64,000 nt of DNA from an uncultured Cycloclasticus sp. (GTDB lineage Bacteria > Pseudomonadota > Gammaproteobacteria > Methylococcales > Cycloclasticaceae). The stretch covers positions 19,009 through 83,008 of the forward strand of contig CAJXTU010000006.1 in assembly GCA_913060865.1 (NCBI GenBank), in the 5' to 3' direction. This document shows positions 1 through 64,000 of the stretch, piece after piece; position 1 is the stretch's first letter, and each line of letters begins with the position of its first letter. The position numbers and the translations under genes were made by a program. The notes beneath the pieces were generated by a model. The model ran no database searches, had not been told where the DNA came from, and saw nothing but the letters and a program-made list of their open reading frames with translations.

Positions 1-495
1 GCCGAATGGCGTGAAACGATAGCGCAGCAAAAAAACATTCCTCGTGGCTGGTTGATTAAAGACGATATTTTAATAGAAGTGGCGAAACTTAAACCGACTG
101 ACCAGCACTCTTTATCAAGTGTGCGTGGTGTATCAGCTAAATTCATAGAAAAATTTGGCGCCACTGTCATTGAGATTATTAGCACCGCGATTAATAAAAA
201 GCCGACGCCGCAAGAGACTCAAAAAAAATCGGCTAGCGTTAGCGAAAAAGAAGAAGCCTTGGCAGACCTTTTAATGGCTCAAGTCAGGTTAAAAGCTGCC
301 AACGCCAACGTTAATCCAACATCCATCACCAACCGTAAAGAGCTATTGCAACTGATCCAAGGTCAGCGTGATCTTGATTTACTCACCGATTGGCGACAAG
401 ATATGATTGGTGACGAGCTGATTGCCACTCTCGATGGTCATAATAACTTTAATATAGTGTCTGGAGAACTGGTCATATCACCTTCTCCAAAGTGA
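1..495 (+). CDS. rnd: Ribonuclease D, C-terminal part (5' end lies outside the window)
   Basis: Frame 1 is open from base 1 (AEWRETIAQQKNIPRGWLIKDD). HRDC-like segment followed by the RNase D-type C-terminal LL.DWR motif. Confidence 0.8.
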   Translation, partial: AEWRETIAQQKNIPRGWLIKDDILIEVAKLKPTDQHSLSSVRGVSAKFIEKFGATVIEIISTAINKKPTPQETQKKSASVSEKEEALADLLMAQVRLKAANANVNPTSITNRKELLQLIQGQRDLDLLTDWRQDMIGDELIATLDGHNNFNIVSGELVISPSPK

Positions 496-500
496 CTGCG

Positions 501-2516
501 CTACTTCGACTTCTTTACAATCGTCGGAACAATCAATCGCGTACCCACGCCCACGAGATTCAAATCTACCCCCGTGTTGTATTGCCTTAACAACCACATA
601 GGTACGCTGCGTTGTTGCGCTATCAGCCAAACCGAATCACCTTTATCTAGGATTAGCGCCTCAGTTGCAACCACACTAAACCGCTTAAAAAAATTATTCT
701 GTAACGTCTGATGATGCGCTAACCTGAGTCGTTCAAACTCTGCTCTTTTTACTCTCGAAAAATCAAGCATTACACGCTGACCAACCGCTAGACCAGCCTT
801 AGAGCTCATCTTATTTAGCTGCCTGAGCTTGGTTGTATTTAATCCTAACCAGCCAGCAAAATGACCTAATGTTTCATTACTTTGAATTTCAACTGAGCCA
901 TTTTTAGCCACCCAATAATTACTTGGATCTGCCCGTAAAACATTTTCCTTAACCGCCTCTTTTGGGTCCAGCACCTTCGCATTAGCCGCCACTGACAACA
1001 CATCTGGGTTTTTCCTTAACCTTAGTTTCTGGCCTATATATAAATAGTTCTTATTTTTCAGCTTATTCAAGGCCAATATATTCGCTTCAGATACAGCTGA
1101 TTTTTCTGCAATGACAGATAAGCGATCACCTTTTCTTACGGTATAAAAAATGGCATTCTGAGCAACTGGATGTGCGCCTTTCATTTGTTCTTTAGCTGCA
1201 CTGGGTAGTTTTAATACTTGCCCGATACGAATTTTGTGTTGGCTTCTAAGGCCATTTATCGCTACCAACTCACTACTTCGCACCTTAAAGCGCTTAGCAA
1301 TTTCAGATAAGGAATCCCCGCGCCTTACTTTATAAGAAACATCCGGTTTTTGTTTCGTCGACTTTTCATCGCGCGGAATAGTTGCTATTAAAGTACTCGA
1401 CTCCGCATGTCGCATGTCAACCGGCACTCGAAGCTTATAACCCTTTGGAACATATTTAGTGTTTGACCAAATAGGTGGCTGCAATGCCGGGTTAAGTGAT
1501 TTAAAGATATTGTTCTTCATGCCAAACGCCGTCATTAAACCTTGCGCTGTATAATATGATGGCAATTTAACTTCTTGAATTACCATCGGTTTATCACGCT
1601 CTATTTGCCCAAAATACGTTGATGGTCGTTGATCAATATCATGCGCCGCGACAAAAGCATTGTAGAAATTTCTTGAGGCAAACCCAAATGTCCGCCCCTT
1701 ATACTCGCGGACAATTTTCGCAATATCCGTCCCACCGGTTGCCTTAACCGCTCGCCTCATCCCCGCAGCGCCGTGGTTATAAGCGGTTAAAGCAAGCGGC
1801 CATGTGCCCGTTATTTCGTGATTATCTTTTAGTAACAAACCTGCTGCTCTTGTGGCTAGAAACGGGTCAAGCCTTTCATCCACCACATGATCGATACGCA
1901 TAAAGCGTCGGCCTGTTGGACGCGTAAATTGCCATAAACCAGCCGCTCCGGCATGCGACCTTGCATCGGGGCGAAATGACGATTCCACATGCGGTAAAGA
2001 AGCCAGCTCATTCGGCAGCCCCAGTTTATTGAACTCTTCTTTTATATACGGTTGCCATCGGCCAGATCTCACTAAGCCTTCTTTGAACCGATCTGATTGC
2101 CCCAGCTGAAACCGCAACCGATCTGCCGCCTTCTTAAATTCTTTACCGCTCGTACCTGCTGGCCACAATGCCTTCACATGCCTATAACGTGCTTTATCAA
2201 GACGTTTACTCGAATTAGCTGCTAAGTAAAGCAAAATATTTTGATAATATTTTTTCTTTTGCTTAATCGCCTTTTGGCGGGCTTTATAGTCTGTTCCAGG
2301 CGTAAAAGACAACCGCTCATAAATAACGTTTAAATGCTCCTTGTCATGAATAAAGCCTTCACTTGTTGTGACTTCTGTGTAAACTTTTAGCCAAAAATTT
2401 ACATCCGGTTTTAACGTATTAGGCAGCGGAAAAAAATTGGAATCTCTCGCAAAAAGCATGCTCGGAAGCAATACAATCAAAAGCCCCGTTAACATTAAAT
2501 GACGTATATTTTCCAC
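501..2516 (-). CDS. mltD: MltD-like lytic murein transglycosylase with LysM repeats
   Basis: Signal peptide; SLT motifs LPHVESSF, AAGLWQF and ALTAYNHG; LysM repeats YKVRRGDSLSEIA and YTVRKGDRLSVIA, plus degenerate C-terminal copies. Confidence 0.85.
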   Translation of the reverse strand: MENIRHLMLTGLLIVLLPSMLFARDSNFFPLPNTLKPDVNFWLKVYTEVTTSEGFIHDKEHLNVIYERLSFTPGTDYKARQKAIKQKKKYYQNILLYLAANSSKRLDKARYRHVKALWPAGTSGKEFKKAADRLRFQLGQSDRFKEGLVRSGRWQPYIKEEFNKLGLPNELASLPHVESSFRPDARSHAGAAGLWQFTRPTGRRFMRIDHVVDERLDPFLATRAAGLLLKDNHEITGTWPLALTAYNHGAAGMRRAVKATGGTDIAKIVREYKGRTFGFASRNFYNAFVAAHDIDQRPSTYFGQIERDKPMVIQEVKLPSYYTAQGLMTAFGMKNNIFKSLNPALQPPIWSNTKYVPKGYKLRVPVDMRHAESSTLIATIPRDEKSTKQKPDVSYKVRRGDSLSEIAKRFKVRSSELVAINGLRSQHKIRIGQVLKLPSAAKEQMKGAHPVAQNAIFYTVRKGDRLSVIAEKSAVSEANILALNKLKNKNYLYIGQKLRLRKNPDVLSVAANAKVLDPKEAVKENVLRADPSNYWVAKNGSVEIQSNETLGHFAGWLGLNTTKLRQLNKMSSKAGLAVGQRVMLDFSRVKRAEFERLRLAHHQTLQNNFFKRFSVVATEALILDKGDSVWLIAQQRSVPMWLLRQYNTGVDLNLVGVGTRLIVPTIVKKSK

Positions 2517-2533
2517 CTATTTGCACACAAAAT

Positions 2534-3154
2534 TTAAAATGGCCAAAAGGACCAACCTGAATCCAAATTAGATTCACACCCTTTAAGTTGCGACGCATAA
2601 CGTTTCGCTTCAGCACCTACTTTTTTTGCCACACGCTGTAACCAAGGTTTGGCTAAATACGTCCCTCTACTATAACCGCCATGGCCTTCGTGATAAGCCA
2701 GGTATTGCTTTTCACCATCCCATTTTGACACGCCTAGTTTCCGCTGTGACACATTGCTATACCAGCCAATAAAATCAGTGACATCAGAAAAGTCATCTCG
2801 ATCAGCACCTGAACTACCCGTCGACTTGATATACCAATCCCAAGTTGAGTCTTGTGCTTGCCCATAGCCATACGCGCTTGAGGATCGAGGCAAAGGAATA
2901 ACACCCAAGAACCAATCTCTTGGTGGCTTAACGTTAGATTGAAAATTAGATTCCTGATGGATTATTGCCATCTGCACCGCTATAGGCGTCCCCCATTTTT
3001 TCTGAGCAGCTAATGCTGCTGTATACCAACCCCCTTTCTGATAAAAAATAGAACAAAGATCGGTTTGATTTTTCGGTGGAGTCGTTGCGCAACCAAGCTG
3101 AAGTATGATCATGGCACACACAGCGACTATTTTTCTACGCCTATTACTCATCAC
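2534..3154 (-). CDS. Transglycosylase SLT-like lipoprotein
   Basis: Lipobox LQLGC; catalytic-type IIHQESNF; SSAYGYGQA and YLAYHEG motifs of the SLT/lysozyme-like fold. Confidence 0.75.
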   Translation of the reverse strand: MMSNRRRKIVAVCAMIILQLGCATTPPKNQTDLCSIFYQKGGWYTAALAAQKKWGTPIAVQMAIIHQESNFQSNVKPPRDWFLGVIPLPRSSSAYGYGQAQDSTWDWYIKSTGSSGADRDDFSDVTDFIGWYSNVSQRKLGVSKWDGEKQYLAYHEGHGGYSRGTYLAKPWLQRVAKKVGAEAKRYASQLKGCESNLDSGWSFWPF

Positions 3155-3291
3155 CTTTCTACTGAAACCTGATTAGGCTTTTTTGCCTTTTGTTTGATCA
3201 GTTGTCGTTTTTTACTTAAGCACGTCACTATATTTCCTTTTTTTAATTCACCGAAAAAATTGCGAAACCTGCTTTATTGTATGATGTTAGC

Positions 3292-3792
3292 CTACATGCT
3301 ATGTCTCGCTCTTTCCCAACTATCAACAGCAATAACAAATTTTTTAGCCGCTTGCTCTAACAGGGCTAAGAACTGTTCATTCTCACTAAACTTCATCGCT
3401 TCCCAGGCTCGTTGTATATCCGTATCTGACTCCGCCGTTATGCCAACACCTAGTATCTGTTCATATGCTCTAACGAGCGAACTAATCATTGATCCTAGCT
3501 CATTTTTACCAACATTAGCCTCTGTTAACACCATCATACACGCAGCCTCTGCCGCTTTCTCTAATGATGCATGGCTAGACATTGCAGTCATCACCGCCCA
3601 TTCATCAACATAATAATCTTTAAGGCTCGTCACCAAATGCATTAAACATAGCATGCTTGGGAGATCTTGAAGCAATGTTGGGTCACCTCGACTCGCCGCA
3701 AGTTCTGCCGCCACCTTCAACGATGGACCAACAATCATTTGATACTCTTCTGGACTCAGCCAATCTGGTTGATTCTCACTCATATATCTCAC
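3292..3792 (-). CDS. Hypothetical acidic helical protein
   Basis: 166 aa ORF with protein-like composition filling the gap; no motif recognised. Confidence 0.7.
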   Translation of the reverse strand: MRYMSENQPDWLSPEEYQMIVGPSLKVAAELAASRGDPTLLQDLPSMLCLMHLVTSLKDYYVDEWAVMTAMSSHASLEKAAEAACMMVLTEANVGKNELGSMISSLVRAYEQILGVGITAESDTDIQRAWEAMKFSENEQFLALLEQAAKKFVIAVDSWERARHSM

Positions 3793-3934
3793 TCAAAACC
3801 TTTAAAAATATTCTTAATTTAAACACCCGCTATCTATTCAGCTTGCATTCACCTACTTAACCTCACTATACTCGGCTAAACATTCTGTCATCTAGCTCAA
3901 CGAGCTTTACCATTAAATCAATATAGGGGAAATA

Positions 3935-4351
3935 ATGAAATACTCAACTTTACTTATCGCCGTACTTGTTTCAAGCTTTTTATTCTTAACAGGTTGTGAA
4001 GAAGCCGAAAAAGCTGCTACTAGTGCTAAAGAAGCCACTGTCAACGCAATGGATTCTGCAAAAGAGATGGCGAGCGATGCTGTAGACTCAACGACTGAAA
4101 CCTCAACTTCAATAGGTGAAGCGACGACTGATGTTGCAAACACTGCGATTGATGCGACTAAAGAAGCCACTACCGAGATAATAGAAACGGTTAAAGAACA
4201 AGCGGTTGGCGCTGTAGACGCCGCTAAAGATATGGCAAATGATACGATATCTCAAGCAAGCGAAGAAACTGCAACTGACGCTGCTACTGAAGAAAAAGCA
4301 AGCAGCCTTCTTGATGAAACAAAAGGCACGATGGACAGCCTAACTAAATAA
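3935..4351 (+). CDS. Ala/Thr/acidic-rich lipoprotein with 11-residue repeats (LEA-like)
   Basis: RBS GGGGA upstream, hydrophobic signal with lipobox LTGC, low-complexity mature part, own terminator. Confidence 0.8.
   Translation: MKYSTLLIAVLVSSFLFLTGCEEAEKAATSAKEATVNAMDSAKEMASDAVDSTTETSTSIGEATTDVANTAIDATKEATTEIIETVKEQAVGAVDAAKDMANDTISQASEETATDAATEEKASSLLDETKGTMDSLTK
4025..4255 (+). repeat. Seven tandem degenerate 11-codon repeats
   Basis: AKEATVNAMDS / AKEMASDAVDS / TTETSTSIGEA / TTDVANTAIDA / TKEATTEIIET / VKEQAVGAVDA / AKDMANDTISQ. Confidence 0.7.
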
Positions 4352-4367
4352 ATATCTAGTTAGTTAT

Positions 4368-4396
4368 AAAAAAGCCCCTTTATAGGGGCTTTTTTT
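4368..4396. terminator. Bidirectional intrinsic terminator
   Basis: AAAAAAGCCCC-TTTATA-GGGGCTTTTTTT between convergent genes. Confidence 0.9.
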
Positions 4397-4438
4397 GTTT
4401 TCAAGAAATAAAAAAAGAACACTATAGGTCTCTAGTGA

Positions 4439-5109
4439 CTATTCCTTCTTGCCGCTCCTCAAAATAGAAAACAGCAACCCGATAGCATCAATAACCGCTC
4501 CTGCAAAACCTAGTAGCCCAAAGAATGGCAAACCCAACATCGTCGGACCACCCTGCACAGTCATAACAATCGACGATCCAACAATCAATGCCGCAACAAT
4601 ACCGCTCATCGCTAACCGACTAAGAGACTGATCTATACGATCTGCAAATCGCTCCAAATCATCTAAATCAACCTGCACTCGAAAAGAACCGCTTTTTATC
4701 AAACGCAACACCGTACGTAAATCTTTAGGCAACCCCGTTATTAGATCAATAACTGTTGTAATGCCCTGCCAACCTCGTTTTGCTAGAACAACTGGTGCAT
4801 ATCGCGCCAACATCGCTCGGCGCATGAAAGGACTGGCTTCTGCTGTCATATCAAAGTCAGGGTCAAGTTGCCGCCCGACACCCCTTTAAGGTAAGGCTGA
4901 CACTCTATCTTGAAACTTTTCAAATTCCACTATCCATTCAGGTGAGAATAAGTCCATTCTTGTCACTAATATTTAACCCAGCTTTACGAAAGAACTCCGG
5001 CCATTCCTAATCGCCAAACAACATATCCAAAACCATAGCGAATTAAAATTGAAGAAATATCATGCAAGCGACCTAAGTCACGCGCTGCACTGAGGGTCTC
5101 TCAAAACAT
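4439..5109 (-). pseudogene. Decayed AarF/ABC1/UbiB-family kinase with nonsense codons and two internal deletions
   Basis: Three collinear pieces: MF*ETLSAARDLGRLHDISSILIRYGFG (from 5109); FVKLG*ILVTRMDLFSPEWIVEFEKFQDRVSALP (4990-4889); GVGRQLDPDFDMTAEASPF...C-terminal TM helices (4882-4439). The kinase core is missing. Confidence 0.88.
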
Positions 5110-5326
5110 TAGTCAGCTTTATCTTGCCATAAGTTATTTGTTTTGGCATTAGCCGACTCCTAAACCATAATTATATTTAAACTCCAAGAAATCATGGACC
5201 AACAAATAGCCGAATACAATTTGCTCTAGCGCAGAGAGGTAAGGGTGATTAGCTCAATAACTCAAAGCAATGTGGGTAGTGTAATGAGCTCTTCTGCATC
5301 CTATCTCTCCCTATTCTTTTAACCTA

Positions 5327-6496
5327 CTAGCCAAATTGCCGTTTAAAGCGCCAGACACCAAATAAAAACACCACGCTTCCTAGCATGGTAAGCCCCAGCA
5401 ATGAATCCCACAAAACAGCCAAACCCGCCCCTTTAAGCAAGATGCCATAGGCCATTTCAATATAGTAATAGAGGGGAGAGAAATACATCGCTTGGCGAAT
5501 AACTTCAGGCATGGCTTCTGGTGGCGTCCAGGCACCCGATAAAAGGATAATAGGCATCATAATCATGATAACTAGCATGGCAGCTTGGGCTAAATTTCGA
5601 CTCATGGTTGAAACAAAAAGCCCTAAGCCCGACATTGCAAAGGTATAAAGCGCCGTTACTAGAAAGAATAGCGGCAGACTGCCTTTCATCGGAACATCAA
5701 ATACACCATGAAGAATTAACCCAACACTCAGCGCCGTTCCCAATAATATAACCAGTGTCATGGAAATCACTTTCGGCAGCAGTATTTGCATCGGTGTTAA
5801 AGGAGAAACTAATAACTGTTCTATAGTACCTCGTTCTTTTTCCCGCACCGCAGCGGCGGCAGGAAGCATCATCGCCAATATCGTAATCACCGTTAATAGT
5901 TCCGATATTGACATAAACCAAGCGTCTTTCTGGTTGGGGTTGTACCAGACACGATGACGATCATCGAGCATTGGGACCGTTTCCAGGCTCTCTCCTGTTA
6001 GGCCCATTCGTTGTAGCGCGGCATCAAAACCATATTGACCAATAATCTGACTGCTGTAACTGGCCGCCAGTGAACCAAGAACGGTGTTGCTGGCATCGAC
6101 CTGCACCTGTACCGCCGCCGGCTTCCCTTGAAGTAAGTCATGCTGAAATTTAGGAGGGATGTCCAACACGACTAATGCTTCACCTTGATCTAATAATTGA
6201 ATTCCTTCCTTTTCATTAAGAATCTCACCCGATAGCTTAAAATAAGGCGGTTGAAAGCGATAAATAAGCTCTCGTGACGCCATGCTATGGTCTGAGTCAT
6301 GCACAACAACGGCCCCTTGATTAAGGTCCATCTTAACGCCACCTGCCATCAAAACATCTAAGGTAAAGAGGTAAAGAACAGCGCAGACCAAAACGGTATC
6401 ACGACCGAGTTGCAATAACTCTTTGCCGGTCATGGCAGCCATTCTTGACCACCAGTGATAGCTCTTTCCTTCTGTGATTCGCGCCATAAGGCTCAT
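5327..6496 (-). CDS. ABC-2 type exporter permease (YbhR-like)
   Basis: N-terminal TM, periplasmic loop, VREKERGTIEQLLVSP motif, five C-terminal TMs. Confidence 0.9.
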   Translation of the reverse strand: MSLMARITEGKSYHWWSRMAAMTGKELLQLGRDTVLVCAVLYLFTLDVLMAGGVKMDLNQGAVVVHDSDHSMASRELIYRFQPPYFKLSGEILNEKEGIQLLDQGEALVVLDIPPKFQHDLLQGKPAAVQVQVDASNTVLGSLAASYSSQIIGQYGFDAALQRMGLTGESLETVPMLDDRHRVWYNPNQKDAWFMSISELLTVITILAMMLPAAAAVREKERGTIEQLLVSPLTPMQILLPKVISMTLVILLGTALSVGLILHGVFDVPMKGSLPLFFLVTALYTFAMSGLGLFVSTMSRNLAQAAMLVIMIMMPIILLSGAWTPPEAMPEVIRQAMYFSPLYYYIEMAYGILLKGAGLAVLWDSLLGLTMLGSVVFLFGVWRFKRQFG

Positions 6497-7647
6497 GCTT
6501 TCACCCGTTTGTGAAAAAGGTTATAAGAGGCAACCCACAGGATGACGGTATAAAGTAGTAATGCGGCAACACGCGTCCAAAGTTGCTCCATTCCAACCCC
6601 TTTAAGGAAGCTCCCCAATGCAATATCCGTGTAGTACATGGCGGGAAATAAATGCGCTTCAAATTGCGAGGCTTCATCCATGGAGGCAATGGGTACCAAT
6701 AACCCAGAATAGAGTACCGCTGGCACAATGGTAACCACGACGGTAATCATCATTGCGGATATCTGCGTTTTTGCGAACAGGGAGACCAACAAGCCGATCC
6801 CCGTTGTACAGGTCACATAAATAACCGAAGCGATAAAGAAAAAAAGTGGATCACCTTTGAATGGTGCGCTGAATACAAAAATGGCCATCAGCCAAAGAAT
6901 CACTACGTTGATACTGGAGATAACAACGTAAGGAAATAATTTGCCGACCAAAAATTCACCACGAGTAACGGTTGATGAATAAATATTATAAATCGAGCCA
7001 TTTTCTTTTTCTCGTACAACCCCCAATGCGGTTAAAAATGGCGGTGTCATCAAGAGAATAAACATCATCATCGCCGGTGCAATAGACCAAATACTCTTAA
7101 TTTCTTGATTGTACAAATATCGAATCTCAATTTTTATTGGGCTAACGAGTGCCGTGGCCTGCTCGGGTGTTATGCCCATTCTTTGAGTCACATACGCCGT
7201 TAACAATTGAGTGTTGAATGCGTTATTGATGGCCGCCACATAACCTTTACTGGTCGATGTACGGAACGGAAAAGTGCCATCAATTAAGGATTGAACCGCG
7301 ATAGGCCGCCCTGATAGTAATGTTTCTTGAAACTTTGGAGGCACGATAATCGCGAAGCGAATTTTACTGTCTGCGATTAAGTTATCAATCTCTTTCTCAT
7401 GTTCAACATCGCCTTGATAATCAAAATAGCGAGAATCGATAAATAGATGGAGATAATCACGGCTCATTGCCGAACGATCCTGGTCGAGGATGGCGAAAGG
7501 AATATTTTCAACATCCATCTTGATGCCATAGCCAAAAACAAACATCATTGAAATGGGTACGACAAAAGCGAGAGAGAAAAATAGCCTGTCGCGTAGAATC
7601 TCCCGCCACTCTTTAAAAGCCAATGCTTTAACTCGGTTAATATTCAT
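6493..7647 (-). CDS. ABC-2 type exporter permease (YbhS-like)
   Basis: KEWREILRDR start, VREKENGSI motif. The ATG at 7647 overlaps the upstream stop; the ORF track start is 7662. Confidence 0.9.
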   Translation of the reverse strand: MNINRVKALAFKEWREILRDRLFFSLAFVVPISMMFVFGYGIKMDVENIPFAILDQDRSAMSRDYLHLFIDSRYFDYQGDVEHEKEIDNLIADSKIRFAIIVPPKFQETLLSGRPIAVQSLIDGTFPFRTSTSKGYVAAINNAFNTQLLTAYVTQRMGITPEQATALVSPIKIEIRYLYNQEIKSIWSIAPAMMMFILLMTPPFLTALGVVREKENGSIYNIYSSTVTRGEFLVGKLFPYVVISSINVVILWLMAIFVFSAPFKGDPLFFFIASVIYVTCTTGIGLLVSLFAKTQISAMMITVVVTIVPAVLYSGLLVPIASMDEASQFEAHLFPAMYYTDIALGSFLKGVGMEQLWTRVAALLLYTVILWVASYNLFHKRVKA

Positions 7648-9625
7648 GGCGAGCCATCTCATTTTCGTGCGTCATAACTTGATAGACAAAGACATCCTCT
7701 AAACTCGGATGGCGATGTGAAATTGAATGCAAAGTAATATTATTTTCTGTAAATATTGACTCAATCTGTTGGCGTACTAATTGAGGCTCCTTTGCAAGCA
7801 GGTGAATTTTCTTGCCAAATAAAGCCGCCTCTTCAAAACCAGCCTGTTCGATTAACTTAAGTGCGAGTAAAGGCTGATCGGTGGTGACTTCTAAAAGCTC
7901 TCCAGCCGCCTTGACCAACGCCTCCTTCATCTGCTCCGGTGTTGCATCAGCAATGATACGACCCGCATACATCAGTGCTAAATGGTCACAGTGTTCTGCC
8001 TCGCTCATATAATGCGTAGTGACGAGAATAGCCACCTGTTCAACACGCGCCATCTGTATCAGAATATCCCAAAAACGTCGTCGTCCTACCGGATCGACAC
8101 CCGAGGTTGGTTCATCTAGAAATAATACTTTTGGCTGGTGTACCAAGGCACAGCCTAATGCTAATCGTTGACGAATACCCATCGGCAAAGCCCCCGCCAA
8201 ACGGTTCTCGACACCCTGTAACCCTGCGGTTGCAATCACCCAGTCGACGCGCTGTTTTAATTCTTTGCGAGCTACCGCATAAATACGCGCATAGAGGCGA
8301 ATGTTTTCCAGTACTGTCATATCTTGATAGAGCGAAAATGCCTGAGACATATAGCCAATACGCTCTTTAATGGCTTGATTGGCGCGTAACATGTCTTGTC
8401 CAGCCACTTTCCCTTCCCCGCCTGTCGGCTGCAAAATGCCTGTCAGCATTTTAAAGACGGTCGACTTCCCAGCACCGTTTGCTCCCAGCAGCCCAAATAT
8501 TTCACCGTAACGAACCTGAAAACTGACCTGGTCTACCGCTCTGAAGTCACCAAAATCACGGCATAAGTTCTCCGCTTCAATGGCTAGCTTATCTTTTTGT
8601 GATGCATCAATTTCACTTGCTTGATTAGTGTCAATTGATGGCGCTGTTTCACTATCAGTCAAATTAGCCTGACTTAATAGAGCAATAAAGGCATCTTCCA
8701 TTTCAGCTTGTGAGGCATGTATCTCACTAACCTCCTGCCCTGATAATAAAGATTTTACCTGCTTAATCGCTGCCTCTTCTTCCTGCCCTTCAACAAAGAC
8801 CCGCAGCACTGCACCCACAGCTTCAACCTGTTGAAAGATTGATTTAAGTTGCGACAAAGCTACCGCTTGAGGACGAGCAATTAGCTCAACTAAGGTACCG
8901 GGAACTTTAGCAATTATTTGATCTGGTTCACCCTCCGCAATCACTTTGCCATCGTACATTAAAGAAAGCTGTTGAAAACGGGTCGCTTCGTCCATATAGG
9001 CCGTAGAAACCAGAGCAGCAATATTTTGTTCTCGTAATAAAGCGGTCAAAATAGCCCAAAAATCACGGCGTGATACGGGATCAACACCCGTCGTCGGTTC
9101 ATCTAAAATAATAAGCTCAGGCTCATGAATTAAAGTGCAGACCAAGCCCAATTTTTGTTTCATACCCCCTGATAGTAACTTCATTGGCCGGTTCGTAAAT
9201 TTATCTAACCGAGTCATCGCCAGTAACTTACGTTTTCGACTAATAAGCTGTTCGCGAGAGACTTCACGAAGTTGAGCAAAAAAGTCGATATTTTCTTCTA
9301 CCGATAGCTCTGCGTAAAGATTTTGCCCCAGCCCTTGTGGCATAAAGCCAATACGCCCTTTTATTTTCTCAGCGGCCGCCTCAGAGTCGATTATTTCTCC
9401 AAAAACCTCCACCTGGCCGCCATCGTAGGTTAACACCCCTGCAATGGCTTTCATCAGGGTGCTTTTACCCGCACCATCAGGACCAATTAGGCCATAAATT
9501 TCACCCTTATTGATGGCAAGGTCCACACCATCCACAGCCAGCTTTTTACGGTAGGACTTAGAAAAACCCTGAACCTTTACAATCGGCTCAGACACCACGG
9601 TATTCACCAGCGTGGGTTGGCCCAC
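7637..9625 (-). CDS. ABC exporter ATP-binding protein with two ATPase domains (YbhF-like)
   Basis: Two Walker A (GPDGAGKS, GANGAGKS), signature LSGGMKQ and degenerate LPMGIRQ, two Walker B LDEPT. Confidence 0.92.
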   Translation of the reverse strand: MGQPTLVNTVVSEPIVKVQGFSKSYRKKLAVDGVDLAINKGEIYGLIGPDGAGKSTLMKAIAGVLTYDGGQVEVFGEIIDSEAAAEKIKGRIGFMPQGLGQNLYAELSVEENIDFFAQLREVSREQLISRKRKLLAMTRLDKFTNRPMKLLSGGMKQKLGLVCTLIHEPELIILDEPTTGVDPVSRRDFWAILTALLREQNIAALVSTAYMDEATRFQQLSLMYDGKVIAEGEPDQIIAKVPGTLVELIARPQAVALSQLKSIFQQVEAVGAVLRVFVEGQEEEAAIKQVKSLLSGQEVSEIHASQAEMEDAFIALLSQANLTDSETAPSIDTNQASEIDASQKDKLAIEAENLCRDFGDFRAVDQVSFQVRYGEIFGLLGANGAGKSTVFKMLTGILQPTGGEGKVAGQDMLRANQAIKERIGYMSQAFSLYQDMTVLENIRLYARIYAVARKELKQRVDWVIATAGLQGVENRLAGALPMGIRQRLALGCALVHQPKVLFLDEPTSGVDPVGRRRFWDILIQMARVEQVAILVTTHYMSEAEHCDHLALMYAGRIIADATPEQMKEALVKAAGELLEVTTDQPLLALKLIEQAGFEEAALFGKKIHLLAKEPQLVRQQIESIFTENNITLHSISHRHPSLEDVFVYQVMTHENEMARHEY

Positions 9626-10524
9626 TCAACATCCTCCTGCCAGCGAATAACTGTATCAGCGGGCAAACCTGGGCTTAAGCTGTGATCGGGGTTCTCATCC
9701 AAATAAAGTTTAACCGCATACACCAATTTAACCCGTTCATCAGGTGTTTGAACCTCTTTAGGGGTAAATTCAGCTTGTGAGGCGATATAGCGCACTGTTG
9801 CCGAAAAAGGTTTATCAGGGAAGGCATCGGTGTATACACGGGCCGCTAAACCCAGTCTAACTTTACCTATCACCTTTTCAGGAATATAGACTTTTAAGTA
9901 AAGCCGATCAAGATCGACAATATCAAACAAGGGGCTGCCCGCAGCGACCACTTCGCCTTCATCAGCCAGCCGAGTGGTAATGATGCCGCTGGCCGGCGCA
10001 CGAATCGTCAAATCATCTTGAATGCTCTGTACTTCTTGCAAGCTAGCTTTAGCAACACCACATTGCGCCTTCGCAGCCGCCAGCCTGTCTTTAGTTACTT
10101 TCCAGGCAAGCTCAGTCCGCTCTGCTTCTTGCTGACTCACTGATCGTTTTTCTAATAAATTTTGCAGCCGATTATTATCCCGTAGACTTTGCTGTTCTGA
10201 CGTTTCAGCAGCATCACACTGAGCTTTAGCGGCAACAACAGCATTCTGCGCTTGTATCACCTTTGCTTGTATTTGTGCATCATCCAGGCGCGCTAAAACC
10301 TGCCCTTTAGTAACCGTATCACCTTCACGTGCTTTAAGTTCTACCACTCTACCGGGGAACTTGCTGGCAACACTGTAATGATCACCCTCAATACGACCAT
10401 TGGCCTGAATTAACCCTTCAGGCAAGGGTTCTTTATGAAACCATAGCCAGCCAACTGTGATAGCAATACTCGCTACTAAACCAATCAATAACAGTACGAC
10501 CACGTTTTTTGTTGAAACACTCAT
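9604..10524 (-). CDS. HlyD-family membrane fusion protein (YbhG-like)
   Basis: N-terminal TM, ANGRIEG, lipoyl halves, AEFTPKEVQTPDERVKLVYAVK motif. Confidence 0.9.
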   Translation of the reverse strand: MSVSTKNVVVLLLIGLVASIAITVGWLWFHKEPLPEGLIQANGRIEGDHYSVASKFPGRVVELKAREGDTVTKGQVLARLDDAQIQAKVIQAQNAVVAAKAQCDAAETSEQQSLRDNNRLQNLLEKRSVSQQEAERTELAWKVTKDRLAAAKAQCGVAKASLQEVQSIQDDLTIRAPASGIITTRLADEGEVVAAGSPLFDIVDLDRLYLKVYIPEKVIGKVRLGLAARVYTDAFPDKPFSATVRYIASQAEFTPKEVQTPDERVKLVYAVKLYLDENPDHSLSPGLPADTVIRWQEDVEWANPRW

Positions 10525-10589
10525 CCTTTAACTCCATGTGTTACATTTATTCCAACCACTAAACATACTTCAACTCTTCATTCATTCAA

Positions 10590-10613
10590 GCGATGTAATA
10601 AAGAGTACATCGC
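10590..10613. promoter_or_regulatory. Perfect inverted repeat, candidate operator upstream of the exporter operon
   Basis: GCGATGTA-N8-TACATCGC, about 65 bp upstream of the HlyD start. Confidence 0.45.
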
Positions 10614-10686
10614 AGCGTATCTGTATAAAATTAACTTAGCGCCCTAGTGCTACCAAATATATAAGAATTATTTGTATATACACCAT

Positions 10687-10731
10687 AAAAAAAGCCCTTC
10701 GCTATTGTAAAACAATGGACTCAGGGCTTTT
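10687..10731 (-). terminator. Intrinsic terminator of ssb
   Basis: AAAAGCCCT...AGGGCTTTT stem with inner ATTGT/ACAAT pairing and a U-tract on the minus strand. Confidence 0.75.
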
Positions 10732-10759
10732 ATTTTAACAAAACTAAAAAAGGTGAAAA

Positions 10760-11221
10760 TTAGAATGGAATATCGTCATCAAAATCATCCATTGGAGCTG
10801 TCGTAGGCTGCGCCGGTGCTGATGAGAAATTACTTGGCTTAGACGCCCCACCCGCTGGTGAAAATTCAGCTGAGCCACCGCCTCGGCTATCTAACATTTG
10901 CATGGTGCTGGCTTTTATTTCTGTGGTGTAGCGATCTTGCCCACTTTGGTCCTGCCATTTACGCGTTTGCAAAGCACCTTCCACATAGATTTTAGAGCCT
11001 TTTTTTAGATACTCTCCAACGACTTCAGCCAAGCGATTGAAAAACACCACTCGGTGCCATTCTGTCTGTTCCTTTTGCTCGCCTGTGTTTTTATCTTTCC
11101 ACGTTTCTGATGTTGCCACCGTTACATTTGCAACGGCTCCACCACTAGGCATGTAACGAATCTCAGGATCTTTACCTAAGTTACCCACCAAAATTACTTT
11201 ATTTACGCCTCTACTTGCCAT
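10760..11221 (-). CDS. ssb: Single-stranded DNA-binding protein
   Basis: [16 protein letters not shown] start with GGAG RBS; acidic tail DFDDDIPF. Confidence 0.98.
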
Positions 11222-11275
11222 GTCGTGCTCCGGTTGTTCTTGCCCCAATGGGGCTTGGGTTTAAATTTTGATTTA

Positions 11276-12685
11276 TCAGCCTATATTAAGCTCAGTCTCT
11301 TTGACCACAGGGATGATCGCATCCAGTGCCACTTCATCTAACAATTCATTGTCTACCTTTAGATAGGCAGTTGAATCATCAACCGAAATACCAACATCTA
11401 GCACCCCTTTTACCGCTAATAGCTTATCAGTTATTTGAGTTACTTGCTCAGCCGTTTCTACCTGTACATGTTTCAACAGGCTACTCATATGGCGTGGAGC
11501 TTTCATACTTAAAGCCACTAAGAACCAAACAAATAAAACAGAGGAACAGACCAAAAATACGTCTGCCAAACCATAATTACTCCATATCAGTCCACCCATT
11601 AAGCCGCCACAAAAAGCACCAAAAAACTGCGAGCTTGAATAAACACCCATCGCCGTCCCTTTACCACCGGCAAACGCTATTTTAGAGATCAACGAGGGCA
11701 GGCTTGCCTCTAATAAATTAAACGCGGTAAAAAACACAAATAAAGATACCAGCATGCCCCACAAGTGCCCACTAAATAAATACAAACCGAGGCTGGCCAA
11801 CGATAAGGTTGCTACGGCACTGACAAAAACGGCTTTCATCTTGCGCTTTTTTTCCGCGATAATTATAAATGGCACCATCGCAATAACAGACAAACCCAAA
11901 ACAGGCAAATACACCATCCAATGATCTTCCGCAGCAATACCTAATTTCCCCCGCATCAATAAGGGCAATACTACAAACATTGCTGTCATCACTAAGTGCA
12001 AACAAAAAATACCAAAATCAAGCCGTAATAACTGAGCATCCTTTAGCACTTTACCCATTAATGCGGGAATCGGTTCTGCATCTTTATGCACAGATATTTT
12101 TTTAGGTTGAGGCACCACCTTATGCAAGATGAGAATACCCATTATCGCCAAAACGGCTGTAAACCAAAAGATACCCTGTAAACCGACGACCGATGCTAGC
12201 AGTGGTCCAAGTACCATTGCGATACCAAATGAAATGCCAATGCTGATGCCAATCGTTGCCATTATTTTGGTGCGATTTTGCTCTAATGTTAAGTCGGCAG
12301 CCAATGCCATAATTGCCGCCGCAACTGCACCACTGCCCTGCAAGGCTCGGCCAATAATAATGCCGTATATCGTCGTTGACATGGCCGCCACCACACTGCC
12401 GGCAACAAATAACAATAGGCCAATAGTAATTATTTTTTTACGCCCAAAACGATCTGACATCAAACCAAATGGGATTTGTAATAGTGCCTGCGTTAAACCA
12501 TAAACACTGATAGACAGGCCCAGCAAAACAGGGGTAATGCCTTCGAGATGCTCGGTATACAAAGACATCACCGGCAAGATCATAAACAAGCCGAGCATAC
12601 GCATAGAAAAGATGCCCGCCAAACCTAAGCTGGCTCTTTTCTCTTGTTCACTCATGGTTGATGGTTGGACTGAAGAATCAGCCAT
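11276..12685 (-). CDS. MFS transporter, YajR-like, with C-terminal soluble domain
   Basis: RMLGLFMILPV, motif A SDRFGRK, 12 TMs, typical uvrA-MFS-ssb synteny. Confidence 0.88.
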   Translation of the reverse strand: MADSSVQPSTMSEQEKRASLGLAGIFSMRMLGLFMILPVMSLYTEHLEGITPVLLGLSISVYGLTQALLQIPFGLMSDRFGRKKIITIGLLLFVAGSVVAAMSTTIYGIIIGRALQGSGAVAAAIMALAADLTLEQNRTKIMATIGISIGISFGIAMVLGPLLASVVGLQGIFWFTAVLAIMGILILHKVVPQPKKISVHKDAEPIPALMGKVLKDAQLLRLDFGIFCLHLVMTAMFVVLPLLMRGKLGIAAEDHWMVYLPVLGLSVIAMVPFIIIAEKKRKMKAVFVSAVATLSLASLGLYLFSGHLWGMLVSLFVFFTAFNLLEASLPSLISKIAFAGGKGTAMGVYSSSQFFGAFCGGLMGGLIWSNYGLADVFLVCSSVLFVWFLVALSMKAPRHMSSLLKHVQVETAEQVTQITDKLLAVKGVLDVGISVDDSTAYLKVDNELLDEVALDAIIPVVKETELNIG

Positions 12686-12753
12686 AATTACTTTGCCTAG
12701 GCTTTAAAAAGAGGGGTATATTAACAGGTTTGGCGCTTTAATTAGACACGTAA

Positions 12754-15594
12754 ATGGACACTATTCAAATTCGCGGTGCAAGAACCCATAACTTAAAAGA
12801 AATTGACCTTGACCTGCCTCGAGATAAATTGATTGTTATCACGGGGCTATCCGGTTCTGGCAAATCTTCTTTAGCCTTCGACACCATTTACGCTGAGGGT
12901 CAGCGTCGTTATGTCGAATCGTTATCAGCCTATGCGAGACAGTTTTTGTCGGTGATGGAAAAGCCCGATGTCGACCACATTGAAGGCTTATCACCGGCTA
13001 TTTCTATTGAGCAAAAATCCACCTCTCATAACCCACGCTCAACAGTTGGGACGATTACAGAAATTTATGATTACTTACGGCTATTATTTGCCAGAACAGG
13101 TATTCCTCAATGCCCCGACCACGGCACCTCGTTAGAAGCGCAAACGATTACTCAAATGGTGGATTCTGTTCTCGCGCTTAACCCAAATAAACGCTGGATG
13201 TTATTAGCGCCTGTTATCCAAGAACGTAAAGGCGAACACTTTAATACGTTAAGTGATTTACGCAATCAAGGTTTTATTCGTGCACGTATTGATGGTGAAG
13301 TTGTTGAACTAGACGATGCTCCACCGTTAGAGTTAAAGAAGAAACACACCATAGAAGTTATCGTGGATCGATTCAAAATTCGTAACGATTTATCTACTCG
13401 ACTCGCCGAGTCTTTCGAAACGGCTTTAAAGCTCACCGAGGGCATTGCCGTCATCAGCAGCATAGATGATGACGAAGAAATTCTATTTTCCGCACGTTTT
13501 GCCTGCCCAACATGCGGATACAGCATCAGTGAATTAGAGCCACGAAGCTTCTCGTTTAACAGCCCAAAGGGGGCTTGCTCAAGCTGTGATGGCTTAGGCA
13601 TTAAACAATACATTGATTCTACACAAGTATTACATAGCCCCGATATTAGCCTTGCCGGTGGCGCTATCCGCGGTTGGGATAAGCGTAATATGTACTACTA
13701 CCAAATGGTCATGTCGCTGGCAAAACATTATCATTTTGATCCAGAAGAGCCGTTTAATTCTTACTCAGAAGAAATCCAACACGCTATTTTATTTGGTAGT
13801 GGTGATGAACCAATCAACTTTACAACACTCAACAGCCGGGGCGAATCAGTTAAACGTACTCACCCTTTTGAGGGTGTTATTCATAGTATGGAACGTCGCT
13901 ATCGTGAAACCGATTCGAGTACCGTGCGAGATGAATTGGCCAAGTACCTATCGAGCAAAGCCTGCCCAGACTGTCATGGCCAACGTTTAAACACCGCTGC
14001 TCGCCATGTCTTTGTTAATACGCACACCTTGCCTGCCATCACCAACCTTTCCATTCGCCAATCTAGCGCCCTATTTGCCTCTCTAGAACTTGCTGGGCAT
14101 CGTGGCGAAATCGCCAAAAAAATCATCAAGGAAATTAAAGCCCGTCTCGATTTTTTAATTAACGTGGGCTTAGACTACCTTTCGCTAGACCGAAGCGCAG
14201 ACACATTGTCGGGCGGCGAGGCTCAACGAATACGCCTAGCCAGCCAAATTGGTGCCGGGCTTGTAGGCGTTATGTATGTCTTAGATGAACCGTCCATTGG
14301 CTTGCACCAACGAGATAATCAACGCCTCATCAATACGCTGTTCCACCTGCGTGACATCGGCAATACCGTTATTGTTGTTGAACACGATGAAGATGCTATT
14401 TTAGCCGCTGACCATGTGGTTGATATTGGGCCAAAAGCTGGTATTCATGGCGGAGAAATTATTGCTCAAGGCACGCCACAGGAGATTATCAACAACCCCA
14501 ACTCGACAACCGGGCAATACCTGTCGGGGCAGCAATATATTGCCGTGCCAAACAAGCGCCACCAAGCCGATACGACAAAAAAGTTGCGCATTAATAATGC
14601 TCGCGCCAACAACTTAAAAAATGTTAGCGTTGATATCCCTATCGGTTTATTTACTTGCGTCACGGGCGTGTCTGGTTCAGGAAAATCAACCCTGATCAAC
14701 GAAACCTTGTACCCAACCGTCGCAAAAGTACTCAATAAATCATCGCTGCCCATCGCAGCCAATGATGGTGTTGATGGCTTAAAACAGATTGATAAAGTTG
14801 TCGACATCGATCAAAGCCCGATTGGCCGTACGCCTCGCTCAAACCCTGCCACTTATACGGGGCTTTTCACACCGATTCGGGAGCTATTTGCGGCAACCCC
14901 AGAAGCTCGATCACGCGGTTATACACCAGGCCGATTCAGCTTTAACGTAAAAGGTGGCCGCTGTGAAACCTGTAAAGGGGATGGCGTTATTAAGGTAGAA
15001 ATGCACTTTCTTGCCGATGTTTACGTCAATTGTGAAAGCTGTAAAGGCCAACGTTACGGTCGAGAAACCTTAGAGGTTCGCTATAAAGGCAAAACCATCC
15101 ACGAGGTACTGTCAATGACGGTTGAGGATGCCTGTGTATTTTTTGACGCCATACCCGTCATCTCTAGAAAACTCCAAACTCTAATGGACGTGGGGCTTGG
15201 CTATATCACCTTAGGACAAAATGCCGTCACCTTATCCGGTGGAGAGGCTCAGCGCGTGAAGCTATCTCGTGAATTATCGAAACGCGACACAGGCAAAACC
15301 TTATATATCCTTGATGAACCCACCACCGGCTTACACTTTGCCGATATTCAGCAGTTACTCACCGTTTTACATACGCTGCGTGACCACGGAAATACGCTCG
15401 TTGTTATTGAGCATAATCTCGATGTTATAAAAACGGCTGATTGGGTCATTGATATGGGTCCCGAAGGTGGCGATGGTGGCGGTCAAGTTATCGCTGAAGG
15501 CACGCCTGAAGCCGTTGCTCAATGTAGTGATTCTCACACGGGACATTACCTTAAAGACTTCCTAAGCAAAGCTATCAATAGCCAGTCGGCATAA
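12754..15594 (+). CDS. uvrA: Excinuclease ABC subunit A
   Basis: GARTHNLK, two Walker A ([16 protein letters not shown]), zinc fingers, two LSGGEAQR. Confidence 0.99.
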
Positions 15595-15606
15595 AAAGGA
15601 CTTATT

Positions 15607-16512
15607 TTGATTAACACCGCCACTAAACTTTTCCCCGTTTGGGCGATATTATTGTCCCTCGTCGCTTATGCACTGCCTGGCCTATTTATACCGCTAAAAC
15701 CTAGCCTCTTTTTCTTGCTCGGCCTGGTGATGTTTGGCATGGGCATCAGTCTGAAAGCCAGCGATTTTTTGCGTATTCTCAAATCGCCCAAGCCTATCGT
15801 TCTCGGTTTATTGCTGCAATTTATATGTATGCCATTTTTTGCTTGGGGCATATCCACTTGGTTACAGTTACCACTAGCGTTAGCGAGTGGTATGGTTCTC
15901 GTCGGTGCAAGCCCCGGCGGCACTGCCTCTAATGTTATCTGCTATTTAGCTAAAGGTAACGTAGCCTTGTCTATCACCATCACTACTTTCTCGACCTTAT
16001 TGGCGGTCATTGCCACCCCTACATTAAGCCTGCTCTATCTTGGAAAGCACGTTGATGTACCGGCAATGAAAATGCTCATGGATATCGTAAAGATTATTAT
16101 TTTACCCGTCGCTGCAGGGGTTATTGTTAATCAAGTTTTTGGCCGTTTTTTACACTCAACTAGGCAGGTATTTCCGTTGATTTCTGTCTTTGCCATCGTG
16201 TTAATTATTGCCATTATTGTCGCACTCAATCAATCTCGTTTAGGCTCTGTTGGAGCCTTATTGATTGCCGCTGTTGCCATGCATAATGCTCTTGGCTTAG
16301 TCGTGGGGTATTGGTTGCCTCGTGCGTTTGGTATGGATCAACGCACATGCAAAACCCTGTCGATTGAAGTTGGTATGCAAAACTCTGGTTTGGCTGTGGC
16401 CTTGGCTGTTAAATACTTCGCACCAGTTGCCGCCTTACCAGGCGCTCTATTTTCCTTGTGGCATAATTTGACGGGCTCACTGCTCGCCTCTTTTTGGTCG
16501 CGCGCTAAATAA
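15607..16512 (+). CDS. Bile acid:Na+ symporter family transporter (PanS-like)
   Basis: SPGGTASNV and SIEVGMQNSGLA motifs; TTG start after an AAGGA RBS. Confidence 0.88.
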   Translation: MINTATKLFPVWAILLSLVAYALPGLFIPLKPSLFFLLGLVMFGMGISLKASDFLRILKSPKPIVLGLLLQFICMPFFAWGISTWLQLPLALASGMVLVGASPGGTASNVICYLAKGNVALSITITTFSTLLAVIATPTLSLLYLGKHVDVPAMKMLMDIVKIIILPVAAGVIVNQVFGRFLHSTRQVFPLISVFAIVLIIAIIVALNQSRLGSVGALLIAAVAMHNALGLVVGYWLPRAFGMDQRTCKTLSIEVGMQNSGLAVALAVKYFAPVAALPGALFSLWHNLTGSLLASFWSRAK

Positions 16513-16519
16513 TCAGCAT

Positions 16520-16549
16520 AAAAAACACCCTCTATTTGATAGAGGGCGC
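16520..16549. terminator. Intrinsic terminator between convergent BASS gene and tupA
   Basis: CCCTCTAT-TTG-ATAGAGGG stem with a U-tract on the minus strand. Confidence 0.8.
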
Positions 16550-16573
16550 TTATCAAGCTTAAGCTAGCGTTAA

Positions 16574-17383
16574 TTACTGAGCGTCAGGGTAAAACAACTG
16601 CTGACCACCTTTGCGAAAGCTCGCGATGATGTCTTGACCTTCTTTGCTCGTTACGAATTTAATATACTTCATTGCTAGGTCGTACTTAACGCCTTTATGC
16701 TTTTCAGGGTTAACAGCCATCACATGGTAGGGGTTAAATAAAGCATCATCTCCTTCAAACAATACCTTCAACGACACTTTATCAGCAAAAGCAATTTGAG
16801 TACCTCGGTCTGTTAATGCATATGCTTGCTTTTCATTCGCTATATTTAGCACGGCACCCATGCCTTGGCCCACGTCTACATACCAATCTCCGACAGGTGT
16901 AACACCCCCTTTTTGCCATAAAAGCCTTTCTTTCTTATGCGTGCCTGAGTCATCACCCCTAGAAATAAAAGCCGCCTCTACATCGGCAATTCTTTGCAAT
17001 GCTTCTTCGACGGTCCCCGCCGTGGCTAATCTTGCTGGGTCATTGGCCGGCCCTATCAGCACAAAGTCATTATGCATCACAGCTTTACGATCAATAAAAT
17101 CACCAGACTTAACATATTTCAATTCTGCGCCTGGCGCATGAACAAACACCACATCAACATCACCTTGTGCACCCATTCTCAATGCTTTACCTGTACCGAC
17201 CGCAATCGCTTCAAGCTTGATACCGTACTGCGCTTCAAACGCAGGGTTTAACACCGCCAATAACCCTGAGTTTTCTGTACTGGTGGTGGTTGACATTCTA
17301 AGCACATCCGATGCTAAGCTGGCCGGTGCCACCATAGCTAATGTACTTAAACCTACAAATAACACTGCTTTAATTATTCTCAT
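16574..17383 (-). CDS. tupA: Tungstate ABC transporter periplasmic binding protein
   Basis: Signal peptide; STTTSTENSGLL (TTTS motif), VGTGKAL, HNDFVLIGP, FISRGDDSGTH, NPYHVMAVNP. Confidence 0.88.
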   Translation of the reverse strand: MRIIKAVLFVGLSTLAMVAPASLASDVLRMSTTTSTENSGLLAVLNPAFEAQYGIKLEAIAVGTGKALRMGAQGDVDVVFVHAPGAELKYVKSGDFIDRKAVMHNDFVLIGPANDPARLATAGTVEEALQRIADVEAAFISRGDDSGTHKKERLLWQKGGVTPVGDWYVDVGQGMGAVLNIANEKQAYALTDRGTQIAFADKVSLKVLFEGDDALFNPYHVMAVNPEKHKGVKYDLAMKYIKFVTSKEGQDIIASFRKGGQQLFYPDAQ

Positions 17384-17460
17384 CTAACATCCCCTCTTAC
17401 TTAAGTCATTAATTTTATTCATAACACTTAAGACGGCTAATAAAAGCCGCATTTCATTGC

Positions 17461-18819
17461 CTAGAATGCCCATTGACCGCGAAGCTGCATAATGTCGGCT
17501 TCTTCATTTTCGTGCGCTCCACCGTCCACTTCTAATACTTTGATGTAGTTGGCAGAAAAACGTAAACCTGCTACTGGAAACCAATTTAGACCCAGTGTCA
17601 TATTGTCCATCTCACCACCGTCTATGCCAGAATCCACTAAATCAATCGTGCTATAGCGAAGCGCTAGTTCCCACGCACCCATACCACCGTTACCAAACGG
17701 GCTATTCGGTTTAACGGCTTTAAATTTTGCACCTTTGTGAGTATACGGGCGCGTATCATCCGTTAGGAACCAACCTGTTTGTGCGTACCAACCATCAAAT
17801 GTAGGGTCGCTTGTCGTCTCGCGGTCTAACTGAGTACGGATATATTCCATTTGGCCAGAAAACCTATCTTGAACAACCGCTAATTCAGCCCCTAATGATA
17901 GGTAGCTATCAACATCCATTAGTTTGCCCGTATCCACAAAATTCACGCCTGATATGTTGGTTTCCGGCTGCTGTTTGAATTGAACCTCACCACCACGGCT
18001 ACTACGGTAATTTGCCGCCAACCCTAAATGAACTAACGAGCCCTTTTCATTCACTGGCATCCAAGTAGCACGCCCCCCTAATCCCCAACCTTCATCATCT
18101 GAGCCACCATTGGTACTCGCTTTATCACCAAACACACCAAGTGCTGTTGTCCAGTGCTGACGGTTAATGCTGCCCATTACGCCAATATGTCTGCCTGCCG
18201 TAAAGGCATCAATAGACGCTCTTTCGGTAAATTGCGTATTATTATCACTCACTTGATCTTGCAGCATAAAAGGATCTCTAAAGTGCCCAGCCTTAACACT
18301 TAGGCCTGCAAAATCAAACCCGTTATAACCCACCCAAATATCGGTAATGCCTTTTCTTGTATCCCCTGTTCCGGCAAAATCATATTCAAACTTATAGAAC
18401 CAATCTTTATTTACCGTGCCTTTAATATAAAGCCTTGCACGGCGTACCTTCGTACCATCGCCCAACGTACTACCTGTTGCCGAATCATCTTCGCCATACC
18501 AAGCTGAATCTAACTGCATTCGACCGCCGATTTTTGTAGTGAAATCGCCATCACGTGATTTAACAGCCAAGCCACCTTTATCAACATTCACTTCAACGCT
18601 TGTTGCCTTATCAAGCTTTTCTTGAATCTCGGCTGCCTGCGCTACCGTTTTTTGTTCTGAAGCGTGCGCTTCGGCTAATACACGTTGATATTGCGCATCT
18701 GATATCGTGCCATTTTCATGCAGCAACATGAGCAGCGTTTTAAGCTCCGAACCGGCGTGTGCTGGTGATGATAATCCGGCACAAACGGCCATTGCTAACG
18801 CTAACTTATTAAATTTCAT
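17461..18819 (-). CDS. OprO/OprP-family oxyanion-selective outer-membrane porin
   Basis: Signal peptide from ATG 18819 (AAGGA RBS), KIGGRMQLD, RRARLYIKG, GAWELALRYS, C-terminal aromatic QWAF. Confidence 0.85.
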   Translation of the reverse strand: MKFNKLALAMAVCAGLSSPAHAGSELKTLLMLLHENGTISDAQYQRVLAEAHASEQKTVAQAAEIQEKLDKATSVEVNVDKGGLAVKSRDGDFTTKIGGRMQLDSAWYGEDDSATGSTLGDGTKVRRARLYIKGTVNKDWFYKFEYDFAGTGDTRKGITDIWVGYNGFDFAGLSVKAGHFRDPFMLQDQVSDNNTQFTERASIDAFTAGRHIGVMGSINRQHWTTALGVFGDKASTNGGSDDEGWGLGGRATWMPVNEKGSLVHLGLAANYRSSRGGEVQFKQQPETNISGVNFVDTGKLMDVDSYLSLGAELAVVQDRFSGQMEYIRTQLDRETTSDPTFDGWYAQTGWFLTDDTRPYTHKGAKFKAVKPNSPFGNGGMGAWELALRYSTIDLVDSGIDGGEMDNMTLGLNWFPVAGLRFSANYIKVLEVDGGAHENEEADIMQLRGQWAF

Positions 18820-18863
18820 TCGTTTTTCCTTATTATTGATTCCCAAAATACCTGTTGGCACAA

Positions 18864-18880
18864 AGCAAAACCAATGCCAA
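18864..18880 (-). promoter_or_regulatory. Sigma54 (-24/-12) promoter of the porin-tupA unit
   Basis: Minus strand TTGGCATTGGTTTTGCT = GG-N10-GC in TGGCA...TTGC context, about 45 bp upstream of the porin ATG. Confidence 0.85.
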
Positions 18881-18897
18881 CGGGTTTGCTATTTCTT

Positions 18898-18910
18898 CAA
18901 CTAACTGATT
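18898..18910 (-). promoter_or_regulatory. IHF binding site
   Basis: Minus strand AATCAG-TTAG-TTG matches WATCAR-N4-TTR, preceded by an A/T tract, lying between the sigma54 promoter and the activator sites. Confidence 0.7.
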
Positions 18911-18965
18911 AATAAAAAATTTTCTGAATCCTACTTAATCACGTATCAAAGATGCACTAGACTTA

Positions 18966-19012
18966 TGTGACATTTTGTCTCAAGATACAAAGTCTTTTGA
19001 CAGAATGTCTCA
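18966..19012. promoter_or_regulatory. Tandem upstream activator palindromes
   Basis: TGTGACA-TTT-TGTCTCA (18966-18982) and TTTGACA-GAA-TGTCTCA (18996-19012), 30 bp apart. Confidence 0.7.
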
Positions 19013-19024
19013 TCACTATTTTTC

Positions 19025-19972
19025 ATGAACACTCCAAAAAACCCTCAGCTTCGCAAAGCTATTCGCGACCGCCACTCATTTTTTGGCAATAACCCCATTA
19101 TCGTCAAACTATTGGATGATATTCAGCGTGTCGCCCTTAAAAACACACCAATTTTATTAGACGGCGAAACAGGTACCGGCAAAAGCTTATTAGCTAGAAA
19201 AATTCATGATCTCAGCCAACGTAAAGGTCCCTTTGTATCCATTAACTGTGCAACCTTTAGTCAACATCTACTAGAAACTGAATTATTTGGCCACGCAAAA
19301 GGCGCTTTTACAGGTGCAAAGGACGCACGAAAGGGACTAGTCGCCACAGCGCAAAACGGCACCCTTTTTTTAGATGAAATTGGTGAGCTTCCACTAGACT
19401 CCCAACCAAAACTTTTGCATCTTTTAGAAGAAAAAACGATTCGTCCTGTTGGTTCAGACAAAGAATATAACACCTCCGTCCGTATCGTCGCTGCGACTAA
19501 CCAACGCCTAAAAGACCTCGTTAAACAAGGTTTATTCAGAGCAGACTTATATTATCGCTTAAGTGTCGTCCCCTTTACCGCCCCTCCCCTTCGTGAACGC
19601 CCAGATGATATTGAGGCACTCACCACAACCTTTGTCTCCCAACTTTGTGAGGAACACGAGCTATCAAAACCTAGCATATCAACCGAATCAATCAATGCAT
19701 TAAAAGCGCATGACTGGCCCGGCAATATTCGCGAGCTGCGCAACCATATTGAACGCTCGTTACTCTTAGGCACCCCGTTACATGAGAAGCTACCGATAAA
19801 TAAAAACCATTCGCCAGCTACAAGCACACGATGCCTAAAATCACTCGAGAAGGCACACATCCTTAAGGTTATCGATGAGAGTAATGGCAATAAATCTCAA
19901 GCCGCGAACAATTTGGGGATTTCTCGCCGCACACTGGATAGAAAGCTGAAACGTTGGCAGCAAGCCGCCTAA
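19025..19972 (+). CDS. Sigma54-dependent enhancer-binding activator lacking an N-terminal sensor domain
   Basis: Walker A GETGTGKS, GAFTGA loop, FLDEIGE, FRADLYYRL, WPGNIREL, Fis-type HTH; only about 20 aa precede the AAA+ domain. Confidence 0.92.
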   Translation: MNTPKNPQLRKAIRDRHSFFGNNPIIVKLLDDIQRVALKNTPILLDGETGTGKSLLARKIHDLSQRKGPFVSINCATFSQHLLETELFGHAKGAFTGAKDARKGLVATAQNGTLFLDEIGELPLDSQPKLLHLLEEKTIRPVGSDKEYNTSVRIVAATNQRLKDLVKQGLFRADLYYRLSVVPFTAPPLRERPDDIEALTTTFVSQLCEEHELSKPSISTESINALKAHDWPGNIRELRNHIERSLLLGTPLHEKLPINKNHSPATSTRCLKSLEKAHILKVIDESNGNKSQAANNLGISRRTLDRKLKRWQQAA

Positions 19973-20064
19973 GGATATCTTTTCCATCGTCTACTAGGTA
20001 GTCAGCATTTTTCAGCGTAAAATGTCGCGCTTCACCTGAACTTCATTAACCCAAGAAACCAATT

Positions 20065-21777
20065 ATGCGTACTAGTCAATTCCCACTTAACACTGTTAAA
20101 GAAACCCCTTCAGATGCCGAAATCATTAGCCATCAGTTAACGATTCGCGCTGGACTTGTTCGCAAGTTAGCGGCTGGTTTATACAATTGGCTACCCCTAG
20201 GCGTACGTGTGCTGCAAAAAGCTCAACAAATCGTTCGCGAAGAAATGAACGATGCAGGCGCGCTGGAAGTGTTAATGCCCGTCGTGCAGCCCTCTGAACT
20301 ATGGCAAGAATCTGGCCGTTGGGAACAATATGGCCCTGAATTAGCTCGTTTACATGACAGGCATGGCCGCGAATTTTGCTTAGGCCCAACGCATGAAGAA
20401 ATCATCACTGAATTAGCGCGGAATGAAATCAAGAGCTACAAACAGTTACCGATTAATTACTACCAAATACAAACTAAATTTCGCGACGAAATTCGCCCAC
20501 GTTTTGGCATTATGCGCTCACGCGAATTTATTATGAAGGATGCCTATTCGTTTCACTTAAGCGACGAATCACTACAAGAAACATACGACCGCATGTTTCA
20601 AGCCTACAACAACATCTTCACCCGCTTGGGCCTTAACTTCCGCCCCGTACTGGCTGACACCGGTTCTATTGGTGGTAATGCTTCACATGAATTTCACGTA
20701 CTGGCTGATTCTGGTGAGGACGCTATTGCCTTTTCCACCGAAAGCCAATACGCCGCGAATGTTGAAAAAGCAGAAGCACTCGCGCCAACTGAACAGCGCG
20801 CCGATGCTAACCAAACGTTAGAAAAGGTAGCCACTCCAAACCAACGCAGCATTGAAGAAATCAGCAACTTCTTAAACGTGACTACCGCGCAATGTTTAAA
20901 AACCTTACTCGTTAAAGGGGACGACGATACCGTTGTGGCTCTTTTATTATGTGGCCACCACTCACTGAACGACATTAAAGCCGAAAAATTAGACGGCGTG
21001 GCATCACCCCTAACCATGGCTAGTGATGCTGATATTTCACAAGCAGCTGGCTGTGATGCGGGCTATATCGGCCCGATAAATTTAGGCGTACCAATGATTG
21101 TTGACCGTAGCGCGGCCAAGATGGCGAATTTTATTTGCGGTGCTAACGAAAATGACATGCACTACACGGGCGTAAATTGGGGCCGCGATTTAGCAGAACC
21201 AACTCGCATTGAAGATATTCGCCAAGTGGTTGAAGGTGACGCCAGCCCTGATGGGAAAGGCACTCTCACCATTGCACGCGGTATTGAAGTCGGGCATATT
21301 TTTCAACTAGGCACTAAATACAGCGAAGCGATGAACGCCTCTGTGCTGAACGAAAATGGTAAAAACCAAATCATGACTATGGGCTGTTATGGCATTGGTA
21401 TTACACGCGTTATTGCTGCCGCTATTGAACAAAACCATGATGATAAAGGCATTATTTGGCCGCCTGCATTAGCCCCTTTCCAAATAGCGTTGTTACCGAT
21501 GAATATGCATAAATCTGAACGCCTTAAAACAGCCGCTGAAAAACTATACATAGAGCTAAAAGATGCTGGCTTTGACGTATTATTTGATGACAGAAAGGTA
21601 CGCCCCGGCTTTATGTTTTCTGACATGGAGCTAATCGGCATTCCTCATCGTATCGTACTGGGTGATAGAGGCTTAGATAACGGCATGGTTGAGTATCGCG
21701 CCAGAACAGATAGCGACAATCAAGATATCCCCCTAGATCAAGTTATTGCACACCTAAAAGCAGCCACCCATCAATAG
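20065..21777 (+). CDS. proS: Prolyl-tRNA synthetase
   Basis: YCLGPTHEE-like, [22 protein letters not shown], editing insertion, [11 protein letters not shown]. Confidence 0.99.
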
Positions 21778-21786
21778 ACTGACATT

Positions 21787-22449
21787 ATGGAGACTAACTT
21801 TTGGCATGAACGTTGGGCAAAAAGTGAAATTGGTTTTCACTTAAATGAAGTTAACCCGTATCTTATAAAGTACTTTGGTGCGCTCAAAAAGAAATCAAAG
21901 ACGTCTGTTTTTGTTCCCCTATGCGGAAAAAGCAAAGACCTTATCTGGTTGGCAGAACAAGTAGAGCACGTTATTGGTATTGAGTTGAGCAAAAAGGCCA
22001 TTGATGATTTTTTCAGTGAAAACAAGCTCACACCCTCGATTATTCAGCATGAGCGATTCATTGAGTATCGCTATGCAAATTTAACCCTACTATGCGGTGA
22101 CTTATTCCAACTAACAGCTGCTGATTTAACGGGCCACCATCTCGTTTACGACCGCGCATCGCTGATTGCCTTTCCACCGGAGATGCGCTCGAGTTATGTC
22201 AAAAAATTAGATGAAATATTGCCCAATAAAGCGCAGCGACTACTGATCACTGTTGACTATCCGCAACATGAAATGAAGGGCCCTCCCTTTTCAGTACCGC
22301 CCGACGAAGTACATCAGTATTTCTCTTCACGATATGATATTCAATGTTTGCAGTCTGAGGATATTCTAGATGCATCAAAACGCTTCAAAGATAGAGGCGT
22401 AACGCGCATGCTTGAACACGTTTTTTTACTAACCGACAAAACGGCTTAG
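21787..22449 (+). CDS. tpm: Thiopurine S-methyltransferase family protein
   Basis: FWHERW, IGFH, VFVPLCGKSKDL, YDRASLIA, GPPFSV. Confidence 0.9.
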   Translation: METNFWHERWAKSEIGFHLNEVNPYLIKYFGALKKKSKTSVFVPLCGKSKDLIWLAEQVEHVIGIELSKKAIDDFFSENKLTPSIIQHERFIEYRYANLTLLCGDLFQLTAADLTGHHLVYDRASLIAFPPEMRSSYVKKLDEILPNKAQRLLITVDYPQHEMKGPPFSVPPDEVHQYFSSRYDIQCLQSEDILDASKRFKDRGVTRMLEHVFLLTDKTA

Positions 22450-22459
22450 AGGAAAATAC

Positions 22460-22645
22460 TCAGCCTTCAGTGAGTAGCTTTTCAACAATATAAACACACA
22501 TGCCGCAAGCGACGTTAACTCGCGTTTTTTCTCTTACTTGTTCGAGTGTGTCTATACCTTCAGCCTTAATAACGCTTAAGAGCTTTTGTTTTGTGATGCC
22601 TGTACAACTGCAAATCACATCATCGTCTTTAAACTCATACGCCAT
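22460..22645 (-). CDS. BFD-like [2Fe-2S] protein
   Basis: ICSCTGIT...ACGMC cysteine pattern in 61 aa. Confidence 0.8.
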   Translation of the reverse strand: MAYEFKDDDVICSCTGITKQKLLSVIKAEGIDTLEQVREKTRVNVACGMCVYIVEKLLTEG

Positions 22646-22654
22646 CTTTTAGGC

Positions 22655-23362
22655 TCAGTGATCGTGCCCGCAACTTGACTCTGGTTCTGCCTCATAAGGG
22701 CTTTTACGTTTCGGCGTATTCATTCTGTATTGCACAAAATCTTGTACATTATGGTGATGTAAAAAAGGGTTACCCTTAATCTGCTCTTCTAGCGTGGATG
22801 TTTTCTTCACTGCATAATTATGCCCAGGCAAAATAGTGGTTGAACTAGGCAAATCGGTACGGATTTTATTCAGTGTTTTGAACATCACTTCTGGGTCACC
22901 ACCGGTAAAATCACACCGTCCACAGCCAAATACAAACATCGTATCCCCTGTTAATAACTGGTCGTCTACGTGGTAGCAGGTTGAACCCGGTGTATGCCCA
23001 GGTGTATGCAGCATTTTAATCGGCGTTTTACCCAACATGACTTCATCACCACCGTGATGCAAAGTGGGTGACCCTTCGTGCTCACCCCAAAATTCTGCTT
23101 CTTCTTTAAGCAGGTGAAGCTCTGCATCAAATACATTCAACACATCTGAAATGCCGTTGATATGATCAGGGTGACTATGCGTTAATAAAATATCCGTGAT
23201 TTTATATCCACGTTGATTGACTAACTCAATCGCCTTCGGTACATCCCAAGCAGGGTCAACGATTGCTGCTCGTTTAGTCGCATGGTCTTGTATCAGATAG
23301 ATAAAATTTTCCATTGGGCCAAGCTCCAATGCATCTATTGTATAATTTTTTTCAGTCATCAC
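22655..23362 (-). CDS. MBL-fold hydrolase (glyoxalase II-like)
   Basis: THSHPDH, HTPGHTPG, TGDTMF, PGH metal ligands. Confidence 0.88.
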   Translation of the reverse strand: MMTEKNYTIDALELGPMENFIYLIQDHATKRAAIVDPAWDVPKAIELVNQRGYKITDILLTHSHPDHINGISDVLNVFDAELHLLKEEAEFWGEHEGSPTLHHGGDEVMLGKTPIKMLHTPGHTPGSTCYHVDDQLLTGDTMFVFGCGRCDFTGGDPEVMFKTLNKIRTDLPSSTTILPGHNYAVKKTSTLEEQIKGNPFLHHHNVQDFVQYRMNTPKRKSPYEAEPESSCGHDH

Positions 23363-23381
23363 TTACTCCTGCTATTTATAT

Positions 23382-24959
23382 TTACAGTTCACGTGTCGCG
23401 CTAAAGGTAATATCTGGCCAACGCTCTTGTGTTAAAGATAAATTTACTCTCGTCTTCGCTAAATATACCAGATAACCACCGCCATCTTCAGCCAAGCTAT
23501 CGTGCGCCTTCTTTTTAAACTCTTCAAATTTTTTCGGATCGTCGCAACTCACCCAACGTGCCGCCGTTATCGGTGCATTGTCATACACGCACTCTACGTT
23601 ATATTCGCTTTTTAGACGTTGTGCGGTCACTTCAAACTGAAGCACCCCCACCGCACCCAGTATCAAATCATTATTTCTGAGTGGTTTAAACAGCTGTGTT
23701 GCGCCTTCTTCAGTCAATTGTGTGAGCCCTTTTTGAAGCGCTTTCATACGCAGTGGATCTTTTAAAACTGCGCGGCGAAATAGTTCCGGCGCGAAATAAG
23801 GAATACCACCAAATTTCAACTTCTCACCTTGCGTAAACGTATCACCAACTTGGATAGTCCCATGATTATGCAGCCCGATAATATCACCCGCAAAAGCCTG
23901 TTCTACATTTTTTCGACTATCGGCCTGAAAGGTAATCGCATTACCTATTTGAATATTTTTACCAATACGCACATGGCTCATTTTCATACCTTGCGAATAT
24001 TCACCTGAACAAATGCGCATAAACGCAATACGGTCACGATGTGCGGGATCCATATTTGCTTGAACTTTAAAAACAAAGCCAGTGAATTTTTCCTCTTCTG
24101 GCATCACTTCACGCTCAACTGCGTGTCGAGACTGAGGTGCAGGTGCGTACTCTGCAAAAGCATCCAGCAACTCCCCAACACCAAAGTTATTAACCGCAGA
24201 ACCAAAAAAAACGGGGGTTTGTTTGCCCGATAAATAAGCCTCTATATCGAAGGGTGTGCTGGCTTCGCGTACCAGTTCCAGCTCTTCAAAAAAGTCATCA
24301 ACCTCGTTACCCACTAGCTCTTTTAATTTTGGATCATCTAAGCCTTTAAATATTTCGCCGGTAGCAATTTTGCCGCCGTGTGTCGGGCTAAAGACGTGCA
24401 CCTCATCATTATAAAGGTGATAAACCCCTTTGAAACGCTTACCCATACCGATTGGCCAAGTCATTGGCGCGCATTCAATCTTTAGCACCGACTCAACCTC
24501 ATCAATCAACTCTAAAGGCTCACGCCCTTCTCGATCCAACTTATTGATAAAGGTAATAATGGGTGTATCGCGTAAACGACACACTTCCATTAATTTAATC
24601 GTTCGTGCTTCCACACCTTTAGCGCAATCTATCACCATTAATGCCGAGTCAACCGCGGTAAGCGTTCGATAGGTATCTTCAGAAAAGTCTTCGTGCCCTG
24701 GTGTATCCAGTAGATTCAGCAGCTTTTCATTATGCTCGAATTGCATCACAGAGGTGGTAATCGAAATACCTCGCTCTTGCTCCATTTCCATCCAATCTGA
24801 CGTTGCATGACGTGATGCTTTGCGCCCTTTAACGGAACCTGCGACCTGAATCGCGCCCCCAAACAGCAACAATTTTTCGGTCAGTGTCGTTTTACCCGCA
24901 TCGGGGTGGGAGATGATGGCGAACGTTCGCCGTTTTTTGAATTCGTTAGACATGCTCAT
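23382..24959 (-). CDS. prfC: Peptide chain release factor 3
   Basis: [37 protein letters not shown]. Confidence 0.98.
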
Positions 24960-25029
24960 TGAATACTCACAATAATGTCTGGGCATTATACGGCAAGCGA
25001 TTGTGAGCTAATAATTCTTAAAGCGGTTT

Positions 25030-25530
25030 TTAAGCAGGATTTACTGTTAAATCCAATGAGAGAACGATAGCATCTTCTTTACCATCGGCGGCTGGGTAAT
25101 AATTTTTGCGTTGGCCGATTTGTTTAAATCCGGCTTTTTTATACAGTTTAACCGCCGCTGTATTGGAAGGACGAACCTCTAAAAAAATACTGTCAGCATT
25201 TTTTTTCTTCGCCACGCCTATTAACTCTACTAGAAACTGTTGCCCAAGCCCTTGGCCTTTATATAAAGGATCTAAACAAATGTTTAAGATATGCGCTTCG
25301 CCCACCGCTACAGATAAAATCGCGTAACCTATAAATTGATCATCTTTAATAAATGCCCAGTTTGAATACCCCACATTAAGACAGTCTCTGAAAATACCCT
25401 CACTCCACGGGTAGTTGTACATTTGCCGCTCTATCGACATCACTGCGGCAATATCCTGTTCTTTTAACGAGCGAATATACAGTGGTTTTTTCTTAACAAT
25501 CCCTAATAAGCTTTGTAATCTACCCCACAT
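25030..25530 (-). CDS. rimI: Ribosomal protein S18 N-acetyltransferase
   Basis: EAHILNICL, GQGLG, FLEVRPSN, RKNYYP, EDAIV. Confidence 0.95.
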   Translation of the reverse strand: MWGRLQSLLGIVKKKPLYIRSLKEQDIAAVMSIERQMYNYPWSEGIFRDCLNVGYSNWAFIKDDQFIGYAILSVAVGEAHILNICLDPLYKGQGLGQQFLVELIGVAKKKNADSIFLEVRPSNTAAVKLYKKAGFKQIGQRKNYYPAADGKEDAIVLSLDLTVNPA

Positions 25531-26203
25531 GACGATTATTAACGATGTTGCTCGCTAACTGCATAGCATCCCATGCCTGTGCTTTAGCCAAGGGGGACTC
25601 TAACAAATAACGAGGATGATGAGTGACTACAATCAGCGGAGAAATATCATCCACCCGCTGTGCTTTGCCTATAAGGGTCGCGAACGTACCATCTGACTTA
25701 AGCAAGCTTTGAGCTGCCTGCTCACCTAATACTAAAATCACCGCCGGGTTCACTAACTCAATTTGGCGGAGCAAATAAGGTCTACATGATGATAACGCTG
25801 CTTGGCCTGAGTCGGCACTCACTGCATAACACTTAACACTATTTGTTAAATAGCTGTCCGATTCTTTAATACCAATAGCTAACAACATTTCTGATAATAA
25901 ACGAGCCGCATTACTTGTGAACGGCCGACCTTGAAAGTCGTCTTCTTCTGATGGAAAATCACCCACTATTAGCCAATCCGCTTGCACCGGACCATCACCA
26001 AACACGACTTGCTTTCGCGTTGTTGACGCATCACAACGTTGACAGTCTGTTGCTAACGTATGAAGCTCTGCAAGACTCTCAGCTTCAAGGCCTAAATTTT
26101 CATTATCGACATCGGGCGCCTGTGTCTCATGCCTCCCTCTTTCCTGCCAAACTTGAACACCCATAGTATCCAAGTACTCTAACTGCCTAGCTGATATTGT
26201 CAT
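25520..26203 (-). CDS. Family-4 uracil-DNA glycosylase-like [4Fe-4S] protein with degenerate catalytic motif and a psi(HolD)-like N-terminus
   Basis: CQRC, VKC and CRPYL cysteines; HHPRYLL; motif A reads GDFPS instead of GE(A/G)PG; N-terminus RQLEYLDTMGVQVWQER. Confidence 0.75.
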   Translation of the reverse strand: MTISARQLEYLDTMGVQVWQERGRHETQAPDVDNENLGLEAESLAELHTLATDCQRCDASTTRKQVVFGDGPVQADWLIVGDFPSEEDDFQGRPFTSNAARLLSEMLLAIGIKESDSYLTNSVKCYAVSADSGQAALSSCRPYLLRQIELVNPAVILVLGEQAAQSLLKSDGTFATLIGKAQRVDDISPLIVVTHHPRYLLESPLAKAQAWDAMQLASNIVNNRHVG

Positions 26204-26949
26204 TCAGGTGTTTCGACCTTCTTTTCTCGCCGCCTGCGCCTTAACAAGCTCATCGTTAGTGCAATACCTGAGAGCGCATACGCCAAACAAACAATAAACA
26301 ATACCAACGGGGGAGCCGCGTAAATTAGCGCTAAGACCAGCATCACTATCACCGCAACAACAAAGGGAACTTTACCTGTAAAGTTAAGCTCCTTAAAACT
26401 GTGATATCGAATATTACTCACCATTAATAAGCCAGCACATAAGGTCACCAATGAAAGACCAATGGTTTCTACAGTACCGGAGAGCTGATAATCTTCCATT
26501 AACCAGATATAACCCGCTACCAGTGCAGCAGCAGCTGGGCTGGCTAAGCCTTGAAAATACCGTTTATCGGCTGTACTGTGCTGCACATTAAAGCGTGCCA
26601 AACGCAGCGCCCCACACGTTGCATAAACAAAAGCAACAATCCAACCAAATTTGCCGAACGATGATAGCCCCCAAGAATAAGCCAACGCAGCAGGAGCAAC
26701 GCCAAATGAAACGAGATCTGCCAAACTATCGTACTGCGCACCAAATTCGCTTTGTGTATTTGTCATTCGTGCCACTCGACCATCAAGGCCATCCAGCACC
26801 ATCGCAATAAAAATAGCGATAACCGATATTTCAAAATGCTCATTAATCGCACCCGTAATGGCATAAAAACCAGCGAATAAAGCACTTGTTGTAAACAGGT
26901 TTGGCAATAAATAAAGCCCTTTTGACGGCTGTTTTTTTGTTTCTTTCAT
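26200..26949 (-). CDS. pssA: CDP-diacylglycerol--serine O-phosphatidyltransferase
   Basis: LPNLFT, DGLDGRVAR...FGAQYDSLADLVSFGVAPA, LRLARFN. Confidence 0.95.
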   Translation of the reverse strand: MKETKKQPSKGLYLLPNLFTTSALFAGFYAITGAINEHFEISVIAIFIAMVLDGLDGRVARMTNTQSEFGAQYDSLADLVSFGVAPAALAYSWGLSSFGKFGWIVAFVYATCGALRLARFNVQHSTADKRYFQGLASPAAAALVAGYIWLMEDYQLSGTVETIGLSLVTLCAGLLMVSNIRYHSFKELNFTGKVPFVVAVIVMLVLALIYAAPPLVLFIVCLAYALSGIALTMSLLRRRRREKKVETPE

Positions 26950-27008
26950 CTACAACTAACTCCCCTAATAATACTTTTAGTATAGCTCAGCAACCGCTAC
27001 TTTATGGC

Positions 27009-27034
27009 AAAAAAAACGGCCGTCAAAACGGCCG
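27009..27034 (-). terminator. Intrinsic terminator of the ilvIHC operon
   Basis: CGGCCGT-CAAA-ACGGCCG stem with 8 U on the minus strand. Confidence 0.85.
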
Positions 27035-27059
27035 CTTCTTTATTATAGTGAAAAAAAGA

Positions 27060-28100
<1,041 letters not shown>

Positions 28101-28129
28101 TCAACTGCCTTGCCGATGCAAGACACCAC

Positions 28130-28624
28130 TTACACCGTCAGTGATCTTTCGCCACGAGAAAGACCAATTACACCTGTCCGAACGACTTCTAGTACTTCAT
28201 CTTCGACTGAAGATAAGAAATCATCCAACCAAACCTTTTCCCCCGTCAATTCAATGATTAAATAATCATCAGTATCATCGGTAACACGCGCTAAAGATTC
28301 TGCGCTTAAATTTTCAATTTTTTGCACCATTACATCAGTCTTTTTAACTTTCAGTAAAGCAAGCTCTCGCTCTAGTGAAAAAGATTCTGATAAATCAATT
28401 AACTTAACCACATCAATTAATTTGTTCAGCTGCTTCTTAATCTGTTCAACTGTTTCATCATTCCCCACAGTCACCAATGTTAAACGCGACAAAGTAGGGT
28501 CTTGAGTTGGCGCTACTGTTAACGACTCGATGTTATACGCTCTAGCGGAAAACAAGCCCGAAACACGTGACAAGGCACCCGCTTCATTTTCCAACAAGAC
28601 TGAAATAATATGCTGACGACTCAT
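28130..28624 (-). CDS. ilvH: Acetolactate synthase small subunit
   Basis: ENEAGALSRVSGLFSAR.YNIESL ACT domain; EVVRTG. Confidence 0.96.
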   Translation of the reverse strand: MSRQHIISVLLENEAGALSRVSGLFSARAYNIESLTVAPTQDPTLSRLTLVTVGNDETVEQIKKQLNKLIDVVKLIDLSESFSLERELALLKVKKTDVMVQKIENLSAESLARVTDDTDDYLIIELTGEKVWLDDFLSSVEDEVLEVVRTGVIGLSRGERSLTV

Positions 28625-30351
28625 GCCAGTATCCTTTTATATTTTGAACTGGGCGCCATCACCATATCGTTATGCGCTTTACCCGCTTCAATCATCGGGT
28701 ACACATTTTCTTTGGTATCGGTCAAGAAATCCATAAAAACGGTACGGTCTTTCATCGAAAATGCTTCTCTTAACGCAGGCTCAACATCTTCTTTTTTGGT
28801 GATTTGCATACCGATATGGCCATATGCTTCTGCTAACTTTTTAAAGTCAGGCAATGCCTCAAGATACGAGTGTGAATAACGACTTTTATAGGTGAATTCC
28901 TGCCATTGACGCACCATACCTAAATAGCCATTATTTAAATTAATCACTTTTACGGGCGTATCATACTGCAACATTGTGGACAATTCTTGCAGGCACATTT
29001 GAATACTGCCTTCACCTGTTACACAAGCAACGTCAGCTTCAGGGTGTGCAAACTTAACACCCATGGCCGCTGGTAGACCAAAACCCATTGTTCCTAACCC
29101 ACCGGAGTTTATCCACCGACGTGGTTTATCAAATGGATAGTATTGTGCGGCAAACATTTGATGCTGACCCACATCTGATGTCACAAAGGCTTCACCCTTA
29201 GTTACGTTATATAGTTGCTCTATAACAAATTGCGGTTTGATCGTATCCGTATTTTTTTCATACGCCAAACAATCAACACCACGCCATTCATCTATTTGGT
29301 TCCACCAAGCACCTATACGCGCACGATCAAACGTTTCACCCAAACTCTTCAATTGTGCAAGCATGTCCAATAAGATAGGCTTAACTTGTCCAACAATGGG
29401 CACATCAACCGTGATTGTTTTCGAGATAGAGGCTGGATCTACATCAATATGAATGATTTTTGCATGTGGGCAAAACTCTGCGATTTTACCCGTCACACGG
29501 TCATCAAACCGTGCACCAATGGCAATTATTAAGTCACTGTCGTGCATCGACATATTTGCTTCATAGGTGCCGTGCATACCCAACATACCGATAAACTGAG
29601 GATCCGTACCAGGGAATGCACCTAGGCCCATCAATGTTTGAGTCACAGGGAAATTCAATGTATGGCAGAGCTGCCTTAACTCATCACTCGCTTCACCCAA
29701 AATAACACCACCGCCACTATATATAACAGGGCGTTTAGCTTCTTTGATGAGCTTTATTGCTTTTCGTGTCTGACCAATATTACCGCTAACCGTTGGCTTA
29801 TATGAGCGCATAATCACTTCTTCCGGATATTGATACGGAACCTTAACATTAGGATCAGTAATATCTTTTGGAATATCAACCACCACTGGGCCTGGACGAC
29901 CGGATGTTGCTAAATAAAACGCTTTTTTCATCGTTTCCGCAATATCCGCAACATCTTTCACCAAAAAATTATGCTTCACACAAGGACGAGTAATACCAAC
30001 CGTATCCACTTCTTGAAATGCATCTGTCCCAATAACAGGACGTGGCACTTGTCCTGTTATAACAACCATTGGAATAGAATCCATATAAGCTGTCGCAATG
30101 CCAGTCACCGCATTTGTAGCCCCCGGACCAGATGTCACTAATACTACGCCTGGCTTGCCAGATGATCGCGCGTAACCATCTGCCGCATGCGTGGCACCTT
30201 GTTCATGGCGCACAAGCACATGCTTGACATCGTCCTGCTTAAAAATAGCATCATATATATGTAATACGCACCCACCAGGGTACCCAAACACGTATTCCAC
30301 ACCCTCATCTTTCAAGGACTGGATGACGATCTCACCGCCACTTAACTCCAC
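28621..30351 (-). CDS. ilvI: Acetolactate synthase large subunit
   Basis: GTG at 30351 with GGAG RBS; FGYPGG, RHEQGATH, SDVGQHQM, GEGSIQM..NN. Confidence 0.97.
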   Translation of the reverse strand: MELSGGEIVIQSLKDEGVEYVFGYPGGCVLHIYDAIFKQDDVKHVLVRHEQGATHAADGYARSSGKPGVVLVTSGPGATNAVTGIATAYMDSIPMVVITGQVPRPVIGTDAFQEVDTVGITRPCVKHNFLVKDVADIAETMKKAFYLATSGRPGPVVVDIPKDITDPNVKVPYQYPEEVIMRSYKPTVSGNIGQTRKAIKLIKEAKRPVIYSGGGVILGEASDELRQLCHTLNFPVTQTLMGLGAFPGTDPQFIGMLGMHGTYEANMSMHDSDLIIAIGARFDDRVTGKIAEFCPHAKIIHIDVDPASISKTITVDVPIVGQVKPILLDMLAQLKSLGETFDRARIGAWWNQIDEWRGVDCLAYEKNTDTIKPQFVIEQLYNVTKGEAFVTSDVGQHQMFAAQYYPFDKPRRWINSGGLGTMGFGLPAAMGVKFAHPEADVACVTGEGSIQMCLQELSTMLQYDTPVKVINLNNGYLGMVRQWQEFTYKSRYSHSYLEALPDFKKLAEAYGHIGMQITKKEDVEPALREAFSMKDRTVFMDFLTDTKENVYPMIEAGKAHNDMVMAPSSKYKRILA

Positions 30352-30425
30352 AACAACTCTCCAAAATTCAAATGAATTGATTCGATCTAAAACCGACCTG
30401 ATTACAACGCGCAATCGAACTCGAC

Positions 30426-30454
30426 AAAATACTAATTTTTGCGCACTGGGTCAA
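30426..30454 (-). promoter_or_regulatory. Candidate sigma70 promoter of ilvI
   Basis: Minus strand TTGACC-N17-TATTTT. Confidence 0.55.
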
Positions 30455-30531
30455 GCTCTTTCATTAATCAATAACTACTATATACTGGCACTAAAAGATA
30501 TTCACCATACATAAACTATAAGGATTTAAGT

Positions 30532-30981
30532 ATGTATCGCGCTTTGATTATTTGTTTTTGCTTATTTTTCGCCCATTCATCCTACGCCGCAATTTATAAG
30601 TGGGTTAATGAACAAGGTAACACCCATTATGGCCAGCGACCTCCCCGCGATAAAAACATCGACGTCAAGAAGGTTTTCGTCAAATCCAGCGGAATTATTG
30701 ATAGTGAAAAGGACCCCACATCCATTCAAGACAGCGCAAACGAGATAGCTAAATCTAATGCTGACCGCAAAGCCGCTAATGACAAAATACAGCAACAAGC
30801 CAACGAGAAGAGGCGCCTTCAAGAGCGGTGCGAAACCAGTAAAAAGAACCTTGCCGAACTAGACTATGGTGGCAATCGTTTATACAAAGATGCTGATGGA
30901 AACTATTCTAGGTTGAGTCCTGACGATAAAACCAAAAAACGCGAGGAACTTAACACATTTATCAACGAGAACTGCCGCTAA
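30532..30981 (+). CDS. DUF4124-type exported protein
   Basis: Signal peptide followed by IYKWVNEQGNTHYGQRPP; coiled coil; two Cys. Confidence 0.8.
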   Translation: MYRALIICFCLFFAHSSYAAIYKWVNEQGNTHYGQRPPRDKNIDVKKVFVKSSGIIDSEKDPTSIQDSANEIAKSNADRKAANDKIQQQANEKRRLQERCETSKKNLAELDYGGNRLYKDADGNYSRLSPDDKTKKREELNTFINENCR

Positions 30982-31005
30982 ATATATGATGTTTGATTAT
31001 CACCT

Positions 31006-31641
31006 CTACTTAGACTTTCTTTCTTTTTCCACCAAGAAATTGATAATTTTTAACATATTTTCATAACTCTTTGCCATAGCGCCCGTTATAAGGTACTTAC
31101 CGCCTACAACCATCGCCGGCACACCCGTCACACCATAGCGCTGCACTATGTCTTTCGCCCTAGCGACCTTGGTGTTCACGACAAACGAACGATAGGTTTT
31201 CTTAAATAAGTTTTGATCAATACCATACTGTGCATAGAAAACAGCTAACTTTTCTACCGTATTAATTGTTTTATGCTCCGCGTGCATCGCATGAAATAAA
31301 GCAGCATGAGATTCATCTAGAACATCTAAAATATCAGCCGTAAAGTAGGCTCTAGCATGCACTTCCCATAGCTCATTAAAAACGGCTGGCAAGCGATAAA
31401 AATTCACATCTTTAGGCACACTAGCTACCCAAGGCCCCAATGTGGGTTCAAAATGATAACAATGCGGACAACCGTACCAAAATATTTCCACGACCTCGAT
31501 ACGGTCTGGATCATCCGTCGGTTGAGCTGGCTTTATTAGCTGATAATCAACCCCTTCCTCAAAACCAGCTGTTTCTTTGGCAAAAGCAACGCCGCTCAAT
31601 AACACCATGAAAAAAGTAACCCACACCAATAATTTACGCAT
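31006..31641 (-). CDS. dsbA: Thiol:disulfide interchange protein DsbA
   Basis: Signal peptide, FWYGCPHCYHFE, cis-Pro GVPA. Confidence 0.95.
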   Translation of the reverse strand: MRKLLVWVTFFMVLLSGVAFAKETAGFEEGVDYQLIKPAQPTDDPDRIEVVEIFWYGCPHCYHFEPTLGPWVASVPKDVNFYRLPAVFNELWEVHARAYFTADILDVLDESHAALFHAMHAEHKTINTVEKLAVFYAQYGIDQNLFKKTYRSFVVNTKVARAKDIVQRYGVTGVPAMVVGGKYLITGAMAKSYENMLKIINFLVEKERKSK

Positions 31642-31666
31642 TTTTATCTCCTAAAATTAAGCCGCT

Positions 31667-32842
31667 TTATAACTCGCCGTATGAATGCAAACCAGATAAG
31701 AACATATTCACGCCTAAAAAGGCGAACAAGGTAATAAAAAGACCAACAATTGCCCATATTGCCATTGGTTTTCCTCGCCAGCCTTTGGTTAGCCTCATGT
31801 GTAACCAAGCAGCATAGTTTAACCACACAATTAGCGCCCAAGTTTCTTTCGGGTCCCAAGACCAGTATCCACCCCATGCCTCAGCCGCCCATAGCGCGCC
31901 GAGAATCGTTGCTAAGGTAAAAAAAGCAAAACCCAACGCAATTGATTTGTACATCAGGTCATCGAGAATATCTAACGTCGGTAACGTCATTGCGATACCG
32001 TTTGATTGTTTCTGCTCAGCGTTTGCACGCACCAAATAAGCCATAGCCACCATCGCTGCCAACGCAAACGCACCGTAGCCAACAAAATTAGCTGGCACAT
32101 GAATCTTCATCCAATAACTTTGTAAAGCAGGAACTAACGGTTGAATATCTGCCGCATCTCTATCAAATGCATACCAAAGCAAAAAGGCAACAGCTGCACT
32201 TATCACCAATAAGACAAACCCGCCCAACATGCGTGTTTGATAGCGGCGCTCGTAAAATAAATACAGCAAGGCAGTGATAATTGAAAACAGTATAAACACT
32301 TCATATAAGTTACTAACAGGGATATGCCCGACATCTAACCCAATGAGATAGGACTCACGCCACCGTACCATTAACCCAACTAATCCCATCGTTGTTGCAG
32401 ACCACGTCATCGCGCTAGCTACTTTCCCCGAATACTCTGAACGGGCGAAGAACGCAATAAAGTATGTCACTGTTGCCAATACATATAGCGCACTCATCCA
32501 CATAATCGCTGACTGACTTGAAACTAAAAATCTCAAGAAGAAATCTACTTCAGCATCGGCCAGCCCATTGACGTATCGACTAACGCCAAAAATACTCAGC
32601 AAAAACACAGCCAATGACAGTACTCGAATTCCTTTCCAGTTCCAGCCTAGAACAACCAAGCTAACGCCTGTAGAAACTAAAATTCCTTTTTCATACCCAT
32701 CCATTAACGAGGAATAACTGGCGTAAGCATAACCTGTACCCAGCAAGACAATAATTGCCCAAACCCAATCAAAAAGACTTAACCCCTTCCAAAAAGACTG
32801 CTGATCTAATTCATGTTGCAACGCTGCATGTGTACTATTCAT
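31667..32842 (-). CDS. resC: Cytochrome c biogenesis system II heme-handling protein (ResC/CcsA, WWD domain)
   Basis: PVSNLYE, PALQSYWMKIHV, WGGYWSWDPKETW, GLHSYG. Confidence 0.93.
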   Translation of the reverse strand: MNSTHAALQHELDQQSFWKGLSLFDWVWAIIVLLGTGYAYASYSSLMDGYEKGILVSTGVSLVVLGWNWKGIRVLSLAVFLLSIFGVSRYVNGLADAEVDFFLRFLVSSQSAIMWMSALYVLATVTYFIAFFARSEYSGKVASAMTWSATTMGLVGLMVRWRESYLIGLDVGHIPVSNLYEVFILFSIITALLYLFYERRYQTRMLGGFVLLVISAAVAFLLWYAFDRDAADIQPLVPALQSYWMKIHVPANFVGYGAFALAAMVAMAYLVRANAEQKQSNGIAMTLPTLDILDDLMYKSIALGFAFFTLATILGALWAAEAWGGYWSWDPKETWALIVWLNYAAWLHMRLTKGWRGKPMAIWAIVGLFITLFAFLGVNMFLSGLHSYGEL

Positions 32843-32851
32843 ATTGCTACC

Positions 32852-34843
32852 TTAACCGTTTAAGACACGTTCAAACTGTGCCTGTATTTGTTTAAATTGC
32901 TTTGAAAAATCTAATTTATTTCTAATCGCGTGCCCTGCTAAAACAAATTTAACGCCCTCATCTGCTTGCTCTAACCAAGCCCATAAGCGTTGTTGAGGGG
33001 CGTAAAACATTAAAAACACGCCCAAAATCAACATTGCGCAACCTGGGTAAACCAAGTTTTTCCCAGGTGCTTTAGCAATTTGCAGACCACTTGCTTGATG
33101 ATGAACAAAGCTTGATAACTGAAAATAGACTGGTGAGCCATAACGTCCCATCGCACCTATCGCTGCCGAAGCGGCATCAAAAAACTCTGCCTTTGTTTCA
33201 TCAACACCTAAGCTGACGTCGACACCTTCTTTTATTAAAACATCTACATAGACAGCCCCTAGCATTTGCTGAAGCACCCTTACGTATAGCTTTGACACCT
33301 CATCAAGCTTCTCTGCTGGCGCGTTTTTTTCTACTTGCTCAATCACACCATCCATACCATTCTTAACAAATAACCCCACCAACCTAATCATTGCTTCATT
33401 TAGTTGCGCAGTGTTCTTAGTAGGCAACGTAGCGCCAATAAAGTTCTGCTCTGTCGCTATTCGTTGTAGCAATTCTTCATCACCTAATGCATGTAAGTAC
33501 GCCATAAACCGATCAATACCACCCTTATCATCCACCGGAACATACAAATATCTAAACTCTTCTGCAGGTGATCCGCGAACACCGCTTAAATAATAATATG
33601 CACCGTCTCTCTCCACCGGCACCATATAATTTAAAAACTCTTTCGCTTCGCCCATTTTATTGCGCATTTTAAACTGAACGCTTGGCCCTGCATTTTCAAA
33701 CTTTTTCTCAGGATTGTCTGATGGATTAATATTAAATAAACGAAAATTAGAAGCCTCAAGAACCCATGGCTCATTCAATACATTCATCTGAAATTCATCA
33801 CCGACCTTAGTCTTTACCTTTTGTGGCAATTTATTAGCGCCCGCCAATGGCCAAGCCAACATATCGAGCTCTGAGCCCCCATCAGAAAAACTAGCTTGGT
33901 AAATAGAATACCCGTCATAGATTAACGGGTGATTAACAGAAATAGTTTCTTCTATTGGCACACTTAACCGCTCATCGTATACCACCAAATCACTCTCAAA
34001 GGACTTCGGTTGGCCGCTCTCATAGTGTTCTATTCTAAAATCCTTAACTTCCACCGAAAATGGCAGCTCCTGTACTAAATAGCCGTCTTTATAATTAAGA
34101 AATAAGACATCAGTTTGGCGGCCTTCTGGTATAGAAACACTGCCTCTAAAAGATTGATTATTAAATCCTAAACGACTTATTTGAGGCACGTCACTAGCCG
34201 CTATATTTCTTGTTTCTGGCACAACTTGCCCTAGCATTTCTCTCGCCTTCAAAATGGCATTGCCATCTATTAAGCCGCCGATACAAATCAATACAATCGC
34301 CACGTGAGTCAAAATATAACCCAATCGGCTAGCGCCACCTTTCATACCTGAAATCAACACATAGCCATCACCCTCTTTTAACCGTGCGCTATAGCCATTA
34401 TGTGGCAAGATTTTTTGTACCACATGTTGAATATCCTCTACAGATTGGAGCAATACCCAACTATGTGTATTTAAATAATTCTCCAGAGTTTTAAGTTGAA
34501 TATTCTGTCGATATTCACGCATCTCACGCAGCATATTCGGTGCATTTCTATAAATACATGTGCTGGTCGAAAGAACCAAAAAAAACAGAATGAATAAAAA
34601 CCAACTTGATGAATAAACATCATATAAACCAATCTGATTAAATACATCAAACCAAAAAGGGCCAAACTTTATGATGTAATCGGTATACGGTTGATTTTGC
34701 TGTAAAACGGTACCGATAATAGCGGCGACAGAAAGCGCCACTAATAATGTTATCGCCAAATTCATCGATCCTAGAAACTTTAGCCATAAGGCTGAGGTTC
34801 TAGGTGCTGGAGGCGCTATAGGTGTGCTGGGCTGATTATTCAT
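32852..34843 (-). CDS. resB: Cytochrome c biogenesis system II protein ResB/CcsB
   Basis: LGSMNLAI, GYILTHVAI (TM His), ISVNHPL, large periplasmic domain, GLQIAKAPG. Confidence 0.93.
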   Translation of the reverse strand: MNNQPSTPIAPPAPRTSALWLKFLGSMNLAITLLVALSVAAIIGTVLQQNQPYTDYIIKFGPFWFDVFNQIGLYDVYSSSWFLFILFFLVLSTSTCIYRNAPNMLREMREYRQNIQLKTLENYLNTHSWVLLQSVEDIQHVVQKILPHNGYSARLKEGDGYVLISGMKGGASRLGYILTHVAIVLICIGGLIDGNAILKAREMLGQVVPETRNIAASDVPQISRLGFNNQSFRGSVSIPEGRQTDVLFLNYKDGYLVQELPFSVEVKDFRIEHYESGQPKSFESDLVVYDERLSVPIEETISVNHPLIYDGYSIYQASFSDGGSELDMLAWPLAGANKLPQKVKTKVGDEFQMNVLNEPWVLEASNFRLFNINPSDNPEKKFENAGPSVQFKMRNKMGEAKEFLNYMVPVERDGAYYYLSGVRGSPAEEFRYLYVPVDDKGGIDRFMAYLHALGDEELLQRIATEQNFIGATLPTKNTAQLNEAMIRLVGLFVKNGMDGVIEQVEKNAPAEKLDEVSKLYVRVLQQMLGAVYVDVLIKEGVDVSLGVDETKAEFFDAASAAIGAMGRYGSPVYFQLSSFVHHQASGLQIAKAPGKNLVYPGCAMLILGVFLMFYAPQQRLWAWLEQADEGVKFVLAGHAIRNKLDFSKQFKQIQAQFERVLNG

Positions 34844-34888
34844 AACAAAGTTTAATGAAACACTGTAGAGGCGACATTAACCTAAAAG

Positions 34889-34919
34889 AAAAAAAGGGCA
34901 ACACTGTTGCCCTTTTTTT
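34889..34919. terminator. Bidirectional terminator-type hairpin between cytochrome c4 and resB
   Basis: AAAAAAAGGGCAAC-ACT-GTTGCCCTTTTTTT. Confidence 0.85.
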
Positions 34920-34935
34920 GCAAAAAAACTTATAT

Positions 34936-35544
34936 TTAATGTAAACCAGAAATATATGAGGAAACTGCTTCAATTTCTTTATTGTTCATACGACCCGCAA
35001 TATCACGCATCATTGCTTGGTGATCATTATTACGCGTTTCAGCTTTAAAATCTTTCATTGTTTTAGATAAGTATGCTGCATGCTGACCGCCAATACGAGG
35101 GAAGCGCGCAGGTGCACTACCCGCCCCATTAGGGCCATGACAAGCGATACAAGCAGGTAAGCCATTATCAACCTTTCCAGCTCGATATATTTTTTCACCT
35201 AATTTAATTTTGTCCGCACTGGCCGCTTCAACCGTTGAAGGGACGCTAGCAAAGAACGCCGCTAAGTTTTCAATATCAACATCATTCAAGCCAGCTACCA
35301 TTGGAGCCATCGTTGCATCAATACGTTTTTTGTTTTGAAAATCGCGTAACTCTTTTTCAATATAAAAAGCATGTTGCCCTGCCAATTTTGGCCATACTGG
35401 ATTTGCACTATTACCGTTTTGGCCATGGCAAGCAACACAGGTCGCTGCCTTTGCCCGACCTGCATCAACATCACCTACAGCAAAAGCATTCACAGATACT
35501 ATCGCCATAAAAAAACAAATCACTAATACATTTAATTTCATCAT
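34936..35544 (-). CDS. Di-heme cytochrome c4
   Basis: Signal peptide, CVACH and CIACH, PKLAGQH, axial Met in each half. Confidence 0.95.
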   Translation of the reverse strand: MMKLNVLVICFFMAIVSVNAFAVGDVDAGRAKAATCVACHGQNGNSANPVWPKLAGQHAFYIEKELRDFQNKKRIDATMAPMVAGLNDVDIENLAAFFASVPSTVEAASADKIKLGEKIYRAGKVDNGLPACIACHGPNGAGSAPARFPRIGGQHAAYLSKTMKDFKAETRNNDHQAMMRDIAGRMNNKEIEAVSSYISGLH

Positions 35545-35565
35545 TATTCCAAATCTAACTTAAGT

Positions 35566-35868
35566 TTATTTAATACTCGCATAATACGCAGCTAGGTTTG
35601 CTACGTCAGCTTCAGATAACGCAGCAATCATTGCTTGCATTGTTGGGTCTTTACGTACCCCTGAACGAAAATTGTTGATTTGCTTTACCAAGTACTGTTC
35701 TTTTTGGCCTGCTAAATTAGGATAAATCCCTATTGGGCTAATGCCTTCCGCGCCATGACATGCCATACATTGCGCAGATTTTACTTTACCCGCCGCCGCA
35801 TCGCCCGCCCATGATTGACCCGAAACTGCTACCATCAAAACTATTACTGCTAGTAAGACCTTACTCAT
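35566..35868 (-). CDS. Mono-heme class I cytochrome c (c553/c554-like)
   Basis: Signal peptide, CMACH, YPNLAGQ, DPTMQAM. Confidence 0.92.
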
Positions 35869-36026
35869 GCCTATCTCTCCAATATATTTCGCTTAATGCT
35901 GATTTAGTTTTTGATTTTACAATAAATTCACTTGAAGTTTAGTATTTTTCTAAGTCATTTGTTGTTATACACACTGAATCTGCCTGCTCCGGTACAATAC
36001 TCAAACTCTATTATCTGGCTTGAAAC

Positions 36027-36650
36027 ATGAACCCTCTTTATCACCGTGCCGAATACCTACTCAATGCTCCGAACTTAAAGACCACGCCCACTGACATTGA
36101 ATACGAAGTTGCTTTTGCCGGCAGATCAAACGCAGGAAAATCTAGCGCCATTAATACAATCACCAACCAAAAAAGCCTTGCTAGAACCAGTAAAACACCC
36201 GGACGAACCCAACAACTGGTTTATTTCAAGCTTGACGATCATCGCTGCTTGGTCGATCTACCAGGCTACGGCTACGCTAAAGTCCCTCCGAGCATTCAAA
36301 AAAAATGGCAAGCCGAACTTGAGCGATATTTAGAGAAAAGGAAGGCTCTTAATGGGCTCGTGTTACTCGTTGATATTCGTCGCTCGTTGGGCGAGCATGA
36401 TATGCAAATGATCGACTATGCCGCTCACTTAAACTTAGATGTCTTTATTGCACTAACAAAATCAGACAAACTTAACCGAAACACTGCCAAAAATACGTTA
36501 TTCGCCGTTCAGAAGTTATTGAAAGACTCAGCCGCTAATATTCAAGTAGAGCTATTTTCTTCGTTAAAAAAGGAAGGCATTGAGCAACTGCACACTTGGT
36601 TAGACAGTCACCTTAATACAGCTGAAATAACAGGCAAAAAAAAGCCCTAG
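36027..36650 (+). CDS. engB: GTP-binding protein EngB/YihA
   Basis: GRSNAGKSS, SKTPGRT, DLPGYG, TKSDK. Confidence 0.97.
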   Translation: MNPLYHRAEYLLNAPNLKTTPTDIEYEVAFAGRSNAGKSSAINTITNQKSLARTSKTPGRTQQLVYFKLDDHRCLVDLPGYGYAKVPPSIQKKWQAELERYLEKRKALNGLVLLVDIRRSLGEHDMQMIDYAAHLNLDVFIALTKSDKLNRNTAKNTLFAVQKLLKDSAANIQVELFSSLKKEGIEQLHTWLDSHLNTAEITGKKKP

Positions 36651-36750
36651 CGTCAAAAGTTGAACCTAGGGCCTAGTCGTTCCAGTTATAGCTAACCGGA
36701 AACTTGCTCAAGGGGAGGGGGATGTGAGCAAGCATATCTACATAGATACA
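36636..36750 (-). ncRNA. Candidate ~115 nt small RNA at the polA-engB (Spot42/ErsA) position
   Basis: Minus strand: hairpin CTTGCTCA-[CATCCCCCTCCCCT]-TGAGCAAG, hairpin TTCCGGTTA-GCTA-TAACTGGAA, terminator GCCCTAG..CTAGGGC-T8; no ORF; ECF promoter directly upstream. The 5' end is estimated from the promoter spacing. Confidence 0.65.
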
Positions 36751-36754
36751 TTCA

Positions 36755-36781
36755 ATAGAGCATATCTTTCTCATAAAGTTC
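36755..36781 (-). promoter_or_regulatory. SigmaE/AlgU-type promoter
   Basis: GAACTT-N16-TCTAT on the minus strand, preceded by an A-tract (UP-element-like). Confidence 0.7.
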
Positions 36782-36944
36782 ATTTTTTTATCTTTTTTTC
36801 GCAACATCCACATTAAAGCTGCCTTTCTTACACCTAAATCGCTATATCACACCCGCTGGATAACTTAGAGATAAAATATCACCCTCTAGAAATAGCTTCA
36901 TTAATCGGCAAAGGTGTTTTTATTTTCAGCCCACCGACTGACGG

Positions 36945-39665
36945 CTAATGTGCTTCATCCCAATTTTTCCCCGTTCCTACATCAACAATCAGCGGAACAT
37001 CCAACATCGCCGCGCCACTCATTTTTTGCTGGATAATAGCCGTCGCTTGATCCAAATAAGCCGTATCAACCTCGAACACCAATTCATCGTGTACTTGCAT
37101 CACCATTCGTACCGGTGGCTTATCTACTTGTAACCAGTCATCAACCAACAACATCGCTAACTTAATGATATCTGCCGCTGTACCTTGCATCGGCGCATTA
37201 ATGGCCGTCCGTTCCGCATATTGCCTACGTTGCCCATTTTTGGCATTAATATCAGGTAAATATAAGCGTCTACCAAATAAGGTTTCAATATAACCTTGCT
37301 CACGCGCCAACTCGCGAGTCTCATCCATATAGCGTTTTACACCGGGGTACCTGTCGAAATATAAATTGATATAGCCTTGCGCCGCACCGCGATCAATATC
37401 CAATTGCTTCGCCAAGCCAAATGCTGACATCCCGTAAATCAATCCAAAATTAATCGCTTTAGCAGAACGGCGCTGATGGCTTTCCACTTGATCTAATGGC
37501 ACACCAAACACTTCTGCTGCCGTCGCTTTATGCACATCTAAACCCTCTTTAAAGGCTTGCAAAAGCCCAGCATCTTGCGACAAATGCGCCATAATTCGCA
37601 ACTCAATTTGCGAGTAGTCGGCTGCCAACACAGTAAAGCCAGGCTCAGCGATAAACGCTTGGCGAATTCGACGACCTTCTTCGCTTCGCACTGGAATGTT
37701 CTGCAAGTTTGGATCAGATGATGACAAACGACCCGTCGCTGCTACCGCTTGATGGTATGAGGTGTGTACACGACCAGTTACTGGATTAATTTGTTTCGGT
37801 AATTTATCCGTATACGTCGAGCGTAGTTTACTAAGACTACGGTGTTCAAGAATCAATCTAGGCAATGGAAAGTCAAGCGCCAAATCCTGCAATACATTTT
37901 CCGCCGTTGACGGCTGCCCTTTCGGCGTTTTCTTTAAAACGGGCAAGCCTAGTTTATCGTACAAAATCTCTTGTATTTGCTTTGGTGAACCCAAATTAAA
38001 TGGCTGACCCGCCACATCATGAGCTTGCGTTTCAAGTATTTTAATTTTCGCTGCTAGCTCACCACTTTGCTGAGTCAACATTTGCTCATCGACCAACACG
38101 CCTATTTGTTCCATTCGTGCCAACACAGGAACGAGAGGCATTTCTATCGTTTGATAAACCTTTTTCAATGCGTCTATTTTTTCTAGTTTAGAAAAAAGCT
38201 GTTGATGTAAACGTAACGTAATATCCGCATCCTCTGCTGCGTAGGGCGCTGCCACTTCAACCGACACTTGATCAAAACATATCTGCTTGGCGCCTTTACC
38301 CGCCACATCTTCGTAATGGATAGTTTCTTGCCCTAAGTATTTCTCAGCCAATGCATCCATGTTGTGCCGCGTGGCCGTACTATTTAAAACGTAAGACTGC
38401 AGCATCGTATCGTGCTTAATACCCTTCAAGAAGATATCGTGATTTGCCAGCACATTTGCGTCATATTTAAGATTTTGACCAACTTTAGCCACATCTTCTG
38501 ATTCTAATAGTGGCTTTAATTGGTCCAATACCCATTGTCGAGACAGCTGTTCTGGTGTTCCCGGATATGTATGCGCTAAAGGCACATACGCTGCGTGACC
38601 GGCCTCAACTGCAAAGGAAACCCCCACAATCAACGCTTTGGTGTAATCTAAATCGGTTGTCTCCGTGTCAAAAGCAAACAGTTCTGCATTTGTTAGCTTC
38701 TCTAACCATGCGTTAAAAGTGGCTTCATCAAGAACAGTATCGACTGTTAATTCGACCCTAGCTGGCAAAGGCTTATCATCCACCTCTTGGCTGGCGGCAA
38801 CCTTAGTACCCGCCCCGCCACCTAGCTGCTTTAACCACGAATTAAATTCAAAGTGACTCACCATCGTATGCAACTTGCCCCGATCCGCTTCAGTTCTGAC
38901 CAAATCAGTTGGCGCTTCATTTAACGACACATCACATTTAATCGTCACCAACTCTTTTGACAGCGGAATGGCACCTAGGTGTTCACGAAGGCTTTCACCT
39001 ACTTTTCCTTTCACTTCCCCAGCACGAGAGATCAACTCATCCAACGAGCCATATTGATTCAACCACTTCGCCGCGGTTTTCGGCCCAACTTTTGGTACAC
39101 CCGGAATATTGTCTGAGGTATCCCCCATCAGCGCCAAATAATCAATAATTCTTTCTGGTGATACGCCAAACTTTTCTTTCACCCCTGCTTGATCCAAAAA
39201 TTGATTATTCATCGTGTTGATCAAAGAGATTTTAGCCGTCACTAATTGAGCAATATCTTTATCGCCTGTGGAAATAATAACGTTAAGCCCAGCCGCTTCC
39301 GCTTGCTTGGCTAATGTGCCAATAACATCATCTGCCTCAACGCCCGACTCCATAACCAATGGCAACCCCATCGCCTTTATCAATTCATGTAACGGCTTTA
39401 TTTGTTCTCGGAGTTCCTCAGGCATCGACGCCCTGTTTGCTTTGTACTCAGGATACATATCATTACGAAACGTCTTCCCTGGCGCATCGAATATCACTCC
39501 AAAATAAGCATCTGGATACGTATCGACCAACTTTTTTAACATATTGGTCACCCCCAAAATAGCATTGGTATATTCGCCTTTTGAGTTCGTCAGCAATGGC
39601 AATGCGTGATATGCACGAAATAAGTAAGAAGAGCCGTCAACGAGCACCAACGTTTTTTCTGTCAT
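36945..39665 (-). CDS. polA: DNA polymerase I
   Basis: LVDGSSYLFRAYHA, FDTETT, ADYSQIELRIMAH, RRSAKAINFGLIYG, QVHDEL; ATG at 39665. Confidence 0.99.
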   Translation of the reverse strand: MTEKTLVLVDGSSYLFRAYHALPLLTNSKGEYTNAILGVTNMLKKLVDTYPDAYFGVIFDAPGKTFRNDMYPEYKANRASMPEELREQIKPLHELIKAMGLPLVMESGVEADDVIGTLAKQAEAAGLNVIISTGDKDIAQLVTAKISLINTMNNQFLDQAGVKEKFGVSPERIIDYLALMGDTSDNIPGVPKVGPKTAAKWLNQYGSLDELISRAGEVKGKVGESLREHLGAIPLSKELVTIKCDVSLNEAPTDLVRTEADRGKLHTMVSHFEFNSWLKQLGGGAGTKVAASQEVDDKPLPARVELTVDTVLDEATFNAWLEKLTNAELFAFDTETTDLDYTKALIVGVSFAVEAGHAAYVPLAHTYPGTPEQLSRQWVLDQLKPLLESEDVAKVGQNLKYDANVLANHDIFLKGIKHDTMLQSYVLNSTATRHNMDALAEKYLGQETIHYEDVAGKGAKQICFDQVSVEVAAPYAAEDADITLRLHQQLFSKLEKIDALKKVYQTIEMPLVPVLARMEQIGVLVDEQMLTQQSGELAAKIKILETQAHDVAGQPFNLGSPKQIQEILYDKLGLPVLKKTPKGQPSTAENVLQDLALDFPLPRLILEHRSLSKLRSTYTDKLPKQINPVTGRVHTSYHQAVAATGRLSSSDPNLQNIPVRSEEGRRIRQAFIAEPGFTVLAADYSQIELRIMAHLSQDAGLLQAFKEGLDVHKATAAEVFGVPLDQVESHQRRSAKAINFGLIYGMSAFGLAKQLDIDRGAAQGYINLYFDRYPGVKRYMDETRELAREQGYIETLFGRRLYLPDINAKNGQRRQYAERTAINAPMQGTAADIIKLAMLLVDDWLQVDKPPVRMVMQVHDELVFEVDTAYLDQATAIIQQKMSGAAMLDVPLIVDVGTGKNWDEAH

Positions 39666-39802
39666 GAAAAGTATCCAATAATTTTTATATTGCCGATTAT
39701 ACCCAAGGGGCATAAGTTACACACAAACGATCTAGGTCGTTTAGTTTAGCTTTATACTATTTACATCCATCATCATGTTATGCAAAAAAACAGGGGCTGC
39801 TA

Positions 39803-40480
39803 ATGAGTGATCAAAAACGCGAAGCATGGAAAGTATTCCAAATTATTGCTGAATTCGTCGATGGTTTTGAACAACTATCACATATAAGACCTGCCGTCAG
39901 CGTATACGGCTCTGCCAGACTCAAAGAAGATCACCCAGATTATCTACGCGCTGAAGCTATTTCGCTTGCCCTATCCAACGCCGGCTTTTCAGTCATCAGC
40001 GGTGGTGGCCCCGGTATTATGGAAGCAGCCAATAAAGGCGCTTTCAACGGCTCTTCAGCTAGTATTGGCTTAAATATTCAACTGCCGCGCGAGCAACAGG
40101 CGAACCCGTATCAAGATATTAGCTTAAACTTCAGGCATTTTTTTGCACGCAAAGTCATGTTCGTTAAATATGCAACTGCTTACGTTGTTTTGCCAGGCGG
40201 CTTTGGAACATTAGATGAACTAGCCGAAATTCTTACCTTAATTCAAACAGGAAAATCACGGAGAATCCCCATTATCCTAGTTAACAAAGATTTTTGGAGT
40301 GGATTAATCGATTGGTTTTCAAACACGTTGGTTGAAGCCGGAACTATCAAAAAGGACGACATGCACCTTTTTCAAATTTGCGAAACACCTGACGAGGTTT
40401 TAGCCGCTATCTTTGATTTTTACGAACAACGTGGTTTCGAGCCTTCCGCCGAAGAAGAAGAGGTGTTATTAGAACTATAA
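39803..40480 (+). CDS. LOG-family (TIGR00730) nucleotide phosphoribohydrolase
   Basis: SGGGPGIMEAAN, RHFFARK, PGGFGTLDE. Confidence 0.9.
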   Translation: MSDQKREAWKVFQIIAEFVDGFEQLSHIRPAVSVYGSARLKEDHPDYLRAEAISLALSNAGFSVISGGGPGIMEAANKGAFNGSSASIGLNIQLPREQQANPYQDISLNFRHFFARKVMFVKYATAYVVLPGGFGTLDELAEILTLIQTGKSRRIPIILVNKDFWSGLIDWFSNTLVEAGTIKKDDMHLFQICETPDEVLAAIFDFYEQRGFEPSAEEEEVLLEL

Positions 40481-40560
40481 CCACCTGCCTAATTATGCAA
40501 ACCATAGAAGATAGTGGCATAATTAACACGTTACCCATACTTTAGTCCAAAGGAAAAACC

Positions 40561-40902
40561 ATGCGCCATATCTTACCCATTATTCTAGTATTACTCTTTA
40601 TGCACTCATCGAATACTATGGCGGAAGATATTACGCCGGCTATTGTTCCTGAACCACCCGAATTACCTGCGCAAATTGTTAGTGGTGAAAATATGTCACC
40701 TGACATCACCATTACGCGTAAAAAGAAAAAAACTATCACCGAGTATAGTGTAAACGGTAGTGTCTACATGGTAAAAATCACTCCTGAAAGCGGGCCGGCT
40801 TATTACATGGTGGATACCGATGGTGATGGCAATTTGGAAACACGTCGTTCCGAGTTAGAAAAAGGCATGGACATTCCTCAATGGTTATTATTTAGTTGGT
40901 AA
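40561..40902 (+). CDS. DUF2782-type exported protein
   Basis: Signal peptide, EYSVNG.VYMVKITP, YYMVDTDGDG, PQWLLFSW; typical position before thrB. Confidence 0.8.
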   Translation: MRHILPIILVLLFMHSSNTMAEDITPAIVPEPPELPAQIVSGENMSPDITITRKKKKTITEYSVNGSVYMVKITPESGPAYYMVDTDGDGNLETRRSELEKGMDIPQWLLFSW

Positions 40903-40923
40903 ACACTCACCCTTTTTCCAATT

Positions 40924-41868
40924 ATGTCTGTTTATACCGTCGTTGAGCGCGCTCAACTAATAACTCACTTAACGCATTATTCTGTAGGCGAGCTCGTTGA
41001 TTTTCAAGGTATCAGTTCGGGCATTGAAAATACTAATTATTTCGTTAGCACCACCCGTGGCGACTATGTATTAACTCTGTTTGAAGAATTGAAAGCTGAA
41101 GAGTTACCTTACTTTTTAACTATCATGGCCTTTGTTTCTGCCAATGGAGTACCTAGCGCCCAACCCATTTGTAACAACGATGGTTCCTATCTTTCTACGC
41201 TAAATGGCAAACCCGCAGCCTTGGTTGAAAAGCTAGCCGGGGGAGATATTGAAACGCCAAACACAACACAGTGCGCCGTTATCGGCGAAGCAATGGCGAA
41301 TTTTCACCTAGCCAGCTTAAAACTCGATATTCATCGCGACAATAGCCGGGGTGCAAATTGGAGGCAGCAAGCCGCTGAATTACTACTGCCTTTGGTTAAC
41401 GAAAGCTCAGCAGAACTTATTCAAGATGAGCTAACGTTTCAAGCTCCTTACAAGCAGTTAAATCTACCAAAAAGCGTTATCCACGCCGACTTATTTAGAG
41501 ATAACGCCTTATTTTCTGGCAATAAACTATCTGGCATTATTGATTTTTATTACGCCTGTAACGACTACTTTACTTACGACATAGCCGTTGCGGTAAATGA
41601 CTGGTGCGTCACTCCCAACGGGCTATTAGACCAAAAACGGTTCGACGCTTTCATATCGGCTTATCAGGCCATTCGGCCATTAACCGAAATGGAAATAACG
41701 CATTGGCCCATCGTAATACGCGCCGCAGCCTTTCGTTTTTGGTTATCAAGATTACGCGATGTACATTTCCCAAAAGAAGGCGAAATGACGCACCTAAAAG
41801 ACCCCGATGTAATGAAGCGTATTTTAAGCGCCCGTCGAGACTTCCCAGACAATTATCGTTTGGAATAA
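40924..41868 (+). CDS. thrB: Homoserine kinase, type II (APH fold)
   Basis: MSVYT, GIENTNYF, IHADLFRDN, IIDFYYAC, RFWLSRL. Confidence 0.95.
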   Translation: MSVYTVVERAQLITHLTHYSVGELVDFQGISSGIENTNYFVSTTRGDYVLTLFEELKAEELPYFLTIMAFVSANGVPSAQPICNNDGSYLSTLNGKPAALVEKLAGGDIETPNTTQCAVIGEAMANFHLASLKLDIHRDNSRGANWRQQAAELLLPLVNESSAELIQDELTFQAPYKQLNLPKSVIHADLFRDNALFSGNKLSGIIDFYYACNDYFTYDIAVAVNDWCVTPNGLLDQKRFDAFISAYQAIRPLTEMEITHWPIVIRAAAFRFWLSRLRDVHFPKEGEMTHLKDPDVMKRILSARRDFPDNYRLE

Positions 41869-41998
41869 TTGCTTCTCCACAACCACTGATACCTCTATAC
41901 ACTGTGATGGCAACCCCCATAAGTAAACTAATGCGTAAGCCTGTATTCGGTCAACAACTCGTTGTAACATATCGCCTTCATTATGAAATTCAAACCAT

Positions 41999-42502
41999 AT
42001 GCTCAATAAACTGATCTGTTGTATAGACTCTATTAACGAGACTATTTCTAATGTAGTGTCTTGGTTGGTTGCTTTAATGGTGATCACGATGTTTTGTATT
42101 GTTGTGTTGCGTTATGGTTTTAATATTGGCTCCATTGCCGCTCAAGAATCCATTACCTACATGCACGGCTTCGTCTTTATGCTGGCTATCGCGCATACGC
42201 TAAAAATAAACGGTCACGTTCGCGTCGATATTTTGTATCAGCGCTTAAAACCAAAAGGTCGCGCTATCGTTAATCTATTAGGTTCTCTCTTCTTATTACT
42301 CCCTGTTTGTGCGTTCATCATGTATATCAGCTGGGATTATGTATCCACCTCATGGGCATACTATGAGGGCTCTAGAGAGGCAGGCGGAATTAATGGCATT
42401 TTTCTACTTAAATCGTTAATTCCTCTCATGGCTGCTTTACTCTTTTTGCAGGGCTTGTCTGAGGCAATGAAGTCGATTTGCCAACTAAGTGAGAAACACT
42501 AA
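41999..42502 (+). CDS. TRAP transporter small permease (DctQ/FcbT2-like)
   Basis: VVLRYGF, GHVRVDILY, four TMs. Confidence 0.92.
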   Translation: MLNKLICCIDSINETISNVVSWLVALMVITMFCIVVLRYGFNIGSIAAQESITYMHGFVFMLAIAHTLKINGHVRVDILYQRLKPKGRAIVNLLGSLFLLLPVCAFIMYISWDYVSTSWAYYEGSREAGGINGIFLLKSLIPLMAALLFLQGLSEAMKSICQLSEKH

Positions 42503-43878
42503 TGGACGGTAGTATTGCTTTATGGATGTTCGGCGCGGTGTTTATCGTTTTATTGATGGGCTACCCTGTTGCTATTAGTTTAGCGGGAACCGCTCTAGTA
42601 TTTGCCTTTGCTGGCGATTATTTCGGTATCTTTGATGCCGCTTTTTTAGAAGCCTTACCCAATCGATTATTTGGCATTATAGAAAATGACACCTTGGTTG
42701 CCGTACCCTTGTTTGTCTTCATGGGGGTGATGCTGGAAAAGTCCAACGTCGCTGAGAGCTTATTGGAAAACATGTCCAAACTTTTCGGCAGTCTGCCCGG
42801 TGGTTTGGGCTTCTCGGTTGTTTTGGTCGGCATGCTAATGGCGGCTAGTACCGGCATCGTCGGCGCAACGGTAGTCACAATGGGCTTATTGTCCTTGCCA
42901 ACAATGTTAAAACGCCATTACGACTCTGCCTTGGCGTGTGGCACCATCTGCGCCTCTGGTACACTCGGCCAAATCATCCCCCCCTCTATCGTCTTAGTCC
43001 TATTAGGCGATGTGATCTCATCGGCCTATCAACAAGCTCAATTAGATATGGGCATCTTTTCACCAGAAACCGTGTCAGTTGGTGACTTATTTGCCGGCGC
43101 TTTAATTCCGGGTATTATTCTGGTTATCTTGTATTTAGTCTATCTAGCAGGCCTCGCCTTAGTTAAACCATCGGTTTGCCCTGCAATACCAGCTGAAAAA
43201 CTGAGTACTTCACTGTTTATAGAGTTAGTAAAAGGTCTTTTCCCACCGCTTATTTTAATCATGGCCGTATTAGGGTCTATCATTGCTGGCGCTGCCACCC
43301 CAACTGAAGCTGCCGCAGTCGGCGCGATGGGTGCTACTTTTTTAGCTTACTTAAAAAAACAGCTCAGCATTAAGCAGTTAAAAGATGTTGCTCAAAACAC
43401 CACTCAAGTGACCAGCATGGTGTTTTTTATACTCATTGGCGCCTCGTTATTTTCACTGGTCTTTAGAGGCTTTGGTGGCGATGAGCTCATAGAAGAATTC
43501 TTATCGAACCTACCTGGCGGTGCGTTTGGTGCTGTATTAGTGGTCATGCTAGTGATGTTTCTTTTAGGTTTCGTTTTAGACTTTATCGAAATCACCTTTG
43601 TTGTCGTTCCTATTGTTGCCCCTATTTTATTGGCCATGGATATCAACCCTGTTTGGCTAGGCATCATGATAGCCTTAAACTTACAAACATCATTCCTCAC
43701 GCCACCGTTTGGTTTTGCCTTATTTTATTTACGGGGTGTTGCACCTGCATCAATTAAAACCAGTCAAATCTACCGGGGTGTTATACCGTTTATTTTAATT
43801 CAACTGTTCCTATTAGCTTTATTAGCTGTTTGGCCTGATTTAGCTACTTGGCTTCCCAACATCATTTACAACAATTGA
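42502..43878 (+). CDS. TRAP transporter large permease (DctM/FcbT3-like)
   Basis: AVPLFVFMG, GTLGQIIPPS, ATPTEAAAVG, SFLTPPFG. Confidence 0.93.
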   Translation: MDGSIALWMFGAVFIVLLMGYPVAISLAGTALVFAFAGDYFGIFDAAFLEALPNRLFGIIENDTLVAVPLFVFMGVMLEKSNVAESLLENMSKLFGSLPGGLGFSVVLVGMLMAASTGIVGATVVTMGLLSLPTMLKRHYDSALACGTICASGTLGQIIPPSIVLVLLGDVISSAYQQAQLDMGIFSPETVSVGDLFAGALIPGIILVILYLVYLAGLALVKPSVCPAIPAEKLSTSLFIELVKGLFPPLILIMAVLGSIIAGAATPTEAAAVGAMGATFLAYLKKQLSIKQLKDVAQNTTQVTSMVFFILIGASLFSLVFRGFGGDELIEEFLSNLPGGAFGAVLVVMLVMFLLGFVLDFIEITFVVVPIVAPILLAMDINPVWLGIMIALNLQTSFLTPPFGFALFYLRGVAPASIKTSQIYRGVIPFILIQLFLLALLAVWPDLATWLPNIIYNN

Positions 43879-43972
43879 CTTTAATCACCTATAAACAAAT
43901 CTTATGTGTAATAACATTGCTTTTTTAAGGGTCAGTAATAGACTAAATGGAATGTAACCAACGAGGGTTAAA

Positions 43973-46105
43973 ATGTCATCTGTAGCAGAAGTCAGTAATA
44001 ACGTAAAAATAACTAAAACTATTGTGCTGAATACAGGCACTGTTGCACAAAAGCGAGAAGAAATTCGCGATTACTTGCATAAAACCTTCCAATTGGAAGA
44101 GCAACTATACGAAGCGCTGACATCTGATGAAGCCTTCTATCTAAGACCTGAATCACTTCGCCACCCACTGGTTTTTTATTACGGTCATACCGCTACTTTT
44201 TTCATTAACAAATTAACGCTCGCCTCTCTCATTCATCAACGCGTTAACCCACGTTTTGAATCCATCTTCGCTGTTGGTGTTGATGAAATGTCCTGGGATG
44301 ATTTAAATGAATCGAATTATGACTGGCCCAGTATTGCTGAGGTCCGTGAATACCGGCAAACCGTGCTGACGCTTATTGACTCACTCATAAGCACGCTACC
44401 GCTCGACCTACCCATCACTTGGGAAAGCCCTTTTTGGCCTATCCTCATGGGTATTGAACATCAACGCATTCATATTGAAACCTCCTCAGCTATCATTCGT
44501 CAAATGCCCCTTGAGTACTTGCAACCGCATAGTACTTGGACTGTTTGCCCTCACGTTGGAGAGTCACCTACTAATCAGTTACTCGATGTGGAAAGTGGCC
44601 GTATTAAACTGGGCAAAGATAAAAACCACAAAACCTACGGCTGGGATAACGAATACGGCGAGAAAGTTGCCGACATTCAAGAGTTTTCCGCCAGTAAGTA
44701 CCTTGTCTCAAATGGTGAGTTTCTCAGCTTCATAAAAGACAATGGCTATCATCAAAAAAGATTTTGGACCGAAGAGGGCTGGAACTGGGTGCAATATAAA
44801 AAACCCGAGCACCCGCTTTTTTGGATACAAAAGGACGATCGCTACCTTCTTCGTACCTTATTAGAAGAACAAGAAATGCCTTGGAATTGGCCAGCAGAAG
44901 TGAATTACTTAGAGGCTAAAGCTTTTTGTAACTGGCTAAGCGATAAAAAAGGAACCACTATTCGCTTACCCACCGAAGAGCAATGGCAGCACTTACATGA
45001 ATTGCATGATATTCCAGATCAACCCGAATGGGAGCAAGCACCGGGTAATATTAATCTTGAACACTGGGCATCTGCCTGCCCTGTTGATCACTTTGCCTTT
45101 GGCGAATTTCACGATTTAATCGGCAATGCTTGGCAATGGACAGAAACACCCATCAGCGGTTTCGATGGCTTTGAAGTCCACCCTTTATATGATGACTTCT
45201 CAACACCCACCTTCGACACACAACACAACTTAATTAAAGGCGGCTGTTGGATTTCCACTGGAAACGAAGCCACCAAACACGCGCGCTATGCCTTTAGACG
45301 TCATTTTTATCAACACGCGGGTTTCCGCTATGTAGAATCAAATCAACCTATGGAAAAACCAACCGCTATGTACGAAACCGATACCGCTGTCTCACAATAT
45401 TGTCACTTTCACTACGGCCCTAGTTATTTTGATGTGGAAGATCTCTCTGCTCATTGTGTTCGGCTATGCATGGAAAAACTCGACGCTAAACCGACCGCTC
45501 GCGCACTCGATTTAGGCTGCGCTGTTGGTCGCGCTTCTTTTGAACTAGCACAACACTTTGACACCGTAACAGGCATTGACTTCTCTGCACGTTTTATTCG
45601 TATCGCCCATCAAATGCAGCAAAAAGGCAACATTCATTACGAATTGATTGAAGAAGGCGAGATCGTGTCCTACCACGAACAAACACTTGAGCAGATTGGC
45701 CTAAGCAAAAACCAAGAAAATATTGAGTTTTTTCAAGGCGATGCTACTAATCTAAAACCCCAGTTCACGAATTACGACCTAGTGTTAGCTATTAACCTCA
45801 TTGATCGATTACGCACACCCGCTGTTTTCCTCGATGATATTCGCCATAGAATTAACGTTGGCGGCGTATTAGCCATTGCTTCACCGTACACTTGGCTGGA
45901 AGAGTTCACCCCTAAAGAAAACTGGCTAGGCGGCATCCGTAAAGATGGTGAACCGTATTCCACCTTAGAAGGCTTAAAGGATCATTTAGGCGTACATTTC
46001 AAATTGATTAACGAGCCTACGGATGTCCCTTTCGTTATCCGTGATACTAAACGGAAGTTTCAGCACAGCTTTAGTCAACTAAGTATTTGGCAGCGCATAT
46101 CGTAA
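43973..46105 (+). CDS. ovoA: 5-histidylcysteine sulfoxide synthase with C-terminal methyltransferase (ovothiol biosynthesis)
   Basis: LRHPLVFYYGH, HQRIHIE (HX3HXE iron motif), FGE-sulfatase domain ending RRHFYQHAGFR, YETD..VSQY, SAM motif LDLGCAVGR. Confidence 0.93.
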   Translation: MSSVAEVSNNVKITKTIVLNTGTVAQKREEIRDYLHKTFQLEEQLYEALTSDEAFYLRPESLRHPLVFYYGHTATFFINKLTLASLIHQRVNPRFESIFAVGVDEMSWDDLNESNYDWPSIAEVREYRQTVLTLIDSLISTLPLDLPITWESPFWPILMGIEHQRIHIETSSAIIRQMPLEYLQPHSTWTVCPHVGESPTNQLLDVESGRIKLGKDKNHKTYGWDNEYGEKVADIQEFSASKYLVSNGEFLSFIKDNGYHQKRFWTEEGWNWVQYKKPEHPLFWIQKDDRYLLRTLLEEQEMPWNWPAEVNYLEAKAFCNWLSDKKGTTIRLPTEEQWQHLHELHDIPDQPEWEQAPGNINLEHWASACPVDHFAFGEFHDLIGNAWQWTETPISGFDGFEVHPLYDDFSTPTFDTQHNLIKGGCWISTGNEATKHARYAFRRHFYQHAGFRYVESNQPMEKPTAMYETDTAVSQYCHFHYGPSYFDVEDLSAHCVRLCMEKLDAKPTARALDLGCAVGRASFELAQHFDTVTGIDFSARFIRIAHQMQQKGNIHYELIEEGEIVSYHEQTLEQIGLSKNQENIEFFQGDATNLKPQFTNYDLVLAINLIDRLRTPAVFLDDIRHRINVGGVLAIASPYTWLEEFTPKENWLGGIRKDGEPYSTLEGLKDHLGVHFKLINEPTDVPFVIRDTKRKFQHSFSQLSIWQRIS

Positions 46106-46107
46106 CT

Positions 46108-46665
46108 ATGGCCGATAATATCGACACCCCCGTTACCGTTTCGATTGCCCGTAAAATACGTCCTGGTGCCGAAGCGCAATATGAGGATTGGTTGCACCGC
46201 ATTTCAGAAGTCGCCACACACTTCCCTGGCCACCAAGGCGTACATATCCTAAAGCCTTCATCAAAAACCAGCGGCGAATATGTGTTAATTGTTGGCTTTA
46301 ATAGCTATGCAAGACAAAAGGCATGGGAAGACTCGGCCGAAAGGCAACAGTTTCTCGATGAGTTAAGCGAAAAAAAGCTGACTGAAGGCGATGCCGAAAT
46401 CAAAAAAGTCTCAGGGCTTGAATTTTGGTTCACCCTACCTGAAATACCCGCATCCGCTACTCCCAACCGTCATAAAATGGCACTGATATTAATTGTAGTT
46501 GTTTTTTCTTTATTAGTGTCCATCAACCTTATCTTTGGGCAGTGGCTAAACCTATTGCCTTTTATCTTGAAGCTTGCGGTGATGGTCATTGGACAAGTAT
46601 TACTGATGACTTATCTTGTGATGCCAGCCATAACACGGGTATTGAAAAATTGGCTATATCGCTAA
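46108..46665 (+). CDS. ABM (antibiotic biosynthesis monooxygenase)-fold protein with two C-terminal TM helices
   Basis: ATG 2 bp after the ovoA stop; VTVSIARKIRPG..YEDW...FPGHQG...W..S.ER; hydrophobic C-terminus. Confidence 0.75.
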   Translation: MADNIDTPVTVSIARKIRPGAEAQYEDWLHRISEVATHFPGHQGVHILKPSSKTSGEYVLIVGFNSYARQKAWEDSAERQQFLDELSEKKLTEGDAEIKKVSGLEFWFTLPEIPASATPNRHKMALILIVVVFSLLVSINLIFGQWLNLLPFILKLAVMVIGQVLLMTYLVMPAITRVLKNWLYR

Positions 46666-46680
46666 GAAAGGCCCTTATTA

Positions 46681-47139
46681 CTAGCTGTGCTGCTGCAAAT
46701 CAGTACGTATCCACTCTGCCATTTTAGTGGCACGCGCTAGCCAAACACCTGCCGTCTCTTTAGTTAAGTGTTCATGCAAGTTTGTGGAAAATAACTGTAT
46801 CCAATCATCGATCAGTATCGGCGGAATTTTTAAATGACGATGCACGAAATGAGGGTTATAAATATCTTCACGGTAACGTTCGCCACCTAAGTCAATCCAC
46901 CAAAAATGGCCGATTCTAGCCTTAAGCTCATCCCAATCTTTAACCTCAGAAAAGTAACCACCAAGAGTTGGATGCTCCTTAACAAGGTCATAGAAGCTAT
47001 TGACCACTACCTGGATTCTTTCTTTACCTAACGTATCGTACAATTGTCGATAAGCCTTGTTAGAATTTAATTCTTCTGCCTTCTTGTCCAATTCATCCTC
47101 CTCAGATAAACCATTCGCAACGGACGCCCCTTTTAACAT
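46681..47139 (-). CDS. Truncated (2/2) hemoglobin, group III-like
   Basis: VNSFY (B9-B10), YF, DW...I.HFW, GGERY, proximal H (FVHRHL), DDWIQLF. Confidence 0.75.
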   Translation of the reverse strand: MLKGASVANGLSEEDELDKKAEELNSNKAYRQLYDTLGKERIQVVVNSFYDLVKEHPTLGGYFSEVKDWDELKARIGHFWWIDLGGERYREDIYNPHFVHRHLKIPPILIDDWIQLFSTNLHEHLTKETAGVWLARATKMAEWIRTDLQQHS

Positions 47140-47267
47140 AACAAGACTGAGGACGCTGATTATTTAAAATAACCCAGCATCATTACCATTTAAGTAGCAT
47201 CCTATCTAAACCAATAGAAAAACTATTTTGTAAGTTATATAGTGAGTTAGCACATTTTATAAGGAGC

Positions 47268-47852
47268 ATGAACATGGATACTGTTATAGATAACGTAGAT
47301 TACGGCCCATTGGCCCAACTGATTGGAAAGTGGTCTGGCAATGTAGGCTTAGACATTGCTCCCGACGCAGATGCAAACCCAGATGAAAGCCCCTTTACCA
47401 ATGTCATCACCTTTACGGTTGCGGGTGCTGCTGACAATGCAGAAGAGCAAAAACTGGTTGCGGTAAAATACCACCATGTCGTTCGTAGAGCCGACAACGG
47501 CCATATTTTTCACGATCAAATTGGCCATTGGATTTACGAGCCTAGCAGCCAAGTCATCATGCACTCATTAACGATTCCCAGAGGTGTTTGCCTACTCGCT
47601 GGAGGCACGTTTAAGCAAACTAACGACGAAAGCATTTTTGATGTAAAGGCAACGGCAGGTAGCGATAGTTATGGCATTGTTCAATCTCCATTTATGCTAG
47701 AAAAAGCAAAAACAAATGCTTTTCATATGCAAATGACCGTTAAACATGATGAATTAAGCTATCGCGAAGTAACCTCTCTTCATATTTACGGCAAAGATTT
47801 TGAGCACATAGACACCAGCACTCTTCAACGTATTACTTACGACCAAGACTAA
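47268..47852 (+). CDS. Nitrobindin/DUF1794-like heme-binding beta-barrel protein
   Basis: YGPLAQLIGKWSG, FHDQIGHW, SLTIPRG, C-terminal FEH.D...L histidine. Confidence 0.75.
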   Translation: MNMDTVIDNVDYGPLAQLIGKWSGNVGLDIAPDADANPDESPFTNVITFTVAGAADNAEEQKLVAVKYHHVVRRADNGHIFHDQIGHWIYEPSSQVIMHSLTIPRGVCLLAGGTFKQTNDESIFDVKATAGSDSYGIVQSPFMLEKAKTNAFHMQMTVKHDELSYREVTSLHIYGKDFEHIDTSTLQRITYDQD

Positions 47853-48039
47853 GTACTATTTTAGCTGAAATAGCGTTACTGGTATTAACCTTTAAATGAG
47901 TTGAGGGGTTCCACATTAGCATTTAAGGCAAGAACGAGTACTTAAGGAACAAACTTTATTACTGAGTGATTTGATCTTGACGACCAATACCAACATACTT
48001 AAGCCTTGTGCAGAATAATAACTCAACAGGAGAAACGCC

Positions 48040-48363
48040 TTGTCAACATCTGTCTACGCACTCAATCTATTTAATATAGTCAGTAAAGAAGAATACCTTG
48101 CGTACGCCAAACGCTCCGTCAAAGAAGTCAAAAGCCATCATGGCCGAGTTATAGCGCTAGGTAAACACCATGAATCTGTTGCAGGAGACCTCTCCCCTCG
48201 CCAGGTATTTATATTGGTTGAATGGGCGTCAAAAGAAGCCTTTGACAGTTACTGTAACGATCCCGCTCTAGCAGATTTGCACCCTCATCGAGAAAATGGA
48301 ACTAAAGACTATATATGGCAACTGTTTGAGAAAACCGAAGACCTTAGGCCCTTCTTTAATTAA
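48040..48363 (+). CDS. DUF1330-like dimeric alpha-beta barrel protein
   Basis: TTG start with GGAG RBS; Y.AY......HHGRV, ILVEWAS.EAF..Y. Confidence 0.7.
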   Translation: MSTSVYALNLFNIVSKEEYLAYAKRSVKEVKSHHGRVIALGKHHESVAGDLSPRQVFILVEWASKEAFDSYCNDPALADLHPHRENGTKDYIWQLFEKTEDLRPFFN

Positions 48364-48429
48364 CACCCTTACGGCTCTAAGAGAGCTTTACCGAAAACTG
48401 TGCTACATTAACTTTAAGGGAAGCAACGA

Positions 48430-48461
48430 AAATCAAACTGGCTAGTCGTTTGATTTCTTTT
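48430..48461 (+). terminator. Terminator-like hairpin
   Basis: AAATCAAAC-N9-GTTTGATTT followed by CTTTT. Confidence 0.5.
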
Positions 48462-48493
48462 ACGCAAACATTAAGCATTTAAGGAAGGTTAAT

Positions 48494-48994
48494 ATGGACT
48501 GGGGCATTGTAATAGCCATTTGCGAGATTATAGGTGCGGTAGCTATCGTGGCCACTTTAGCGTACTTATCAGTTCAAATAAGACAAAACGCAAAGGCACT
48601 GGAACGACAAGAAGACATAGCGCGGAGCCAGATATTGCAGAATAGAGCTGATTCAGTAACCAATTTAGCCGTGCTCATGTCCTCTGTCCAAGAAAATGTA
48701 GAGCTCGTAACAAAATTGAAGTCCTCCGAAGAAATTGGCCCCGCAGACCTCTCGCCAGAAGAAAAAATCCGCGCTTACCTACTCTTAACTGCGTTACGAT
48801 CTAATCTTGAAAATACCTATTTGCAATATAAAAGAGGCTACCTACCTGAGGACTTTTATAAAACCGCAGGCGTGAAAAATAACAGAGACTGGGGAGCACT
48901 ACTTATAAAATTTGGCATGCCCCTAACCGAAGACTTCAAAATGGAGCTTGTGAGAATCATTACTGCCACAGAAAACACGGGGGATACGACTTAA
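48494..48994 (+). CDS. Hypothetical protein with N-terminal membrane anchor
   Basis: AAGGAAGG RBS; EIIGAVAIVATLAYLSVQIRQN anchor followed by a helical domain. Confidence 0.75.
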   Translation: MDWGIVIAICEIIGAVAIVATLAYLSVQIRQNAKALERQEDIARSQILQNRADSVTNLAVLMSSVQENVELVTKLKSSEEIGPADLSPEEKIRAYLLLTALRSNLENTYLQYKRGYLPEDFYKTAGVKNNRDWGALLIKFGMPLTEDFKMELVRIITATENTGDTT

Positions 48995-49204
48995 CTACTC
49001 TATAAACTTATGCTTTTACTTCATGCTTGGGCGAACAAAAAAATAAACGCTCAGAAGAGCACCAAGAAGTTAAAATATAAACGGTCTTACAATAATAAAC
49101 GTACACATACAGCAACCAATGGAATACCAGCAAGGCAGTTAAAGGTGGCTTGACTTCGACTATTAACAGGGAAAACTCACTCCTCCTCAATAATTGGCTC
49201 AATA

Positions 49205-50232
49205 ATGACTCGAATACAAAATATAAGAAAGCGGGCATTTAACGTCCTTGAAATTGGCGAAAAAGGTGACCGTCTAAGTCGAATTATCGACATCCTATTA
49301 ATATCTCTTATCTCACTGAATGTTCTTTCTGTCATCCTAGAAACACTTCCGTCACTGCAAAATAAATATCAACTTTTCTTTGACCGTTTTGAATTTTTTC
49401 CGTCTGTATCTTTAGCATCGAATACTTTGCCCGTGCTTGGAGTGCTGTAGAAAGTTCTGACAAAGACTACACGCACCCTTTCTGGGGGCGGTTACGCTAT
49501 ATGCTCACACCGATGGCCTTGATCGAGCTTATTGTAATATTACCATTCTATTTAGGAATGTTTCTACCTGTTGACCTACGTTTCATGAGGGTTCTAAGAC
49601 TGCTTCGGGTCTTCAAGTTAACGCGTTATTCCTCATCCATGTCATTACTATTACAAGTATTAGCAGACGAAGCCAAATCAATTGGAGCAGCGCTTTTCAT
49701 CTTATTTATTATGATTATTATGGCGTCCAGCCTCATATATCTTGCCGAACATGAAGCTCAACCTGAGACATTTAACAGCATTCCCGCCTCTATGTGGTGG
49801 TCTGTTATCACCATGACCAGTATTGGTTACGGTGACGTCATACCCATTACCGTCATCGGAAAAATACTAGCCTCAATCATCGGCATCATCAGTATTGGCA
49901 TTGTTGCACTCCCAGCAGGTCTTTTGGCATCAGGCTTCAGTGAAGCTCTGAGGCAGCGTCGCGCCCATTATGAAAAATTGGTAGACAATGTATTAAGCGA
50001 TGGCATTATTAGCCCAGTCGAAGAAAAAGAACTTAAAGACTCACAAGAAAACCTTGGTTTAAGCAGGGATGAAGCTGACTCAATCCTTAATAGTGGCCGT
50101 ACTAAACAGGCAGAAAAGAAAATAGAGAGTGTCGTGACCGACCTTGAAAAGGAAATAAAAATCGCTCTCAATAATGAATGCCCTCATTGTGGAAAGCCCG
50201 TAGATTGGCGCCAAGAAAAAAGAAAACAATGA
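49205..50232 (+). pseudogene. Voltage-gated-type K+ channel (ion transporter) split by a 1-nt frameshift
   Basis: The T6 run at 49394-49399 joins ORFs 49205-49450 and 49501-50232; a seventh T gives FEFFSVCIFSIEYFARAWS...; S4 LRFMRVLRLLRVFKLTRY, filter TSIGYGD. Confidence 0.85.
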
Positions 50233-50487
50233 CACCCCCGTCGTCAGAAACAACTTCCGCAGGGGACCTTATAAAGCCGATTGAGTAATCAGCTCGATAG
50301 GCCTTGGAACGTCGATCTTGGCAGCTAGTTCAGCGTTGCCACACAGGCTAAACATTAGGTCTATAGCCTCTAGTACTAATCAGTTCGCTTTCAGACTCAG
50401 GCACTACCTTTTTTGATAACCCAGTACCAACAAATTTTTGTTCCATGTTATTTGAAAGTAAGTGTCATTCTTAACTCATTAACCAAC

Positions 50488-51378
50488 TTAAGTATGAGTT
50501 TTAATAAATGTGCCTATCCGTTGAAGTGCTTGTCGTGCTTCAGGAATCAATTTGGACATTAATTGCCATACATGGACCTGCCCATCCCACACTTCAAGTG
50601 TGCTATCAACACCGGCTTTTTTTGCTATTTTATTTAGACGCACAGCATCGTCTAGCAATACTTCATTACTACCTACCTGAATTAATAACGGTGGCAACCC
50701 AGTAAGATCAGCAAAAATGGGCGAAACTCGTGAGTCATTAGCTGTTAAGTCTGCTAAATACTGCTTACCAAGCCAGGCCAACGATTCCTTACACAAAATA
50801 GAATCTGCCTTAGCATTTGTTTGCATTGAATCACCTGAAAAACTTAAATCAGCCCAAGGCGACAAACAAACACCTGCGGCAGGTAACGGTATACCTTCTT
50901 CCTTTAAAGCAACCATCAGTGCCACGGCTAAACCTCCACCTGCTGAGTCACCTGCAATAACAATTTTTTCTGGTTTTTCAGCATTTTCAAGCAAGGCTTT
51001 ATACGCAGATATTGCGTCATCCAATGCGCCTGGGAATGGCGTTTCTGGTGCTAAACGGTAATCTAAGACAAACACTCGCGCCTGAGCTAAATTCGCCATC
51101 AGCCCCGCCAAACCACCGTGACTGGTTGGCGACCCAAGCACATAACCACCACCATGTAGGTATAAAACGACTGTTTCTTTGCTGCCTAATTGAGCCTCAT
51201 GCCACTCTCCAGCCAGACCACCTATCACCTCTAATCGGCCAGGCTTACCCTTAACACTCATCGCAGACATCTTATCCATCGATGCACGTTCTTTTAGCAA
51301 ATCACCGCTTCTTGCAAACTTCTTTTTAACGGTCATTCGCAGAAAAGTTGCTAATAATTGACTTCGCACACTGGCCAT
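50488..51378 (-). CDS. HSL-family (alpha/beta hydrolase) esterase
   Basis: HGGG, DYRLAPE, GDSAGG nucleophile elbow, E.LLDD, HVW. Confidence 0.92.
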   Translation of the reverse strand: MASVRSQLLATFLRMTVKKKFARSGDLLKERASMDKMSAMSVKGKPGRLEVIGGLAGEWHEAQLGSKETVVLYLHGGGYVLGSPTSHGGLAGLMANLAQARVFVLDYRLAPETPFPGALDDAISAYKALLENAEKPEKIVIAGDSAGGGLAVALMVALKEEGIPLPAAGVCLSPWADLSFSGDSMQTNAKADSILCKESLAWLGKQYLADLTANDSRVSPIFADLTGLPPLLIQVGSNEVLLDDAVRLNKIAKKAGVDSTLEVWDGQVHVWQLMSKLIPEARQALQRIGTFIKTHT

Positions 51379-51594
51379 TACATCCCCTTTGTTATCTATT
51401 TTTTTATTCTGAGCACCCTATCTTCTGTCACAACAGACAGAGAGTTCTACTCATGTGAGTTTCAACATAATTTCCTAAGAATATATCTTTTTACTAATGT
51501 TTGATATCTTTACCTTAAGAAGTATTTAATAATGAGTGTTAGAATTTTTTAAAAAAAACTAATAATCAATTAGAGCAATAGCTAAGAGGCGAAA

Positions 51595-53088
51595 ATGTCA
51601 AATATATCGGAAACAATTAACGCACTAAAAAAGGGAGGTGCTAAAGAACCTCGCATCATTATCATGGGTGCTGGCATGTCTGGTATTTTAATGGGCATTA
51701 ACCTATTAAAAGCGGGTTTAACTAACTTTAGCATTTATGAAAAGCGCCACACCATTGGCGGCACTTGGCGTGAAAACACATACCCTGGCATTGCCTGCGA
51801 CATTCCCTCTTACTTTTATACCTATAGTTTTGAACCCAACCCAAACTGGACTCGACGCTTCCCCCCGGGCTCTGAAGTTCAAGCCTATTTTGAACGTGTA
51901 TTTGATAAGTATCAGTTGGCTAGCCACACCACGTTTAATGAAGAAATCATCAACACTCAACATAAAGATGGCCAGTGGCATATTGAAACCGCCAGTGGTA
52001 AGAGCGATACAGCTGATTTTATTGTAGCGGCCACTGGTGTTTTACATAAAATAAATCAACCTAAGTTTGAAGGTATAGAAAATTTTAAAGGCGACACCTT
52101 TCATACAGCACGTTGGAATCATGACATCGAATTAAAAGGCAAGAAAATAGGCATTATAGGGGGCGGTTCCACAGGGACTCAGATGATTGAACCTCTCTCA
52201 AACGTAGCAAAAGAACTTACACTATTCCAACGTACCCCTCAGTGGGTTTTCCCAATCCCTGATAAGGCTTACTCCAAACTATGGATCAAAGCCGTTAAAC
52301 GTTTTCCTGCTCTTGGTAAAGGCCTGTACCGCATTTATAAATTTATGCAAGAAAGAACCGTGGGCGTTGCGACCATTAAACCGGGCTGGAACCGATCCAT
52401 ACTGAATAAGGCCTGCCAATGGAATTTAAACCATGTAAAGGATGCTGCATTACGCGCCAAGTTAACACCCAACTATGAACCCGGTTGTAAGCGCCTGGTT
52501 ATGTCTACCTCCTTTTATCCCGCTATTCAAAAACCCCACTGTTCTTTAGTAACAGAAGGCATAGATAAAATTGAAGCTAACGGTATTCGTACCAAAGATG
52601 GCGTGCTGCATGAATTGGATATTATTGTCCAAGCCACTGGCTTTGATGGCTTTGCTTTTATGCGCCCGATGACCATGCAGGGTTCAAACAACACCAGCTT
52701 AGCTAATGCGTGGGAAAACGGCCCGCGTGCTTTTCGCGCCATTACCATCCCTAATTTCCCTAACTTTTTTATGCTGAATGGCCCCAATAGCCCTATTGGC
52801 AATTATTCCCTTATTGCCATTGCTGAAACACAAAGCACATATATTATGCAGTGCATACAAAAATATATGGAAGGCGGTTTTGACTATATCGAACCTAAAC
52901 AAGAAGCCGTGGATAGTTTTTACGAAACTGTCCACAAAGCGTTACCTGGTACTATTTGGACGACCGGTTGCCAAAGTTGGTATTTAGATGACAAAGGCGT
53001 GCCTTTATTATGGCCATGGTCCCCACAGCGTTATGCAAAAGAAATGAGTCAACCGAATTTTAATAATTACCACCTAAAAAAGGCTTAA
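51595..53088 (+). CDS. Baeyer-Villiger-type flavoprotein monooxygenase
   Basis: GAGMSG, GGTWRENTYPGIACD, FKGDTFHTARW fingerprint, GGGSTG, ATGF, C.SWY. Confidence 0.9.
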   Translation: MSNISETINALKKGGAKEPRIIIMGAGMSGILMGINLLKAGLTNFSIYEKRHTIGGTWRENTYPGIACDIPSYFYTYSFEPNPNWTRRFPPGSEVQAYFERVFDKYQLASHTTFNEEIINTQHKDGQWHIETASGKSDTADFIVAATGVLHKINQPKFEGIENFKGDTFHTARWNHDIELKGKKIGIIGGGSTGTQMIEPLSNVAKELTLFQRTPQWVFPIPDKAYSKLWIKAVKRFPALGKGLYRIYKFMQERTVGVATIKPGWNRSILNKACQWNLNHVKDAALRAKLTPNYEPGCKRLVMSTSFYPAIQKPHCSLVTEGIDKIEANGIRTKDGVLHELDIIVQATGFDGFAFMRPMTMQGSNNTSLANAWENGPRAFRAITIPNFPNFFMLNGPNSPIGNYSLIAIAETQSTYIMQCIQKYMEGGFDYIEPKQEAVDSFYETVHKALPGTIWTTGCQSWYLDDKGVPLLWPWSPQRYAKEMSQPNFNNYHLKKA

Positions 53089-53098
53089 TACTTCCTCT

Positions 53099-53161
53099 TT
53101 AACAAAGCCCTTTGAATACCTATCCCTGCAATATGTCAGGCTATACAAAGGGCTTTGTTAA
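53099..53161. repeat. 16-bp perfect inverted repeat forming a long hairpin
   Basis: TTAACAAAGCCCTTTG-N31-CAAAGGGCTTTGTTAA. Confidence 0.8.
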
Positions 53162-53327
53162 TGACAACTAAAAAACCAACCTATTCAGTTTGAAATTGAA
53201 ATATAACATTTAGGTCAAAAATAGACCTTATGTCTCGTCGACTAAAAAGGATGTTTAAATCAAGCGGTACGCAAGCCCATCAAGGATGAAAAATTACCCC
53301 CATCTATAGCGCCAATAAAACTACTCG

Positions 53328-54416
53328 TTAAGTCGGCAACGCCCTTGCGCGCATAAACGCATATTCTGATATATCTGACCATTTCATCGCTTGTTGCTGA
53401 AACCCACTATAAGACGCATACACTTTTTGCGAAAAGGCATCTCTATCTACGATTTCCTGCACGACTGCATTTGATAAGGCGTGGAGTTTTTTCAGCACGT
53501 CATCCGGTAGCGGTTTAACATTAACCTGATGCTTATTCACCAATGTATTTAACGCGGTATTATTTTTAGCGGTAAATTCCGAAATCATATCCATATTCGC
53601 GTCTTTACAGGCGTGCTTTACAATCGCTTGCAGGTCTTTCGGTAAAGAGGCAAAGGCATCTTTATTAATAAACGTTTCTAGCGTTGAACCGGGTTCGTGC
53701 CAACCAGGGTAATAATAGTTCTTTGCTGCTTTATACAAACCAAATGCTAGGTCGTTATAAGGCCCAATCCATTCGGTTGCATCGATAGCGCCCGACTGTA
53801 AGGATGTAAAAATCTCACCACCGGGCATACTGACAGGTGTTCCACCTGCACGGCTTAGTACCTCGCCACCTAAACCTGGAATACGCATTTTTAAACCATT
53901 GAGGTCATCAACTGAGTTAATTTCTTTACGAAACCAACCCGCCATTTGAACACCTGTATTGCCGGTAGCCATAGGTATTAGGTTGAATTGGTCATACAAT
54001 TCTTCCCACAGCGCTAAACCACCACCGTAGTACAACCAACCATTAACTTCCTGCGCCGTCATACCAAAGGGGATAGCAGAAAAGAATTGCGTTGTTTCGT
54101 TCTTACCCTTCCAATAATACGCCGCACCGTGACCCATTTGCGCCGTTCCGCGAGAGACCGCGTCAAAAGCTTCGAAAGCAGGCACGAGTTCATTCGCACC
54201 ATAAACCTTGATACGAATACGCCCCGCAGTCATCTCCTCAATTGTTTTCGCCAAATAATTAGCATTGGTACCTAACACTGGAAAGTTTTTAGGCCAAGTC
54301 GTGACCATTTTCCATTTAAACTCTGGTTTAGCTGCGAAAGCCTTGCCGCCCATTGCTAGTGACGTGGCCGCCACTACCCCTGAACCGAATGTTTTCAATA
54401 CATCACGACGTTTCAT
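53328..54416 (-). CDS. TRAP transporter substrate-binding protein (TakP/FcbT1-like), Tat-exported
   Basis: MKRRDVLK twin-arginine signal with GGAG RBS, WKMVTTWPK, LKMRIPGLGG, EWIGPYND, YYYPGWHE. Confidence 0.92.
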   Translation of the reverse strand: MKRRDVLKTFGSGVVAATSLAMGGKAFAAKPEFKWKMVTTWPKNFPVLGTNANYLAKTIEEMTAGRIRIKVYGANELVPAFEAFDAVSRGTAQMGHGAAYYWKGKNETTQFFSAIPFGMTAQEVNGWLYYGGGLALWEELYDQFNLIPMATGNTGVQMAGWFRKEINSVDDLNGLKMRIPGLGGEVLSRAGGTPVSMPGGEIFTSLQSGAIDATEWIGPYNDLAFGLYKAAKNYYYPGWHEPGSTLETFINKDAFASLPKDLQAIVKHACKDANMDMISEFTAKNNTALNTLVNKHQVNVKPLPDDVLKKLHALSNAVVQEIVDRDAFSQKVYASYSGFQQQAMKWSDISEYAFMRARALPT

Positions 54417-54438
54417 TTTTATATTCTCCATTGACTAT

Positions 54439-55134
54439 TTAGCACCAGCTAGCGGCTGCTTTTGGTTTACTCAGTAGCTCTAAAACATTAGCCTCAATAA
54501 CTCGATAGCCTACATTGCCATAAATGATTTGACGGCCTTCGTTAAACACAAGGGTCGGGCTACCCATAACACGGTATTTTTCTTTTAGCTGTACGTCTCT
54601 ATCTAATGCGGCAAATGCCGCACCACTAGCTATTTCTGCTTGAATTTTATCGATCGGTAAGCCTAATCTTTCCGCTAAATCTATTTGTGCGGAGAGCGTT
54701 GAAACATCAATGAGATTTTTAAAGAAATCTTCTCTCATCGCCCAAACAGTCGCCTCAATAATAGATCCCTCACCCTCCACTTTAGGTATTCCTCCTTTCG
54801 CCTCGACTAGTTGAATGGCTTTAAGAAATAGGTGGCAGGATGCAGAACTCGTCGGCGTATTTTTAACCCAAATATCTTTATGCACGTCTATATGATCAAA
54901 CTTAGAGGCTTCATCACAAACCAGCTTCCCATACGCCGTTATGCCTCCTCGATGAGCCCAATTTTGCTCCATTTTTGACTCTACAGAACCAAAAACCTGG
55001 ATAAAATGATAATGAAGATTAATGCGCTCAGCAAACTTGGCTTTCAATGTATCTATTCGAATTTGTGTTAAATAAGCCCATACGCATAGCACATCGGAAA
55101 AGTGCAAAATAGAGACGCTTTTAGATTCCGGCAT
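54439..55134 (-). CDS. DSBA-like thioredoxin-fold protein (FrnE/HCCA isomerase-like)
   Basis: HFSDVLCVWAY, GSPT cis-Pro, C-terminal SWC. Confidence 0.8.
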   Translation of the reverse strand: MPESKSVSILHFSDVLCVWAYLTQIRIDTLKAKFAERINLHYHFIQVFGSVESKMEQNWAHRGGITAYGKLVCDEASKFDHIDVHKDIWVKNTPTSSASCHLFLKAIQLVEAKGGIPKVEGEGSIIEATVWAMREDFFKNLIDVSTLSAQIDLAERLGLPIDKIQAEIASGAAFAALDRDVQLKEKYRVMGSPTLVFNEGRQIIYGNVGYRVIEANVLELLSKPKAAASWC

Positions 55135-55267
55135 TTAATCCCCTGCTAACTAAATTTATTATTTTAATAGCCCCTTATACTACCGACTATGCGCTATTGA
55201 GAGAAGTATTAAAAAGTAGACTTAAGCCATGTATACTAACTTTTTCAAAATTATCTTAATTAACATT

Positions 55268-55765
55268 ATGCCGTCCATCGAACAACACTTAGAAAAGTTA
55301 CTGTATGCCTCAAGGTGGCTACTCGCACCCTTGTACCTTGGATTAAGCCTTGCGCTCATTTTGTTATCCATCAAATTTTTTCAAGAAGCGCTGCATTTCT
55401 TTCCAATTATTTTATCCACAACCGAGTCTGATATGGTTCTCGTGATTCTCTCGCTGGTCGATATGTCGTTGGTCGGTGGCTTAATCATTATGGTGATGCT
55501 CAGCGGCTATGAAAATTTCGTTTCACGAATTGATATCGCAGAAGGAGAAGAGAAACTGTCTTGGTTGGGCAAACTAGATTCTGGCTCATTGAAGCAAAAA
55601 GTGGCTGCCTCTATCGTCGCTATTTCGTCCATTCATCTACTGCAAAAGTTTATGAATGCTGAACACATTGATAATGACAAACTCATGTGGTTTGTTATTC
55701 TCCACATCACTTTCGTCCTCTCTGCGATTGGCATGGCGTGGGTTGATAAGATGAATCAACGATAA
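55268..55765 (+). CDS. UPF0114/YqhA (TIGR00645) membrane protein
   Basis: [31 protein letters not shown]. Confidence 0.9.
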
Positions 55766-55782
55766 AAAAACAAGGATCAACG

Positions 55783-56823
55783 ATGCAATACAGACAACTG
55801 GGTAAAACAGATCTTGATGTTAGCTTAATTGGCCTTGGCACCATGACATGGGGCCGCCAAAATACCCAAGACGAAGGCTTCGAGCAAATGGATTATGCCC
55901 TCAAGCAAGGCATTAACTTTTTTGATACTGCTGAGATGTACGCGGTTCCACCTTCAGCCGATACCTACGGTAAAACTGAAACCATTATCGGCAATTGGTT
56001 CGCCTCTCGTAAAAATCGAGAAAAGGTTATTCTTGCCTCAAAAATTGCGGGACCGGGAATGCCTTGGGTAAGAGAAGGCAGCAATTACATCGATCGAAAA
56101 AACATTCTCCTTGCGGTTGAAGGGAGTTTGAAACGCTTACAAACTGACTATATCGACCTGTATCAATTGCACTGGCCTAACCGTGGCTCATATCATTTTG
56201 GACAAATTTGGGACTACGCACCAAACTTTGACAAGCAAGCGGTTGAAGATAATTTCATGGACGTTCTTGAGACGCTAGATGAGCTTATTAAAGCAGGAAA
56301 GATTCGTCATGTGGGCCTATCAAACGAAACTGCCTGGGGAACATCCAAGTGGTTAGAGCTTGCTGAAAAACACAACTTACCGCGTATGGCGTCCATTCAA
56401 AACGAATACTCATTAATGGCACGACATTTTGAACCAGACCTGAGTGAAATTAGCCTACATGAAGACTGTGGCTTACTCGCTTGGTCGCCCCTAACCCGCG
56501 GTCTAATTAGTGGAAAATACCTTGATGGGGCTATGCCAGAAGGTACACGTTTAGCTATTGATTCACGCGCCGAACACCGCGCATCCGCACAAACCGATGC
56601 CACCATTAAAGCCTATATTGCATTAGCTAAAGCACATGATTTAGATGTTTGCCAAATGGCACTGGCTTTTGTTAACCAACAACCCTTTGTCACCTCTAAT
56701 TTAATTGGTGCAACCAATATGCAGCAATTAAAAAGCAACATCAACTCTATCAACTTAACCCTATCCGATGACGTGAACGAAGGGATTAAGGCGATTAGAC
56801 GACAATACCCTATGTCTTTTTAG
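55783..56823 (+). CDS. tas: NADP(H)-dependent aldo-keto reductase, Tas-like
   Basis: LGTMTWG, DTAEMY, DYIDLYQLHWP, GLSNET, SIQNEYSL. Confidence 0.9.
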   Translation: MQYRQLGKTDLDVSLIGLGTMTWGRQNTQDEGFEQMDYALKQGINFFDTAEMYAVPPSADTYGKTETIIGNWFASRKNREKVILASKIAGPGMPWVREGSNYIDRKNILLAVEGSLKRLQTDYIDLYQLHWPNRGSYHFGQIWDYAPNFDKQAVEDNFMDVLETLDELIKAGKIRHVGLSNETAWGTSKWLELAEKHNLPRMASIQNEYSLMARHFEPDLSEISLHEDCGLLAWSPLTRGLISGKYLDGAMPEGTRLAIDSRAEHRASAQTDATIKAYIALAKAHDLDVCQMALAFVNQQPFVTSNLIGATNMQQLKSNINSINLTLSDDVNEGIKAIRRQYPMSF

Positions 56824-56880
56824 TACCTTAGCCAATGACTTAGTTCATCAAATTGCATTTCGCCCGAATAAACCTCTCGC

Positions 56881-57153
56881 TTAATTCTCTACCTGGTGGC
56901 AGGGGTGCGTGTTTACAAAATGCTGAAGCACCAATTTAAGCTTAGCGGTTTGAACAAGGTTCCCACACGCTTCCGCATCACTAATATCATCTAAAATAAT
57001 CTTTTTAATCGCAGGGATCCCGGCCTCAGTTTCGAGCAAATAATGCCCTAATTCTAACGCCACAATTCTAGGAACGTGTTCGTGTTCTGCGATGGCATCT
57101 ATTTCCTCATCCGTTAAACCACTCAAATCAACACAGTCTTCGTAAGTAAGCAT
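56881..57153 (-). CDS. Hypothetical 90 aa protein
   Basis: GGAGG RBS; LT.EDC.DL.GLT.EEI.AIAEHEHVP motif; function unknown. Confidence 0.75.
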   Translation of the reverse strand: MLTYEDCVDLSGLTDEEIDAIAEHEHVPRIVALELGHYLLETEAGIPAIKKIILDDISDAEACGNLVQTAKLKLVLQHFVNTHPCHQVEN

Positions 57154-57262
57154 AATTCCTCCTTAATAGTATTAACTTGGACAGTTAAAGAAGCCTCTTT
57201 ACTCAATGAGTAGTTGGAGAGTTCACCCCTCTATCAAACTATTTTGATCTGCATCAGGAAAG

Positions 57263-58204
57263 CTACTCAAACTCCATTTGCCGAAACATAGTACTCGCGT
57301 TTCTAAGCGTCAACTCATCAAAAACATCTAGATGCTCATAGGCGGATTGGTCTATTTTAGTGGCATCATGCAAGGTCCCATCTTCTTCCAACAGCTGACT
57401 AATTTGTTGCCGCATGTACACTAAATAATCACGGGTGTATTTAGTCACTTCCTGCATAGTTGTTGGCCCACCATGGCCAGGAATAACGATCTGTGCGCCT
57501 AACGCCGCAAATTGATCCCATGTTTCCAGCCAAGCCGATGTGTCGGTATCTTCCATCACCGGCAAAAGGCGTTTATGAAAAGCCATATCGCCAGCAATGA
57601 CTAGCTTTTGATTCGGCAACCAAACAATAATATCGCCAGGACTATGTGACGGGCCTAAATGTAACAACTCAATCCGCTCACCGCCCATTTGTATTATTTT
57701 TTTGTCTTCGAATGTTTCATCCGGCAGTGTTAACGCGGTGCCTGCTGACTTATCCTTTCGGCCTTTTTTCATTCTATCAAGGCTCTCATGACCGTGCATT
57801 TCAAGCTCTTGTTTAGTTTCAATATGCGCAATGACTGAAACACCTTGCTCTTTCCAATAATTAGAGCCAAGAGCCGCATGGCCTTGGCCATTCTCAAGCA
57901 CTACATATTTTACGGGCTGATCGGTAATTAACTTAATGGCTTTGTGCATGGATTGCGCCAATAAGTAATTATCACTCGCATTTACCAGTAAAACCCCTTC
58001 ACTGGTGATGATAAAACTCAAATTATTGTTATGCCCTGAGTTGTCATACGTCGGCGGTGCCGTGGCGCCAATGGCTGACCAAACATTGTCGGTAACCTGT
58101 TGCGGCTGACTGAACAGCAATGAGCTCGGTGCGTTTCCTGCCAACAACAAGGTTGGCATAAAAGCGACTATTAACAAAACCAATGCCATCCACGTTTTAA
58201 TCAT
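57263..58204 (-). CDS. Exported MBL-fold protein, SoxH-like
   Basis: Signal peptide, GHNNNLSF, ENGQGH replacing HxHxDH, HSPGD, AGD, IPGHG. Confidence 0.75.
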   Translation of the reverse strand: MIKTWMALVLLIVAFMPTLLLAGNAPSSLLFSQPQQVTDNVWSAIGATAPPTYDNSGHNNNLSFIITSEGVLLVNASDNYLLAQSMHKAIKLITDQPVKYVVLENGQGHAALGSNYWKEQGVSVIAHIETKQELEMHGHESLDRMKKGRKDKSAGTALTLPDETFEDKKIIQMGGERIELLHLGPSHSPGDIIVWLPNQKLVIAGDMAFHKRLLPVMEDTDTSAWLETWDQFAALGAQIVIPGHGGPTTMQEVTKYTRDYLVYMRQQISQLLEEDGTLHDATKIDQSAYEHLDVFDELTLRNASTMFRQMEFE

Positions 58205-58219
58205 TTTTGCATCCCTCCG

Positions 58220-60385
58220 TTACAGTTTCTCAAGCCTAGCATACGCCAACATAAGCCATTTACTACCCGCCGTTGAAAAATTGACTTGCAGCCTTGCCTG
58301 GGCGCCACTGCCTTCGTGATTCAGCACGACGCCTTCGCCAAATTTTGCGTGCATCACACGCTGACCCATTTTATAACCGCCTTCTGACTGTTCTTGCGCG
58401 GTGGCCTTATAACTAGGTGCTACTGGCCTAGATACGCGCGCACCTAAACGAACCTCTTGCATTAAGTCAGCCGGAATTTCCCTTATAAAGCGTGATGGCA
58501 TCGGGTAGGTTTCTTGGCCATGTAAGCGGCGCGACTCGGCGTAGGTTAAATATAACTGCTCCATCGCTCGGGTGATACCCACATAGGCTAAGCGACGCTC
58601 TTCTTCTAACTTGCCCACATCATCAACCGAACGTTGGCTGGGAAACAAACCTTCCTCCATTCCTGTTAAAAAGACCAACGGGAACTCCAAACCTTTTGCC
58701 GAATGTAAGGTCATTAATTGCACACAATCTTCAAATTTATCGCCTTGCGCATCACCTGCCTCTAACGCCGCATGCGCTAGAAATGAATCTAATTCACTCA
58801 AGTTCTCATCAGCATCCGCTTCGTATGAAAACTGCCTTGCCGCGTTACTGAGTTCTTCTAAATTTTCTACTCGTGCCTCACCCTTTTCACCTTTCTCTTT
58901 TTTATGGTGCTCTATTAACCCAGACCGACTAATCACTTGCTCCACTTGTTCATGTAATGTCATCGATTGCATATCATTCACTAACTGACGAATCAGCGCT
59001 AAAAAGCCTGTTAGCGCATTCAAAGCGCGGCCACTGAGCTCAATTCCTTCGCACAAATAATTTGCCGCTTGCCACAGACTAATATCTTGCGCGCGCGCCC
59101 GTTCACGAATAATGTCTAACGTACGCGTTCCTAAGCCACGCGTCGGCGTATTGACGATGCGCTCAAAGGCTGCATCATTTTCATGGTGCGTAGCTAGCTG
59201 CATGTAGGCTAAGGCATTTTTAATCTCTAACCGTTCAAAGAAGCGATGCCCGCCATACACCCGGTAGGGAATACCTGCCGCCATTAAATATTCTTCAAAT
59301 AAACGTGACTGTGCATTGGAGCGATACAAAATAGCCGACTCAGCACGAGTATGGCCGTTACTGACCCAATCTTTAATTCTATCCACCACGAAACGCGCTT
59401 CGTCTTGATCGTTATAGCCTGCGTACAGCGAAATTTTTTCGCCTTCCTCACCATCCGTCCAAAGCTCTTTACCCATTCGACCATCGTTATTAACAATCAA
59501 CGCGTTGGCCGCGTTAAGAATCGTACTGGTTGAGCGATAATTTTGCTCTAAGCGAACAATTTTGTGTTTAGGATAATCTTGCTGAAAACGATGAATGTTT
59601 TCTATTTTCGCACCACGCCAGCCATAGATGGATTGATCATCATCGCCCACCACATATAAATTATCTGATTCTTGCGTTAGTAACCGCAACCACGCATATT
59701 GAATGGTATTGGTATCTTGAAACTCATCCACCAAAACATGTTTAAAACGTTGCTGATAATGCGCCCGCACCTCATAATTGTCGCGTAATAACTCATGCGC
59801 CCTGAGTAATAATTCAGCAAAATCAACCAGCCCAGAACGCTGACAGGCGCGCTCATATTCTGTATAAATTTCCAGCATTTTTTGCTCGAAATGATCACTA
59901 GACGGTGCAATGTGCCCCGCTCGACGCCCTTCATCTTTTTGAGCATTAATAAACCACTGCACCTGACGAGGCGGCCAACGTGAATCATCCACGTTCATTG
60001 ATTTAAGCAAACGCTTAATCATGCGGAATTGATCATCTGAATCCAACACCTGAAACGCGTCCGGCAAGCCCAGCTCCTGCACGTGCATTCTTAATAAACG
60101 GTGAGCAATACCATGGAACGTACCAATCCACATTCCACCAACAGGTGCCTTCAACATGGACTGCACCCGTTCACGCATTTCCCCAGCGGCTTTATTGGTA
60201 AACGTAACCGCCAAAATACCGTAGGGTGAAACACCCTCCACTTGCATTAACCAAGCAACACGATGAACCAGTACGCGCGTTTTTCCACTACCAGCGCCTG
60301 CTAGTATTAACGCCGACTTTTCCGCACCACTCACCGCATCACGCTGAGCGTCATTTAAACCATCTAATATATGTGTAATATCCAT
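58220..60385 (-). CDS. uvrD: DNA helicase II
   Basis: AGAGSGKTR, VDEFQDTN, VGDDDQSIYGWRGA, LEQNYRS, EEERRLAYVGITRA. Confidence 0.98.
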   Translation of the reverse strand: MDITHILDGLNDAQRDAVSGAEKSALILAGAGSGKTRVLVHRVAWLMQVEGVSPYGILAVTFTNKAAGEMRERVQSMLKAPVGGMWIGTFHGIAHRLLRMHVQELGLPDAFQVLDSDDQFRMIKRLLKSMNVDDSRWPPRQVQWFINAQKDEGRRAGHIAPSSDHFEQKMLEIYTEYERACQRSGLVDFAELLLRAHELLRDNYEVRAHYQQRFKHVLVDEFQDTNTIQYAWLRLLTQESDNLYVVGDDDQSIYGWRGAKIENIHRFQQDYPKHKIVRLEQNYRSTSTILNAANALIVNNDGRMGKELWTDGEEGEKISLYAGYNDQDEARFVVDRIKDWVSNGHTRAESAILYRSNAQSRLFEEYLMAAGIPYRVYGGHRFFERLEIKNALAYMQLATHHENDAAFERIVNTPTRGLGTRTLDIIRERARAQDISLWQAANYLCEGIELSGRALNALTGFLALIRQLVNDMQSMTLHEQVEQVISRSGLIEHHKKEKGEKGEARVENLEELSNAARQFSYEADADENLSELDSFLAHAALEAGDAQGDKFEDCVQLMTLHSAKGLEFPLVFLTGMEEGLFPSQRSVDDVGKLEEERRLAYVGITRAMEQLYLTYAESRRLHGQETYPMPSRFIREIPADLMQEVRLGARVSRPVAPSYKATAQEQSEGGYKMGQRVMHAKFGEGVVLNHEGSGAQARLQVNFSTAGSKWLMLAYARLEKL

Positions 60386-60458
60386 GTGATTATTTTAACG
60401 CTTATCCAGTTAATAGGTTCAGTTGATTGAATGTTCAAAAAATTACACCTAATATAAG

Positions 60459-61076
60459 GTGATGATGGACGATATTAAGAAAAAAGAAAGACTCACCATT
60501 GAGCATTACGATGCAAATGCTCATTCATTTTGGGCTGGCACTAAAGATCACGATGTTTCACAAAATACCCAGGCCTTTCTTGATGCTCTCCCCCAACAAC
60601 CTAGCTTAGATATTCTTGACTTAGGCTGCGGCCCAGGCCGCGACCTGTATCATTTTAAATCGTTGGGTCACCGCCCTGTTGGGCTAGATGGTTCAGCAGC
60701 TTTTTGTAAAATGGCTTCAGATTACAGTCACTGCCCTACGCTGAACCAAACATTTGTCGACATGCGCTTACCAGACAATCAGTTTGATGGCGTTTTTGCT
60801 AATGCCTCCTTATTTCACGTACCCCGTAGTGAATATATCAATGTACTCCTCAAACTACACGCCTGCCTGCGCACCAATGGCATCCTTTTTACCTCAAACC
60901 CTCGTGGTAATGGCGATGGCTGGCAAGGGCAGCGTTATGGTAATTATTTAGAGTTAGAGCCCACTAAAAATTGTTTAGAGCTTGCAGGGTTTGAATTACT
61001 GCAACATTATTATCGCCCCAGCGACAAACCGATTGAGCAACAACCGTGGCTTGCGACCATTAGTCGCCGAATATAA
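60459..61076 (+). CDS. Class I SAM-dependent methyltransferase
   Basis: LDLGCGPGRD, GLDGS, FANASLFH. Confidence 0.88.
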   Translation: MMMDDIKKKERLTIEHYDANAHSFWAGTKDHDVSQNTQAFLDALPQQPSLDILDLGCGPGRDLYHFKSLGHRPVGLDGSAAFCKMASDYSHCPTLNQTFVDMRLPDNQFDGVFANASLFHVPRSEYINVLLKLHACLRTNGILFTSNPRGNGDGWQGQRYGNYLELEPTKNCLELAGFELLQHYYRPSDKPIEQQPWLATISRRI

Positions 61077-61111
61077 AACCAACAATACAACAAATACCAG
61101 CTCTTGTTATA

Positions 61112-61942
61112 TTAAGAAATAGAAGCCTTGTCTTTTTGCGACGATGTCGCATATAGTTTTTTATTGAAGGGCTGCTTCAAGATGCCCAATAAGCTACCCC
61201 TCGCTAGCTGATCAAATTCGTCACCCAAACCTAAACGAATATTTTGAGGGTCTTCCCTCAAGCGAAAACTAGCAAACAAGCGATCCCAAACTGATAGCAA
61301 ACTCGAGTAATTTGAATCTGTTTCCTCTTTAATATCAGAATGGTGCACCCAATGCATCCGCGGCGTCACAATAAAAACCCTCAGGCACTTATCCAACATA
61401 GCTGGTATCGCAATATTACTGTGATGAAATAAAATAATGGGTAATACGATAAGCTCATACACAACGAGCTGGCTTACGCTAAAACCAAGCAGCGGCAACA
61501 CTAATAAGCGAATACTGGCAGAGTAGATTATTTCAACCGTATGAAAACGAACCGCCGTGCTGGCATCCATCGCTGCATCAGAATGATGAACCGCATGAAA
61601 GCGCCAAAAAAAGCCCACTTTATGATTCAGTCGATGCCAGCAATATTGCCAACAATCGAACATCAACAAACCTATTAACAACTCAACGTAAGGATTTAGC
61701 GCCCATATGTTAAGCAAGCCAAATTGTTCCTTAGCCGCCCACTCCGTGACGCTCACGATTAAGCCTGCGAAAATAAAACCCACTAACATTGCATTTAAAA
61801 CACCCAGCGTAATATTCGACGCATCATGCTTTACACGCCCCTTCTTGAAATGGAACATGGGGTAGATAGCTTCAAGTGCCCACAATATAGCTAGCACAGC
61901 ACCCACTAAAAGTGACTTGTACATTGGATTGATATCAAACAT
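61112..61942 (-). CDS. Sterol desaturase/fatty acid hydroxylase family membrane enzyme
   Basis: His boxes WHRLNH, HAVHH, FHHSN, HWVHH; NYSS..S.WDRLF. Confidence 0.9.
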   Translation of the reverse strand: MFDINPMYKSLLVGAVLAILWALEAIYPMFHFKKGRVKHDASNITLGVLNAMLVGFIFAGLIVSVTEWAAKEQFGLLNIWALNPYVELLIGLLMFDCWQYCWHRLNHKVGFFWRFHAVHHSDAAMDASTAVRFHTVEIIYSASIRLLVLPLLGFSVSQLVVYELIVLPIILFHHSNIAIPAMLDKCLRVFIVTPRMHWVHHSDIKEETDSNYSSLLSVWDRLFASFRLREDPQNIRLGLGDEFDQLARGSLLGILKQPFNKKLYATSSQKDKASIS

Positions 61943-62144
61943 AGCGTGATGATAACTTAATTAATTGGAGCTAAATGACCTTATCATTTAACCATCATCT
62001 TGATACGTATTTCGTGCTCAATACCTACCATCAAACACAAAAAATGTCCCTCTTGTTTTTACAAAACCGTGGGCGTAAGATGAAAAAACCAACGGATTCT
62101 TGGTCATTTATAATTATTTACTTGTGCGCGAAGGAGTCGTCACC

Positions 62145-62555
62145 ATGAATATTTTTTTATCTCGTTTATCACCTAACACAACCTTGAGTGAACTTGAAAA
62201 GACAGCCCACTCATTACTCTCCAAAAAGATTCACATTCCCTTTACCGAACCAGCTACATTACGTAATTGTAAAATTATGAAAATTAAGGATGCTCACGGC
62301 GGTGTCGAATTTCACGGTCTATTAAATATAAAACCGGCCAGTGCAGGGAAGTGGTTCATTAAATCTTGCCGCTCTAAAAAAATTCATAACAAACCTTTAC
62401 TGCCTCACCAATACATCACCCGCAACTCTGCTTGGCAACCTAACTATCACAGCGAAGCCGACCATCGGCGCCCCTCTCTAACAATACGTTATATAACAAA
62501 AAACTCCCCTCCCCTTATTACAGAAGGGCTAGATAGTTTCAGAAGAGAGTATTAA
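62145..62555 (+). CDS. Hypothetical basic protein, possibly RRM-like fold
   Basis: AAGGAG RBS, MNIFLSRL...T.SEL start; Lys/Arg/His-rich. Confidence 0.65.
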   Translation: MNIFLSRLSPNTTLSELEKTAHSLLSKKIHIPFTEPATLRNCKIMKIKDAHGGVEFHGLLNIKPASAGKWFIKSCRSKKIHNKPLLPHQYITRNSAWQPNYHSEADHRRPSLTIRYITKNSPPLITEGLDSFRREY

Positions 62556-62772
62556 ACACTGGCTACAAAACCTTAACCAACATTTGTAATGTTTTATTCA
62601 TTGCTTCAGGTCGTGAATAAAGCGGCCTCGAGACTCTTTTTTCTCTTTAATTATTTAACCTTGAAAGTAGCTTTGAAATGAATACTTATAAAACTTTAGA
62701 TATCAATTTTTTGATGGTAGCAGTATGAATGACCGCTAAGATGCCAACCACCCAAACTCCAAGTCAAACAAA

Positions 62773-63672
62773 TTAAAGGCCAAATACTAAAGAAAGGTTA
62801 TATTTAAAATCATTGTTACGGGAGTCCCCTGAAGCATTTGAATCAAACTCATTCAGCAAACCCAATTTAAGGTCTATACCATTTAAGTCGTCTAGCCCAA
62901 TTATCCAACTTAATTCAGAAGTATTACGAAATTCGCCAACGTCTCTAAAGCTTGGGTATAAAGTATTTTTAAAAACCAACATATTTCTTTCTGCAATTTT
63001 CCAATCACTCTCAATGCCGATTACCCCTTCTGGAACCCATTCTGCATCTTCGCCACCAAATTCTTTACTAAACCCTAAGCCCAACCGCCCCAACACTCGC
63101 CAATTGTCTTTCTTAACAAGCTGTTCACCCAAACCACCGCCGAGACTTATTCGGTAATCCCAGTCTTCAAACTCGTCCCAATCATAGCGTCCTTCGGTAA
63201 AGTAAAAGCGTGAATCACCGGGCGTTAAGTAATCCCTTGAAAACTTTGCAAAAAAGTCACTTCTAGATGTTTCGCCAGAGTCCTCTGTACTGTTATAAGC
63301 CGCTTCTATATTCCAACGTTTATAGTCATTTTCATACTTTAACTGTGTGCCCGTATGAACATGCATATTGCGCGTATTGCCTTCACTGCCATTCACGCCT
63401 ACTTCAACAAGCCTTTTCCAACTTTGCAGCCAACCTGTGTTGAATACACCTGCATCCATAAGTTTTGGCTCTTCTAACTTCATCGGTTTTATAGCCGCAC
63501 CCACTAATACAATTGTTCCTAATACTGAGTGCTTAAGAGTGATCTCTCCACCTTCATTGTGGAGAACTTCCCCGTTTAATACATCGCCGTTGCTCAACAC
63601 CACTTCTGCGGCATGGGTCAGTGTGCCACTTAAGACCAGTAAGAAAGCACAACAGTTAAGAACTAGTTTCAT
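62773..63672 (-). CDS. DUF481-like outer-membrane beta-barrel protein
   Basis: Signal peptide, VVLSNGDVLNG domain, GSEGNT, amphipathic strands, terminal YNLSLVFGL. Confidence 0.8.
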   Translation of the reverse strand: MKLVLNCCAFLLVLSGTLTHAAEVVLSNGDVLNGEVLHNEGGEITLKHSVLGTIVLVGAAIKPMKLEEPKLMDAGVFNTGWLQSWKRLVEVGVNGSEGNTRNMHVHTGTQLKYENDYKRWNIEAAYNSTEDSGETSRSDFFAKFSRDYLTPGDSRFYFTEGRYDWDEFEDWDYRISLGGGLGEQLVKKDNWRVLGRLGLGFSKEFGGEDAEWVPEGVIGIESDWKIAERNMLVFKNTLYPSFRDVGEFRNTSELSWIIGLDDLNGIDLKLGLLNEFDSNASGDSRNNDFKYNLSLVFGL

Positions 63673-63726
63673 ATTTTCGATCTTTTAAATTTAATGGTTG
63701 TTAGCACGAACCAAATGCTCTATTTA

Positions 63727-64000
63727 TTAATTTACTTTTGGTTCGCTTATTTTGTCTTTTATATAATCGCAATACTCACCCATATCATCACAATATTCAG
63801 CCGTCACTTCATTCGCCACATCTTTAGATGCATCGGTAATTTCGCTTGTGTATTGTTCAATCGTTCCACCAGGATTTTCCTCTTTCCATTCGTCGTATTC
63901 TTTCTTTTCAAACCACCCTATGGCGACCAAGCCAACCACTGGAATAGCGGCCAAAAGCCTCTTCCCTCGCTCTTTGACTTTCGTTTTAACCAATTGTTTT
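63727..64000 (-). CDS. Hypothetical protein, 3' part (open to the window edge)
   Basis: Frame stays open to base 63999; KRLLAAIPVVG...EYDEWKEENP. Confidence 0.6.
   Translation of the reverse strand, partial: KQLVKTKVKERGKRLLAAIPVVGLVAIGWFEKKEYDEWKEENPGGTIEQYTSEITDASKDVANEVTAEYCDDMGEYCDYIKDKISEPKVN

What the first reader, a model, noticed from the sequence alone, without database searches (positions are those of the whole stretch)
16574..18819. Porin + TupA two-gene oxyanion uptake unit with no tupB/tupC
An OprO/P-family porin is followed 77 bp later by a TTTS-motif TupA tungstate-binding protein, and then a terminator (16520-16549). TupA normally sits in a tupABC operon (established). Pairing it with an anion-selective porin instead suggests an outer-membrane entry and periplasmic capture module for trace tungstate or molybdate. 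It could feed a permease encoded elsewhere or act as a scavenger or sensor (inference). I am not aware of a characterised tungstate porin.
Basis: partly seen in the sequence, partly recalled or inferred. Interest (0 to 1): 0.75.

Follow-up and report, generated by a model that had tools for sequence, protein, structure and literature searches.

The report
Sigma-54-driven porin plus tungstate-binding protein
A marine hydrocarbon-degrading bacterium (Cycloclasticus) co-transcribes an OprP-like outer-membrane anion channel with a tungstate-binding protein from a sigma-54 promoter, and comparison with relatives suggests this is the outer half of a split tungstate uptake system whose inner-membrane pump lies elsewhere, which would make the channel an as yet uncharacterised candidate tungstate/molybdate porin.

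Summary
An OprO/P-family porin (17461-18819, minus strand) lies 77 bp upstream of a TupA-family binding protein (16574-17383) that carries every known tungstate-site residue, and a strong terminator follows.

It holds a sigma-54 -24/-12 promoter, two palindromic upstream sites, and a divergent receiver-less sigma-54 activator (19025-19972).

The linkage is not unique. A Porin_O_P gene sits directly upstream of tupA in 28 other loci, and an unrelated AlgE-like barrel fills the same slot in 11 more. Eight loci are complete channel-tupA-tupB-tupC operons. One of them has a homologous activator.

"No tupB/tupC" holds only locally:
- At least 9 relatives with a porin-tupA pair carry tupBC elsewhere in the same assembly.
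- A published Cycloclasticus MAG with this same locus also lists moeA-tupC-tupB-tupA and a tungsten aldehyde:ferredoxin oxidoreductase.

The activator family controls tupABC in Shewanella, Photobacterium and Ferrimonas through the same promoter and site motif.

Best reading: this is the outer-membrane and periplasmic front end of tungstate uptake. Channel selectivity and hand-off to TupBC are inferred, not shown. I found no characterised tungstate porin in the literature. I rate it a new variant of a known kind, of moderate interest.

The parts
17461..18819 (-). OprO/OprP-family outer-membrane porin, 452 aa. Signal peptide at residues 1-22, a conserved helical N-terminal extension at about 23-72, then a beta-barrel.
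   Evidence: Pfam Porin_O_P, E 2.2e-66. PDB sequence hits: OprP 2O4V at E 2.7e-28 and OprO at 1e-24. AlphaFold model has pLDDT 82.8. Foldseek gives TM 0.73/0.80 to OprP and 0.73/0.77 to OprO, against 0.52 or less (query-normalised) for other porins. OprP constriction residues R34, R59, R60, D94, S124 and R133 are invariant. Y62 is replaced by R, Y114 by R or K, and K121 by D, E or Q.
16574..17383 (-). TupA-family periplasmic tungstate/molybdate-binding protein, 269 aa, with a Sec signal peptide.
   Evidence: PBP_like_2. Geobacter TupA structure 3LR1 at E 2.6e-81 and D. alaskensis TupA 5MY5 at 2.5e-62. T32-T33-T34-S35, H82, R142, T148 and D192 correspond to TTTS, H59, R118, T124 and D170 of the characterised TupA. 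These residues are conserved in 80-84 of 84 homologues. The NCBIfam TupA equivalog scores 244.8 bits, below its cut-off of 400.
17384..17460 (-). 77-bp porin-tupA spacer with an RBS (AAGAGGGGA). There is no intrinsic terminator, so the two genes are probably co-transcribed.
   Evidence: Sequence. The fold shows a small hairpin without a U run, z-score -1.8.
16523..16551 (-). Rho-independent terminator that closes the operon.
   Evidence: 13-bp stem followed by a T run. Folding energy -25.2 kcal/mol, z-score -4.5.
18864..18879 (-). Sigma-54 -24/-12 promoter, TGGCATTGGTTTTGCT, about 45 nt upstream of the porin ATG.
   Evidence: It is the only match to TGGCAY-N5-TTGCT in the window, where 0.15 are expected by chance. 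The same element is conserved in L001, L002, L245, L246, L247, L218 and in Shewanella, Photobacterium and Ferrimonas tupA upstream regions.
18969..19011 (-). Two upstream activator sites, GAGACA-N3-TGTC palindromes at 18969-18981 and 18999-19011. They are 30 bp apart and lie about 90-130 bp upstream of the -24 element. The distal one is 14 bp from the activator's own ATG.
   Evidence: These are the only two matches in the window, where 0.04 are expected by chance. GACA-N3-TGTC palindromes are conserved in L001, L002, L245-L249 and L218; in L250 (Ferrimonas) the scan reported no match and I saw only a looser GTCATTTTGAC by eye.
19025..19972 (+). Divergent sigma-54 enhancer-binding protein, 315 aa. 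It has an AAA+ domain and a Fis-type HTH, and no receiver or sensor domain.
   Evidence: Sigma54_activat, E 4.6e-63, plus AAA_lid_14 and HTH_8. Walker A (residue 47), GAFTGA (93) and Walker B (114) are intact. Homologues at 61-69% identity sit divergently from channel-tupA. Homologues at 47-49% identity carry a REC domain and a Cache histidine kinase and sit divergently from tupABC-mob/moe/moa.

Best explanation
This is a three-gene module in a Cycloclasticus genome. A receiver-less sigma-54 activator binds two palindromic sites and drives a sigma-54 promoter. From that promoter an OprO/P-type anion channel and a TupA tungstate-binding protein are co-transcribed.

The proposed mechanism runs as follows:
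1. The channel has a conserved basic binding core, which lets trace tetrahedral oxyanions (tungstate, and also molybdate) cross the outer membrane efficiently at very low concentration.
2. TupA captures the oxyanion in the periplasm.
3. TupA hands it to a TupBC ABC importer encoded elsewhere in the genome.
4. The tungsten supplies tungsten enzymes such as the aldehyde:ferredoxin oxidoreductase annotated in a congeneric Cycloclasticus MAG, where it was proposed for short-chain alkane metabolism.

The unit is a split derivative of channel-tupABC operons that still exist intact in related Gammaproteobacteria.

Shown here:
- Gene identities.
- Promoter and activator-site motifs and their conservation.
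- Recurrent synteny.
- tupBC encoded elsewhere in relatives.

Inferred:
- The channel's substrate.
- Hand-off to TupBC.
- Activator binding.
- Tungsten rather than molybdenum as the physiological target.
For: Identity:
- The TupA is close to solved TupA structures.
- It has all residues implicated in tungstate binding.
- The porin has the OprP/OprO fold and an invariant basic constriction core.

Linkage:
- Porin_O_P lies directly upstream of tupA in 28 non-window loci.
- An unrelated AlgE-like barrel (PF13372) occupies the same slot in 11 loci.
- Seven Porin_O_P loci (L058, L213, L215, L218, L220, L229, L231) and one AlgE-like locus (L234) continue directly into tupB-tupC.
- L218 is the closest complete relative. 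It has activator (62% identity), then divergently porin (55%), tupA (71%), tupB and tupC, with the same promoter and site motif.

Pump elsewhere:
- At least 23 assemblies whose tupA locus lacks tupB carry tupB(C) on another contig or hundreds of kb away. Nine of these have the porin-tupA pair, for example OBS4 (L006/L176), Kmv26 (L007/L175) and OZ245018 (L059/L253).
- 59 tupB-anchored loci, most of them Methylophaga or Methylophagaceae, have tupC but no adjacent tupA.
- A published Cycloclasticus MAG with the same proS-activator-porin-TupA-BASS-uvrA order also lists moeA-tupC-tupB-tupA and moaA-FeS-AOR-FAD subunit.

Regulation:
- The promoter and both upstream sites are statistically unexpected and conserved.
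- The same activator family controls tupABC-mob/moe/moa in Shewanella, Photobacterium and Ferrimonas.

Selection:
- dN/dS is 0.05-0.16 for all three genes.

From my own knowledge, not checked here: seawater holds roughly 100 nM Mo but only tens of pM W. A binding-site channel would therefore matter far more for tungsten than for molybdenum.
Against: - There is no direct evidence of channel selectivity. The R62 and K/R114 substitutions also occur in a SulP-adjacent Porin_O_P paralogue (L247), so they are not tup-specific.
- The extracellular arginine ladder of OprP is not conserved.
- TupBC was not found in any Cycloclasticus genome in three genome scans. Those scans are pattern-limited and return only 80 loci. 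The claim of a pump elsewhere in this genus therefore rests on one published annotation table of a congeneric MAG, not the same genome.
- That MAG's tupCBA cluster has its own TupA, so the porin-linked TupA is not strictly needed for transport.
- Many close relatives have tupA without any channel gene (for example moaC-tupA in L010, L013 and L017). L246 has lost the barrel. The channel is therefore accessory.
- No transcript evidence was found.
- The NCBIfam TupA equivalog cut-off is not met.
Confidence: 0.62

Rival explanations
1. The module serves molybdate, or both oxyanions without preference, rather than tungstate. The architecture is the same, but the physiological cargo is Mo for nitrate reductase and other molybdoenzymes.
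For: Characterised TupA proteins also bind molybdate at nM affinity (PMC5517513). In Methylophaga and other relatives the locus sits beside moaC/moaD/moaE or mob/moe/moa genes, which serve both metals. One Cycloclasticus variant has narGHJI.
Against: TupA family members studied so far prefer W by about 1000-fold or more. The R118-equivalent arginine and the TTTS motif are intact. A tungsten AOR is annotated in a congeneric MAG. Seawater Mo is abundant (my own knowledge), so a dedicated high-affinity channel for Mo seems less necessary.
Confidence: 0.2
2. The porin is an ordinary phosphate or general anion porin, as databases label it, and it merely shares a transcript with tupA. It has no specific role in W/Mo entry.
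For: All database names call it an OprO/OprP phosphate-selective porin. The phosphate-binding core of OprP is retained. Basic residues at positions 62 and 114 are shared with a non-tup paralogue.
Against: The gene is embedded in tup operons across hosts whose porins are only 35-91% identical. An unrelated AlgE-like barrel replaces it at exactly the same position. It is driven by a tup-dedicated sigma-54 activator and not by anything resembling Pho control. The congeneric MAG has its pstS/pstC/phoR cluster elsewhere. The two tyrosines at positions 62 and 114 are both replaced; OprO differs from OprP at these positions, as the 4RJX entry title indicates.
Confidence: 0.12
3. The porin-linked TupA is not a transport component. 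It acts as a periplasmic buffer, store or sensor for tungstate, for example to sequester W or to signal its availability.
For: The congeneric MAG has a second TupA inside the canonical tupCBA cluster. This copy has no adjacent permease. The local activator has lost its receiver domain and its kinase, so sensing must be organised differently.
Against: Orthologues of this very copy (57-71% identity) sit directly before tupB-tupC in 7 loci. In L233 and L235 it precedes a second tupA and then tupBC. In Methylophaga-type genomes no tupA is adjacent to tupBC, which suggests this clade is the transport partner there; I did not check those genomes for further tupA copies elsewhere. No signalling partner is encoded nearby.
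Confidence: 0.06

Closest known systems
OprP and OprO of Pseudomonas aeruginosa (phosphate- and diphosphate-specific porins; PDB 2O4V, 4RJW)
   Same: Same Pfam family and same predicted fold (TM 0.73-0.80). Central anion-binding residues R34, R59, R60, D94, S124 and R133 are invariant. Like OprP, it is co-expressed with a high-affinity periplasmic binding protein of the PBP_like_2 superfamily.
   Different: Only about 25-30% identity. Y62 and Y114 are both replaced by basic residues, K121 by an acidic or polar residue, and the extracellular arginine ladder (R218-R242) is not conserved. It has an extra conserved helical N-terminal extension of about 50 residues. It is driven by sigma-54 and linked to tupA, not to Pho or pst. 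Its substrate is untested.
TupABC tungstate ABC transporter (Eubacterium acidaminophilum, Campylobacter jejuni, Desulfovibrio alaskensis G20, Geobacter sulfurreducens TupA)
   Same: The TupA here shares the fold family and every residue implicated in oxyanion binding.
   Different: TupB and TupC are not adjacent. An outer-membrane channel gene precedes tupA. The characterised systems have no dedicated channel gene described in the papers read here.
Channel-tupABC operons of related Gammaproteobacteria (L218, L213, L215, L220, L229, L231, L058; AlgE-like form in L234). These are uncharacterised and were seen only in this survey.
   Same: Orthologous porin (36-55% identity) and TupA (57-71%). 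L218 also has a homologous sigma-54 activator, promoter and site motif.
   Different: Those operons keep tupB-tupC in line. The window's unit ends at a terminator after tupA.
Sigma-54 two-component control of tupABC in Shewanella, Photobacterium and Ferrimonas (REC-AAA+-HTH regulator plus Cache histidine kinase). I know of no publication describing it.
   Same: Homologous AAA+/HTH core (47-49% identity). Same divergent arrangement, the same TGGCAY-N5-TTGC promoter, and a GACA-N3-TGTC upstream site in Shewanella (L248) and Photobacterium (L249); Ferrimonas (L250) shows only a looser GTCATTTTGAC, seen by eye.
   Different: The Cycloclasticus protein has no receiver domain and no kinase partner. 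Intermediate 441-444-aa forms carry a degenerate receiver in which the phospho-acceptor Asp is Ser and the conserved Lys is Pro.

Membership tests
OprO/OprP porin family (Pfam PF07396) | Significant match to the family profile over the full barrel | tested here: met
   225.1 bits against a cut-off of 20.9, covering profile positions 2-370 of 370.
OprO/OprP porin family (Pfam PF07396) | OprP-like 16-stranded barrel fold | tested here: met
   AlphaFold model with pLDDT 82.8. The best PDB matches are OprP and OprO at TM 0.73-0.80, well above other porins. This is a prediction, not a solved structure.
OprO/OprP porin family (Pfam PF07396) | Central basic anion-binding constriction (R34, R59, R60, D94, R133, S124 of OprP) | tested here: met
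   All six residues are invariant in the window porin and 18 tupA-linked homologues.
OprO/OprP porin family (Pfam PF07396) | Extracellular arginine ladder and the Y62/Y114 (OprP) or F62/D114 (OprO) specificity pair | tested here: not met
   R218, R220, R222 and R226 align with K, Q, E and S. Position 62 is R and position 114 is R or K. The loop alignment is uncertain.
OprO/OprP porin family (Pfam PF07396) | Phosphate or diphosphate selectivity and Pho-regulon control | not testable with these tools
   Selectivity needs bilayer electrophysiology. The promoter found here is sigma-54 type with a tup-family activator, which argues against Pho control but does not measure it.
TupA (tungstate-binding component of TupABC) | TTTS motif plus His59, Arg118, Thr124 and Asp170 (D. 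alaskensis numbering) | tested here: met
   T32-S35, H82, R142, T148 and D192. These residues are conserved in 80-84 of 84 homologues.
TupA (tungstate-binding component of TupABC) | Close sequence relation to experimentally studied or solved TupA | tested here: met
   3LR1 at E 2.6e-81 and 5MY5 at E 2.5e-62. In the published MAG the orthologue scores 364.8 for KEGG K05772 against a threshold of 110.87.
TupA (tungstate-binding component of TupABC) | NCBIfam NF041772 equivalog cut-off | tested here: not met
   244.8 bits against a cut-off of 400. The match covers the full length, so this looks like a narrow model rather than a different family.
TupA (tungstate-binding component of TupABC) | Encoded with tupB and tupC | tested here: not met
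   tupB and tupC are absent from the 64-kb window. They are present in line in orthologous loci and elsewhere in a congeneric MAG.
TupA (tungstate-binding component of TupABC) | pM tungstate affinity with preference over molybdate | not testable with these tools
   Needs ITC on the purified protein.
Bacterial enhancer-binding proteins (sigma-54 activators) | AAA+ domain with a GAFTGA loop and Walker A/B motifs, plus a C-terminal HTH | tested here: met
   PF00158 at E 4.6e-63 and HTH_8 at 3.1e-14. GETGTGKS, GAFTGA and LFLDEI are all present.
Bacterial enhancer-binding proteins (sigma-54 activators) | Cognate -24/-12 promoter and upstream binding sites at the target | tested here: met
   for the window; for conservation. 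Actual binding and activation were not tested.
Bacterial enhancer-binding proteins (sigma-54 activators) | N-terminal signal-input domain | tested here: not met
   The protein starts at the AAA+ domain. Relatives have a degenerate or complete receiver domain.

The most novel reading that the evidence does not exclude
A deep clade of OprO/P-family porins, and convergently an AlgE-like barrel, may be dedicated outer-membrane channels for tungstate or molybdate. On this reading they were originally part of four-gene channel-tupABC operons in marine methylotrophs, methanotrophs and hydrocarbon degraders. That would be the first substrate-specific porin for a trace-metal oxyanion, and these proteins are currently mislabelled as phosphate porins. 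The channels are controlled by a dedicated tup regulator. In one lineage this is a sigma-54 activator that has progressively lost its receiver domain and its kinase. In another lineage it is a ModE-HTH/PBP_like regulator.
Probability: 0.5. Interest if true: 0.7.

Novelty: new variant of a known kind. Interest (0 to 1): 0.55.

Why it matters
How molybdate and tungstate cross the outer membrane is usually left to "general porins". Tungsten in seawater is orders of magnitude scarcer than molybdenum (my own knowledge). Yet marine alkane degraders, methylotrophs and methanotrophs depend on tungsten enzymes such as AOR and W-formate dehydrogenase.

A binding-site channel co-expressed with TupA would explain how picomolar W is acquired. 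It would also correct a widespread "phosphate porin" annotation. It would give a tractable system of two small genes and one promoter for bilayer, ITC and uptake experiments.

The recurrent recruitment of two unrelated barrel families to the same operon slot is a clean natural experiment that argues for function. The sigma-54 activator series, running from full receiver plus kinase to pseudo-receiver to none, points to an undescribed tungstate-responsive two-component system in Shewanella, Photobacterium and related genera.

Tried and rejected
- **TupB in Cycloclasticus.** Three genome-collection scans with TupB queries returned no Cycloclasticus locus. I do not read this as absence. A published Cycloclasticus MAG lists tupB and tupC.
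- **Transcript evidence.** No RNA run holds the locus. Laying four metatranscriptome assemblies gave only short spurious matches to conserved AAA+ motifs.
- **Literature.** Searches for a tungstate or molybdate porin, for OprP with tungstate, and for sigma-54 control of tupABC found nothing relevant. A search for the OprO/OprP residue-swap paper found nothing in the held library. That point rests on my own knowledge plus the PDB entry title for 4RJX.
- **Decaying relic.** Rejected. The ORFs are intact, the regulatory sites are conserved, and dN/dS is 0.05-0.16.
- **Adjacent SBF/PanS-like transporter (15607-16512) as TupA's membrane partner.** Rejected. It is convergent, has its own family assignment, and is absent from L003 and L246.
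- **The downstream ABC-2 system in Methylophaga loci as a partner.** Rejected. It is ABC-2/GldG-like and not a binding-protein-dependent permease.
- **The longer GTG start at 18861 for the porin.** Rejected. It overlaps the promoter and homologues start at the ATG.
Full report
**What is there**

On the minus strand the window encodes a 452-aa OprO/P-family porin (17461-18819) and a 269-aa TupA-like binding protein (16574-17383). They are separated by 77 bp, and a strong intrinsic terminator follows at 16523-16551. The spacer has an RBS and no terminator.

The organism is a Cycloclasticus. The exact TupA protein occurs in NCBI MAG GCA_029210065.1 and in many marine, oil and seep metagenomes. 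The nearest genome loci are Cycloclasticus MAGs, with UvrA at 87-94% identity.

**TupA identity**

The protein matches the Geobacter TupA structure 3LR1 at E 2.6e-81 and the biochemically characterised D. alaskensis TupA 5MY5 at 2.5e-62. The residues that PMC5517513 singles out are TTTS, His59, Arg118, Thr124 and Asp170. Here they are T32-S35, H82, R142, T148 and D192, and they are conserved in 80-84 of 84 homologues. NCBIfam's TupA equivalog scores 244.8 bits, below its cut-off of 400. I read that as a narrow model, because the match covers the full length.

**Porin identity**

The Pfam Porin_O_P match has E 2.2e-66. An AlphaFold model (pLDDT 82.8) superposes on OprP and OprO at TM 0.73-0.80 and on no other porin above 0.52 on the query-normalised score.

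I aligned the window porin with OprP and 18 tupA-linked homologues:
- The central anion-binding core (R34, R59, R60, D94, S124, R133) is invariant.
- Y62 becomes Arg, Y114 becomes Arg or Lys, and K121 becomes Asp, Glu or Gln.
- The extracellular arginine ladder is not kept.

Positions 62 and 114 are the pair that differs between OprP and OprO. This rests on my own knowledge, and the PDB entry 4RJX is titled as the F62Y/D114Y OprO mutant. The channel is therefore very probably anion-specific, with a filter unlike either characterised member.

One caution applies. A Porin_O_P paralogue next to a SulP gene in L247 also has R62 and K114, so these residues are not diagnostic of tungstate.

A conserved helical N-terminal extension of about 50 residues (motif GSE-L..LL.MLHENG..SD.QY) is absent from OprP.

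About 45 nt upstream of the porin ATG is TGGCATTGGTTTTGCT (18864-18879). It is the only match to the sigma-54 pattern in the window, where 0.15 are expected by chance. Further upstream lie two GAGACA-N3-TGTC palindromes, 30 bp apart (18969-18981 and 18999-19011). These are the only two in the window, where 0.04 are expected.

Divergently transcribed from 19025 is a 315-aa sigma-54 activator. It has an intact AAA+ domain (Walker A, GAFTGA, Walker B) and a Fis-type HTH, and no input domain. The promoter and both sites are conserved in the Cycloclasticus loci that keep the activator (L001, L002). They are gone from the mussel-symbiont locus L003, which lacks the activator.

**Is the linkage real?**

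I surveyed loci anchored on TupA and on TupB, plus contigs that encode activator homologues:
- A Porin_O_P gene lies directly upstream of tupA, on the same strand, in 28 loci other than the window.
- These include Cycloclasticus, about 14 Methylophaga or Methylophagaceae loci, Methylococcales and other gammaproteobacterial MAGs. Porin identity to the window runs from 35% to 91%.
- In 11 further loci, mostly methanotrophs including mussel and snail symbionts, the same slot holds an unrelated AlgE-like barrel, PF13372.
- Seven Porin_O_P loci and one AlgE-like locus continue straight into tupB-tupC.

The most informative locus is L218, a Guaymas gammaproteobacterial MAG. It has the activator (62% identity), then divergently a sigma-54 promoter, porin (55%), tupA (71%), tupB and tupC, with the same UAS motif.

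Two different barrel families recruited to the same position in tup operons is the strongest argument that an outer-membrane channel is functionally coupled to TupA.

The channel is nevertheless accessory. Several Methylophaga loci have moaC-tupA with no channel. In L246 only the first 99 codons of the porin survive.

**Where are tupB and tupC?**

They are not in the window. In relatives the system is routinely split:
- At least 23 assemblies whose tupA locus lacks tupB carry tupB(C) on another contig or far away on the same chromosome. Nine of these have the porin-tupA pair. In OZ245018, for example, the two loci are about 290 kb apart.
- Conversely, 59 tupB-anchored loci, most of them Methylophaga or Methylophagaceae, have tupC but no adjacent tupA.
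- Methanotrophs scatter the parts further: moaC-tupB at one locus, and tupC-regulator with a divergent channel-tupA at another.

For Cycloclasticus itself my three scans found no TupB, but these scans are not exhaustive. The answer came from the literature. Supplementary Dataset S3 of PMC12510462 annotates a Cycloclasticus MAG with the same gene order:
- proS
- a sigma-54 regulator, mislabelled NifA
- an OprO/P porin
- TupA (K05772)
- BASS
- uvrA
- MFS

Under the same contig label it also lists moeA-tupC-tupB-tupA, about 240 gene numbers away, and a moaA-FeS-AOR-FAD-subunit cluster. The paper proposes the tungsten AOR for oxidising alkane-derived aldehydes.

So a pump, a second TupA and a tungsten enzyme exist in the genus. 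I could not confirm them for the window's own genome.

**The activator family**

Short forms of 311-316 aa (64-98% identity) are confined to this group. All three contexts I looked up show them divergent from tupA:
- with the porin in L245,
- with the porin remnant in L246,
- as a 444-aa form with an AlgE-like barrel in L247.

The 441-444-aa forms carry a degenerate receiver domain. The phospho-acceptor Asp aligns with Ser, and the conserved Lys aligns with Pro.

At 47-49% identity, Shewanella carassii, Photobacterium damselae and Ferrimonas gelatinilytica have a full REC-AAA+-HTH protein followed by a Cache-domain histidine kinase. This pair is divergent from tupA-tupB-tupC-mobA-mobB/moeA(-moaA). 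The same TGGCAY-N5-TTGC promoter is present in all three. A GACA-N3-TGTC palindrome is present in Shewanella and Photobacterium. Ferrimonas shows only a looser GTCATTTTGAC, seen by eye.

The family is therefore a dedicated tup regulator. The Cycloclasticus version has lost both the kinase and the receiver. How it senses anything is open. It may be constitutive, it may be regulated through its own expression (one site lies 14 bp from its ATG), or it may be held by an unknown partner.

Methylophaga and methanotrophs instead use a ModE-type HTH plus PBP_like (PF12727) regulator in the same divergent position.

**Mechanism proposed**

1. The sigma-54 holoenzyme sits at the -24/-12 element.
2. The activator, bound at the two palindromes, remodels it.
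3. The porin and TupA are made together.
4. The porin's basic binding core concentrates and passes tetrahedral oxyanions at trace levels, as OprP does for phosphate.
5. TupA captures tungstate, which the family binds at pM affinity against nM for molybdate, and docks on TupBC encoded elsewhere.

The gene identities, motifs, their conservation, and the split-operon pattern are shown. Activator binding, channel substrate, hand-off to TupBC, and W rather than Mo as the cargo are inferred.

All three genes are under purifying selection, with dN/dS of 0.05-0.16. The unit is therefore not a relic.

**Comparison and novelty**

The parts belong to known families: Porin_O_P, TupA and bEBP. I found nothing on the following in the searchable literature:
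- the coupling of an OprO/P-type or AlgE-type channel to Tup,
- the split front-end arrangement,
- sigma-54 control with a receiver-less activator.

Databases call the channel a phosphate porin. I rate it a new variant of a known kind. It is interesting mainly as a testable candidate for the first trace-metal oxyanion porin.

Noticed in passing
L248, L249, L250 (Shewanella carassii, Photobacterium damselae, Ferrimonas gelatinilytica): A REC-type sigma-54 activator plus a Cache-domain histidine kinase sits divergently from tupA-tupB-tupC-mobA-mobB/moeA(-moaA). The sigma-54 promoter is conserved in all three, and a GACA-N3-TGTC site in L248 and L249. This looks like an undescribed tungstate/molybdate-responsive two-component system.
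   Followed up: partly
L218:1138-2463; L247:6001-7335; proteins P0025-P0034: These are 441-444-aa forms of the activator with a degenerate receiver domain. The phospho-acceptor Asp aligns with Ser and the conserved Lys with Pro. They are intermediate between the full response regulators and the receiver-less Cycloclasticus form.
   Followed up: partly
L023, L025, L028, L030, L031, L037, L041, L049, L061, L234, L247: An AlgE-like (Alginate_exp, PF13372) barrel of about 460 aa replaces the OprO/P porin directly upstream of tupA. Most of these loci are from methanotrophs, including invertebrate symbionts.
   Followed up: partly
L246:5491-5796: A 101-aa ORF between the activator and tupA is the first 99 residues of the porin (71% identity). 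The barrel has been deleted, so the channel has been lost naturally while tupA and the promoter remain.
   Followed up: yes
L233, L235: A porin is followed by two tandem tupA genes (58-59% and 49-50% identical to the window TupA) and then tupB-tupC. This mirrors, within one operon, the two TupA copies of Cycloclasticus.
   Followed up: no
window 17461-18819, residues 23-72 of the porin: A conserved helical N-terminal extension (GSE-L..LL.MLHENG..SD.QY) is present in all tupA-linked porins and absent from OprP. A similar but divergent segment occurs in the SulP-adjacent paralogue of L247. Its role is unknown; it could be a periplasmic docking or oligomerisation element.
   Followed up: partly
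L003 (Cycloclasticus symbiont of Bathymodiolus heckerae): The porin-tupA pair is retained, but the activator gene and both upstream sites are absent, and proS abuts the porin. Only a degenerate GG-N10-GC element remains.
   Followed up: partly
window 43973-46105 (+): A 710-aa protein with DinB_2, FGE-sulfatase and methyltransferase domains. This is the architecture of OvoA-type ovothiol synthases.
   Followed up: no
window 50488-51378 (-) and 51595-53088 (+): A divergent pair consisting of an Abhydrolase_3 esterase and a flavin monooxygenase (FMO/BVMO-like). This combination is typical of ketone-to-ester-to-alcohol steps in subterminal alkane oxidation.
   Followed up: no
window 5327-10524 (-): A four-gene efflux-type cluster: a HlyD-family adaptor, a fused double ABC ATPase (662 aa) and two ABC-2 permeases.
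   Followed up: no
L081, L123: tupA and tupB read through in one frame as an ORF of about 512 aa in my ORF extension. This could be a fusion, or simply the absence of an in-frame stop between adjacent genes.
   Followed up: no

What the first reader, a model, noticed from the sequence alone, without database searches (positions are those of the whole stretch)
18864..19012. Complete sigma54 enhancer architecture readable in 150 bp
Moving upstream on the minus strand: the -12/-24 element TTGGCATTGGTTTTGCT, an IHF consensus with A/T tract (18898-18924), then two palindromes TGWGACA-N3-TGTCTCA spaced 30 bp (about 3 helical turns), roughly 90-135 bp from the promoter. This matches textbook sigma54 promoter geometry (established) and gives a predicted binding motif for the adjacent activator. 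The second site ends 12 bp before the activator ATG, suggesting negative autoregulation (inference).
Basis: partly seen in the sequence, partly recalled or inferred. Interest (0 to 1): 0.65.

Follow-up and report, generated by a model that had tools for sequence, protein, structure and literature searches.

The report
Sigma-54 enhancer-promoter for tungstate-uptake operon
The 150 bp hold a genuine-looking, evolutionarily conserved sigma-54 promoter with an IHF-like site and two activator-binding palindromes. It sits between a sensor-less activator gene and an outer-membrane porin/tungstate-binding-protein operon in a Cycloclasticus bacterium: a good but ordinary example of a textbook design.

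Summary

- **Promoter:** the -24/-12 box TGGCATTGGTTTTGCT (18879..18864, minus strand) is the only full consensus match in 64 kb.
- **Palindromes:** two GACA-N3-TGTC sites lie 30 bp apart, at 18966-18982 and 18996-19012.
- **IHF:** an IHF-like core plus A/T tract lies between the palindromes and the promoter.

All of these are phylogenetic footprints in Cycloclasticus intergenic regions.

The promoter and palindromes occur only where the neighbouring activator gene occurs. Orthologous porin-SBP operons in Methylophaga, methanotrophs and a Cycloclasticus mussel symbiont lack the activator, the consensus -24/-12 box and the palindromes.

The same 17-bp palindrome, TGRGACA-W3-TGTCYCA, sits about 105-125 bp upstream of sigma-54 promoters of tupA in Vibrio, Aliivibrio and Shewanella (Photobacterium has it at -161). 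There the homologous activator is a true response regulator paired with a histidine kinase.

The window's activator is 315 aa and has lost that receiver domain. Its target operon encodes an OprP/O-like porin and a TupA tungstate-binding protein.

Negative autoregulation is plausible, because the palindromes overlap a conserved weak sigma-70-like promoter of the activator gene.

Nothing has been tested experimentally. I rate it a new member of a known kind, of moderate interest.

The parts
18864..18879 (-). Sigma-54 -24/-12 promoter TGGCATTGGTTTTGCT (GG 18878/18877, GC 18866/18865). Predicted TSS about 18853.
   Evidence: Only exact consensus match in the window. TGGCA and TTTTGCT are invariant in 5 Cycloclasticus loci while the spacer varies. 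Also present in L081 and L082.
18898..18923 (-). IHF-like core AATCAGTTAGTTG (18910..18898) with a 5' A/T tract (18923..18911), centred about -51 from the predicted TSS.
   Evidence: The core sits at -51/-50 in 5 close Cycloclasticus loci (strict consensus in 3, one mismatch in 2). No consensus in the more distant L081/L082.
18966..18982 (.). UAS1 palindrome TGTGACA-TTT-TGTCTCA, centre -121. Predicted high-affinity site of the adjacent activator.
   Evidence: 14/17 columns invariant. Same motif next to homologous activators in other genera.
18996..19012 (.). UAS2 palindrome TTTGACA-GAA-TGTCTCA, centre -151, 30 bp from UAS1. Ends 12 bp before the activator ATG.
   Evidence: Less conserved (8/17 invariant; GTCA or GACT variants), but kept at 30-32 bp from UAS1 in all 7 Cycloclasticus-type loci.
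18958..18986 (+). Putative weak sigma-70 promoter of the activator gene: TAGACT (18958-18963), 17-nt spacer containing UAS1, CAAGAT (18981-18986).
   Evidence: Conserved as T(A/G)GAC(T/A)-N17-(C/G)AnnAT in 6 short-form loci. Only 7/12 to consensus, so below the scan threshold. Inference only.
19025..19972 (+). Sigma-54 activator (bEBP), 315 aa: AAA+ Sigma54_activat domain with GAFTGA, AAA lid and HTH_8. No N-terminal sensory or receiver domain.
   Evidence: Pfam 212 bits. Below every NCBIfam equivalog cut-off. The ORF cannot extend upstream. dN/dS 0.066 against L002.
17461..18819 (-). First gene of the target operon: OprP/OprO-family anion porin, 452 aa with signal peptide. True start is ATG 18819, with Shine-Dalgarno AAGGA at 18831..18827.
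   Evidence: Porin_O_P 225 bits. PDB OprP 2o4v and OprO 4rjx. ATG and SD conserved.
16574..17383 (-). Second gene: TupA-type periplasmic tungstate/molybdate-binding protein, 269 aa, with a TTTS motif.
   Evidence: PBP_like_2. NCBIfam TupA 245 bits, below the 400 cut-off. PDB 3lr1 Geobacter TupA E 2.6e-81 and 5my5.
16523..16551 (-). Terminator-like hairpin (13-bp stem plus T run) that ends the two-gene operon.

Best explanation
The divergent intergenic region is a sigma-54 enhancer-promoter.

- Closed complex: RNA polymerase with sigma-54 binds TGGCAT-N5-TTGCT upstream of the porin-tupA operon.
- Activator binding: dimers of the neighbouring 315-aa enhancer-binding protein bind, through its Fis-type HTH, two palindromes (consensus TGRGACA-W3-TGTCYCA). 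The palindromes lie three helical turns apart at about -121 and -151. This would nucleate the AAA+ ring.
- Looping: an IHF-type bend centred near -51 would bring the ring to the closed complex, and ATP hydrolysis would open the promoter.
- Autoregulation: the same two sites overlap a weak sigma-70 promoter and the leader of the activator gene, so occupancy probably represses the activator's own synthesis.
- Origin of the activator: it is a receiver-less descendant of a two-component response regulator that drives tupABC-Moco genes in Shewanella, Vibrionaceae and Ferrimonas. It is therefore probably constitutively active, with output set by its autoregulated level and by sigma-54/IHF availability.

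Shown here: the anatomy, its conservation, co-occurrence with the activator gene, and motif sharing across genera. Inferred: binding, sigma-54 and IHF dependence, autorepression and constitutive activity.
For: - Elements at the stated coordinates and rarer than chance.
- Footprint pattern in 5 Cycloclasticus regions.
- UAS1-UAS2 spacing is 30-32 bp in 7 loci. The UAS1-to-GG distance is 96-98, 86 or 74 bp, that is, differences of about 1 and 2 helical turns.
- Consensus promoter and palindromes are absent upstream of 15 orthologous porin-SBP operons that lack the activator gene (Methylophaga, Methylococcaceae, Bathymodiolus symbiont).
- The activator has an intact Walker A/B and GAFTGA and is under purifying selection.
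- Its nearest domain-bearing relatives are response regulators divergent from tupABC-mobA-moeA with an adjacent Cache histidine kinase. The recognition helix is conserved, and three of the four loci carry a -24/-12 box plus GnCA-W3-TGnC sites under my scan. The fourth, GC-rich Inmirania, gave no hits to those patterns.
- A DNA-only scan for palindrome plus -24/-12 returned 16 tupA loci among 120 hits. Flanks outside the pattern reproduce TGR...YCA.
- A sigma-70-like promoter overlapping the UASs is conserved.
Against: - No TSS, binding or expression data. Metatranscriptome contigs are undirected; in 3 of 4 runs they cover the whole intergenic region, which may reflect DNA carry-over, so they neither support nor contradict a TSS at the predicted place.
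- rpoN and ihfA/B were not looked for; the window is only 64 kb.
- The IHF consensus is common in this AT-rich DNA (17 per 64 kb) and is missing in L081/L082.
- The proposed sigma-70 promoter is weak (7/12) and was not reported by the scan.
- Constitutive activity rests on analogy with DctD/NtrC1-type regulators. An unknown trans-acting partner cannot be excluded.
Confidence: 0.8

Rival explanations
1. The palindromes are operators of a different regulator, for example a Mo/W-sensing repressor of ModE or TunR type. The adjacent activator would then act from elsewhere or from solution.
For: The operon concerns a Mo/W oxyanion-binding protein. In Methylophaga the orthologous operon lies divergent to a PBP_like (PF12727) regulator-type gene. 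No binding data exist.
Against: The palindromes are found only where the bEBP gene is. The same motif accompanies homologous bEBPs with a conserved recognition helix across several genera. No TunR-like gene is in the window. The position at -120/-150 with three-turn spacing is typical of enhancers, not of operators of the porin promoter.
Confidence: 0.07
2. The architecture is a decaying relic. After losing its receiver domain and kinase, the activator is inactive or irrelevant, and the operon is expressed from a sigma-70 promoter. This would be a step toward the state in the mussel symbiont, where the activator gene is gone.
For: There is a reductive series: true response regulator, then a 444-aa form with a pseudo-receiver lacking the phospho-Asp, then the 315-aa form, then no gene in L087, which keeps only a degenerate TGGGAGTCTATTTTGCT. 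A sigma-70-like GTGCCA-N18-AATAAT lies just downstream of the -12 box.
Against: The activator is under strong purifying selection (dN/dS 0.066) and keeps all catalytic motifs. Short forms at 64-98% identity are found in many assemblies, including cultured C. pugetii, C. zancles and strain P1. Promoter and UAS columns are nearly invariant while neighbouring DNA drifts. The sigma-70-like -10 overlaps the Shine-Dalgarno region and would give an mRNA without it.
Confidence: 0.08
3. The system works as proposed, but the activator is not constitutive. Its AAA+ domain would be controlled in trans by an unidentified anti-activator or small ligand, as PspA controls PspF or c-di-GMP controls FleQ.
For: Known sensor-less bEBPs (PspF, HrpS) are controlled in trans (established knowledge, from memory). 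A Mo/W uptake operon would be expected to respond to metal supply, yet no sensor is encoded nearby.
Against: No candidate partner gene lies in the locus: proS follows the activator, and the operon holds only porin and tupA. There is no direct evidence either way.
Confidence: 0.3

Closest known systems
E. coli pspF-pspA divergent control region (PspF)
   Same: A sensor-less bEBP (AAA+ plus HTH only) is encoded divergently from its sigma-54 target. Two upstream activator sites and an IHF site lie between them and the -24/-12 promoter. The sites overlap the activator's own sigma-70 promoter, giving negative autoregulation (established knowledge, recalled from memory).
   Different: Not a PspF orthologue: TIGR02974 scores 252 bits against a cut-off of 444. 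No pspA-like anti-activator gene. The target is a porin/TupA operon. The protein descends from a response-regulator clade.
Shewanella oneidensis SO_4718/SO_4717 type two-component system next to tupABC
   Same: These are the closest domain-bearing homologues (about 49% identity, conserved recognition helix). The gene is divergent from a tupA homologue, with a -24/-12 promoter and the same TGRGACA-W3-TGTCYCA sites at about -105 to -125. [quoted passage not shown] SO_4719/4720 are TupA/TupB (PMC5826389).
   Different: The window's protein lacks the receiver domain and has no histidine kinase partner. Its operon has an OprP-like porin and no tupBC or Moco genes. The second UAS is 30 bp from the first, rather than about 45-82 bp.
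Classical NtrC/DctD/ZraR-type enhancers (glnAp2, dctA, zraP)
   Same: Tandem dyad sites 100-150 bp upstream on the same helical face, with looping to a -24/-12 promoter. The closest solved structures are Aquifex NtrC4 (4l4u) and ZraR (1ojl).
   Different: Those activators are switched by phosphorylation of a receiver domain. Here there is none.

Membership tests
Sigma-54 (-24/-12) promoter | GG and GC doublets exactly 10 bp apart within TGGCAC-N5-TTGCW, oriented toward a gene at leader distance. | tested here: met
   Exact match at 18879..18864, 44 nt before the ATG at 18819. It is the only match in the window and is conserved in 7 orthologous regions.
Sigma-54 (-24/-12) promoter | Transcription start about 12 nt downstream of the GC, dependent on rpoN. 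| tested here: inconclusive
   Only undirected metatranscriptome contigs are available. They show the genes in RNA libraries but no 5' end. rpoN was not searched for.
Bacterial enhancer-binding protein (bEBP) | AAA+ Sigma54_activat domain with a GAFTGA loop, plus a C-terminal DNA-binding HTH. | tested here: met
   PF00158 212 bits, PF25601, PF02954. GAFTGA, Walker A GETGTGKS and Walker B FLDEIGE are present in the sequence.
Bacterial enhancer-binding protein (bEBP) | Upstream activator sequences: dyad-symmetric sites about 80-150 bp upstream of the promoter. | tested here: met
   Two dyads at -121 and -151. They co-occur with the activator gene. Binding itself was not tested.
PspF | Scores above the curated PspF equivalog cut-off and is paired with pspA. 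| tested here: not met
   TIGR02974 251.7 against 443.55, and NF008622 209.5 against 529. The neighbours are porin, tupA and proS.
tupA-associated sigma-54 response regulator (SO_4718 type) | N-terminal receiver domain and adjacent Cache-type histidine kinase. | tested here: not met
   No PF00072, and only 20 residues precede the AAA+ domain. No kinase homologue in the window.
tupA-associated sigma-54 response regulator (SO_4718 type) | Divergent from a tupA homologue, with a shared recognition helix and shared operator motif. | tested here: met
IHF-assisted sigma-54 promoter | WATCAR-N4-TTR core with a 5' A/T tract between UAS and promoter; IHF binding and bending. | tested here: inconclusive
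   The consensus is present at -51 and kept in place in 5 close loci. The pattern is frequent in this DNA and absent in L081/L082. Binding cannot be tested here.
TupA tungstate-binding protein | Scores above the NCBIfam TupA equivalog cut-off and is encoded with tupBC. | tested here: not met
   244.8 bits against a cut-off of 400. No tupB in the window. It is nevertheless the closest family: 3lr1 E 2.6e-81, TTTS motif.

The most novel reading that the evidence does not exclude
Cycloclasticus may preserve the end of a stepwise dismantling of a two-component system. The series runs from response regulator plus kinase, to a pseudo-receiver form without a kinase, to a bare AAA+/HTH activator, to complete loss in a mussel symbiont. 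At the bare-activator stage, a signal-switched sigma-54 enhancer would have become a constitutively firing, self-limiting circuit, or one controlled by a still unknown trans-acting factor. That circuit drives an outer-membrane/periplasmic tungstate-capture module (OprP-like porin plus orphan TupA) that no one has characterised.
Probability: 0.35. Interest if true: 0.55.

Novelty: new member of a known kind. Interest (0 to 1): 0.36.

Why it matters
- It gives a concrete, cross-genus operator motif (TGRGACA-W3-TGTCYCA) and promoter layout for a bEBP family that, in the literature I could search, is known only from annotation (the SO_4718-type 'tungstate transport' regulators).
- It links sigma-54 to tungstate/molybdate acquisition.
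- It offers a natural series for asking what happens to an enhancer-dependent promoter when its activator loses its sensor.
- It also allows correct annotation of the porin start codon and of the operon in Cycloclasticus, an important marine PAH degrader.
- Mechanistically it adds nothing beyond the textbook sigma-54 model.

Tried and rejected
- **RNA evidence for the TSS.** No RNA run holds the window's sequence, and contigs laid from same-study runs gave only spurious GAFTGA-region matches. For the close relative L002, metatranscriptome contigs cover genes and intergenic DNA alike, are undirected and are at low depth, so they are uninformative.
- **Moco riboswitch or other Rfam element** upstream of orthologous operons: none found.
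- **PspF identity:** rejected on curated cut-offs.
- **Sigma-70 scan:** the activator's putative promoter was not reported. The one hit near the porin start would delete the Shine-Dalgarno and was dismissed.
- **One-mismatch sigma-54 matches** in the window are at chance level (10 against 12 expected). The near-identical TGGCATTGGTTTTGTT at 58173-58188 lies inside a signal-peptide coding region.
- **The third GACAN3TGTC** at 14200 lies inside the 12754-15594 ORF (uvrA by orthology to L081 and L288) and was taken as chance.
- **Literature:** searches combining tupA or tungstate with sigma-54 or RpoN found no experimental study.
- **tupB, kinase and TunR-like genes:** not in the window.
- **dN/dS** for more distant pairs was saturated or mis-framed and was discarded.

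Full report
**1. Observation**

On the minus strand:

- The -24/-12 element is TGGCATTGGTTTTGCT at 18879..18864. GG is at 18878/18877 and GC at 18866/18865.
- This predicts a start near 18853, 34 nt upstream of the ATG at 18819, which has an AAGGA Shine-Dalgarno at 18831..18827.
- It is the only exact match to TGGCAYN5TTGCW in the 64-kb window (0.26 expected). Because 23 of 100 shuffles give at least one match, its weight comes from position and conservation.
- One-mismatch matches are at chance level.
- The IHF-like core AATCAGTTAGTTG lies at 18910..18898, with a 13-nt A/T run immediately 5' of it. The core is centred at -51.
- The IHF pattern occurs 17 times in the window (7.7 expected), so alone it is weak evidence.

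The two palindromes are TGTGACA-TTT-TGTCTCA (18966-18982) and TTTGACA-GAA-TGTCTCA (18996-19012).

- Their centres are 30 bp apart, at -121 and -151 from the predicted start.
- GACAN3TGTC occurs three times in the window against 0.54 expected. No shuffle reached three, and two of the three are these neighbours.
- Site 2 ends 12 bp before the activator ATG at 19025.

**2. Genes around it**

- **Activator, 19025..19972 (+).** This 315-aa protein has a Sigma54_activat AAA+ domain (212 bits), an AAA lid and a Fis-type HTH_8, and carries GAFTGA. Only about 20 residues precede the AAA+ domain, and the ORF cannot extend upstream. It stays below every NCBIfam equivalog cut-off, including PspF.
- **Porin, first gene on the minus strand.** The promoter drives a 452-aa OprP/OprO-family porin with a signal peptide (Pfam 225 bits; PDB 2o4v, 4rjx).
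- **TupA-like protein, second gene.** This 269-aa periplasmic binding protein matches Geobacter TupA 3lr1 at E 2.6e-81 and has a TTTS motif. It is below the strict TupA cut-off.
- **Operon end.** A strong hairpin terminator follows at 16551..16523.
- **Not in the window.** There is no tupB permease, histidine kinase or TunR-like gene.
- **Organism.** It is a Cycloclasticus: the best loci are Cycloclasticus MAGs. An 88%-identical activator is present in C. pugetii, C. zancles and strain P1 under generic names.

**3. Phylogenetic footprinting**

I aligned five Cycloclasticus intergenic regions whose activators are 70-90% identical to the window's. The alignment shows islands of conservation exactly at the proposed elements.

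| Element | Invariant columns |
|---|---|
| UAS1 | 14/17 |
| -24/-12 box (spacer varying) | 12/16 |
| UAS2 | 8/17 |
| IHF core (N4 positions varying) | 7/13 |
| DNA between UAS1 and the A/T tract | 0/33 |
| DNA between IHF core and -24 | 2/18 |

Two more distant loci were also examined: L081 (65% identity) and L082 (61% identity, a 444-aa form). Both keep the -24/-12 box and both palindromes.

- UAS1-UAS2 spacing stays at 30-32 bp in all seven loci.
- The UAS1-to-GG distance is 96-98 bp in five loci, 86 bp in L081 and 74 bp in L082. The differences are close to one and two helical turns.
- The strict IHF consensus is limited to the closer relatives.

**4. Co-occurrence**

The porin-SBP operon has orthologues in Methylophaga, Methylococcaceae and related MAGs (SBP 56-74% identical, porin 35-59%). 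It also occurs in the Cycloclasticus symbiont of Bathymodiolus heckerae (porin 76%).

- None of these loci has the activator within the fetched flanks.
- None of the 15 examined has a consensus -24/-12 box or a GACAN3TGTC upstream of the porin gene. The two control Cycloclasticus loci scored positive.
- In the symbiont, proS abuts the porin gene and only a degenerate TGGGAGTCTATTTTGCT remains at the homologous position.
- In a Methylophaga locus the operon is instead divergent to a PBP_like (PF12727) regulator-type gene. In Methylobacter the SBP is divergent to an ABC ATPase with a TOBE domain. Both fit a Mo/W oxyanion function.

**5. Origin of the activator and the motif**

Database homologues fall into three tiers.

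| Tier | Identity to window | Length | Features |
|---|---|---|---|
| Short forms | 64-98% | mostly 311-322 aa | no N-terminal domain |
| Intermediate forms | 56-62% | mostly 441-451 aa | weak receiver-like N-terminus |
| True response regulators | about 49% | 433-500 aa | PF00072 receiver |

- The intermediate forms have an N-terminus that is only a weak Response_reg match (E 0.036). In the one sequence examined (P0027) it lacks the phospho-acceptor Asp and the conserved Lys, and has no adjacent kinase.
- In Ferrimonas, Photobacterium, Shewanella and Inmirania the true response regulators lie in one conserved locus. It reads tupA-tupB-tupC-mobA-mobB/moeA(-moaA), divergent from the response regulator and a Cache-type histidine kinase.
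- The recognition helix is conserved across the tiers.
- Three of those four intergenic regions carry a -24/-12 box and GnCA-W3-TGnC dyads, for example Photobacterium GCGACATTTTGTCCCA. GC-rich Inmirania gave no hit to my patterns.

I then ran a DNA-only scan of the genome collection for GACAWWWTGTC-N65-95-TGGCAYN5TTGCW.

- 16 of the 120 lie directly upstream of a tupA homologue, 14 of them with a divergent bEBP in the fetched stretch. The genera are Vibrio, Aliivibrio and Shewanella, plus one Cycloclasticus-like MAG.
- The proximal site sits at -105 to -124.

The S. oneidensis member, SO4718, is annotated as a sigma-54 two-component regulator for tungstate (molybdate) transport, and the paper describes it as not experimentally characterised (PMC2667191). 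SO_4719/4720 are TupA/TupB (PMC5826389). I found no experimental paper on this family.

**6. Mechanism**

The best-supported model is the textbook one.

- A sigma-54 holoenzyme forms a closed complex at 18879..18864.
- Activator dimers sit on two same-face dyads and nucleate the AAA+ ring.
- An IHF-type bend near -51 delivers the ring to the promoter.

On the plus strand there is a weak sigma-70-like promoter for the activator gene: TAGACT (18958-18963), a 17-nt spacer, then CAAGAT (18981-18986). It is conserved as T(A/G)GAC(T/A)-N17-(C/G)AnnAT in six short-form loci. UAS1 lies inside its spacer and UAS2 at about +3 to +19. This is a better argument for autorepression than mere proximity to the ATG.

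The activator has intact catalytic motifs and a dN/dS of 0.066 against L002, so it is not a relic. Its relatives have a long helical receiver-AAA+ linker. By analogy with DctD/NtrC1-type regulators (inference from established knowledge), loss of the receiver should leave it constitutively active. Control by an unknown partner remains possible.

**7. What failed or is missing**

- No usable RNA evidence. Runs holding the window are DNA metagenomes. Metatranscriptome contigs for the relative L002 show the three genes in RNA libraries, but they are undirected, shallow, and in three of four runs span the intergenic DNA.
- No Moco riboswitch.
- rpoN and ihf genes were not examined. One paper mentions another sigma-54-dependent regulator in C. 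zancles (PMC8125074).

**8. Verdict**

- It is a new member of a known kind: a standard sigma-54 enhancer-promoter.
- The mildly novel aspects are the receiver-less activator, the porin/TupA target and a cross-genus operator motif for an uncharacterised regulator family.
- Confidence in the core model is 0.8. I put IHF involvement at about 0.6, autorepression at about 0.5 and constitutive activity at about 0.4.

Noticed in passing
L087:3340-3580 (Cycloclasticus symbiont of Bathymodiolus heckerae): The activator gene is missing: proS lies about 200 bp from the porin gene. Both palindromes are gone, and only a degenerate -24/-12-like TGGGAGTCTATTTTGCT remains 47 nt before the porin ATG.
   Followed up: partly
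L082:6001-7335 and P0025-P0034: Forms of the activator, mostly 441-451 aa and 56-62% identical, carry an N-terminal pseudo-receiver (Response_reg E 0.036). In the one sequence examined (P0027) the phospho-Asp is replaced by Ser and the conserved Lys is lost. No kinase is adjacent. In L082 the target operon starts with an Alginate_exp-type porin instead of Porin_O_P, behind a 160-nt leader.
   Followed up: partly
L100:2427-3494 (Methylophaga sp.); L140:3822-4811 (Methylobacter marinus): Where the bEBP is absent, the orthologous porin/TupA-like genes sit next to a PBP_like (PF12727) regulator-type gene, or next to an ABC ATPase with a TOBE domain. This suggests different regulatory solutions for the same module.
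   Followed up: partly
window 16574-18819: The operon holds a porin and a TupA-like binding protein but no permease or ATPase, and none is in the 64-kb window. The same two-gene porin-SBP module recurs in Methylophaga and relatives.
   Followed up: partly
window 17461-18861: The mechanical ORF call starts at GTG 18861, which would run the porin reading frame into the region just downstream of the -12 box (18864). The conserved SD and ATG at 18819 mark the real start.
   Followed up: yes
window 58173-58188 (-): TGGCATTGGTTTTGTT is identical to the promoter box in 15 of 16 positions, but it lies inside the signal-peptide coding part of a 313-aa ORF. I took it as coincidence.
   Followed up: yes
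L169, L172, L179, L215, L223 and others (Bradyrhizobium, Rhizobium, Mycoplana): The composite DNA pattern also recurs, at a near-constant 101-104 bp length, in many rhizobial genomes 2-3 kb from a bEBP homologue and without tupA. This probably reflects a different, unrelated sigma-54 regulon with a similar dyad.
   Followed up: no

What the first reader, a model, noticed from the sequence alone, without database searches (positions are those of the whole stretch)
19025..19972. Sensor-less enhancer-binding protein as the probable controller of tungstate uptake
The 315 aa activator has an intact GAFTGA AAA+ domain and HTH but no receiver, GAF or PAS domain. Such activators (PspF, HrpR/S) are controlled in trans by inhibitor proteins (established). 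Known Mo/W uptake regulators (ModE, TunR, TaoR) are not sigma54 activators. A trans-regulated sigma54 switch for a W/Mo uptake unit would therefore be a different regulatory logic, with an unidentified partner, perhaps the missing transporter components (inference).
Basis: partly seen in the sequence, partly recalled or inferred. Interest (0 to 1): 0.65.

Follow-up and report, generated by a model that had tools for sequence, protein, structure and literature searches.

The report
Receiver-less sigma-54 activator of porin-tupA
This Cycloclasticus gene encodes a sigma-54 activator that has lost the phosphorylation-receiver domain its relatives carry. It still sits next to the conserved binding sites and promoter of a porin plus tungstate-binding-protein operon, so it is a trimmed variant of a sigma-54 tungstate-uptake circuit already seen in Vibrio and Shewanella, not a new regulatory logic.

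Summary
ORF 19025-19972 (+) encodes a 315-aa sigma-54 enhancer-binding protein (EBP) with an intact AAA+ core, GAFTGA loop and HTH_8, and only about 20 disordered residues before the AAA+ domain.

It very probably activates the divergent porin-tupA operon:
- The only strict -24/-12 match in the 64 kb lies upstream of the porin.
- Two GACA-N3-TGTC sites lie about 120-150 bp further upstream.
- Both elements are conserved in the four other Cycloclasticus loci aligned, and recur next to homologous EBPs in other genera.

The "new regulatory logic" claim does not hold. The nearest receiver-bearing homologues are two-component response regulators paired with Cache histidine kinases, divergent from tupABC-mobA-moeA. 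The equivalent Vibrio operons are published as RpoN-dependent. Sister-group orthologues keep a degenerate receiver. All Cycloclasticus copies lack it and evolve under strong purifying selection (dN/dS 0.06-0.12).

The "missing" transporter is not missing. A published Cycloclasticus MAG lists moeA-tupC-tupB-tupA elsewhere, plus a tungsten aldehyde oxidoreductase.

Most likely the activator is constitutively competent, and its output is set by its own level and by sigma-54 availability. A trans-acting partner is not excluded, but nothing found here supports one. I rate it a new variant of a known kind, of moderate-to-low interest.

The parts
19025..19972 (+). Receiver-less sigma-54 enhancer-binding protein, 315 aa. 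AAA+ sigma-54 interaction domain residues 21-183 (nt 19085-19573), AAA lid 190-248, HTH_8 272-311 (nt 19838-19957).
   Evidence: dN/dS 0.06-0.12 against Cycloclasticus orthologues.
18968..18982 (.). Candidate activator binding site UAS1, TGACATTTTGTCTCA (core palindrome GACA-TTT-TGTC), centred about 122 bp upstream of the predicted transcription start.
   Evidence: the only GACAWWWTGTC in the 64 kb; 0.09 expected. Nearly invariant in the four other Cycloclasticus loci aligned. Among the 95 loci held when the scan was run, the same core occurs only in 13 loci of this family.
18998..19012 (.). Candidate binding site UAS2, TGACAGAATGTCTCA. It lies 30 bp (about 3 helical turns) from UAS1 and ends 13 nt before the activator's own start codon, so autoregulation is possible (inference).
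   Evidence: Partly conserved. Paired sites 30-32 bp apart also occur in L002 and L085.
18898..18910 (-). Possible IHF site AATCAGTTAGTTG between the binding sites and the promoter. Weak evidence.
   Evidence: 17 such matches in the window, so position is the only argument. The TGATT core is invariant in alignment A1.
18864..18879 (-). Sigma-54 promoter TGGCATTGGTTTTGCT (GG at -24, GC at -12). Predicted transcription start near 18853.
   Evidence: the only strict match in 64 kb (0.26 expected). Conserved in every Cycloclasticus locus and present in the equivalent intergenic region of L081-L084 and L087-L092. A variant, TGGCGCACGTTTTGCT, occurs in L085.
17461..18819 (-). OprO/OprP-family anion porin, first gene of the target operon. 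The real start is the ATG at 18819 (MKFNKLA...), not the mechanical GTG at 18861.
   Evidence: Pfam Porin_O_P E 2e-66. Start read. 52% identical to the porin paired with tupA in Methylophaga.
16574..17383 (-). TupA-family periplasmic tungstate-binding protein (signal peptide, TTTS motif), second gene of the operon. There is no tupB or tupC beside it.
   Evidence: PDB 3LR1 Geobacter TupA E 2.6e-81, 3MUQ VP1501 E 1.7e-67, 5MY5 D. alaskensis TupA. 49% identical to Ferrimonas TupA of a tupABC operon. NCBIfam TupA 244.8 bits, below the 400-bit cut-off.
16523..16551 (-). Strong intrinsic terminator ending the porin-tupA transcript (13-bp stem followed by a T run).

Best explanation
The gene encodes the Cycloclasticus orthologue of a gammaproteobacterial sigma-54 response regulator. 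That regulator is normally partnered with a Cache-domain histidine kinase and activates tungstate uptake (tupABC), molybdopterin-cofactor genes and formate dehydrogenase operons.

In this lineage the kinase is gone and the receiver domain was first degraded and then deleted. What remains is the output module: AAA+ ATPase plus HTH. It binds two GACA-N3-TGTC palindromes about 120-150 bp upstream of a -24/-12 promoter and drives a two-gene operon for an OprO/P-type anion porin and a periplasmic TupA paralogue (architecture shown; binding and activation inferred).

The full-length relatives carry the helical "RRLLRRENLMLRRE" linker typical of the DctD/NtrC1 class. In that class the unphosphorylated receiver represses assembly of the ATPase, and deleting it gives a constitutive activator. 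The short protein is therefore most likely constitutively competent (inference). On that reading, expression is set by the activator's own level and by sigma-54 holoenzyme availability, not by a metal-sensing partner. Autoregulation is likely because UAS2 abuts the activator's start codon.

The porin-TupA pair probably acts as an outer-membrane and periplasmic capture front end. It would feed the TupBC permease encoded elsewhere and supply tungsten to an AOR-type enzyme in seawater, where tungstate is always scarce (inference).
For: Target and cis elements:
- Domain content and intact catalytic motifs.
- A single, correctly placed sigma-54 promoter and paired palindromes.
- Both are conserved across Cycloclasticus loci and recur next to homologous EBPs in L081, L084, L085 and L087.
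- Among the 95 loci held at that point, the GACAWWWTGTC core occurs only in 13 family loci, and in none of more than 70 loci of unrelated EBPs.

Descent from a two-component regulator:
- Identity falls in tiers: short forms at 64-98%; 424-444-aa forms at 51-62% with no Pfam receiver hit; true receiver forms at about 49%.
- The extra N-terminus of the 424-444-aa forms is a divergent receiver (profile against PDB receivers E 2.5e-8, NtrC1 1.7e-6; sub-threshold Response_reg in 7 of 7). It has lost the phospho-Asp and/or the conserved Lys.
- Contexts: receiver forms with a Cache kinase sit divergent from tupABC-mobA-moeA beside fdhD/FDH. Degenerate-receiver forms have no kinase and sit divergent from an outer-membrane channel plus tupA, beside proS. 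Short forms show identical synteny in Cycloclasticus.

Selection and expression:
- Purifying selection, dN/dS 0.06-0.12.
- Metatranscriptome contigs cover porin-tupA of a related Cycloclasticus. In two runs the adjacent uvrA and panS-like genes are mostly uncovered, so the operon is "on" in situ.

Genus background and literature:
- tupABC-moeA, an AOR cluster and rpoN are listed elsewhere in a Cycloclasticus MAG.
- RpoN dependence of the Vibrio equivalents (PMC3439928; PMC9817140).
- Own knowledge: receiver-deleted DctD is constitutively active. Such a variant was used to map the Salmonella sigma-54 regulon (PMC3844500, title seen).
Against: - No experiment or strand-specific RNA data exist for this organism. 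No RNA run holds the window's own operon.
- Constitutive activity is inferred from the linker class of relatives and was not tested. In enteric NtrC-type activators, removing the receiver inactivates the protein instead.
- A conserved N-terminal RKxIRD motif is shared by the short and degenerate-receiver forms but absent from the true response regulators. It could be a docking site for an unknown partner.
- In Methylophaga the same porin-tupA pair sits beside a PBP_like ligand-binding regulator. Metal-responsive control of this module therefore exists elsewhere.
- I could not test whether the activator also controls the distant tupABC-moeA operon.
Confidence: 0.55

Rival explanations
1. One reading: the receiver-less activator is held in check by a trans-acting protein, as PspA holds PspF or HrpV holds HrpS. 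The partner might be a transporter component and would report tungstate or molybdate status.
For: - There is precedent for domain-less EBPs controlled in trans (established knowledge).
- The conserved N-terminal RKxIRD peptide is specific to the short and degenerate-receiver clades.
- The same porin-tupA module is next to a ligand-binding (PBP_like) regulator in Methylophaga, so metal-responsive control of this module is plausible.
Against: - No candidate partner gene is conserved next to the activator in Cycloclasticus (neighbours are uvrA, a PanS-like transporter and proS) or in the sister groups.
- The two operon products are an outer-membrane and a periplasmic protein and cannot touch a cytoplasmic activator.
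- It is not a PspF equivalog (251.7 bits against a 443.55-bit cut-off).
- The tupBC genes are encoded with their own tupA elsewhere.
Confidence: 0.22
2. The activator still receives a signal directly, without a separate domain. Examples would be a small ligand binding the AAA+ domain (as c-di-GMP binds FleQ) or cross-talk from an unlinked kinase or stand-alone receiver.
For: FleQ-type AAA+ domains are among the closest solved relatives, and ligand control through the AAA+ core is known for FleQ (own knowledge).
Against: - Reading the sequence by eye, the post-Walker-A "ARN" of FleQ is "ARK" here and no LFRS-like motif precedes the AAA+ domain. This was not formally tested.
- Similarity to FleQ is no higher than to NtrC4, ZraR or NtrC1.
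- No receiver is left to accept a phosphoryl group.
Confidence: 0.1
3. The unit has nothing to do with tungsten. It would be a phosphate or other oxyanion porin plus a PstS-like binding protein under a nutrient-stress sigma-54 circuit.
For: The porin belongs to the OprO/OprP phosphate-selective family. PBP_like_2 also contains PstS-type proteins. The NCBIfam TupA score is below its cut-off.
Against: - The best solved matches are TupA proteins, with the TTTS, SRGDxSGTH and LTDRGT motifs conserved (binding residues from PMC5517513).
- The protein is 49% identical to a TupA inside a tupABC-mobA-moeA operon.
- It is assigned KEGG K05772 in a published MAG.
- The Methylophaga module sits beside moaC, moaD and moaE.
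Confidence: 0.05
4. The short gene is a recent truncation, a pseudogene or a gene-calling artefact.
For: Relatives outside the genus are 110-130 residues longer at the N-terminus.
Against: - The length is conserved at 311-316 aa across clusters down to 64% identity and in three isolate species.
- dN/dS is 0.06-0.12 with synonymous sites saturated.
- All catalytic motifs are invariant.
- The upstream DNA is a conserved promoter and operator region, not a decayed coding sequence.
Confidence: 0.02

Closest known systems
Sigma-54 two-component system next to tupABC and formate dehydrogenase genes in Vibrionaceae, Shewanellaceae, Ferrimonas and Inmirania. The response regulator plus Cache histidine kinase includes the protein annotated SO4718 in S. 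oneidensis. Its targets include V. cholerae VC1523-27 and V. parahaemolyticus VP1501.
   Same: - Homologous AAA+ and HTH modules (about 49% identity).
- The same GACA-TTT-TGTC operator core and a -24/-12 promoter in the divergent intergenic region.
- The target operon begins with, or contains, a TupA-family gene.
- RpoN dependence of the Vibrio operons is published.
   Different: - No receiver domain and no adjacent histidine kinase.
- The target is porin plus tupA only, without tupBC, mobA or moeA.
- No FDH genes are nearby.
- I did not verify that SO4718 or the V. cholerae regulator (VC1522 by gene order; own inference) are one-to-one orthologues of the proteins I examined.
PspF and HrpR/HrpS, the classical enhancer-binding proteins without an N-terminal regulatory domain.
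   Same: The architecture is AAA+ plus HTH only. The protein is divergently transcribed from its target, and binding sites overlapping its own promoter region suggest autoregulation, as in PspF.
   Different: - Not a PspF equivalog, and PspF ranks below NtrC4, ZraR, FleQ and NtrC1 among solved relatives.
- No pspA- or hrpV-like gene is nearby.
- The short form arose by a traceable loss of a receiver domain inside a response-regulator family.
Receiver-deleted DctD and NtrC1 variants, the laboratory constitutive activators.
   Same: The protein starts a few residues before the AAA+ core, like the engineered truncations. Its full-length relatives carry the coiled-coil-type linker of the negatively regulated class.
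   Different: This is a natural, genus-wide truncation kept under purifying selection, and it retains its DNA-binding domain. Constitutive activity is inferred, not measured.
ModE, TunR and TaoR, the characterised Mo/W-responsive regulators (TOBE or PBP-like ligand domains fused to an HTH).
   Same: They control Mo/W uptake or W-enzyme genes. PBP_like regulator genes sit in related loci: with HTH_17 in L084 (confirmed) and L087 (precomputed), and with a weak LysR-type HTH next to the orthologous porin-tupA pair in Methylophaga.
   Different: They are sigma-70-type one-component regulators that bind the oxyanion themselves. The protein here has no ligand-binding domain and works through sigma-54.

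Membership tests
Bacterial enhancer-binding proteins (sigma-54 activators, PF00158) | AAA+ core with Walker A, Walker B, arginine finger and sensor II | tested here: met
   Pfam E 4.6e-63. GETGTGKS, D117-E118, R172 and N234-R236-E237 are invariant in alignment A2.
Bacterial enhancer-binding proteins (sigma-54 activators, PF00158) | GAFTGA loop that contacts sigma-54 | tested here: met
   GAFTGA at residues 93-98. Conserved in A2 (G93, F95, T96, G97 and A98 invariant; A94 at 90% or more).
Bacterial enhancer-binding proteins (sigma-54 activators, PF00158) | Cognate -24/-12 promoter with upstream binding sites at a nearby target | tested here: met
Bacterial enhancer-binding proteins (sigma-54 activators, PF00158) | ATP-dependent open-complex formation with sigma-54 holoenzyme | not testable with these tools
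   Needs biochemistry or genetics. rpoN is listed in a Cycloclasticus MAG.
NtrC-family two-component response regulators (the tup/FDH-linked clade) | N-terminal receiver domain with a phospho-acceptor Asp | tested here: not met
   No PF00072 hit and only 20 residues precede the AAA+ domain. Residues 1-14 are disordered. Alignment A2 shows the deletion.
NtrC-family two-component response regulators (the tup/FDH-linked clade) | Cognate histidine kinase encoded alongside | tested here: not met
   The neighbours are the porin and proS. The same holds in the other Cycloclasticus loci.
NtrC-family two-component response regulators (the tup/FDH-linked clade) | Shared ancestry of the output module, the operator and the target | tested here: met
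   Identity tiers, contexts, and the shared operator and promoter.
PspF/HrpRS-type EBPs regulated in trans | No N-terminal regulatory domain | tested here: met
PspF/HrpRS-type EBPs regulated in trans | Sequence membership (PspF equivalog models) | tested here: not met
   TIGR02974 251.7 bits against a 443.55-bit cut-off; NF008622 209.5 against 529.
PspF/HrpRS-type EBPs regulated in trans | Dedicated anti-activator (PspA or HrpV type) that inhibits the ATPase | tested here: inconclusive
   None is encoded in the conserved neighbourhood. An unlinked partner cannot be excluded.
TupA tungstate-binding proteins (the target gene 16574-17383) | TTTS motif plus the conserved His, Arg, Thr and Asp of the oxyanion pocket | tested here: met
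   TTTS at residues 32-35, H82, R142, T148 and D192 by my own count. The motif blocks are identical to Geobacter TupA 3LR1. The residue list comes from PMC5517513.
TupA tungstate-binding proteins (the target gene 16574-17383) | Curated equivalog score | tested here: not met
   NF041772 244.8 bits against a 400-bit cut-off.
TupA tungstate-binding proteins (the target gene 16574-17383) | Encoded with tupB and tupC | tested here: not met
   Not in this operon (terminator at 16523-16551) and not among the larger ORFs of the window that I scanned with Pfam. A separate moeA-tupC-tupB-tupA cluster exists in a Cycloclasticus MAG.
TupA tungstate-binding proteins (the target gene 16574-17383) | High-affinity tungstate binding | not testable with these tools
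   Needs ITC or a similar assay.

The most novel reading that the evidence does not exclude
The output-only activator is nevertheless signal-responsive. An as-yet unknown mechanism would act through the clade-specific N-terminal RKxIRD peptide, or the AAA+ core would sense an oxyanion directly. The porin-TupA pair it drives would then be a dedicated outer-membrane and periplasmic tungstate scavenging front end, with an OprO/P-type channel selective for tungstate or molybdate. No such channel has been characterised as far as I know.
Probability: 0.15. Interest if true: 0.6.

Novelty: new variant of a known kind. Interest (0 to 1): 0.33.

Why it matters
- It gives a clean natural series for how a two-component sigma-54 circuit loses its input: true receiver plus kinase, then a kinase-less degenerate receiver, then no receiver. 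The promoter stays dependent on the activator throughout.
- It links scattered observations into one regulon family with a recognisable operator: RpoN-dependent "ABC transporter/molybdopterin" operons in Vibrio, an annotation in Shewanella, and orphan tupA genes in marine hydrocarbon degraders.
- It flags an anion porin that travels with TupA as a candidate outer-membrane route for tungstate. This is relevant to tungsten supply for AOR-type enzymes in oil-degrading Cycloclasticus.
- None of this overturns current understanding.

Tried and rejected
- RNA evidence for the window itself: no RNA run holds the operon. Laying four metatranscriptomes gave only short cross-matches from other organisms.
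- Isolate expression tables: supplements of PMC11099662 contain no tungstate, porin or sigma-54 entries. PMC6193391 is not held.
- Literature searches for a described sigma-54 tungstate regulator gave no dedicated study. Only an annotation line and regulon tables turned up.
- Finding the Cycloclasticus tupABC-moeA DNA, to test it for the operator:
  - The TupA homologue search returned only hits at 66% identity or more. Those I traced by contig or cluster were porin-linked orthologues; the Methylophaga hit I examined sits beside a PBP_like regulator; none was recognisable as the Cycloclasticus paralogue.
  - The metagenome scan for TGYGACATTTTGTCYC stopped at 120 rows. It was mostly chance matches and recovered only known-type loci (L117, L132, L144, L217).
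- Hypotheses rejected: a truncated pseudogene and a hidden N-terminal domain.
- The "70-aa ORF" upstream of the binding-protein gene in L085 is spurious, because it contains the binding sites and the promoter.
- A sigma-70 promoter for the activator gene could not be assigned convincingly (and reading by eye).
- Fold search was not run, because sequence-level PDB matches were already unambiguous.
Full report
**Observation.** ORF 19025-19972 (+) encodes 315 aa. Pfam finds Sigma54_activat (residues 21-183, E 4.6e-63), AAA_lid_14 (190-248) and HTH_8 (272-311), and nothing else. NCBIfam matches only the central and C-terminal parts of many sigma-54 activators, all below their cut-offs, including PspF (251.7 against 443.55 bits). 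Walker A, GAFTGA (93-98), Walker B, the arginine finger and sensor II are all present, and are invariant or nearly so in an alignment with 15 relatives. An in-frame stop at 18998-19000 precludes a longer reading frame. An AlphaFold2 model (mean pLDDT 84.5) shows residues 1-14 disordered and no extra domain.

**Surroundings.** Two genes are transcribed divergently on the minus strand.
- The first is an OprO/OprP-family porin (Pfam E 2e-66). Its real start is the ATG at 18819.
- The second is a TupA-family binding protein at 16574-17383.
  - Its best solved relatives are Geobacter TupA 3LR1 (E 2.6e-81), V. parahaemolyticus VP1501 3MUQ and D. alaskensis TupA 5MY5.
  - It keeps the TTTS, SRGDxSGTH and LTDRGT blocks that form the oxyanion pocket described in PMC5517513.
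  - Its NCBIfam TupA score is below the cut-off.
- A strong intrinsic terminator follows tupA at 16523-16551. The unit is therefore a two-gene operon with no tupB or tupC.
- The rest of the window is housekeeping. I found no Mo/W gene, kinase or PspA-like gene.
- The organism is a Cycloclasticus. The closest genome loci are Cycloclasticus MAGs. The isolates C. pugetii, C. zancles 78-ME and strain P1 carry 316-aa orthologues in a cluster whose representative is 88% identical to the window protein, with the same synteny uvrA / panS-like / tupA / porin | EBP / proS.

**Cis elements.** The strict sigma-54 consensus TGGCAY-N5-TTGCW occurs once in the 64 kb (0.26 expected). The match, TGGCATTGGTTTTGCT at 18864-18879 on the minus strand, lies about 34 nt upstream of the porin start codon once the predicted transcription start near 18853 is allowed for.
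- Two copies of TGACA-N4-GTCTCA lie at 18968-18982 and 18998-19012, 30 bp apart. Their centres are about 122 and 152 bp upstream of the predicted start.
- The palindromic core GACAWWWTGTC is unique in the window (0.09 expected).
- In an alignment of five Cycloclasticus intergenic regions, whose mean column identity is 66%, the -24/-12 element and the first site are invariant or nearly so.
- A possible IHF site lies between them. The motif is common in the window, so this is weak evidence.
- The second site ends 13 nt before the activator's start codon. Occupancy should therefore interfere with the activator's own expression (inference).

**Family and evolution.** Homologues fall into three tiers.
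- Tier 1: 311-316-aa proteins at 64-98% identity, all without an N-terminal domain.
- Tier 2: 424-444-aa proteins at 51-62% identity whose extra N-terminus gets no Pfam hit.
- Tier 3: 433-500-aa proteins at about 49% identity with a bona fide receiver domain. These come from Ferrimonas, Shewanella, Photobacterium, Vibrio, Inmirania and others.

A profile of the tier-2 N-termini matches receiver domains in the PDB (8SVZ E 2.5e-8, NtrC1 1ZY2 1.7e-6). All seven members give sub-threshold Response_reg hits. In the alignment, the phospho-acceptor Asp is Ser, Ala or Thr and the conserved Lys is Ser or Pro in one subgroup. The other subgroup keeps the Asp but has lost the Lys.

The contexts follow the same order.
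- Tier-3 genes are followed by a Cache_3-Cache_2/HisKA/HATPase kinase. They are divergent from tupA-tupB-tupC-mobA-(mobB)-moeA, with fdhD, moaA and a formate dehydrogenase operon alongside (Ferrimonas L084, Photobacterium L087, Inmirania L093). In Azospirillum the pair sits next to fdhE and fdnG.
- Tier-2 genes have no kinase. They are divergent from an outer-membrane channel plus tupA, next to proS (L081, L085).
- Tier-1 genes are the Cycloclasticus arrangement.

Every one of these intergenic regions carries a -24/-12 promoter (L085 variant). Most also carry the strict GACAWWWTGTC core; the Ferrimonas tupA intergenic has a near-variant and none was found in Inmirania. Of the 95 loci held when that scan was run, the core occurs only in 13 family loci, and in none of the more than 70 loci of unrelated EBPs. 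In Ferrimonas the core, and in Inmirania a sigma-54 promoter, also precede the FDH operon.

The short form is under strong purifying selection. dN/dS is 0.06-0.12 where synonymous sites are not saturated. I read this as stepwise loss of phosphorylation input in one orthologous regulator lineage. It is neither a recent truncation nor an independent invention.

**What is already known.** I found no study dedicated to this regulator, but the logic is documented.
[quoted passage not shown] So do the neighbouring FDH genes (PMC3439928).
- In V. parahaemolyticus, VP1501 falls in a delta-rpoN mutant (log2 -1.45) and has a predicted -24/-12 site (PMC9817140). VP1501 is the protein of PDB 3MUQ, which PMC5517513 classes as a TupA.

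TaoR is an HTH_17 plus PBP-like protein (PMC11980592). But a sigma-54 switch on a tungstate uptake unit is not a new logic.

**The "missing" transporter.** Dataset S3 of PMC12510462 annotates a Cycloclasticus MAG with the same locus: proS, the EBP (mis-called NifA), the porin, a K05772 TupA and a BASS transporter. About 240 genes away it lists moeA, tupC (K06857), tupB (K05773) and a second tupA (K05772). It also lists an aldehyde:ferredoxin oxidoreductase cluster and rpoN. The window's tupA is thus a second, porin-linked paralogue, and the genus has both a use for tungsten and a complete uptake system.

In Methylophaga the orthologous porin-tupA pair (52% and 68% identity) lies beside moaC, moaD and moaE. 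There it is divergent from a PBP_like ligand-binding regulator and has no sigma-54 promoter. The two-gene module is conserved and its regulator has been exchanged.

**Expression.** No RNA data exist for the window's own sequence. For a related Cycloclasticus MAG (L002, EBP 86% identical), four metatranscriptomes contain contigs over tupA, the porin and the EBP. In two rRNA-depleted seawater runs the adjacent uvrA and panS-like genes are largely uncovered, which argues against DNA carry-over. Several contigs end 10-35 nt inside the predicted transcript start. This shows the operon is transcribed in situ. It does not show how it is regulated.

**Mechanism.** What is shown:
- an intact activator;
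- a conserved promoter and operator architecture;
- a conserved target;
- descent from a two-component regulator.

What is inferred: because full-length relatives have the helical RRLLRRENLMLRRE-type linker of the DctD/NtrC1 class, the receiver was probably an intramolecular repressor. Deleting it, after loss of the kinase, would then leave a constitutively competent activator. Output would depend on activator abundance (likely negative autoregulation through the second binding site) and on sigma-54 holoenzyme availability. Constitutive expression of a high-affinity capture module is plausible where tungstate is always scarce relative to molybdate (own knowledge of seawater chemistry).

Rivals are a trans-acting partner or direct ligand control. 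Both remain possible. They are favoured only by the clade-specific RKxIRD N-terminal peptide and by analogy, and no candidate partner gene is conserved nearby.

**Verdict.** The finding is a new variant (receiver-less, re-targeted) of a known but under-studied sigma-54 tungstate/FDH regulatory family, of moderate-to-low interest.

Noticed in passing
L096:4429-7804 (Methylophaga sp. 42_25_T18): The orthologous Porin_O_P plus TupA pair (52% and 68% identical to the window's) is divergent from a 355-aa PBP_like (PF12727) regulator and lies beside moaC, moaD and moaE, with no sigma-54 promoter. The porin-tupA pair is a conserved module whose regulator has been swapped between lineages.
   Followed up: partly
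L081:6362-7702: In the sister group with a degenerate receiver, the outer-membrane partner of tupA is an Alginate_exp-type channel instead of an OprO/P porin. A separate Porin_O_P gene lies about 3 kb away.
   Followed up: no
window 19004-19027: A T-run (19019-19023) separates an out-of-frame ATG (19005) from the start codon. A 98%-identical metagenome protein (P0001, 322 aa) reads through from that upstream ATG, so the run length varies between strains. Neither version adds a domain.
   Followed up: partly
L084:13196-13206 and L093:11504-11519: The same operator core (Ferrimonas) and a sigma-54 promoter (Inmirania) precede the DUF3305-DUF3306-Fer4 formate dehydrogenase operon. This suggests the ancestral regulon joins tungstate uptake, cofactor synthesis and FDH. 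The partner kinase has Cache domains, so its signal could be formate or another carboxylate rather than tungstate.
   Followed up: partly
L084:11328-12233 and L087:13055-13966: TaoR/TunR-like regulators (HTH_17 plus PBP_like) are encoded next to fdhD in the same loci as the sigma-54 two-component system. Two kinds of Mo/W-related regulator therefore coexist there.
   Followed up: partly
L003:1697-1712 and L004:1683-1698: A second strict sigma-54 consensus match lies between the MFS transporter gene and uvrA in two Cycloclasticus MAGs. It is absent from the window.
   Followed up: no
window 43973-46105: A 710-aa DinB_2 plus FGE-sulfatase plus methyltransferase fusion, the architecture of OvoA-type (ovothiol) sulfoxide synthases.
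   Followed up: no
window 21787-22449: A thiopurine/selenium-type S-methyltransferase (TPMT, E 1.7e-75) directly follows proS. The arrangement is conserved in several other Cycloclasticus loci (L002, L089-L091).
   Followed up: no
Dataset S3 of PMC12510462 (gene c_000000000001_7): The orthologue of this activator is labelled "Nif-specific regulatory protein" (K02584; score 371 against a threshold of 536) in a published Cycloclasticus MAG table. This is a mis-annotation worth correcting.
   Followed up: yes
L085:3335-3547: A called 70-aa gene between the activator and the binding-protein gene is spurious. It contains both binding sites and the -24/-12 promoter.
   Followed up: yes
L095:6001-6969 and loci L005-L079: Many other AAA+ plus HTH-only sigma-54 activators of 300-333 aa exist, especially in Bryobacterales and Terriglobia, in unrelated contexts. 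Sensor-less EBPs are common in metagenomes.
   Followed up: partly

What the first reader, a model, noticed from the sequence alone, without database searches (positions are those of the whole stretch)
25520..26203. UDG-fold protein at the holD position with a psi-like N-terminal peptide: possible UDG/clamp-loader psi link
Seen: the order X-rimI-prfC; N-terminus RQLEYLDTMGVQVWQER followed by an acidic linker; a family-4 UDG body retaining four Fe-S cysteines and the motif-B His, but with motif A GE(A/G)PG changed to GDFPS and PFVGxAG changed to PFTSNAA. Established: in E. coli holD lies directly upstream of rimI, close to prfC; the psi N-terminus (RRDWQLQQLGITQWSLR) binds the DnaX collar; psi has been noted to resemble the MUG glycosylase fold. 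Inference: this protein may be a replisome-tethered UDG-like factor, or a functional psi equivalent that is losing glycosylase activity.
Basis: partly seen in the sequence, partly recalled or inferred. Interest (0 to 1): 0.68.

Follow-up and report, generated by a model that had tools for sequence, protein, structure and literature searches.

The report
UDG-fold protein in psi's place
In the slot where E. coli encodes the psi subunit of its DNA-replication clamp loader, this Cycloclasticus bacterium encodes an iron-sulfur uracil-DNA-glycosylase-fold protein that carries psi's docking peptide but has a decayed active site, which suggests that psi descends from a repair enzyme and points to the "missing" psi of many proteobacteria.

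Summary
ORF 25520-26203 (-), 227 aa, lies in pssA-X-rimI-prfC. E. coli has holD-rimI-yjjG-prfC. X is a confident family-4 UDG fold (Foldseek E~1e-17) and keeps the four Fe-S cysteines. Motif 1 is GDFPS instead of GE(A/G)PG, PFVG is PFTS, and the RPPxNRxP loop is gone.

The N-terminal peptide is not private to this window. "YLxAMGIxVWxxR" heads family-4 UDGs of basal gamma- and beta-proteobacteria, almost always next to rimI. An HMM built only from canonical HolD N-termini ranks these N-termini as its top 30 hits among 2807 ORFs.

A sequence-only profile alignment of HolD to X is co-linear over the whole length (probability 54-64%). It places 62 of 73 psi helix/strand residues on the same secondary-structure class. 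Pfam's psi model weakly hits a close relative (E=0.049).

Within the Cycloclasticus clade the N-peptide, Fe-S ligands and core are conserved. The former catalytic loops drift as fast as the linker.

Best reading: X is a psi-like clamp-loader accessory protein on a UDG scaffold, probably with little or no glycosylase activity. Binding to DnaX and chi, and loss of activity, are inferred, not shown. Absence of a separate holD or holC in the genome could not be tested. No paper found describes this link.

The parts
26138..26203 (-). Codons 1-22: psi-like N-terminal peptide MTISARQLEYLDTMGVQVWQER, the proposed DnaX-collar docking element
   Evidence: The HolD HMM matches residues 6-23 to HMM positions 4-21. 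The N-terminus-only HolD HMM enriches this family's N-termini. It is among the most conserved segments in the clade, mean pairwise identity 0.68 against 0.47 overall. The AF2 model predicts a helix at 5-13, like psi's at 4-11.
26069..26137 (-). Codons 23-45: short, net-acidic, poorly conserved linker
   Evidence: pLDDT is 54-61. Mean pairwise identity is 0.18. Its length varies from about 20 to more than 200 residues in relatives.
25523..26068 (-). Codons 46-227: family-4 UDG-fold domain with a [4Fe-4S]-type cysteine set and decayed catalytic loops
   Evidence: Pfam PF03167 E=3e-27. AF2 pLDDT is about 95 over the domain. Foldseek hits UdgX, 1ui0, 4zby and 1l9g at E~1e-17, TM 0.68-0.74.
25949..25963 (-). 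Motif 1 remnant G81-D-F-P-S85 (family consensus GE(A/G)PG)
   Evidence: Column table on Tth numbering. In the clade, position 41 is D in 20 of 22, position 42 is F in 19 of 22, and position 44 is S or T in 22 of 22. In 103 other family-4 UDGs, position 41 is E in 87 (D in 15), position 42 is A/G in 100 and position 44 is G in 89.
25802..25828 (-). Codons 126-134 YAVSADSGQ, replacing the RPPxNRxP loop of motif 3
   Evidence: Mean pairwise identity in the clade is 0.16, as low as the linker.
25784..26044 (-). Span holding the four Fe-S ligand cysteines: C54 (26042-26044), C57 (26033-26035), C125 (25829-25831), C140 (25784-25786)
   Evidence: They align to Tth C13, C16, C84 and C100. They are retained in 21-22 of 22 clade members.
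25614..25619 (-). Motif 2 H196-P197
   Evidence: Aligns to Tth H155-P156. His is kept in 19 of 22 clade members.
25030..25530 (-). rimI, overlapping the end of X by 11 nt
   Evidence: NCBIfam TIGR01575 rimI, 136.8 bits against a cutoff of 86.4. The same neighbour follows E. coli holD.
23382..24986 (-). prfC (RF3), downstream of rimI as in E. coli
   Evidence: ORF and translation. The homologous gene has RF3 Pfam domains in L001. E. coli order.
26200..26949 (-). pssA, upstream; its stop overlaps the X start (ATGA)
   Evidence: TIGR00473 pssA, 139.8 bits. Sequence.

Best explanation

Proposed mechanism:
- The first ~22 residues (helix, then GVQVW) dock into the collar of DnaX3-delta-delta', as residues 2-28 of E. 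coli psi do.
- A ~20-residue acidic linker tethers an Fe-S-containing UDG-fold domain to the loader.
- That domain has lost selection on its uracil pocket. It therefore acts mainly as an accessory or adaptor module (DNA and/or chi binding) rather than as an efficient glycosylase.
- It is co-transcribed and translationally coupled with rimI, exactly as holD is.

Wider frame:
- X belongs to a large beta/gamma-proteobacterial family of N-peptide-bearing family-4 UDGs.
- Most members keep intact catalytic motifs and are probably clamp-loader-tethered uracil glycosylases.
- Canonical 137-aa psi is most likely an extreme decay product of this family.

Shown: ORF, synteny, fold, motif state, family-level relatedness of the N-peptide to psi, the co-linear profile alignment, and the conservation pattern.

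Inferred: DnaX binding, chi binding, loss of activity, and the direction of evolution.
For: Position:
- pssA-X-rimI-prfC compares with E. coli holD-rimI-yjjG-prfC. Both X and holD overlap rimI.
- Gamma relatives have the order X-rimI(-prfC). Beta relatives have tsaB-rimI-X.
- In the script's table of 86 loci, an N-peptide was detected in about 78 and a same-strand rimI in about 72.

N-peptide:
- The HolD HMM aligns positions 3-22 to the extreme N-termini of dozens of family members.
- With the N-terminus-only HMM, the top 30 of 947 domain hits over 2807 ORFs are all this family. 39 of 87 members beat the best unrelated ORF.
- Annotated Vibrio and Photobacterium psi proteins begin YLxEMGIxxWxL.

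Body:
- hhalign of HolD against the clade is full-length and co-linear, probability 54%, E 1.3e-4. Against intact N-peptide UDG4 it is 64%, E 6.7e-5.
- That sequence-only alignment puts 62 of 73 psi H/E residues, and 19 of 20 strand residues, on the same class in the AF2 model of X. The circular-shift control gives 26 +/- 7, maximum 42.
- The curated Pfam PF03603 model hits the clade relative P0053 at E=0.049 over residues 75-145.
- X is the only window ORF the HolD HMM picks out: P=5.7e-5 against a next best of 0.018.

Decay:
- E41D, A/G42F, G44S/T, V55T. F54 is L in 9 of 22. RPP/NR/P are lost and variable. Cys, K83 and G40 are kept.
- Mean pairwise identity is 0.68 for the N-peptide, 0.16 for the RPP loop and 0.18 for the linker.
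- Related lineages have deleted motif 1 (P0053) or lost all four Cys (P0087).
- The roles of these residues are taken from PMC10776899.

Open question this addresses: chi occurs in alpha/beta/gamma-proteobacteria, but recognised psi occurs only in gamma (PMC3290774).
Against: - X's own N-peptide scores weakly against HolD (2.2 bits). The link is strong only at family level.
- No curated psi model (Pfam or NCBIfam) hits X at E<=1.
- Body homology has only moderate probability (54-64%). It is weak without the N-peptide: 8%, E 4e-3.
- Foldseek does not significantly link psi to UDG. 4zby ranks 27 at E 1.1, though it has the best TM of the non-self hits.
- X itself keeps N121, F95, K124 and H196, and has a conservative E-to-D change. 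Residual or altered glycosylase activity cannot be excluded.
- The Fe-S ligands are under selection, which psi does not need.
- Neither the presence of holC nor the absence of a small canonical holD in the Cycloclasticus genome could be checked. Only the 64-kb window was searched.
- No interaction was modelled or measured.
Confidence: 0.6

Rival explanations
1. X is still an active DNA glycosylase, for uracil or with altered specificity, that is tethered to the clamp loader by the psi-like peptide. That would make it a bacterial analogue of UNG2-PCNA coupling. The motif changes would reflect a retuned pocket, not a dead one.
For: X keeps the stacking Phe (F95), the motif-3 Asn/Lys (N121, K124), the motif-2 His-Pro and all four Fe-S cysteines. 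E-to-D is conservative. The fold is predicted with high confidence. Most N-peptide-bearing relatives have fully intact motifs, so tethered catalysis is probably the ancestral state.
Against: Positions that are nearly invariant in 103 other family-4 UDGs are changed, and differ among close clade members: F54L in 9 of 22, N80 lost in 5 of 22, H155 lost in 3 of 22, and the RPPxNRxP loop at 0.16 identity. A sister lineage has deleted the motif-1 loop altogether. This is the pattern of relaxed constraint, not of a new conserved specificity. A bulky Phe replaces the small residue of GE(A/G)PG that lines the pocket (inference).
Confidence: 0.25
2. X is an ordinary, somewhat divergent family-4 UDG. 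The N-terminal extension serves some other purpose, such as an intramolecular cap or another partner. Its likeness to psi and the position next to rimI would be coincidence or shared regulation only.
For: Public annotation calls it uracil-DNA glycosylase. X's own peptide scores only 2.2 bits against the HolD N-terminus HMM. No psi model hits X.
Against: The family-level N-terminus signal is overwhelming and specific: top 30 of 2807 ORFs. The peptide sits at the extreme N-terminus before a variable linker, as in E. coli and Pseudomonas psi (PMC3197488). It has the same neighbour and the same overlap with rimI as holD. The peptide is absent from non-proteobacterial family-4 UDGs. The body also aligns co-linearly with psi.
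Confidence: 0.1
3. X is a decaying relic with no remaining function, on its way to being lost.
For: Catalytic motifs are degenerate.
Against: The reading frame is intact across about 30 sequences spanning 37-99% identity. The N-peptide, the Fe-S ligands, the beta2/N..KC segment, the long helix and beta3 are strongly conserved at 0.68-0.72. The gene is translationally coupled inside an operon.
Confidence: 0.05

Closest known systems
DNA polymerase III psi subunit (HolD; Pfam PF03603, TIGR00664; PDB 1EM8, 3SXU, 3GLI)
   Same: The gene lies immediately upstream of rimI and overlaps it, with prfC downstream. The extreme N-terminus carries a helix plus a G-[IV]-x-x-W peptide, followed by a flexible segment. 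The globular part aligns co-linearly, beta1-alphaA-beta2-beta3-beta4-two C-terminal helices. That includes psi 'LRxNPxAKRxLWQQI' against 'LLxSPxAKxxAWDxL'.
   Different: X is 227 aa against 137. It keeps the N-terminal Fe-S helix region, the long central helix and all four cysteines, which psi lacks. No curated psi model recognises it. Chi and DnaX binding are unknown.
Family-4 uracil-DNA glycosylase (UDGa; T. thermophilus 1UI0, T. maritima 1L9G/1VK2, S. tokodaii 4ZBY) and UdgX (6AJO)
   Same: Same fold (TM 0.68-0.74, E~1e-17). It keeps the Fe-S cysteines, motif-3 Asn/Lys, motif-2 His-Pro and the stacking Phe.
   Different: Motif 1 is GDFPS rather than GE(A/G)PG, PFVG is PFTS, and the RPPxNRxP loop is replaced. 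It falls below the NCBIfam trusted cutoff. It has an N-terminal psi-like peptide plus linker, which the crystallised thermophile and archaeal enzymes lack.
Pseudomonad 'cryptic' long psi (Jarvis et al. 2005; El Houry Mignan et al. 2011, PMC3197488)
   Same: It has a conserved extreme N-terminus, then a long disordered region, then a core larger than E. coli psi with insertions. It is undetectable by simple similarity.
   Different: Its sequence could not be retrieved here, so its relation to the UDG fold was not tested. Its disordered region binds ssDNA, and nothing comparable is known for X.
Replication-coupled UDGs in other systems: human UNG2 (binds PCNA and RPA; PMC8053108) and vaccinia D4 UDG (catalysis-independent processivity-factor subunit; PMC1936997)
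   Same: In each case a UDG-fold protein is recruited to the replication machinery through a terminal peptide or a scaffold role. D4 shows that a UDG fold can serve replication independently of catalysis.
   Different: These are family-1 enzymes with different partners (PCNA/RPA, A20). The relation is analogy, not homology of the tether.

Membership tests
Family-4 UDG (UDGa) | UDG alpha/beta fold | tested here: met
   The AF2 model has pLDDT 90.5. Foldseek hits 1ui0, 4zby, 1l9g and UdgX at E~1e-17. Pfam PF03167 E=3e-27.
Family-4 UDG (UDGa) | Four cysteines ligating a [4Fe-4S] cluster | tested here: met
   C54, C57, C125 and C140 align to Tth C13, C16, C84 and C100. Presence of the cluster itself is not testable here.
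Family-4 UDG (UDGa) | Motif 1 GE(A/G)PG ... PFVG | tested here: not met
   X has GDFPS ... PFTS. The stacking Phe is kept in X but is Leu in 9 of 22 clade members.
Family-4 UDG (UDGa) | Motif 3: Asn (Tth N80), Lys (K83) and the following RPPxNRxP loop | tested here: inconclusive
   N121 and K124 are kept. The loop is replaced by YAVSADSG and is hypervariable in the clade.
Family-4 UDG (UDGa) | Motif 2 His-Pro | tested here: met
   H196-P197.
Family-4 UDG (UDGa) | Score above the curated family cutoff (TIGR00758) | tested here: not met
   121.1 bits against a cutoff of 125.3.
Family-4 UDG (UDGa) | Uracil excision activity | not testable with these tools
   Needs an enzyme assay.
DNA polymerase III psi (HolD) | Conserved N-terminal peptide that binds the DnaX collar | tested here: met
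   Sequence likeness only. It is strong at family level and weak for X alone (2.2 bits). Binding was not tested.
DNA polymerase III psi (HolD) | Gene immediately upstream of rimI (near prfC) in gamma-proteobacteria | tested here: met
DNA polymerase III psi (HolD) | Match to curated psi models (PF03603, TIGR00664, PRK06856) | tested here: not met
   X gets no hit at E<=1. The relative P0053 hits PF03603 at E=0.049, 14.3 bits, below the 22.2 cutoff.
DNA polymerase III psi (HolD) | Homologous globular domain | tested here: inconclusive
   hhalign is co-linear with probability 54-64%. Secondary-structure agreement is 62/73 against a control of 26 +/- 7. Foldseek from psi to UDG gives only E=1.1.
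DNA polymerase III psi (HolD) | Forms a 1:1 complex with chi (HolC) and bridges it to the clamp loader | not testable with these tools
   No multimer prediction was available. holC is not in the window. The rest of the genome was not searchable.

The most novel reading that the evidence does not exclude
The psi subunit of the bacterial replicase is a decayed family-4 uracil-DNA glycosylase. The N-peptide-bearing family-4 UDGs next to rimI would then be the long-sought psi equivalents of beta-proteobacteria and basal gamma-proteobacteria. In most of those organisms one Fe-S protein would be both a clamp-loader subunit and an active uracil glycosylase, coupling uracil removal directly to the replisome. 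The Cycloclasticus protein would be a living intermediate on the road from enzyme to pure adaptor.
Probability: 0.45. Interest if true: 0.88.

Novelty: new variant of a known kind. Interest (0 to 1): 0.72.

Why it matters
Chi (HolC) occurs in alpha-, beta- and gamma-proteobacteria, but psi, the subunit that ties chi to the clamp loader, is recognised only in some gamma-proteobacteria. Whether psi is missing or merely unrecognisable elsewhere was posed as an open question by Robinson, Causer and Dixon in 2012 (PMC3290774).

This finding offers a concrete, testable candidate: the 'uracil-DNA glycosylase' next to rimI. It also offers an origin for psi, a protein with no known relatives.

If the intact family members are active, bacteria would have a direct physical link between the clamp loader and uracil excision, analogous to UNG2-PCNA in humans.

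It also bears on annotation. These genes are uniformly named uracil-DNA glycosylase or 'DNA polymerase', and some gene calls clip the key peptide.

Psi is essential in Pseudomonas aeruginosa and Acinetobacter baylyi (PMC3290774), so the biology of divergent psi proteins has practical interest.

Tried and rejected
1. Foldseek of the X model did not list psi in its top 50 hits. Foldseek of a psi model gave only psi itself as significant, with the family-4 UDG 4zby at rank 27 and E=1.1. Fold search alone therefore neither proves nor refutes the link.

2. I first took the C-terminal 'K..AW.DL' helix for a possible chi-binding signature co-occurring with the N-peptide. I rejected this because 21 of 52 family-4 UDGs without the N-peptide (Planctomycetota, Treponema and others) also have it. 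It is an ancestral UDG4 feature that psi seems to have inherited.

3. I first read the lost 'NR' of KCRPPxNRxP as the uracil-binding Asn. Mapping on Tth numbering, together with PMC10776899, showed that the recognising Asn is N80 (X N121), which is retained.

4. The third homologue search, with the motif-1-deleted relative P0053, found only more Cycloclasticus-type proteins and no PF03603-annotated bridge.

5. The search for related loci with the broad alignment A1 failed for lack of a conserved stretch. It was repeated with A3.

6. The Pseudomonas psi sequence could not be obtained. Supplement S8 of PMC3197488 is an image, and the Jarvis 2005 and Simonetta 2009 papers are not held.

7. Literature searches with 'holD' were swamped by the English word 'hold'. 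Targeted searches found no paper linking psi and UDG.

8. holC and canonical holD were sought in the window only, and neither is there. The rest of the genome was out of reach.

9. The promoter/terminator scan of 23-31 kb found about as many promoter-like sites as shuffled sequence and only slightly more terminator-like sites.
Full report
**What is in the sequence**

The ORF at 25520..26203 on the minus strand encodes 227 residues, beginning MTISARQLEYLDTMGVQVWQERGRHETQAPDVDNENLGLEAES. Its neighbours on the same strand are:
- ilvI, ilvH and ilvC;
- pssA at 26200-26949 (TIGR00473, 139.8 bits);
- X;
- rimI at 25030-25530 (TIGR01575, 136.8 bits);
- prfC at 23382-24986.

The pssA stop and the X start share ATGA. 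The X stop lies 11 nt inside rimI. In E. coli K-12 the annotated order is holD-rimI (32-nt overlap)-yjjG-prfC. The positional part of the finding is therefore correct.

Near-identical proteins are deposited as 'uracil-DNA glycosylase [Cycloclasticus sp.]'. Cultured C. pugetii, C. zancles and strain P1 carry a 56%-identical homologue, so the window comes from an uncultured Cycloclasticus.

**The body is a family-4 UDG fold with a decayed pocket**

- Pfam UDG matches residues 68-213 at E=3e-27.
- NCBIfam family-4 UDG scores 121.1 bits, just under its 125.3 cutoff.
- An AlphaFold2 model has mean pLDDT 90.5, and about 95 over the domain. Foldseek matches it to UdgX and to the family-4 enzymes 1UI0, 4ZBY, 1L9G and 1VK2 at E~1e-17, TM 0.68-0.74.

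I mapped the residues on T. thermophilus numbering. Residue roles come from PMC10776899.

| Feature | Tth UDGa | X |
|---|---|---|
| Fe-S cysteines | C13, C16, C84, C100 | C54, C57, C125, C140 (kept) |
| Stacking Phe | F54 | F95 (kept) |
| Motif-3 Asn / Lys | N80 / K83 | N121 / K124 (kept) |
| Motif 2 | H155-P156 | H196-P197 (kept) |
| Motif 1 | GEGPG | GDFPS |
| PFVG | PFVG | PFTS |
| Loop after K-C | RPPxNRxP | YAVSADSG |

The changes are not a new conserved motif. I compared 22 clade sequences with 103 other family-4 UDGs.
- Positions that are nearly invariant in the 103 differ from the consensus in the clade and differ among clade members.
- F54 is Leu in 9 of 22, including the cultured species.
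- N80 is lost in 5 of 22 and H155 in 3 of 22.

Mean pairwise identity within a 17-sequence Cycloclasticus-related set is 0.47 overall.

| Segment | Mean pairwise identity |
|---|---|
| N-peptide | 0.68 |
| beta2 / N..KC | 0.72 |
| Long helix | 0.68 |
| beta3 | 0.68 |
| Former RPP/NR loop | 0.16 |
| Linker | 0.18 |

A sister lineage (P0053/P0057) has deleted the motif-1 loop. An Oceanococcus protein (P0087) has lost all four cysteines. This is the signature of relaxed selection on catalysis with continued selection on the peptide, the Fe-S site and the core.

**The N-terminal peptide is psi-like and defines a large family**

In an alignment of 26 homologues, the motif YLxAMGIxVWxxR heads beta- and gamma-proteobacterial family-4 UDGs. 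Most of these keep perfect GEAPG / PFVGxAG / KCRPPxNRDP motifs. Chloroflexota-type enzymes of about 200 aa lack the extension.

A scan of one genome per species returned 80 loci. They came from:
- basal gamma lineages: Thiothrix, Methylococcaceae, Chromatiaceae, Steroidobacteraceae, Nevskiales, Legionella, Thioalkalivibrio and Woeseia;
- Acidithiobacillus;
- beta-proteobacteria: Burkholderia, Bordetella, Nitrosospira, Gallionella, Thiobacillus and Rubrivivax.

My script tabulated these 80 together with the 6 loci fetched earlier. It found the peptide in about 78 of the 86 and a same-strand rimI in about 72. In gamma lineages rimI is directly downstream, often followed by prfC. In beta lineages rimI is directly upstream, in the order tsaB-rimI-UDG.

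To test the likeness to psi, I built an alignment of 75 diverse canonical HolD proteins.
- The full HolD HMM aligns its positions 3-22 to the extreme N-termini of dozens of these UDGs.
- An HMM of the HolD N-terminus alone (24 columns) was searched against 2807 ORFs (634,542 residues) from all loci and the window.
- Its top 30 hits, and 54 of its top 60, are this UDG family.
- 39 of 87 family members beat the best unrelated ORF.
- X itself is a weak member (2.2 bits, rank 60), but it plainly shares the family consensus.
- Annotated psi subunits of Vibrio and Photobacterium begin YLxEMGIxxWxL.
- A Nevskiales UDG begins YLKAMGITQWRRR, next to E. coli psi LQQLGITQWSLRR.

**The globular domains also align**

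- HolD HMM hits on the UDGs are co-linear: N-peptide, then beta1/alphaA (HMM 40-81 to residues 76-120), then HMM 58-127 to residues 143-214.
- Per-sequence P values reach 1e-7, best in the window's own clade; the later-found clade relative P0443 reaches 5e-8.
- In controls, 3 of 726 shuffled or reversed sequences fell below 1e-3. Among real sequences it was 44 of 121.
- Among 56 window ORFs, X is the only hit, at P=5.7e-5 against a next best of 0.018.
- hhalign gives a full-length co-linear alignment. Probability is 54% (E 1.3e-4) against the clade and 64% (E 6.7e-5) against intact N-peptide UDGs. It is only 8% against UDGs without the peptide.
- The clearest block is psi LRANPTARAALWQQI against X LLESPLAKAQAWDAM, just after motif 2.
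- That alignment used no structural information. It nevertheless places 62 of 73 psi helix/strand residues, and 19 of 20 strand residues, on the same class in the independent AF2 model of X. Circular-shift controls give 26 +/- 7, maximum 42.
- The curated Pfam psi model PF03603 hits the clade relative P0053 at E=0.049 over residues 75-145.
- Against this, Foldseek from a psi model finds nothing significant except psi. A family-4 UDG (4ZBY) is at rank 27, E=1.1, although it has the highest TM-score among the non-self hits.

I rate descent of psi from this UDG family as probable but not proven.

**How it most likely works**

The peptide docks in the DnaX collar as E. coli psi residues 2-28 do in 3GLI (established knowledge; summarised in PMC3290774 and PMC11044049). 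The short acidic linker tethers an Fe-S UDG-fold module. In this clade that module no longer needs its uracil pocket, so it acts as an accessory or adaptor domain.

The architecture is a conserved extreme N-terminus, then a disordered spacer, then a core larger than E. coli psi. That is what was described for the 'cryptic' pseudomonad psi (PMC3197488).

The window's SSB ends in DDFDDDIPF, the tail that chi recognises in E. coli. This is generic and does not show that chi is present.

For the many relatives with intact motifs, the natural reading is a clamp-loader-tethered active glycosylase that may double as psi.

**What remains open**

- No interaction was modelled or measured.
- Catalytic loss is inferred from conservation patterns.
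- X keeps enough pocket residues that residual activity is possible.
- The rest of the Cycloclasticus genome could not be searched for holC or a small holD. Neither is in the window.

**Comparison with the literature**

Robinson, Causer and Dixon noted that chi is found in alpha/beta/gamma-proteobacteria but psi only in gamma. They asked whether psi had diverged beyond detection (PMC3290774).

No paper in the searchable library connects psi with the UDG superfamily. None describes a psi-like extension on bacterial family-4 UDGs, including a 2022 review of non-catalytic parts of glycosylases. The library lacks most subscription papers, so prior notice elsewhere cannot be excluded.

**Verdict**

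It is a new variant that bridges two known families. It makes an old question about the replicase directly testable.

Noticed in passing
window 26164-26203 (-); public homologues: Several public gene calls of this protein (214 or 209 aa, labelled 'DNA polymerase') start at Met14. They clip off the conserved N-terminal peptide, so the key feature is invisible in those annotations.
   Followed up: partly
window 10760-11248 (-), 11276-12685 (-), 12754-15594 (+): ssb ends in the canonical DDFDDDIPF tail. It lies near a divergently oriented uvrA, as in E. coli, but here an MFS transporter gene sits between them.
   Followed up: partly
proteins P0053/P0057 and P0435-P0443; P0087: Other lineages of the same family show further decay. 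Marine Cycloclasticus-related proteins, including a sponge-symbiont MAG, have the motif-1 loop deleted. An Oceanococcus protein has lost all four Fe-S cysteines. Together they form a graded series toward a psi-like state.
   Followed up: partly
loci L003, L029, L032, L035, L041, L045, L050, L062, L079 and others (beta-proteobacteria): In beta-proteobacteria the N-peptide has one extra residue (LxEMGLxPVWRLR), the linker is often longer (up to about 155 residues between peptide and CxxC, against about 30-120 in most gamma loci), and the gene order is tsaB-rimI-UDG rather than UDG-rimI.
   Followed up: partly
loci L060, L066; proteins P0018-P0024 (Leucothrix / Thiotrichaceae): A 300-330-aa subgroup keeps KCRPPNNRDP but has GDAPK and PFMDRSG in motif 1. 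This looks like a second, independent partial change of the pocket.
   Followed up: no
window 22460-23362 (-) and 21787-22449 (+): Downstream of prfC lie an MBL-fold hydrolase, a 61-aa BFD-like [2Fe-2S] protein, and a divergent thiopurine-methyltransferase-family gene. The same set follows prfC in the Cycloclasticus locus L001.
   Followed up: no
L087 (E. coli K-12 4608646-4609323): E. coli has yjjG, a pyrimidine 5'-nucleotidase that cleans non-canonical pyrimidine nucleotides, between rimI and prfC. A uracil-related housekeeping gene therefore sits beside holD. It is absent from the Cycloclasticus operon.
   Followed up: no
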